A stretch of DNA of 18,175 bases, taken from the NCBI GenBank assembly GCA_023246955.1, contig JAHFHK010000020.1, forward strand, positions 1 to 18,175. Reading direction: 5' to 3'. This document shows positions 1-18,175 of this stretch, in pieces. A program made the position numbers and the translations under genes. The notes beneath the pieces are model-generated. The model had not been told where the DNA came from and did not search any database. It saw nothing but the letters and a program-made list of their open reading frames with translations. This DNA is from Candidatus Uhrbacteria bacterium (GTDB lineage: Bacteria > Patescibacteriota > Patescibacteriia > JACQRZ01). Numbering within the stretch: the first letter of the stretch is position 1; each line of letters begins with the position of its first letter.

Positions 1-1
1 A

Positions 2-1033
2 TTTCATCCCCTATCTGAAAAAGAGCTAAAGAAGTATGTTTTCGACGTGGTCGAGGATCCTTCTCTGGCGGAAAGTCGCGCCACAGAACTCAGTGGCGGC
101 AATAAAGAAAAGCTCACTGTTATAGCCAATATATACGAAAAGTTTCCTGGATGGAAACAAGAACTCGCGTCAGGAATGGAATCTTTTTCGAGTACTTTTT
201 GCTTTGCTGCCGCTGCACTTGCTGGCTTCATCCACCCCTATTGGTATGCGCGGAATGGAGCGGTGAGTTTTCTTTGCGAAAAGGATAAAAAATTCTGCTC
301 ATACCTTCAAAGTATTATTTCATTCTCGCTAAAAACTTTTAGCGGCATCGAAGATGACGCCAAAGGCATGATCGTCAATAATTACTCTGGGGGTGGATAT
401 ATTTCCTATGAAAAACTCAAGGATTTTAAAAAAATCCTCGATGATAGCACATACGAAGATGTCCTCTTGATGATCTTCGGAGAGGATGGGATCAATGATC
501 TTATCGATGCGGTAGACTACGCCCTTGAGCACAAGACCGGACTCTTGGAGGCGACGGATATTGTGGTTCCTATGAGTGGCTCAGGATACTCAGATCAAAC
601 AAACCTGCGTGCATCATTTTTAAAATCTCCATCAACACACACTAGAAAGCACTACACCCCCGCAAAGATACGCGCACTCGAAGAACAGAGATATTCAGAG
701 GAAGAAAACCAACGCCGAGAACTTACCGCAGAACTTTCGATCAAAAAGCCACAAATATATACCTTTGTCGCTGGTCTTGCCATCAGTTTTGTGGCGATTA
801 TATTCCGTGTCTCATTCATGAATATGAGTGTAGGGCCGTCCCTAACGAATTCACTCATCCGCTGGGTTCAGTGGGGAATCATTTTCGTGGGGTTTGGCTC
901 GTTACTCGGACTCGTGCGCTACCGCCACCTTACACCAAGTGAGCTCAGCGTCTTTTCGCGGTGGGTATGGTGGATCTGCGCTCTCGCCGCTCTTACCCTT
1001 GTCACACTCATCATCTCAGGATTTGACGCATAA
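2..1033 (+). CDS. Hypothetical protein, 5'-partial; soluble N-terminal region followed by a C-terminal block of 3 predicted TM helices
   Basis: The reading frame stays open back to the window edge (codons from position 2, no stop), so the track's start at 47 (GTG) is probably internal. There is a long ORF ending at 1031-1033. The C-terminal ~90 aa are strongly hydrophobic (FVAGLAISFVAIIF..., WGIIFVGFGSLLGLV..., WWICALAALTLVTLII). I recognise no family motif. Confidence 0.5.
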   Translation, partial: FHPLSEKELKKYVFDVVEDPSLAESRATELSGGNKEKLTVIANIYEKFPGWKQELASGMESFSSTFCFAAAALAGFIHPYWYARNGAVSFLCEKDKKFCSYLQSIISFSLKTFSGIEDDAKGMIVNNYSGGGYISYEKLKDFKKILDDSTYEDVLLMIFGEDGINDLIDAVDYALEHKTGLLEATDIVVPMSGSGYSDQTNLRASFLKSPSTHTRKHYTPAKIRALEEQRYSEEENQRRELTAELSIKKPQIYTFVAGLAISFVAIIFRVSFMNMSVGPSLTNSLIRWVQWGIIFVGFGSLLGLVRYRHLTPSELSVFSRWVWWICALAALTLVTLIISGFDA

Positions 1034-1107
1034 CACACACCGGGGGGCTGCCTCATTCTGGGGCAGTTTTTTTGTTTTCAAACCGTATACTGTTGACAAT
1101 TCATCCC

Positions 1108-1136
1108 TTGTCAGTTTTTCCTTCGCCTGGTACAGT
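1108..1136 (+). promoter_or_regulatory. Candidate sigma70-type promoter (TTGTCA-17bp-TACAGT) upstream of the CDS at 1177; a TTGACA hexamer also lies at 1093-1098
   Basis: Seen in sequence: TTGTCA at 1108-1113, a 17-bp spacer, and TACAGT at 1131-1136. This is about 40 bp upstream of an AGGAGA Shine-Dalgarno at 1161-1166. Confidence 0.3.
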
Positions 1137-1176
1137 GTACTTTCGCACATTAACAACCGAAGGAGAATATGAACTC

Positions 1177-1812
1177 ATGACTACAACAATAATGGCAGAC
1201 CAGGCGATTTCAGGAGGGGCGGTGATATCTGAGATATTTCATGCTCTCAAAGGCGCTCTTGTTCATCGTGGTGCGCAGCTCATCAGAATAGGAGAGATTG
1301 TTCGATCGTGGGAGGATCGATACCCCACTGCACCCATTCTCTCCTCAGGAGGAGGTCTGGTGGGATATGTTAGTTATCGATTTGCGTATATAGTGCGTTT
1401 TGAAAACCGTGGCTATATTATCGCTCATGGCAATACTCATTGTCCCTCCTGCATCGTTGATCTCTGCATTCGCACGATCCCCAGGATTGAGAAGGGATCA
1501 TCGTTTGATGACACCTTACGAATGGCTCTTGAAACGAACCGTTCTTTTGCATATTCGCCTCTCATTGCTCGCAACAATGGATTGCTCGCAGCGCGTAGCC
1601 CCTATGCCGAAGAGTGGGCGGCCAAGTCTCGCCCCGTGCAGATCCCCGTCGATCGCTTTGTGAGTGCCCAGGAGCAACACCACCGGTATCCTGTGCGCGA
1701 CAATACCTCTGTCCATGCATACTGTAGTGATATTATCGGTAGTCTCTGCACTATGATCGCCATCGCACTCGAAGCGTTTCGGGAACCGGAGATACTCTCA
1801 TATATCTCCTGA
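1177..1812 (+). CDS. Hypothetical protein (211 aa from the ATG at 1177; the track ORF 1072..1812 extends further upstream in frame)
   Basis: The in-frame ATG at 1177 is preceded by AGGAGA (1161-1166) at about 10 nt spacing. The upstream in-frame stretch 1072-1176 has no better start and overlaps the promoter-like region. No recognisable domain. Confidence 0.55.
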   Translation: MTTTIMADQAISGGAVISEIFHALKGALVHRGAQLIRIGEIVRSWEDRYPTAPILSSGGGLVGYVSYRFAYIVRFENRGYIIAHGNTHCPSCIVDLCIRTIPRIEKGSSFDDTLRMALETNRSFAYSPLIARNNGLLAARSPYAEEWAAKSRPVQIPVDRFVSAQEQHHRYPVRDNTSVHAYCSDIIGSLCTMIAIALEAFREPEILSYIS

Positions 1813-1828
1813 TGCGTCACAATAGTCC

Positions 1829-1861
1829 GAAACCAGGTTAATCCCCCTGGTTTCTTTTTTT
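1829..1861 (+). terminator. Rho-independent terminator for the CDS at 1177..1812
   Basis: Stem GAAACCAGG (1829-1837) pairs with CCTGGTTTC (1846-1854) around an 8-nt loop, followed by a T7 tract at 1855-1861. Confidence 0.65.
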
Positions 1862-1889
1862 ACCCGTAGCCGCATGATACACTATAGAT

Positions 1890-2243
1890 ATGCCTACCTC
1901 ACTTCTCATTATCATCGCGGTTCTCGCTGGGTCGTTCAGTAATGTCCTCATCAAGATCGGAACGGGACAGATTCCTGCGGTTTCTGTGTCGCTACGATCA
2001 CTCCTCGGGATCGCTACGAACCCGTATATCGTCGTAGGGGTTTTTCTCACGGTCGTCACCTTCCCAACCTATACGGCGATCTATCAGCGGATGACCCTCG
2101 GGCAGGCGTTTCCTCTTATAACGAGCTCAATGTTTGTGGTCGCGACCCTCGCTTCTGCCCTCTTTCTCAAAGAGGCATTGACGCCTGTCAATTATTTGGG
2201 TATAGTAGTGGTCGTCCTGGGTATTTGGCTCATGACGCGGTAA
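1890..2243 (+). CDS. Small 4-TM membrane protein, DMT superfamily-like (EamA/ArnE-like half-transporter)
   Basis: 117 aa with four hydrophobic segments and no soluble domain. The pattern YQRMTLGQAFPLITSS...ALFLKEALTPVNYLGIVVVVLGIWLM resembles the conserved core of EamA/ArnE-type small membrane proteins. It starts about 30 nt after the upstream terminator. Confidence 0.6.
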   Translation: MPTSLLIIIAVLAGSFSNVLIKIGTGQIPAVSVSLRSLLGIATNPYIVVGVFLTVVTFPTYTAIYQRMTLGQAFPLITSSMFVVATLASALFLKEALTPVNYLGIVVVVLGIWLMTR

Positions 2244-2267
2244 GTTCCTTTTAGCAGAAATATATAT

Positions 2268-2342
2268 GGTGGCCATGGTGTAGTGATAACACTAGAGGTT
2301 GTGGTCCTCTCGTCACGGGTTTGATCCCCGTTGGCCACCCCA
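2268..2342 (+). tRNA. tRNA-His (anticodon GTG) with an encoded G-1 and 3' CCA
   Basis: Cloverleaf folded by hand. G-1 (2268) pairs with C73 (2339). The acceptor stem is GTGGCCA (2269-2275) paired with TGGCCAC (2332-2338). U8 is at 2276. The D stem is GTGT/ACAC with loop AGTGATA. The anticodon stem is AGAGG (2294-2298) paired with CCTCT (2306-2310), with loop TTGTGGT, so the anticodon GTG is at 2301-2303. The variable loop is 4 nt. The T stem is ACGGG/CCCGT with loop TTTGATC. CCA is at 2340-2342. The 3' end ...CCACCCCA is the same His-tRNA 3' end as in E. coli tRNA-His, which carries the extra 5' G. Confidence 0.8.
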
Positions 2343-3974
2343 TGAGCGAAAAGCGAGGTTCAAAGCCTCGTTTTTGCTTTTAGTAGAAACAAAAGCCTCT
2401 GGTTCCAACGTAGCTGCTGCTTTTACGATTCCATTTCTGTGGTTGGAAATAGGATTAATCCATTCAGAGCGCTCAAATGTCACTACTTTATCTTTCAAAA
2501 CAAAACTCTGTCCTAAAGTTTGAAGTATGATTCTTTTTTCCTTCAACCCTCCTTTAATAAACCGTTCTCGTGCATGTGTCACGAAATCAAAAGCTTGCTC
2601 CATTTTCTTCAACCATTCTTCCGCACTATTGTGATTTTCATCTAATCTCTCCTTTGCAATGATAAGCTCCTTTTGGAGGATAATTTTTCTCGAGGCGTAT
2701 TCAACATCAGTAAGAAGGTCTTTTAATCTCAAATCCGTTAGCGTATCAATTTTTTGCTGTATTTCAACATATCTTTTTTCATTTACATAACGTGACCCAT
2801 TTCGCAAAGCGACTTCAGCTTCATGCTGCTCTCGCATCTCGGAAAGCGCCCAGTCCTTGAATTCTTCGGGAATGGTGAACCTCTCTATTTCACCAAGAAT
2901 CTGCTTTTCGAGGAGAGGAAGGGTTATGGAAGGTTCTTTACACTTTATTCCCTGCTTTCTTCGTGTACAGCGATAATAAACGTATTTAGCTTGTTTACCT
3001 GTGGATTTAATGAGCTTCTGTTTTTCTTGAGCAGTCACCATACAACCACAGTCTCCACAACGTATAAGCCCTGTAAATGCAAATTCGTGCGTCTTGGGAC
3101 GTATTTGGTTCTTATTGCCAAGTATCGCTTGTACTTGCTCATATTCTTCCATGGTAATCATTGGTACATGGTTGCCCTTATAGGTCTTTCCGTCGTACTG
3201 GAATAATCCTGTATAAAAAGGATTGTGAAAAATCCGATACCAGGTAGCCTGACCAATAGGGTTCCCGCCCCTCCTCTTTCTTTTTGGAGTAGTAAGTGCA
3301 AACTTTGTATGAGCAATCTCCATAATCTCTGAAACAGTGTGACCTCCTTCCAGCAACATATCCCAGCATTTCCTCATCACCATAAAACGCTCTGCATCTT
3401 TAACAATTGTTTTATTGATTACGTCATTCTTGTATCCGAGGGGTGGAACACCAGGAAATCCACCACGTTCTATTTTGCCCCTTATCCCTCGCTTCGTATT
3501 TTTGCGAAGGTCGATAATAAACTGATTCGCACTACCACTTTCAATATTGAGAAGCAATACGTTATCGCTTGGCAGATAAGTTCTGTCTATAGTACGAACC
3601 TCCTTCAAGACTTCTCTTTGCAAGAACCATGATATTTGTGCGCTATCTATAGGGTTTCGAGATAGTCTATTGTATTGCCAACACAGAATAGCGTCTGCAT
3701 CCCCCTTATCAATCCTCAACATCATCTCATTGAATACTGGTCTTATTTTTGGTTCTTTTGCAGATTTTGATTCAGTAAGAACATCTATAATATCCAGTCC
3801 AAGATGATTTGCCATTTCTTGGAGCCTATTTATCTGGTCATCTATAGATTGCACTTGCCTATCATCCGCCTCTGAAGACTTACGCGCATATAGAAAATAT
3901 CGAGGTTTTACGACTGCATTTTCTGATTGATACATAGTGGCAATATTATTTGTAATTATAAATCGTTTTAACAC
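2313..3974 (-). CDS. Large serine recombinase (integrase): resolvase-type catalytic domain, recombinase domain, zinc ribbon and coiled-coil
   Basis: The N-terminus carries the serine-recombinase catalytic motifs YARKSSEADDRQVQSIDDQ (active-site Ser) and ILCWQYNRLSRNPID. A mid-protein Cys cluster CGDCGCMV...YYRCTRRKQGIKC fits a zinc ribbon, and a long C-terminal helical region follows. The track start is a GTG at 3974 lying directly against a GGGAGG with no spacer, so the true start may be the ATG at 3935 (MYQSEN...). The last ~28 codons are encoded by the tRNA-His 3' end and its terminator. Confidence 0.85.
   Translation of the reverse strand: MLKRFIITNNIATMYQSENAVVKPRYFLYARKSSEADDRQVQSIDDQINRLQEMANHLGLDIIDVLTESKSAKEPKIRPVFNEMMLRIDKGDADAILCWQYNRLSRNPIDSAQISWFLQREVLKEVRTIDRTYLPSDNVLLLNIESGSANQFIIDLRKNTKRGIRGKIERGGFPGVPPLGYKNDVINKTIVKDAERFMVMRKCWDMLLEGGHTVSEIMEIAHTKFALTTPKRKRRGGNPIGQATWYRIFHNPFYTGLFQYDGKTYKGNHVPMITMEEYEQVQAILGNKNQIRPKTHEFAFTGLIRCGDCGCMVTAQEKQKLIKSTGKQAKYVYYRCTRRKQGIKCKEPSITLPLLEKQILGEIERFTIPEEFKDWALSEMREQHEAEVALRNGSRYVNEKRYVEIQQKIDTLTDLRLKDLLTDVEYASRKIILQKELIIAKERLDENHNSAEEWLKKMEQAFDFVTHARERFIKGGLKEKRIILQTLGQSFVLKDKVVTFERSEWINPISNHRNGIVKAAATLEPEAFVSTKSKNEALNLAFRSWGGQRGSNP
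2354..2380 (+). terminator. Rho-independent terminator downstream of tRNA-His
   Basis: Hairpin CGAGG (2354-2358), loop TTCAAAG, CCTCG (2366-2370), followed by TTTTTGCTTTT. The tail TTTTGCTTTTAGTAGAAA recurs at 18149-18166 behind another terminator hairpin. Confidence 0.5.
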
Positions 3975-4603
3975 CTCCCGCCATACTCCCTAATGAGAAG
4001 GTTGCAGACAATCTTCGCCATACTCGTTTTACTAACTGATTTTTGTTTCCGTAAAATCTTGTAGACCTCTTTTGTTACCCCTACTCTCTTATAGATGGTC
4101 AAACCTTCTTCCTTTTTATACATAAACTCTATGTATTATGAGTAATATATTGCCTTATAACTGGGCTCTCCCTCAAATCTATCCCTAAGAATCAATATCG
4201 CGTGTACTCCCTTTAAGGTTGTCCTTTATTTATGTTCCAGGATTTCCCTTGGTGGCACAGGTTGTCAAGGCGTCGAAAATCTTGTTTCGACTCAAAGCCT
4301 ATACTACATTCTTGAGGGTGAGTTCGCGGTCGCCAGTTTTAGTAAGCCAAAAGACTTTAGCTCTCTCCTAACTGACGTGAATGATTTGATATGGGCTTGT
4401 AAACAACTTGAAGTAACAGAATCAATTGAGTTCCCTTTTTTCGCGCCTCACTTTCAGACAAAGCAATACCAAACTTCGCTTGGTAAATTTCCTGAAATTG
4501 TTGGATTTTCTTTGCTGAAAGTTCCACAAAAAAAGAATCAAGATTGATACCTTGACTCTATAACAAATAAACCTGATTCTGAGTTAGTGGAATTAGTGGA
4601 AAA

Positions 4604-5434
4604 TTATTTTCCCATAAATATAATGTATTTATTGTTTTTTCCGTTCCTAAATTCCACTGGGAAGTAATTACCTTTCTTCCATGAAAAATCTTTTCTTAAC
4701 TTATTAAAGACATCCTTCACCTGCTCCCAGTTATTGAAAGATTTATCATCGCCCAAGAAAGACTTTGTATACTCGGCTACCGTATCAGGTTTGAGCTTCA
4801 TTCCTCGCCATTCTTCAAGTATAGATAAAAGAGCGTACGAGTAGGTGCCTTTTGTATATACTACTCTGCGACCATCAAAATAAAGCTCACCAGTCTCTTT
4901 ATAAAAACGAGGTTCATTTCTTTCAGTGTATATCTGATGTGCTAAATCAACCTCCAGCTCAAAAGTTATAGTATCGCCCGATATCGCCTCAACCTTGGCA
5001 GAGATAAGCCCTATCTCATTCTTATTTTCAAGCTCTAATAGCCCAGCAATTAAACTAAAGGAATCAAACTCCCCTCTTGGATGCTTAACATCTTCGGGCA
5101 AATCTAGTATCCATAACGAATAATTTATTTTTATCCTTGTTGTAGCGGGTAAAAAACGCCTATCCATCTTTAGCGAATTAAGGAAGTTCTTTTTTATATC
5201 CAAATCATCCCCGGGATATGAACGTGGAATTATAAAGCTAGAATCGAACTCTCGAAAACAATAAAATAACCGAGGGCGGGCAATTAAAGACCTATTTATC
5301 AGACCAATCAAAATATCATAGGATTTTGATTCTTCCTTTTCATTAATATTAAAATTTTCAATGAGACTTTTATAGTAATCATCAAGACCAAGATAGTAAG
5401 CGAGTTTTTGCGTCTCAAGCGTTTTCCCAAACAT
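4604..5434 (-). CDS. Hypothetical protein (276 aa), island cargo
   Basis: Long minus-strand ORF with AT-rich codon usage like its neighbours. I recognise no catalytic motif. A weak AAGGAG lies rather far (about 17 nt) from the ATG. Confidence 0.5.
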   Translation of the reverse strand: MFGKTLETQKLAYYLGLDDYYKSLIENFNINEKEESKSYDILIGLINRSLIARPRLFYCFREFDSSFIIPRSYPGDDLDIKKNFLNSLKMDRRFLPATTRIKINYSLWILDLPEDVKHPRGEFDSFSLIAGLLELENKNEIGLISAKVEAISGDTITFELEVDLAHQIYTERNEPRFYKETGELYFDGRRVVYTKGTYSYALLSILEEWRGMKLKPDTVAEYTKSFLGDDKSFNNWEQVKDVFNKLRKDFSWKKGNYFPVEFRNGKNNKYIIFMGK

Positions 5435-5567
5435 AAGTAGCTAAATACATACTCCTTTGTGTTTACTCCATCCAACGACAAAAAGCAACATATTGCTGGA
5501 CGAGAGACGACATTCTTGATAGTATCAAAGTACAATTTAATTGCCTAAACCCATGTTTTCTGACGTG

Positions 5568-5662
5568 GGCATGGCGTAAAAGCTCACAACAATACTGAAC
5601 CCCGCGTTCAGCGACTTGTTGTGAGTCATGCCTCGAAAGGGGTATGGAGCCGAAAGGCTCAG
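5568..5662 (+). ncRNA. Candidate structured RNA or cis-regulatory element (nested hairpins) in the divergent intergenic region
   Basis: Outer stem GGCATG (5569-5574) pairs with CATGCC (5628-5633). Inside it, a perfect 10-bp stem CTCACAACAA (5584-5593) pairs with TTGTTGTGAG (5617-5626). That stem encloses a hairpin CTGAAC-CCCGC-GTTCAG (5596-5612). A GNRA hairpin GAGCC-GAAA-GGCTC follows at 5648-5661. Strand and function are undetermined. Confidence 0.3.
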
Positions 5663-5741
5663 CTGGCACGGGGCTTTGTGTTTTATTAAGCCACTGCCAG
5701 TAATTTCACCTATTTATTACACTTAATTCATATTTTTATAT

Positions 5742-6236
5742 ATGGAAACAAAGCCAAAAAAGCCGTTTTATAAAGTATGGTGGTTCTGGGCAATCGTTGT
5801 GGTGGTTCTAATAGCTATTGGGTCATCGGCTAAGCCACAGACGCCCACAGGCACTCCACAAGCTCAAAAAGAGGCATCTACGACCACGGAGCCGAAAAAA
5901 GAGGTTCCCGCAGCTCCTAAGGAGGCAGTAATCAAAACAACGGCAACAGAGCTATATGACGCCTATGACGCTAATCAGATTGCGGCAGATGAGAAGTACA
6001 AAGGTAAGACTCTCGAGATAACGGGTACTATCTACAGTATCGGCAAAGACGTTCTGAACTCCCCTTATGTACAGCTTGAGGCAAAGAACCCTTTACTCGG
6101 TGTACAGTGCTATTTAAGCAAAGATGAGGCGTCTAAGGCTGCCACACTTCAGAAGGGACAAAAGGTAACACTTAAAGGACGTGGTGACGGTAAAATCTTG
6201 AATGCAATGGTCAAAGACTGTGTGATAGTTCAATAA
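5742..6236 (+). CDS. Membrane-anchored OB-fold protein (tRNA_anti-like / DUF-type; N-terminal TM anchor, Pro/Thr-rich linker, C-terminal OB domain)
   Basis: Signal-anchor sequence KKPFYKVWWFWAIVVVVLIAIGS, then a low-complexity PT/K-rich linker. The C-terminal domain has the pattern ELYDAYDANQIAADEKYKGKTLEITGTI...VQLE...LKG...V, typical of the tRNA_anti-like OB-fold family of Firmicutes lipo/membrane proteins. Assigned from memory. Confidence 0.6.
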   Translation: METKPKKPFYKVWWFWAIVVVVLIAIGSSAKPQTPTGTPQAQKEASTTTEPKKEVPAAPKEAVIKTTATELYDAYDANQIAADEKYKGKTLEITGTIYSIGKDVLNSPYVQLEAKNPLLGVQCYLSKDEASKAATLQKGQKVTLKGRGDGKILNAMVKDCVIVQ

Positions 6237-6256
6237 AATATCTCAGTCGCGATAAG

Positions 6257-6280
6257 ACGCCCCCACAAAGGGCGTTTTAT
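6257..6280 (+). terminator. Rho-independent terminator after the CDS at 5742..6236
   Basis: Stem ACGCCC (6257-6262) pairs with GGGCGT (6270-6275) around loop CCACAAA, followed by TTTT(ATAAT). Confidence 0.55.
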
Positions 6281-6287
6281 AATATGG

Positions 6288-6560
6288 CTACACACTTACA
6301 ACCTCATGGCTTAGCGCTGACATTCGAGCGCTATCAATCAGTTCATTAATCCTATTTATCTGCATATCTATATCTTGAGTGTAGTAGTTCGTTTCAACTG
6401 CCTGTTTGTTTGCAAACAACTTATCCAGGAGCTTTACAAGCATTTTTATGTCACCTTCAAAGCATTTTTTGGCAAATACATGCTTGGCTCCAAATTCCCC
6501 TGATATAATAATTTCGTCTAACGAATTCTCAGTGATTCTTCCCTCCCAAACAGCAATCAA
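6288..6560 (-). pseudogene. Doubtful small ORF or gene remnant (90 aa from a TTG start; the frame stays open another 35 codons upstream to 6665 with no start codon)
   Basis: The only possible starts are TTG at 6560 or an internal ATG, and there is no Shine-Dalgarno. The in-frame upstream extension ...LSAPYGNTNSVGHRSGGGRPSAYKEQSDADF(L)IAVWEG... has no initiator, which suggests an N-terminally truncated or decayed gene. Confidence 0.3.
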
Positions 6561-6799
6561 AAAGTCAGCGTCACTCTGCTCTTTATAAGCACTTGGTCGC
6601 CCTCCTCCTGACCTATGTCCGACTGAATTGGTGTTTCCGTAGGGTGCGCTCAGATGTTTTTGTTGTTAGAAACAATTCTTTTTCATATTAGATGAAAAAT
6701 CAAATATAATCTACAAATACAACCCTTGTATTAAAGACTTTTTCTGTTAGAATTGAGGGTAAAGCAGGCAACTACACACGACACGACCTAATAGTATCT

Positions 6800-7420
6800 A
6801 TGAACAATAACTTAAATTTTACATTCTACGACACAATAAGCTATCTCGTCCCTGGATTACTATTGCTATTCGCTTCTAATCGAATTTTCTCATTGGAATT
6901 TGACATTAATAATGTCAATCCTTTAGTCTACTTTGTCACCGCATATGTATGCGGGGCAGTGTTGAATATGCTTAGCCTATTTCTCTATCGTCATATTGAA
7001 ACAAAGATTAAGTTTATCGAGAAAATTGCACGACTTTCAAAATACATCACCATACCAGTGCGTCGTGTAGAATACACGAGAAACGAATTAATCACACTAG
7101 TAAAGGAAAAGTACCGCTTAGATTTCACAAAAGACAAACTTGGGCTGTACGTTTTTGCAGATACAGTAACATCAAACTCAGCAATTGCAGATAAGGACGT
7201 ATTAATAGCCAAAGAGGGTTTTTTTCGAAATCTAACCGTAGCCATCTTAGTGGTTTCTTGCCTCACCTTCAAAGAGCTGGGTAGTCATGTCACCTTTCTA
7301 CTTGGTGGTTTACTGCTTTTTGAACTGTGCTACTACGGCAGAGAGCACTACAAGGAACTCAAAAACCAAAAAATATACATGTTGGCTTACTTCAAGATAA
7401 ATGAGAACAAAACAATATGA
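6800..7420 (+). CDS. Multi-pass membrane protein (206 aa, about 4 TM), first gene of a coupled pair
   Basis: Hydrophobic segments LVPGLLLLFASNRIF, LVYFVTAYVCGAVLNMLSLFLY, LTVAILVVSCLTF and FLLGGLLLFELCYY. Its stop overlaps the next gene's start (ATGA at 7417-7420). No Shine-Dalgarno. Confidence 0.6.
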   Translation: MNNNLNFTFYDTISYLVPGLLLLFASNRIFSLEFDINNVNPLVYFVTAYVCGAVLNMLSLFLYRHIETKIKFIEKIARLSKYITIPVRRVEYTRNELITLVKEKYRLDFTKDKLGLYVFADTVTSNSAIADKDVLIAKEGFFRNLTVAILVVSCLTFKELGSHVTFLLGGLLLFELCYYGREHYKELKNQKIYMLAYFKINENKTI

Positions 7421-8325
7421 TTGACTGGAAGTCCAATGACTTAGATGTTTATCTATGGGACGTGGGTCATGGATTGTCTATGACGTTCATAACACCTTTT
7501 GTCTCCTTCGCTGGTGACGTACCAATTAACCGCCGCAGAGTAATTCAAATTGATGTTGGGACAAATAATGAATATAGCTTTTCCCCCGTAAAGTTTCTTG
7601 TAGAAAAAACTGGGCTCAGTACGATTGACTACCTTATTATCTCTCATCCCGACCAAGACCATATAAATGACTTGGTCAACATCAATGAGTTGTGTACAGC
7701 AGGTAAACTTCAGGTTACAAGATTTAGGCGAAATCACACAATACCAAACAATGTAATAAGTGAAGATGCAAACAAAGAGAGTACTGCAAAAACCGTCTAT
7801 AAAAACATGCAAAATACTTATATTTACCAGCATCTACCCCATGACGATGTTAATCCTGATAACTTTGCTGGATTAACTATTAAGACTGACTATATAGAGT
7901 ATGAAGATGGCATGGACATAAATGACGCCTCGGTCGTTACGAATATTTTATTTGGAAACACCCAATTATTAATACCAGGAGATTTGAGCGAAGTAGGGTT
8001 TAATAAACTAGCCTTAGCGGGAAAAGCCCCAGCGGTAATAGATAGAGCAACAAGAATACTGGTTGCGCCACATCACGGAAGAGAATCTGCCGAAGGTATT
8101 TATCTTGTAAACCATCTTAAGCCACATATCGTATTAGCCTCCGCCAAAGTGGGTGATGAGCACACCGACAGACTTTATAGTCAGTCTCAGAATATTCAAG
8201 GACACAATGTAGTAAATGATTCTGGAACAATTACCCAATATAGATTTTTGGCGACCAAGGGGCAGGTAATTAGTCTCAAGATTGTAAATGATAGCCCAAT
8301 TATAAAAAAAATCTCTTACAAATAA
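7417..8325 (+). CDS. Stand-alone metallo-beta-lactamase-fold protein of the ComEC/Rec2 C-terminal type (predicted nuclease/hydrolase)
   Basis: Three motifs match the ComEC C-terminal MBL domain: LWDVGHGLS (ComEC: lDVGqGd), IISHPDQDHINDL (ComEC: SHaDaDH) and VAPHHGRESAEG (ComEC: vPHHGS). It is translationally coupled to the upstream TM protein. Confidence 0.8.
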   Translation: MIDWKSNDLDVYLWDVGHGLSMTFITPFVSFAGDVPINRRRVIQIDVGTNNEYSFSPVKFLVEKTGLSTIDYLIISHPDQDHINDLVNINELCTAGKLQVTRFRRNHTIPNNVISEDANKESTAKTVYKNMQNTYIYQHLPHDDVNPDNFAGLTIKTDYIEYEDGMDINDASVVTNILFGNTQLLIPGDLSEVGFNKLALAGKAPAVIDRATRILVAPHHGRESAEGIYLVNHLKPHIVLASAKVGDEHTDRLYSQSQNIQGHNVVNDSGTITQYRFLATKGQVISLKIVNDSPIIKKISYK

Positions 8326-8376
8326 CGACCATATTAGATGACATACGTCCACTAGACCATCATCAAGGTTCCCACG

Positions 8377-8435
8377 TCCTCCACTACGTGACCCCACGAG
8401 GACATCTGTCGAAAGGCAGGTGTTTTTGTTTTGAG
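8377..8435 (+). repeat. 59-bp repeat, copy A (includes an intrinsic terminator hairpin)
   Basis: About 93% identical to 9093-9151 (TCCTCCACTACGTRACCCCACGA...CATCTGTCGAAAGGCAGGTGTTTTTGTTTTGAG). Confidence 0.7.
8403..8432 (+). terminator. Rho-independent terminator (GNRA tetraloop) for the MBL gene
   Basis: CATCTGTC (8403-8410), GAAA, GGCAGGTG (8415-8422): an 8-bp stem with two G.U pairs. Followed by TTTTTGTTTT. Confidence 0.6.
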
Positions 8436-8439
8436 TACT

Positions 8440-8940
8440 TCAATCTGCTTTTTTCAATGAATAGCGAAAGAGCTCTGCGACCTTTGTTTTCAAATCCTCA
8501 TCGCTCAGATTATGGACGGTGCTGTCCGCTACAATAATGGCAAGGTGATAATAGAAAAAATCATCTGGCAAAAAATCTCTATCTGTCTCTTCTGGGACAT
8601 AATCAGGGAAAAACTCCTTTAGTTTCTTGGCATACATTTCCTTGGAATGATGTGCAAATCTATAACCATTATCAAAAGCAAATATAAGAGATACGATTAT
8701 GGCCAATCTCTTGTTGCCATTTGAGAAAAAATGACTTCTATCAATGCCTAAGAATAAGAATGCAACTTTATCGTAAAAATCTGGATAATATATACCTTCA
8801 GATCTTTGCAAAATAGCCTCAAGTTGCTTTATTCCGCCCACTTCGCTTTCATAGCTTGGGGCTTTATTCAAAACATCATCCATATTCCTATAGATGATGT
8901 CGAAGCAAAACTCTAAATCTTCCAATATTAAATACTTCAT
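8440..8940 (-). CDS. Doc/Fic-family toxin (death-on-curing-like, type II TA toxin)
   Basis: Contains HFFSNGNKR, which matches the Doc signature H-x-F-x-(D/N)-G-N-K-R; the Fic signature is HPFx[DE]GNGR. 166 aa. Its ATG overlaps the stop of an upstream 41-codon ORF (ATGA). Confidence 0.7.
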   Translation of the reverse strand: MKYLILEDLEFCFDIIYRNMDDVLNKAPSYESEVGGIKQLEAILQRSEGIYYPDFYDKVAFLFLGIDRSHFFSNGNKRLAIIVSLIFAFDNGYRFAHHSKEMYAKKLKEFFPDYVPEETDRDFLPDDFFYYHLAIIVADSTVHNLSDEDLKTKVAELFRYSLKKAD

Positions 8941-9062
8941 CGTGTTGATAATTTCTTTATTGCCCTGCCCACTTTTTTTGTAATCTCATCAGCAATACGC
9001 TCATTGGCACTTTTCGACCGTCTTGAGGGTGCAGCTTTTTGTATCTTTGGAGTTTTAATCAT
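8937..9062 (-). CDS. Putative antitoxin (41 aa; not in the ORF track because it is under 60 aa)
   Basis: Hand translation of the minus strand gives ATG(9062)...MIKTPKIQKAAPSRRSKSANERIADEITKKVGRAIKKLSTR, with the TGA overlapping the Doc ATG. A TATAAT -10 lies on the minus strand 7 nt upstream (plus-strand coordinates 9071-9076). Basic and helical, as expected for a small DNA-binding antitoxin. Confidence 0.4.
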   Translation of the reverse strand: MIKTPKIQKAAPSRRSKSANERIADEITKKVGRAIKKLSTR

Positions 9063-9092
9063 ATGGGGTTATTATACACTTTAATTCCAGCA

Positions 9093-9151
9093 TCCTCCAC
9101 TACGTAACCCCACGAAAGCATCTGTCGAAAGGCAGGTGTTTTTGTTTTGAG
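9093..9151 (+). repeat. 59-bp repeat, copy B (second copy, on the other side of the Doc cassette)
   Basis: Direct repeat of 8377-8435 with 4 substitutions and the same GAAA-tetraloop hairpin plus T-tract. No plus-strand gene ends upstream of it. Confidence 0.7.
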
Positions 9152-9270
9152 GAAAAATAAAAAGCTCAGGGTCTTTATGGACCAAAGAGCTCATTAATAT
9201 TCTATTTATCTTTGTAAGAAGATTTGTCTGTCCTATACGGTAGTAGACGGGACTTTATATATACGTCGGC

Positions 9271-9317
9271 ATCTTCCCATAATAGCCATTGACCCCTCGG
9301 TTCACTTATGGGAAGAT
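9271..9317. promoter_or_regulatory. Perfect 12-bp inverted repeat with a 23-bp spacer; candidate operator or recombination site at the putative island boundary
   Basis: ATCTTCCCATAA (9271-9282) and TTATGGGAAGAT (9306-9317). The spacer contains TTGACC. TATGAT at 9321-9326 and the ATG at 9342 follow immediately. Confidence 0.35.
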
Positions 9318-9341
9318 AGGTATGATATTTTTGCTACAAGA

Positions 9342-10106
9342 ATGCGACCTCTTATGAAATTCCTTCAAGCTTTCGTCAAAAAAATCGTGGGAACAAAGGT
9401 GCTGCTTTCTCTGGTTTTGATACTTTCTCTCTTGAACATATACCAGGTACTCTCTCCCTTGAAAATAGCGCAGGGACAGGAAGAGTATGATTCAGAGAAG
9501 AAAATCAAATATATCGAGGCTTACCTTGACCATATATCAGATGATTATATCGTGAGCGTCAAACAACTCGCCGACCAATACCATATTCCGTCATGGGGAT
9601 GTGGCCCTTCGAGCTATGCACTCGCGCAGATACTTAATAGGAAATTTTTTGATAACAAGCTTACTATAGGACCAACGTATGACGAGACCCGCCCTTATGA
9701 AATCGTGGAGCGCTTCCGCTTTAGGAAGGATGATACGGGAGGGGCGGTTGACCATGCGTGGCTCGAGATCTACTTGCGGGACCAGGTGCTTTTTGTTGAT
9801 CCTACTATTGCTCAGTTCGGAAAAACCAAAGGAATTGCCTATGAGGTTTTTGATGTGGGTGACCCCTCTATAGCCAAAAGCCTGAAAGAACGTTATGGCA
9901 TCCTTGATGCAAAAATGGGCGCAGTACTCAAAAAAACTATCAATAGAGTCCCCGTAGAGCAGGAGCCATACCCTGGGCTCATCATTAGCCAGGATTTCGT
10001 AGACTACTACACTAAAGCTATTGAGGTTCGTAATGGCATTGCTGACGACAAGATACCCGATGACTGGAAGATCTGGGTCAAGCAGCTTACTGATCGGTAT
10101 TTATAG
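9342..10106 (+). CDS. Membrane-anchored transglutaminase-like cysteine protease domain protein
   Basis: N-terminal signal anchor (VLLSLVLILSLL). The Cys/His/Asp triad is in transglutaminase-core context: WGCGPSSYALAQ (Cys), VDHAWLEIY (the H-A-W-x-E motif) and FVDPT (Asp). Confidence 0.6.
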   Translation: MRPLMKFLQAFVKKIVGTKVLLSLVLILSLLNIYQVLSPLKIAQGQEEYDSEKKIKYIEAYLDHISDDYIVSVKQLADQYHIPSWGCGPSSYALAQILNRKFFDNKLTIGPTYDETRPYEIVERFRFRKDDTGGAVDHAWLEIYLRDQVLFVDPTIAQFGKTKGIAYEVFDVGDPSIAKSLKERYGILDAKMGAVLKKTINRVPVEQEPYPGLIISQDFVDYYTKAIEVRNGIADDKIPDDWKIWVKQLTDRYL

Positions 10107-10221
10107 CTATTGGCCTGTGGCGGTAACGAAGGCATCAGGAGCCCATTGTCCCCTAGCTTGACGCCAAGGGGCAGGCATTGTACTATCGAATTATTAGTTC
10201 ATTAATACGGAGGTATTTTCA

Positions 10222-10557
10222 ATGGATGGTTTTCCTGCGGGGGTGAACCCCTTTTCTATGAACGTTGATGAAACGATTAATGATGGCTCGATGTGTAGCT
10301 ATGCGCCAGATTTCTTTGCTTGGAATGAGGATGACGAAATGTACTGCCCTTCTCCATCGAGCAGAAATACTGATTGTCCCCAGAAGGAAGCGGAGGAATT
10401 GGTGGGGGGACTCCTTGATGCAGACATTATAGGATCATTCGCCGTCAAGGAGCCTTATGCTCATATTATTCCTCAAGATCTGCGTGAAGCAATCAAGGTG
10501 ACCAGATCACACGATGGACTCTGTTCATCACAAGATTGCTACTCTTTGTCTTCGTAG
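10222..10557 (+). CDS. Hypothetical acidic, Cys-containing small protein (111 aa)
   Basis: GGAGG lies 7 nt upstream of the ATG. A TTGACG-17-TACTAT promoter-like sequence sits at about 10166-10194. No recognisable domain. Confidence 0.5.
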   Translation: MDGFPAGVNPFSMNVDETINDGSMCSYAPDFFAWNEDDEMYCPSPSSRNTDCPQKEAEELVGGLLDADIIGSFAVKEPYAHIIPQDLREAIKVTRSHDGLCSSQDCYSLSS

Positions 10558-10575
10558 CTAGAGGGAGGTGTGGCG

Positions 10576-10899
10576 GTGATACGGCTCAACTATCTTGTTC
10601 TTCGATGTAGGGATCTTTCTGGGACAAAACGGTTTTACGAGGCTCTCGGGCTTTCTTTCCAGGAAGAAAAACATGGCGCTGGTCCCATCCACTTCTCTAC
10701 GTGTATTTCTGGTGTGGTCGTGGAGCTCTATCCTTTGCGGGATGATACCGCCAGTACGACAGATCCTTGTCGCATCGGAATTACCGTCGACAGTGTGAGT
10801 AATGTGGTGCCTGTTCTTGAAACCCTTGGCATGGAACAGTACGCGACCCTCTGTTTCCGTGATCCGGATGGACGTATCGTCGAGCTATCCGAGGTGTAA
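10576..10899 (+). CDS. VOC-family (glyoxalase/bleomycin-resistance fold) protein
   Basis: RLNYLVLRCRDL...FYEALG...GITVDSV...CFRDPDGRIVEL fits the paired beta-alpha-beta-beta-beta VOC fold pattern. GAGGGAGG at 10561-10568 favours the GTG at 10576 over the GTG at 10570 given in the ORF track. Confidence 0.65.
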   Translation: MIRLNYLVLRCRDLSGTKRFYEALGLSFQEEKHGAGPIHFSTCISGVVVELYPLRDDTASTTDPCRIGITVDSVSNVVPVLETLGMEQYATLCFRDPDGRIVELSEV

Positions 10900-10903
10900 T
10901 ACT

Positions 10904-10970
10904 CTATGACCTGAACGTGTCTTTAAACCGTTCTTTTTTTTATAAAAAAGACCGTGAAAATTTCACAGTC
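10904..10970. terminator. Bidirectional terminator region between convergent genes
   Basis: GAACG...CGTTC hairpin followed by a T8 run (10934-10941) for the plus strand. An AT palindrome T8-AT-A6 sits at 10934-10949. A GTGAAAATTTCAC palindrome (10954-10966) is followed on the minus strand by T-rich sequence, serving the minus gene. Confidence 0.45.
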
Positions 10971-11004
10971 CTATTTGGAATTCTATTGATATATTATGAG
11001 GTGC

Positions 11005-11793
11005 TTATCTCGAGGATGCTACAGGAACCGATTCGTTTTTTGTTGACTCCATCTCTCGCGAGTAAAAGAACCATGAGGTCTTCACTCCGTCGATCACTAC
11101 ACGATTCCCATGTCCCTTTGCTACTCTATAGATTTCTTGCTGGAGGCGCTTCAGCGAAAATTGTCTATCGGTTGGGTGCGCGAGGGCTATGACGTGCAGA
11201 GGGGTATGTGTGCTAAAGAATGATCCGAGGCCGTCATTGCCCATGGCTATTGTCATATATCGCTTTAGCTCTTCTTCGGCTGCAGGACTATAGTAGCGAC
11301 TAATCACAAACCCCGGTGGAAGGCCTTCAATACGATTGAACTCTCCTGTACCATCGTAATATATTGCAACGGCATTATGGAAAGTTTTTGGGCGATTCAT
11401 TTCCTCTGCTGTAAGGTGGCGATATGATAGGCCGTATACGTTCGCTCTTCCCTTGTTATATTCTCGACACACTCGATTGCGATCCTCTTTTGCAATATTG
11501 GGAAAAGCGAGTGCAAATGCACCACAGTTGTCGTGTCCCGTAAGCTCAGTAATCTCGGCGCGCTGTACCATGCGTCTGCACATATCATCCGAGAGCAGAA
11601 CCCCCGATCCTGGTGAATGGATGCCGAAAGTGATACCTTCATCACCGCACGTGAGTGTTTCCGATCCCCTGAATGCTTGCCTGATATTTTTATTTTTCAG
11701 AAATAGTTTCCGAGCACCGAGCTGTTGTAGTTCCCGAATCCATATAATGGCTTCAGTGCGTGCAATATTTCTTTCATTGTCAATATACGTCAT
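11005..11793 (-). CDS. Hypothetical protein (262 aa) with a conserved-looking ELTGHDNCGAF segment
   Basis: Long ORF, convergent with the VOC gene. The motif is not one I can place in a family. Confidence 0.55.
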   Translation of the reverse strand: MTYIDNERNIARTEAIIWIRELQQLGARKLFLKNKNIRQAFRGSETLTCGDEGITFGIHSPGSGVLLSDDMCRRMVQRAEITELTGHDNCGAFALAFPNIAKEDRNRVCREYNKGRANVYGLSYRHLTAEEMNRPKTFHNAVAIYYDGTGEFNRIEGLPPGFVISRYYSPAAEEELKRYMTIAMGNDGLGSFFSTHTPLHVIALAHPTDRQFSLKRLQQEIYRVAKGHGNRVVIDGVKTSWFFYSREMESTKNESVPVASSR

Positions 11794-11929
11794 TTTCTAT
11801 AATCTCCTTTATTCACAAGGACTCTACCACTATCCTGGCGAACGTCAAGGGATGCACTGAGTAATAAAAAACTCCCACTCAACGCATTGTGCGAAGAGTG
11901 GGAGCGTATAAGGCGCTTATTGGCCTTTA

Positions 11930-13933
11930 TTATTTTTCGATTTGTACGACTTTAGCGCCATTGTCACTGGCTACTTGTGCTACTTCGTCTTTTATCATAG
12001 TCGCAATAGTATCCTTGGATACTTCTCTTCCAAAAACACTTTTTGCCGCGCCAGAGAGCTTCTCGGCAATCTTATCGATCATGCCTTGACCCAGCATCTT
12101 CACACCTTCAGGCGTTGTCTCGGTAACTCCTTCAAGGAATCCGCCGATCTGCTGGCCCTTCATAACACTTCCGAGTATCGCCTGGAGCATTGCAGGATCC
12201 CCGTAGATCCTGAGGTCTGCCGCCGACAGAGCGTTACCGATTGCATTCGCTTGCGCTATCCCTATTTCTTTCAGGGACGCAATCTTTGCAAGCTCTATCT
12301 GGAGATCAATTGCCGCTCTTTCGAATTGCTGTTGGTTCTCCAATTGCTTACGATCAACTTCGACCTGTGCAGCGTTGACGGAAACTTGGCTTCGAGCAAC
12401 CTCTACTGGCACCATCGCAATAGCTTGTTGGCCTGCGGCATCCAGTTCTTTTGATTGCTTGTTGGCCTGGGCGAGGGTGAGCTGTGCATTGGCTTTCGCT
12501 AATGCTGCTTTTTCTTCTCCTTCTGCCTGAGTCACCGTCGCGTAGGCTGCCATATTTGCATCATTTTCGCGTTCGATGCTTATTTGTTTGGCAGTCGCTT
12601 CTTTTTGGATGATGCTCACTGATTTTTGTCGTTCGGCTTCAGCAGTCTTTTCGACTGTCAGTTTTTCCTGTTCTTTTCTCGTTCTATCGATTTCTGCGGT
12701 AACGCGCTCAGCTTCCGCTACAGCACGGCGTTTTTCCGCTTCCGCTACCGCAATCTGTTGCTCTCGGGTTTGGACCTGTACCGCCTGTTCCCTTTCAATA
12801 CCTGCCGTCTGGATTGCCTTTTCTTTCTGTACGTTGGCGGTCTGCAGTGCCTGTTCTTTTGCAATTTGCGCCGTCTGGACCTCCCGCTCTTGTGTATTTT
12901 CGGCAACCTGAACCGCCTTAGCTTTCTCGACCCGCGCGATATCTACGGCTTGTTCAGCCGCAACTTTCGCCAGTTCTGCTTGCTGCTCTTGCCCCGCTGC
13001 GAACTCTATCGCTTTTCTGGAAGCTTCGGCTTGTGCATTTTTTATCGTGACGTCACGTGCTGCTTCAGCGGTTGCGCGAGCGACTTCTTGATTAAACAAC
13101 TCTTTGTCGCGCTCAACTTCCTGAGTCTTTACGTCCCTGTCAGCATCCGCCGTAATTTTTGATCGCTCCACTCTCTGACTTGCGATAATATGTGCAATTT
13201 GTTTTGCACCCTGCGCATCAAACACATTGTTTTCTGGATCAAGGAGCCCGGGAGGGGTTTGATTGAGATGCGAAATCGCCACCGTTTCCAGAAAGAGTCC
13301 GTTAGGTGCAAGATCGCGTTCGACGATCTCTTTCACATGGTCTTTGTACTCATCGAGTTTGCTATGAAGATCTTCGAGCTTGGATCGGGCGGCCACTGTC
13401 CGCATCGCCGATACAAGCTTTTCTCCAACAAGATCCATTACCGCACTGGCATCATAGGACTTTTGGCCCAATGATGTTGCGGCGGCAATTACCCCTTCGA
13501 CGGTTCTGTTCACCCGGATATAGAATTCAGCACGCACGTCGGCACGCAGATTGTCCCCCGTGATGAGCGCATCTTTACTAAAGCGTTGGACGACGAGTTT
13601 ATTGGTTTCGAGCGACACCCTCCGCACCTTGTGCACGGTAGGGATCACTAATGCACCACCATCAATGACGGCACACTGACCACCCATCCCGGTACGCACG
13701 AATGCTTCATTGCTTCCTGCTTTTTCGTAAAAAGATATGAATGCACCCATTACGGAACCAGCAATCAATAACAATACCCCGAATCCTATAAGGATGATTT
13801 GTGCTACCCCACTAATATGGACGCTCGGTAACAATGCAGGGAGGAGCAATGGTCCTCCGATAAATATCAACGCGGTGGCAACGAGGATGAGAAACATCCC
13901 CCCGCCTTTACTTTCGTTATCATCTTTAGCCAT
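11930..13933 (-). CDS. Flotillin-family (SPFH/band-7) protein, YqiK/FloT-like, with an extended Ala/Glu/Gln-rich repeat region
   Basis: N-terminal TM hairpin, then an SPFH domain (...EAFVRTGMGGQCAVIDGGALVIPTVHKV...FYIRV...), then about 250 aa of EA/Q-rich repeats with roughly 11-residue periodicity, then a C-terminal flotillin-tail-like region. AAGGA Shine-Dalgarno 9 nt upstream. Lies immediately downstream of a NfeD-like gene. Confidence 0.85.
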   Translation of the reverse strand: MAKDDNESKGGGMFLILVATALIFIGGPLLLPALLPSVHISGVAQIILIGFGVLLLIAGSVMGAFISFYEKAGSNEAFVRTGMGGQCAVIDGGALVIPTVHKVRRVSLETNKLVVQRFSKDALITGDNLRADVRAEFYIRVNRTVEGVIAAATSLGQKSYDASAVMDLVGEKLVSAMRTVAARSKLEDLHSKLDEYKDHVKEIVERDLAPNGLFLETVAISHLNQTPPGLLDPENNVFDAQGAKQIAHIIASQRVERSKITADADRDVKTQEVERDKELFNQEVARATAEAARDVTIKNAQAEASRKAIEFAAGQEQQAELAKVAAEQAVDIARVEKAKAVQVAENTQEREVQTAQIAKEQALQTANVQKEKAIQTAGIEREQAVQVQTREQQIAVAEAEKRRAVAEAERVTAEIDRTRKEQEKLTVEKTAEAERQKSVSIIQKEATAKQISIERENDANMAAYATVTQAEGEEKAALAKANAQLTLAQANKQSKELDAAGQQAIAMVPVEVARSQVSVNAAQVEVDRKQLENQQQFERAAIDLQIELAKIASLKEIGIAQANAIGNALSAADLRIYGDPAMLQAILGSVMKGQQIGGFLEGVTETTPEGVKMLGQGMIDKIAEKLSGAAKSVFGREVSKDTIATMIKDEVAQVASDNGAKVVQIEK

Positions 13934-13984
13934 GTTTCATGTTCCTTCTTTCTTTGTGAGATATTTTTTCTGATATATTCCCTA

Positions 13985-14812
13985 CTACGCTTCGAAAGGA
14001 CATACAATACACCTCCCCTTTTCTTCTTCGTAGTTAGTAATGAGAACACTGCTTCCCGATGGAAGCGATGAGCCATCGTCCGTTACGCACTTCATTTCTA
14101 TTCGGTTCTTGTGAGCATCGAGTACTGCTATGACACCACTTTCTGAAGTTATGGTCATAACCGCAGTCGCTATTTGCCCCACAAACTCTGCTTCTCTTTG
14201 TCCATATGTCTCGGTGCTCGGCATCATTTTTCCAATGATGTTTGCCAAGATTCCTGTCAGGAGAAATGCTCCCAGGAGGGCAAGCCCTATAGACGGGAGC
14301 AGGACTATTTGCGGAGCACGTGCCGTTACGCCAAAGATTTGGTTTGCACAGAGCCCTATACTCCCCCAGAGTATGGAAAAACACGAGAGTATTACCATAA
14401 ACGGGGCTTTTCCTATCCCCATCAAACTCAGCATTTTTGCGGCTGCGCTTGATGAGTCATTCGTATGCCCTCCTGATTCGTGATGCGCGTGAGCGTGCCC
14501 ATGTGGCACCACATGTGAATGGCCTACTGAATGATCGTGATGAATGTGTATGTGGTGCATGCCGTGGCCTATATGTATCAGGCCCATAGCCTGCAACACC
14601 ATTTGCAACGTTGCCGCAAAGAATGGAAGAACAAAAATAAGGTTCCACCATTCTAGTAACTCTACGATCTGCATTCGATCTATTCCTTTCCCTAATCGGT
14701 AATTTTCAAAGAACCCCCTTTCTATCCGCTTTCTTCGCGAATATACCTTCTGTATAGCACATATATGTATATCGTCAAGTGTTTGGGGTGTTATAATGGT
14801 AGGGAGCGTCAT
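13985..14812 (-). CDS. NfeD/YqiJ-like membrane protein (flotillin partner) with an internal His-rich segment
   Basis: TM helices followed by a C-terminal OB-fold-like beta region (GQIATAVMTITSESGVIAVLD...VLITNYEEEKGRCIV). The gene order NfeD-like then flotillin matches yqiJ-yqiK and yuaF-floT. The actual start is probably the internal ATG at 14674 (MQIVELLEWW...), which leaves room for divergent promoters. A His-rich insert HIGHGMHHIHIHHDHSVGHSHVVPHGHAHAHHESGGH is present. Confidence 0.7.
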   Translation of the reverse strand: MTLPTIITPQTLDDIHICAIQKVYSRRKRIERGFFENYRLGKGIDRMQIVELLEWWNLIFVLPFFAATLQMVLQAMGLIHIGHGMHHIHIHHDHSVGHSHVVPHGHAHAHHESGGHTNDSSSAAAKMLSLMGIGKAPFMVILSCFSILWGSIGLCANQIFGVTARAPQIVLLPSIGLALLGAFLLTGILANIIGKMMPSTETYGQREAEFVGQIATAVMTITSESGVIAVLDAHKNRIEMKCVTDDGSSLPSGSSVLITNYEEEKGRCIVCPFEA

Positions 14813-14838
14813 CCTTTCTTATATTCATAGCTCCCCAT

Positions 14839-15585
14839 ATGCCGCCACGCACTTCTTTTGAGCCATTTGCAGATATCTGGGACGCAATGACAGGAGAGGG
14901 CGAACGCGCTACCGCATCCATAGCGGATACTGTGATTTTTAAGTTGTTGGGATCGGTACGCGGTAAGACAATCTATGAGCCGGCATGTGGTAATGGCTAT
15001 TTGGCTCGCGCGCTACAGAAGAAGGGTGCCAAGGAGGTGTGGGCCTCAGATATTTCTCCAGCACTTATCGCAAAAGCACAAGAGAGGGGTGGAGATATCA
15101 CCTACCTTGTTCGCGATGCTGCCAGTATCAAAGATATGCCACGCAATCACTTTGACGTAGTGGTTATTTCGGCGGGGATATTTTATATCAAGAATCTTGA
15201 TCTCTTTCTAAAGAATATGCACGCCCTTCTCAAGCCAGGTGGATGCCTTATTTTTCAAGCTACCCACCCTCTATTCAGTATGGCGTACTGCGATATGGGC
15301 ACGAGCAACAAAACAGTATCGGAGCTCATCGCCTATTATCGCCCCTACGCCAAAGATCGTTTCGAACGCATTGAAAAAACATGGGGCGTAGATGGCATTC
15401 GTCAAAAAGTGCGATACTGGATGTATAAGCGTCCCATCTCTACCTATATCAATGCATGTGTCGCAAACGGATTTTCTATTCATACCATGATTGAACCCAG
15501 GAGCGCTGCAAAGAAGAACGGCAAGTTAAAGAAAAGCACTATTCCTTCGATCTATATCATCAAGGTGGTTAAGACTGCGCAATAA
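14839..15585 (+). CDS. Class I SAM-dependent methyltransferase
   Basis: Motif I YEPACGNGYLARAL (GxGxG) and an acidic post-I residue (VWASDIS) are present, followed by a typical motif II/III region. Confidence 0.75.
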   Translation: MPPRTSFEPFADIWDAMTGEGERATASIADTVIFKLLGSVRGKTIYEPACGNGYLARALQKKGAKEVWASDISPALIAKAQERGGDITYLVRDAASIKDMPRNHFDVVVISAGIFYIKNLDLFLKNMHALLKPGGCLIFQATHPLFSMAYCDMGTSNKTVSELIAYYRPYAKDRFERIEKTWGVDGIRQKVRYWMYKRPISTYINACVANGFSIHTMIEPRSAAKKNGKLKKSTIPSIYIIKVVKTAQ

Positions 15586-15771
15586 CTCTCCATACATGCG
15601 ACTGCCACCCTCATCGCATAGGGATGGTGCATTGAAGTTTGAACTCGGCGGCGCTGCCCCGGGATGGACAAAAATATCATTCCATGCTACTATCGTCGGT
15701 AATAAAGGGTCGACGGCAATGCTTTGCCCTAACGCGAATATTGTCGATATCCTTATTCGTAACTCATTGAT

Positions 15772-16230
15772 ATGAACAAAGCTACAGGACTGTTTCTTTC
15801 TGTTCTTTCGATTGCGAGTTTTATTCTGTTTCCCGCACTCGCGCATGCCGAGGAAAAGCCAAAAATACCGAATGTTGTTTGGCCGACACAGTCTGTATCT
15901 ATTACGCAACCATTTTCCGATCAACACACTGGCATGGATATCCGCGGAAAAATTGGTGATCCTGTATTTTCTGTCACCGATGGGAAAGTAGTCAGAGCAA
16001 GCAAGGGGTACAATGGCGGATATGGAAATACTGCCGTTATCGAAACTGCCGACGGTCTTCGATTTCGTTATGGTCAGCTCAATACCCTCAAAGTGAAGAC
16101 GGGCCAGAAAGTTCTTCGTGGCCAGAAGATCGGAACTCTAGGAAGTTCTGGGCGTTCTACGGGACCACATCTCCACTTTGAATTTCTTGAGAGCGATAAA
16201 AGAATAGATCCTATGTCGCTCTATCAATAG
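15772..16230 (+). CDS. Secreted M23-family (LytM-type) metallopeptidase
   Basis: Signal peptide (LSVLSIASFILFPALAHA). M23 motifs HTGMDI (HxxxD) and GPHLHFE (HxH) are present with the GDPVFSVTDGKV / GGYGNTAVIE core. Confidence 0.8.
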   Translation: MNKATGLFLSVLSIASFILFPALAHAEEKPKIPNVVWPTQSVSITQPFSDQHTGMDIRGKIGDPVFSVTDGKVVRASKGYNGGYGNTAVIETADGLRFRYGQLNTLKVKTGQKVLRGQKIGTLGSSGRSTGPHLHFEFLESDKRIDPMSLYQ

Positions 16231-16262
16231 TTCATTTGCCATCATTTTCGTTCATTCAAAAA

Positions 16263-16291
16263 ATCGGGCTCCTTCTGGGGCTCGATTTTTT
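16263..16291. terminator. Bidirectional rho-independent terminator between the M23 peptidase gene and ruvB
   Basis: A 10-bp stem ATCGGGCTCC/GGGGCTCGAT with loop TTCT. An A-tract lies upstream (16255-16262) and a T-tract downstream (16287-16291). Confidence 0.7.
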
Positions 16292-16328
16292 AGTGAAAAA
16301 CTTTTTACGTGACCAGAACCCAAAACGA

Positions 16329-17207
16329 CTACTCCTGCTCCTTGGGCACATCAAATCCGAGATGTTCGTATGCGCGTGGTGTTGCGATGCGTCCTCGTGA
16401 GGTGCGCTGGAGAAATCCCTTTTGCATAAGAAACGGTTCGTAGACTTCTTCGATGGTTTCGGTTTCTTCCGAAAGTGCCGCGGCGATTGTCCCCACTCCT
16501 ACGGGGCCTCCTTTGAACTTGTCGATAATAGTTTCGAGAATGCGTCGATCGAGCTGATCGAGACCGTGTTCATCAATGCCGAGTGCGGCGAGCGCTTCTT
16601 TGGCGAGGGGTACGGTTACGATGCCGTCGCTTTTGACCTGCGCAAAATCACGCACGCGCTTCAGGAGACGATTCGCAATACGCGGTGTTGCACGAGAACG
16701 CGATGCGACGATGCCGGCGGCTTCGGGATGAAGGTCGACGCCGAGGATTCCCGCTGAACGATGGAGGATTTTTTCTGCTGAAGGGCCTTTCCCGAGGACG
16801 ATGTCGAGGGCACAGTCTTCCATCGCAGGGTAGAGCGCTTCTACGATAGATTTGTTGATGCGATGGATCTCGTCGATGAAGAGCACATCTCCTTCGGTGA
16901 GATTCGTGAGGATTGCTGCGAGATCTCCTGCGCGTTCGATAGCAGGTCCTGATGTCACGCGAATCCCCACGCCTCGTTCGTGCGCGATGATATGCGCGAG
17001 CGTTGTCTTTCCTAACCCCGGAGGTCCTGAGAGCAAGACATGCTCCATCGCGTCGCTACGCCCCTTTGATGCTTCGATAAAAACCTTGAGCGTATCTTTA
17101 ATGATGTCCTGTCCGATATAGTCGGAAAGTGTTTGAGGGCGCAGGCCTGTATCGAAGGGCACTTCTTCCGGTGCTGCCTGGGGTGTAGTAAGAGAGATGT
17201 CTTCCAT
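16329..17207 (-). CDS. ruvB: RuvB-like Holliday-junction helicase, atypically short (292 aa), apparently lacking the sensor-1/arginine-finger segment
   Basis: Walker [10 protein letters not shown], Walker [10 protein letters not shown] and sensor-2 [11 protein letters not shown] are present, and the N- and C-terminal thirds are canonical. Between GKGPSAEKI and [11 protein letters not shown] only about 20 aa remain where RuvB normally has about 65 aa including ...FTLIGATTR... and the SPLRDRFG arginine finger. Confidence 0.75.
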
Positions 17208-17239
17208 ATGTGTCTTTCATCCTACCAAACCGGCGCCCA

Positions 17240-17268
17240 TTTGTACAAACCTTTCCGCTTTATTGCAA
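17240..17268 (-). promoter_or_regulatory. Candidate promoter for ruvB (TTGCAA-17-TACAAA on the minus strand)
   Basis: Minus-strand TTGCAA (plus coordinates 17263-17268) and TACAAA (17240-17245) with a 17-bp spacer. Located between a minus-strand terminator and the ruvB start. Confidence 0.35.
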
Positions 17269-17274
17269 GGAAAT

Positions 17275-17307
17275 AAAAAAAGACCCAGCAGATAGGTATG
17301 CTGGGTC
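17275..17307 (-). terminator. Rho-independent terminator for the minus-strand gene at 17387..17818
   Basis: GACCCAGC (17282-17289), 10-nt loop, GCTGGGTC (17300-17307). On the minus strand it is followed by a T7 run (the plus-strand A-tract at 17275-17281). Confidence 0.6.
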
Positions 17308-17386
17308 GAAATCCGTTTATTACACGAATCTCTGTAGGATTACTAGGATTATATCCTTATTTCACTCAATGTCAAGTCTCTTGATT

Positions 17387-17818
17387 TTATACTTGCGAAT
17401 GCACCCTATTTTTCATAGGTGCAAATGTGTTGAGTGGGGCTGTGGTGCGGGGGTGTGTCTTCTCGAGTTGTTCTAGAAGCTCGTCTGCATCACCGTTGAT
17501 TCGTAAATTGCCTTGGTGTCTTTGAATGACTTTGTACTCGTCAATGGTTATGAGCTTAAAGACCCCGCTTTCGAGTTCGTATTCGATCCTCTTAATTTCC
17601 TCGTTTCTGAATGTTTTGTTAGAAACATCTAGGTAGAGCGTACCGTATTCGCCCGTGTAGGTAACTCCGAGAAATACTCCCGTAACCTCTATCGAGTAGG
17701 GGTTGTTAGGAAAGAACGTGAAGTTGGTTCCGTACACCTCATCGGCAGTAATCTCGAGTCCTGCCTCTTTTAGTGCATCGTCTGTTGTGAATCCTGTGTC
17801 TCTTCTCTTCTTTGACAA
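17387..17818 (-). CDS. Hypothetical protein (143 aa)
   Basis: ORF followed by its own terminator. Basic N-terminus MSKKRRDTG. No recognisable motif. Confidence 0.55.
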   Translation of the reverse strand: MSKKRRDTGFTTDDALKEAGLEITADEVYGTNFTFFPNNPYSIEVTGVFLGVTYTGEYGTLYLDVSNKTFRNEEIKRIEYELESGVFKLITIDEYKVIQRHQGNLRINGDADELLEQLEKTHPRTTAPLNTFAPMKNRVHSQV

Positions 17819-17922
17819 AACGATATTCCTCTTTTCAATATACTAGTGTTGTGCTTTGGACGTACGCAAAAAATAGTATAACACAACATTACTTCTGTCA
17901 AGTAATCTCGGTACATACCCTT

Positions 17923-17951
17923 GACAAAGTCTCTCTTTGTTGCTACACTGA
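17923..17951 (+). promoter_or_regulatory. Near-consensus sigma70 promoter (TTGACA-17-TACACT) for the small gene at 17981
   Basis: TTGACA at 17923-17928, a 17-bp spacer, then TACACT. Confidence 0.45.
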
Positions 17952-17980
17952 GCGCGAATCAAATATATTGGAGGTGCGCC

Positions 17981-18142
17981 ATGATTAATTGGCCACATGT
18001 TTCTTTGAAAAATAATAAAGTACACGCTGTATTTTTCTTCAATGAGGAGAAGGAGAAATTCAAATTTCCTGACAATAGAGATTTAGTAGGTTTTGTGGTC
18101 TTTGATTTTGGATGGGTAATACCTGACTTTGCCACCACGTAA
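17981..18142 (+). CDS. Small protein (53 aa) with a hydrophobic C-terminus; the track's 73-aa version (17921..) is probably over-extended
   Basis: GGAGGTG lies 4-6 nt upstream of the ATG at 17981 (MINWPHVSLKNNKVHAVFFFNEEKEKFKFPDNRDLVGFVVFDFGWVIPDFATT). The promoter is upstream and the terminator immediately downstream. Confidence 0.5.
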   Translation: MINWPHVSLKNNKVHAVFFFNEEKEKFKFPDNRDLVGFVVFDFGWVIPDFATT

Positions 18143-18158
18143 GTGGTGGTTTTGCTTT
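18131..18158 (+). terminator. Rho-independent terminator (CCACCAC-GTAA-GTGGTGG + TTTTGCTTTT), followed by a second hairpin
   Basis: Perfect 7-bp GC-rich stem with loop GTAA, then a T-rich tract. The tail TTTTGCTTTTAGTAGAAA (18149-18166) is identical to the one at 2372-2389. Confidence 0.55.
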
Positions 18159-18175
18159 TAGTAGAAAGCAAAAAA

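Follow-up and report, generated by a model that had tools for sequence, protein, structure and literature searches.

A mobile two-gene cassette encoding a Csx27-like membrane protein and a predicted stand-alone ComEC-type nuclease, related to the candidate defence system PDC-M48

The closest described relative of the gene pair considered here is PDC-M48, a phage defence candidate of PADLOC-DB v2 (cassette FAM_01875>>FAM_00178) which was defined through its embedding in BREX, DISARM or type I restriction–modification (RM) loci, the PDC systems being candidates only by their authors' own description (Payne et al., 2024, bioRxiv 10.1101/2024.01.29.577857). Csx27 is the accessory protein with four transmembrane (TM) helices of type VI-B1 CRISPR-Cas (Smargon et al., 2017) and has been reported to dampen, not enhance, Cas13b interference. 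Its family was expanded by Makarova et al. (2019, FEMS Microbiol Lett 366:fnz088) who, as far as their work is relayed in PMC7642515, found Csx27-family genes in operons with components of natural transformation and proposed that the proteins are ssDNA channels; the family is reported to be associated with transformation-type genes and also with ubiquitin-like E1/JAB proteins. Defence systems with a metallo-beta-lactamase (MBL) enzyme include 6A-MBL, reported to be an anti-phage system (reviewed in PMC13276650), and the trypsin-MBL modules (HamM in Hachiman, Avs1a in AVAST type 1 and others), whose ComEC-like MBL DNases are proven abortive-infection effectors (PMC12799240; bioRxiv 10.1101/2025.09.03.673762). 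Related defence MBLs have been assayed on a beta-lactam, a choline ester, RNA and DNA, and are described as active on DNA once activated, DNase activity being the one activity named. In ComEC the MBL domain is extracellular (PMC8579336), and mutation of H598, D600, D602, H603, D700 or H725 abolishes or reduces its Mn2+-dependent DNase activity (PMC12455585).

The window analysed here, meaning the whole stretch of 18,175 nucleotides, carries the pair on a low-GC island, the GC fraction being 0.35–0.42 across most of positions 2501–9500 (0.45 at 5501–6000) and 0.45–0.56 in most segments outside. The left edge of the island (2269–3974) is marked by a tRNA-His gene (2269–2342, forward strand) and, abutting it, the gene for a large serine integrase (2313–3974, reverse strand) with Resolvase, Recombinase and Zn_ribbon_recom domains, both being context outside the module itself. 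A direct repeat of the tRNA-His 3′ end, sought in 2200–11500 as a sign of att sites, was not found, so the right boundary of the island, put at about 9.3 kb from GC content, is approximate. Beyond the pair, and again outside the module, lies a gene for a Doc/Fic toxin (8440–8940, reverse strand), and the 41-amino-acid ORF upstream of doc (8937–9062, reverse strand, 4-nt overlap with doc) is a candidate antitoxin. A PADLOC scan of six other island proteins gave Doc (against PDC-M59B) as the sole significant match, and no BREX, DISARM or type I RM genes were detected in the island by Pfam and PADLOC scans. In the preliminary description of this DNA the pair had been taken for cargo of an AT-rich integrative island, and this is supported, the pair lying between the serine integrase and the Doc module.

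The pair consists of gene A (6800–7420, forward strand), encoding a 206-amino-acid protein with four TM helices, and gene B (7417–8325, forward strand), encoding a stand-alone ComEC-type MBL-fold enzyme of 302 amino acids. The A stop codon and the B start codon overlap in an ATGA on the forward strand (7417–7420; the junction reads ACAATATGATTG), which suggests that the two genes are translationally coupled, and homologous pairs overlap too (by 4 nt in locus L007, 11 nt in L001 and 14 nt in L004). Both ORFs, the overlap and the three motifs listed in the preliminary description (DVGxG, SHxDxDH and PHHG) are present as described there, the motifs of B reading DVGHG (at residue 15), SHPDQDH (at 76) and PHHG (at 218), with a PGD at 187.

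That B is a stand-alone MBL of the ComEC C-terminal type with an intact active site, as had been proposed, is borne out by profile, fold and conserved residues alike. Its best profile match in the PDB is the ComEC MBL domain (9ic4_A, 8.5e-21), and its AF2 model (pLDDT 92) has the same structure as best Foldseek match (E=7e-13, TM 0.62/0.70), followed by the pneumococcal phosphorylcholine esterase Pce and then by the nucleases IntS11, CPSF73 and RNase J. TIGR00361 (ComEC_Rec2) is matched at 1.4e-6 and 26.8 bits (cutoff 190), over the C-terminal part of the model only; LmuA and RTasMBL are matched weakly, and relatives also match Avs1a. Residues H77, D79, D81, H82, D189 and H219 of B align to H598, D600, D602, H603, D700 and H725 of ComEC, so that all six catalytic residues defined there by mutagenesis are kept, and across 35 homologues H77, D81, H82, D189, H219 and H220 are invariant with D79 present in at least 90%. 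B is accordingly a predicted two-metal DNase with the six aligned residues as its likely catalytic set, the choice of substrate among DNA, RNA and a small phosphodiester being made here by homology. It has no signal peptide, TM segment or export signal and is therefore placed in the cytoplasm. There are 60 homologues of B at E≤1e-3, consistently stand-alone and 260–340 amino acids long, and the nearest homologues of the pair are in Candidatus Paceibacterota MAGs.

For A, a hydropathy scan gave four hydrophobic helices and the AF2 model (pLDDT 69), with seven helices overall, has TM helices at 9–30, 41–66, 130–157 and 163–201, so the coupling of B to a 4-TM protein stands. The distribution of charge fits the positive-inside rule (16 K/R in loop 2 and five in the C-tail against none in loops 1 and 3), and the predicted topology is N-in/C-in, with a basic helical loop of 76 amino acids and the conserved C-terminal tail, YGREHYKELKNQ (YGREYYKELKNQ), both in the cytoplasm. 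Against the PADLOC Csx27 model A aligns over its full length (E=1.1e-5, residues 7–201 against 4–204 of 206) but against NCBIfam CAS_Csx27 it scores 22.5 bits, under the equivalog cutoff of 65, and for this reason we regard it as an inner-membrane member of the Csx27 superfamily and not as an orthologue. An exhaustive HMMER search of 1.84 billion proteins gave 142 cluster representatives of the A family at E≤1e-3. The Csx27 model is matched by 96 of 134 relatives (best 4.4e-16), the VI-B 'tm_4' model by 37 of the 134 and PDC-M48A by 30, which corrects the earlier account of the partner of B as an unrelated protein. When the A of the window and six other family members were scanned, all seven matched Csx27 (2e-8 to 3e-3) and gave values of 1e-4 to 0.1 against PDC-M48A, close relatives of A reaching 1.3e-4. 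An alternative architecture that had been raised, a split mini-ComEC, was rejected: when the A family was compared by hhalign with aligned full-length ComECs, 39 in number, the probability was 0.1%, and with A lacking homology to the ComEC channel the idea is unsupported. The MBL domain of ComEC, moreover, is extracellular (PMC8579336), but B carries no signal for export.

With PDC-M48 the pair shares its arrangement, the gene for a small membrane protein being followed on the same strand by an adjacent gene for a stand-alone MBL, and B fits the PDC-M48B model (PDLC04675) from near one end to the other (E=6.5e-32, 108.9 bits, residues 7–279 against profile positions 3–265 of 291), with three further PDC-M48B models matched more weakly. 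The differences are that B reaches 109 bits where a core member reaches 313, that A with 206 residues exceeds a profile of 164–166 positions and matches the PDC-M48A model (PDLC04671, E=0.092) in its TM1–TM2 part only, and that the copy in the window is outside any BREX, DISARM or type I RM locus, whereas the homologue in L007 adjoins a methylase, Vsr and PDC-M33ABC. Because the PDC-M48A value is only 0.092, PADLOC may miss this copy of the system. On an Adhaeribacter plasmid a Csx27-like gene precedes a core PDC-M48B member (5e-94, 313 bits), and the Csx27-like protein encoded there is linked to the A family by hhalign (84% probability, E=7.5e-6) and by the common motifs YD..YL.PG and (K/R)EGF(F/Y)R, while itself matching PDC-M48A at 1.5e-4. 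From these alignments A–B can be assigned with high confidence to the module 'Csx27-like TM protein >> PDC-M48B-type MBL', the candidate system PDC-M48, as a divergent member. Its architecture is already known, being in PADLOC as PDC-M48 with the family association published in 2019, and no new type of system is represented by it. The pair had not been recognised as a named system in the preliminary description, and on this point the PDC-M48B match and the presence of the A>>B cassette in PADLOC-DB decide otherwise. The possibility had been left there that it was already catalogued, and given the PDC-M48 match and the published link of Csx27 to transformation components this is partly so: the pair fits a catalogued entry, but that entry is a candidate system.

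Like Csx27, A has about 200 amino acids and four TM helices and aligns along the whole PADLOC model, and the company of transformation-type genes and E1/JAB in which the family has been reported recurs in L091, where a 6A-MBL-like operon comprises an MBL, E1/JAB and a Csx27-like gene whose product is homologous to A (E=5.4e-9). Unlike type VI-B loci, the window is without cas13b or a CRISPR array (no Cas13b-sized ORF, CRISPR-like tandem array or CRISPR Rfam match was found in it). With 6A-MBL, besides that operon, the pair has in common a ComEC-like MBL enzyme (NCBIfam models NF058523 and NF058524), but the island has no Cap2/Cap3-like E1/E2/JAB gene (no ThiF or JAB in eight island proteins) and B scores 15.7 bits against the enzyme model NF058524, whose cutoff is 220. 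As an anti-phage system 6A-MBL is credited to van den Berg et al. (Cell Host Microbe 32:1427, 2024). In the trypsin-MBL modules a ComEC-like MBL DNase is again the killing or clearing effector, but there the nuclease is made as a proenzyme and a trypsin-like protease encoded next to it switches it on. The partner of B is a membrane protein, and scans of eight island proteins, among them the products of both genes flanking the pair, showed no protease domain. Compared with ComEC/Rec2 itself (C-terminal nuclease domain, PDB 9ic4; full-length structures 30bt and 9vcb), which is the best match of B by profile and by fold, B has the same catalytic residues (H-x-D-x-D-H, the D of PGD/ADI, and PHHG). 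B differs in being a separate, soluble, putatively cytoplasmic protein with neither OB-fold nor Competence channel domain, whereas the nuclease domain of ComEC is extracytoplasmic and fused to its channel.

Conservation of the gene pair was confirmed in all 12 contexts examined (the window, L001, L004, L007, L090, L093, L094, L095, L105, L107, L108 and L109), in each of which an A-like gene is followed directly by an MBL gene. This recurrent adjacency, with the 60 B homologues and 142 A representatives, indicates that A–B is not a chance pair of ORFs. No A-like partner was found for the more distant stand-alone MBLs (L010–L034, 30–35% identity), and strict linkage therefore holds from the A side and in the close B clade but does not extend to every PDC-M48B-like MBL. 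Most of the 12 contexts are prophages, conjugative elements or plasmids; the hosts are Bacteroidota, Patescibacteria and Halobacteria, and the carrying elements include a serine-integrase island, tyrosine-integrase elements, conjugative elements with a type IV secretion system (T4SS) and plasmids. A LexA/S24-type repressor gene stands directly beside the pair in four elements, forming an apparent repressor-A-B operon in L001 and being divergent in L004, L093 and L108; in L001, L004 and L093 the pair is in a prophage immunity region, that of L001 being at the prophage edge just ahead of chromosomal genes for RNR and RNase P RNA, and L108, which has T4SS genes, is a conjugative element. The closest homologue is that of L007, where the pair comes directly after a complete PDC-M33ABC with Vsr and methylase, and ahead of a PycTM-like gene. 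Among viral collections, the IMG/VR viral contigs contributed only eight relatives, all distant, and the GenBank phages a single one, so these collections do not directly support a phage-encoded clade. LOOT RNA was looked for beside the pair in 10 other loci and no co-occurrence was found.

A and B are best explained as one co-transcribed and translationally coupled cassette that moves among mobile elements, and defence or exclusion is its probable function and the best reading of the neighbourhoods, phage defence having been suggested in the preliminary description. The explanation we favour overall, with a probability of roughly 0.55, is that the Csx27-like protein and the ComEC-type MBL constitute a membrane-associated DNase serving mobile elements in defence or exclusion. 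As a working hypothesis of tethering and degradation, A would hold or gate B at the inner face of the inner membrane, and on entry of foreign DNA or on sensing of infection B would cut DNA, probably with Mn2+, either destroying the incoming genome where it enters the cell (exclusion) or degrading DNA indiscriminately (abortive infection), so that the prophage, ICE or plasmid carrying the pair would protect itself and its host against competitors. Should defence prove to be its role, the clade would carry the module into mobile elements of the Patescibacteria type, and in a minimal form of two genes that lacks an E1/JAB, protease or CRISPR partner; so small a pair would suit tests of the Csx27-family membrane proteins and of membrane control over a cytoplasmic ComEC-like DNase. 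A pair with so simple a partner could also make the role of Csx27 in type VI-B systems testable. A bolder version, in our view a long shot, is that the Csx27-like protein oligomerises into a membrane gate that conducts or senses nucleic acid, is unrelated to ComEC and acts in trans with the ComEC-type nuclease; were this true, it would be a second and independently evolved 'channel plus nuclease' machine for handling DNA, serving the mobile elements of Patescibacteria, Bacteroidota and haloarchaea to catch DNA at the membrane, and the part that Csx27 plays in type VI-B CRISPR loci would be explained as well.

The repressor genes beside the pair in four elements, its position at the edge of the L001 prophage and the Doc toxin–antitoxin cassette next to it in the window would also suit a module for the element's own life cycle, acting in degradation of host DNA at induction, in control of lysis–lysogeny or of transfer, or in addiction with A as membrane toxin and B as regulator. 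We think this possible but unlikely, since the same cassette is found in unrelated types of element and in different phyla, which is more what one expects of portable accessory cargo than of a function at the core of the life cycle; MBLs of the B type were, moreover, first found within BREX, DISARM and RM loci, and the co-expression of pair and repressor in L001 implies that the pair is active in the lysogen.

A role in DNA uptake is the next to be weighed, the pair then being a two-protein functional analogue of ComEC in which A is an ssDNA channel and the MBL degrades one strand or processes the imported DNA, for nucleotide scavenging or transformation. Patescibacteria depend on imported nucleotides and the closest relatives of the pair are in Patescibacteria MAGs; the ComEC nuclease domain is what B most resembles, and for the Csx27 family this is, as relayed in PMC7642515, the proposal of Makarova et al. 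(2019). We nevertheless consider it improbable, given that the A family has no profile similarity to the ComEC channel in the hhalign comparison with 39 full-length ComECs (0.1%), that B is placed in the cytoplasm whereas the ComEC nuclease domain acts outside the membrane (PMC8579336), and that the pair is carried by prophages, ICEs and plasmids, not by conserved chromosomal competence loci; in the window no ComEA, DprA or pilus genes adjoin it.

As the Pfam Lactamase_B matches of B are below threshold, placement in the superfamily alone leaves its substrate unfixed, and B might instead be a non-nuclease phosphodiesterase, acting on a phosphocholine-type ester or a signalling nucleotide, with A as a membrane effector or transporter that it regulates. 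The pneumococcal esterase Pce/CbpE is indeed its second-best neighbour in both structure and sequence, but Pce acts extracellularly whereas B is presumed cytoplasmic, the ComEC DNase domain comes out best by profile and fold with all catalytic residues kept, and the related defence MBLs are reported to be active on DNA once activated; there is thus only a slender chance that this reading is correct. That B belongs to the housekeeping MBLs (RNase J, RNase Z, glyoxalase II) or is what is left of a disrupted full-length comEC, to which the weak sub-threshold generic Lactamase_B matches and the distant fold similarity to RNase J, CPSF73 and ELAC might point, is effectively refuted, for B matches none of these families above threshold, lacks a beta-CASP domain, has RNase J and CPSF73 well below ComEC by fold and has no Competence-domain ORF nearby, its homologues are stand-alone at 260–340 amino acids in variable and mobile contexts, the gene sits on an island and not in conserved chromosomal synteny, and the family HMM divides cleanly into two modes, with stand-alone members above about 150 bits and the 39 full-length ComECs at 52–108 bits.

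Returning to the favoured defence or exclusion cassette and its expression, the best match to a sigma-70-like promoter upstream of A is TTCATA-17-TATAAT (6682–6710, forward strand, 10/12), which is weak evidence as the nine promoter-like sites of the region are no excess over a shuffle mean of 10.2. Consensus scans for promoters and terminators both did no better than shuffles, and the terminator scan missed a structure recognised by RNA folding between the convergent B and doc genes, a hairpin of 15 bp whose loop is GAAA and which is flanked by a U-tract and, on the 5′ side, by an A-rich stretch (8396–8429, no strand assigned). This hairpin is probably a bidirectional terminator that closes the A–B unit. 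The same hairpin sits within a 67-nt repeat.

The pair consists of two genes on the + strand, a 206-aa ORF encoding a four-helix membrane protein (A, 6800–7420) and a 302-aa ORF encoding a stand-alone ComEC-type metallo-beta-lactamase (MBL; B, 7417–8325), which are coupled by an ATGA stop/start overlap at 7417–7420. These ORFs, the three motifs of B and the siting of the pair in an AT-rich island with a serine integrase and a Doc gene had been reported in the preliminary description and all were confirmed. The description had also presented the pair as an unnamed novel system, which did not hold up: almost the entire length of B aligns with the PADLOC PDC-M48B model (PDLC04675; 6.5e-32). The PDC-M48 cassette comprises two genes (FAM_01875>>FAM_00178) and has 63 instances; it belongs to a set of 145 ‘phage defence candidates’, all untested, that Payne et al. 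(2024) derived by guilt-by-embedding from BREX, DISARM and type I RM loci. The pair should be filed with PDC-M48 and would work like it. We favour a role in defence or exclusion (probability roughly 0.55), in which B would be a metal-dependent DNase, A would anchor or gate it at the cytoplasmic face of the membrane, and the module would exclude or abort invading DNA. ComEC-like MBLs provide a precedent for this: experiments have proven them to be the DNase effectors in defence systems, where they stay latent until activated by a partner protease.

The linkage of A to B was examined in 12 contexts (the window, L001, L004, L007, L090, L093, L094, L095, L105, L107, L108 and L109, the L numbers denoting homologous loci in other genomes or contigs), of which L107, L108 and L109 were reached from the A side (E=8e-33, 2e-19 and 4e-7 respectively). 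An A-like gene lies directly upstream of the MBL gene in all 12, with an overlap or a gap of no more than 9 nt. At L105, on an Adhaeribacter swui plasmid, a core member of PDC-M48B (5e-94) is the MBL, and the protein paired with it is Csx27-like, that is, similar to the type VI-B CRISPR accessory membrane protein. The placement is reversed in two haloarchaeal loci (Haloplanus plasmid L104 and Halobiforma contig L035), where the Csx27-like gene is downstream of the MBL gene. The linkage fails for PDC-M48B-like MBLs at 30–35% identity (L010–L034), which are paired instead with a second MBL paralogue, an overlapping ORF of some 370 aa or a small TM ORF unrelated to A, so that the nuclease is modular. 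A PADLOC scan of the alternative partners at L010–L035 gave no match. A second, divergent MBL paralogue was seen beside the MBL at L011, L015, L018, L025, L029, L033 and L035, an MBL–small TM ORF–MBL arrangement at L018 (5923–8344) and L029 (5923–8466), and the ORF of some 370 aa, overlapping the MBL gene on its downstream side, at L021 (6785–7924), L023, L026 and L080.

The cassette travels as cargo of mobile elements. Both L001 and L093 are prophage-like, with a gene of the HTH_Tnp_1_2 domain that may encode a terminase small subunit, N6_N4 methylases and a LexA/S24-type repressor; L001 also gave a faint terminase-large match. Elsewhere the pair is accompanied by a tyrosine integrase, Rep_O and a Cro/CI-like HTH gene (L094), by an integrase, Dam, a NucS_C-domain protein and a methylase (L107) or by an S24 repressor and a T4SS (L108). 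A CI/LexA-like repressor gene (LexA_DNA_bind + Peptidase_S24) adjoins the pair on its upstream side in four independent elements, co-directional with it in L001 and divergent from it in L004, L093 and L108, which hints that the cassette is under SOS- or immunity-region control. In L001 the repressor, A and B apparently form one operon at the prophage edge, directly ahead of chromosomal RNR and RNase P RNA, and in L004 the order is repressor, pair, serine recombinase. A role of the pair in the life cycle of the mobile elements, or as an addiction module, is the best of the alternatives, if an unlikely one. The closest homologue of the pair (L007; 67% identity for B, 57% for A) lies downstream of a DNA methylase, Vsr and a complete PDC-M33ABC set (2e-135, 2e-63 and 3e-35), in keeping with defence or exclusion. 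The C component of that set carries DUF6339, and downstream of the pair are a PycTM-like membrane protein gene, a relaxase and a TrwB-like coupling protein. The stretch 1–6597 of L007 is dense in candidate defence genes and lies on a conjugative element, with the pair inside it.

A is no orphan protein: the PADLOC Csx27 model matches it over its full length (E=1.1e-5), with the NCBIfam CAS_Csx27 match below cutoff and a weak PDC-M48A match (E=0.092). Relatives recovered by a word-indexed search numbered only 7, but 142 (E<=1e-3), almost all 200–260 aa long, came from an exhaustive HMMER search covering 1.84 billion representatives; among 134 of the 142, Csx27 was matched by 96 (best 4.4e-16), the VI-B ‘tm_4’ model by 37 and PDC-M48A by 30. 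Hallmarks of the family are an N-terminal YD-x3-YL-x-PG, a G in TM2 and (K/R)EGF(F/Y)R ahead of TM3. Four hydrophobic helices were found both by hydropathy scan and in the AF2 model, whose confidence is no more than moderate (pLDDT 69). Short, acidic loops 1 and 3 contrast with a central loop of 76 aa containing 16 K/R and a C-tail containing 5, a distribution that predicts an N-in/C-in topology with the conserved KEGFFR and YGREHYKELKNQ motifs on the cytoplasmic side. The suggestion of a ‘split mini-ComEC’ is not supported, as A does not resemble the ComEC channel (hhalign probability 0.1%). That the pair serves DNA uptake is accordingly unlikely: it shares the ComEC-type enzyme but differs from ComEC in having no channel domain.

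B carries DVGHG (residue 15), SHPDQDH (76), PGD (187) and PHHG (218). Lactamase_B matches in a Pfam scan were all sub-threshold, but a profile from 35 homologues picked out the ComEC beta-lactamase-like domain 9ic4_A as the closest solved structure (E=8.5e-21), ahead of full-length ComEC structures and, after them, the choline esterase Pce. The AF2 model is confident (pLDDT 92, pTM 0.92) and in Foldseek again placed 9ic4 first (E=7e-13, TM 0.62/0.70), with Pce second and the nucleases IntS11, CPSF73 and RNase J after it. Counted along the HMMER alignment to full-length ComEC, the catalytic-site residues H77, D79, D81, H82, D189 and H219, invariant or near-invariant across the family, correspond to ComEC H598, D600, D602, H603, D700 and H725, alanine replacement of which abolished or reduced Mn2+-dependent DNase activity (PMC12455585). 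Pce would be the model for a phosphodiesterase acting on a non-nucleic-acid substrate; with the DNase residues of ComEC retained, we think this improbable. A housekeeping enzyme or gene fragment can be dismissed almost entirely, as the family HMM separates stand-alone relatives (above about 150 bits) from 39 full-length ComECs (52–108 bits); by these scores B is a distinct stand-alone lineage and not a ComEC fragment. Of the two outcomes that were to overturn the preliminary description only prior cataloguing applies, and that in part, PDC-M48 being an untested candidate. B has no N-terminal hydrophobic segment and its modelled beta-strands begin at residue 9, from which it should be cytoplasmic, in contrast to the ComEC nuclease domain, which is extracellular (PMC8579336). 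The C-terminal half of B (residues 166–249) also matches PHROG 7043 (‘tail protein’; 2.7e-12, profile positions 767–847 of 1077), from which some phage tail proteins appear to carry a ComEC-like MBL domain; phrog_14556 matches the same half (9.4e-10).

The pair is a member of a broader set of Csx27-like/ComEC-MBL modules. A is not a Csx27 orthologue, its score being below the equivalog cutoff and the window having neither Cas13b nor a CRISPR array. Trypsin-MBL modules differ in having a protease, where the partner of B is a membrane protein. The 6A-MBL system, reported as anti-phage, differs by its E1/JAB gene, and for B the 6A-MBL enzyme model gives 15.7 bits where its cutoff is 220. The system is related to an operon at L091 (410–4744) that encodes an MBL (6A-MBL_enzyme-like, 1.2e-13), an 828-aa E1/JAB fusion (top NCBIfam match 6A-MBL_cap2_3, 1e-46) and a Csx27-like protein of 247 aa (P0094), a more distant relative of A, and which ties the A family to ubiquitin-like conjugation systems. 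Secondary sources credit this architecture to Makarova et al. (2019). The window pair belongs to a divergent clade found mostly on contigs of uncultured organisms, the taxonomically labelled relatives being Candidatus Paceibacterota MAGs; because A scores weakly against PDC-M48A, PADLOC may under-call this clade.

The island (about 2.5–9.5 kb, right boundary approximate) has a GC content of mostly 0.35–0.42 compared with 0.45–0.56 in most segments outside it. It starts at tRNA-His (2269–2342, +), within which the large serine integrase ORF (2313–3974, –; Resolvase, Recombinase and Zn_ribbon_recom domains) terminates, and the element therefore appears to have inserted at or within the 3′ end of the tRNA gene; a search over 2200–11500 revealed no further att-like direct repeat. 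The island also contains a full-length LOOT RNA (5542–5660, +; Rfam RF03000, 85.1 bits, gathering score 46.4, E=3.5e-15), which precedes a gene for a tRNA_anti-like OB-fold membrane protein (5742–6236) by some 80 nt; this RNA was not found beside the pair in 10 other loci. The Doc/Fic toxin gene (8440–8940, –; PF02661 27 bits, TIGR01550 38.6 bits and so right at cutoff, PADLOC candidate PDC-M59B 3.7e-9) has upstream of it a candidate antitoxin, a K/R-rich ORF of 41 aa (8937–9062, –) that overlaps the Doc start by 4 nt and has no family match. This cassette is flanked by a 67-nt direct repeat (8369–8435 and 9085–9151, 90% identical), each copy of which has a 15-bp hairpin with a GAAA loop and then a U-tract (z=-3.9 for the second copy), suggesting duplication of a terminator-bearing unit or insertion of the toxin–antitoxin cassette as a unit. 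Farther along the window, the stretch 11930–14812 (–) holds a 667-aa ORF that begins with a TM segment and has a long repetitive region rich in A/E/Q, which gives an extreme AT skew (-0.54 at 12501–13000) and includes a 33-nt tandem repeat (12804–12877); the adjoining 275-aa membrane protein has a His-rich stretch, HGMHHIHIHHDHSVGHSHVVPHGHAHAHH.
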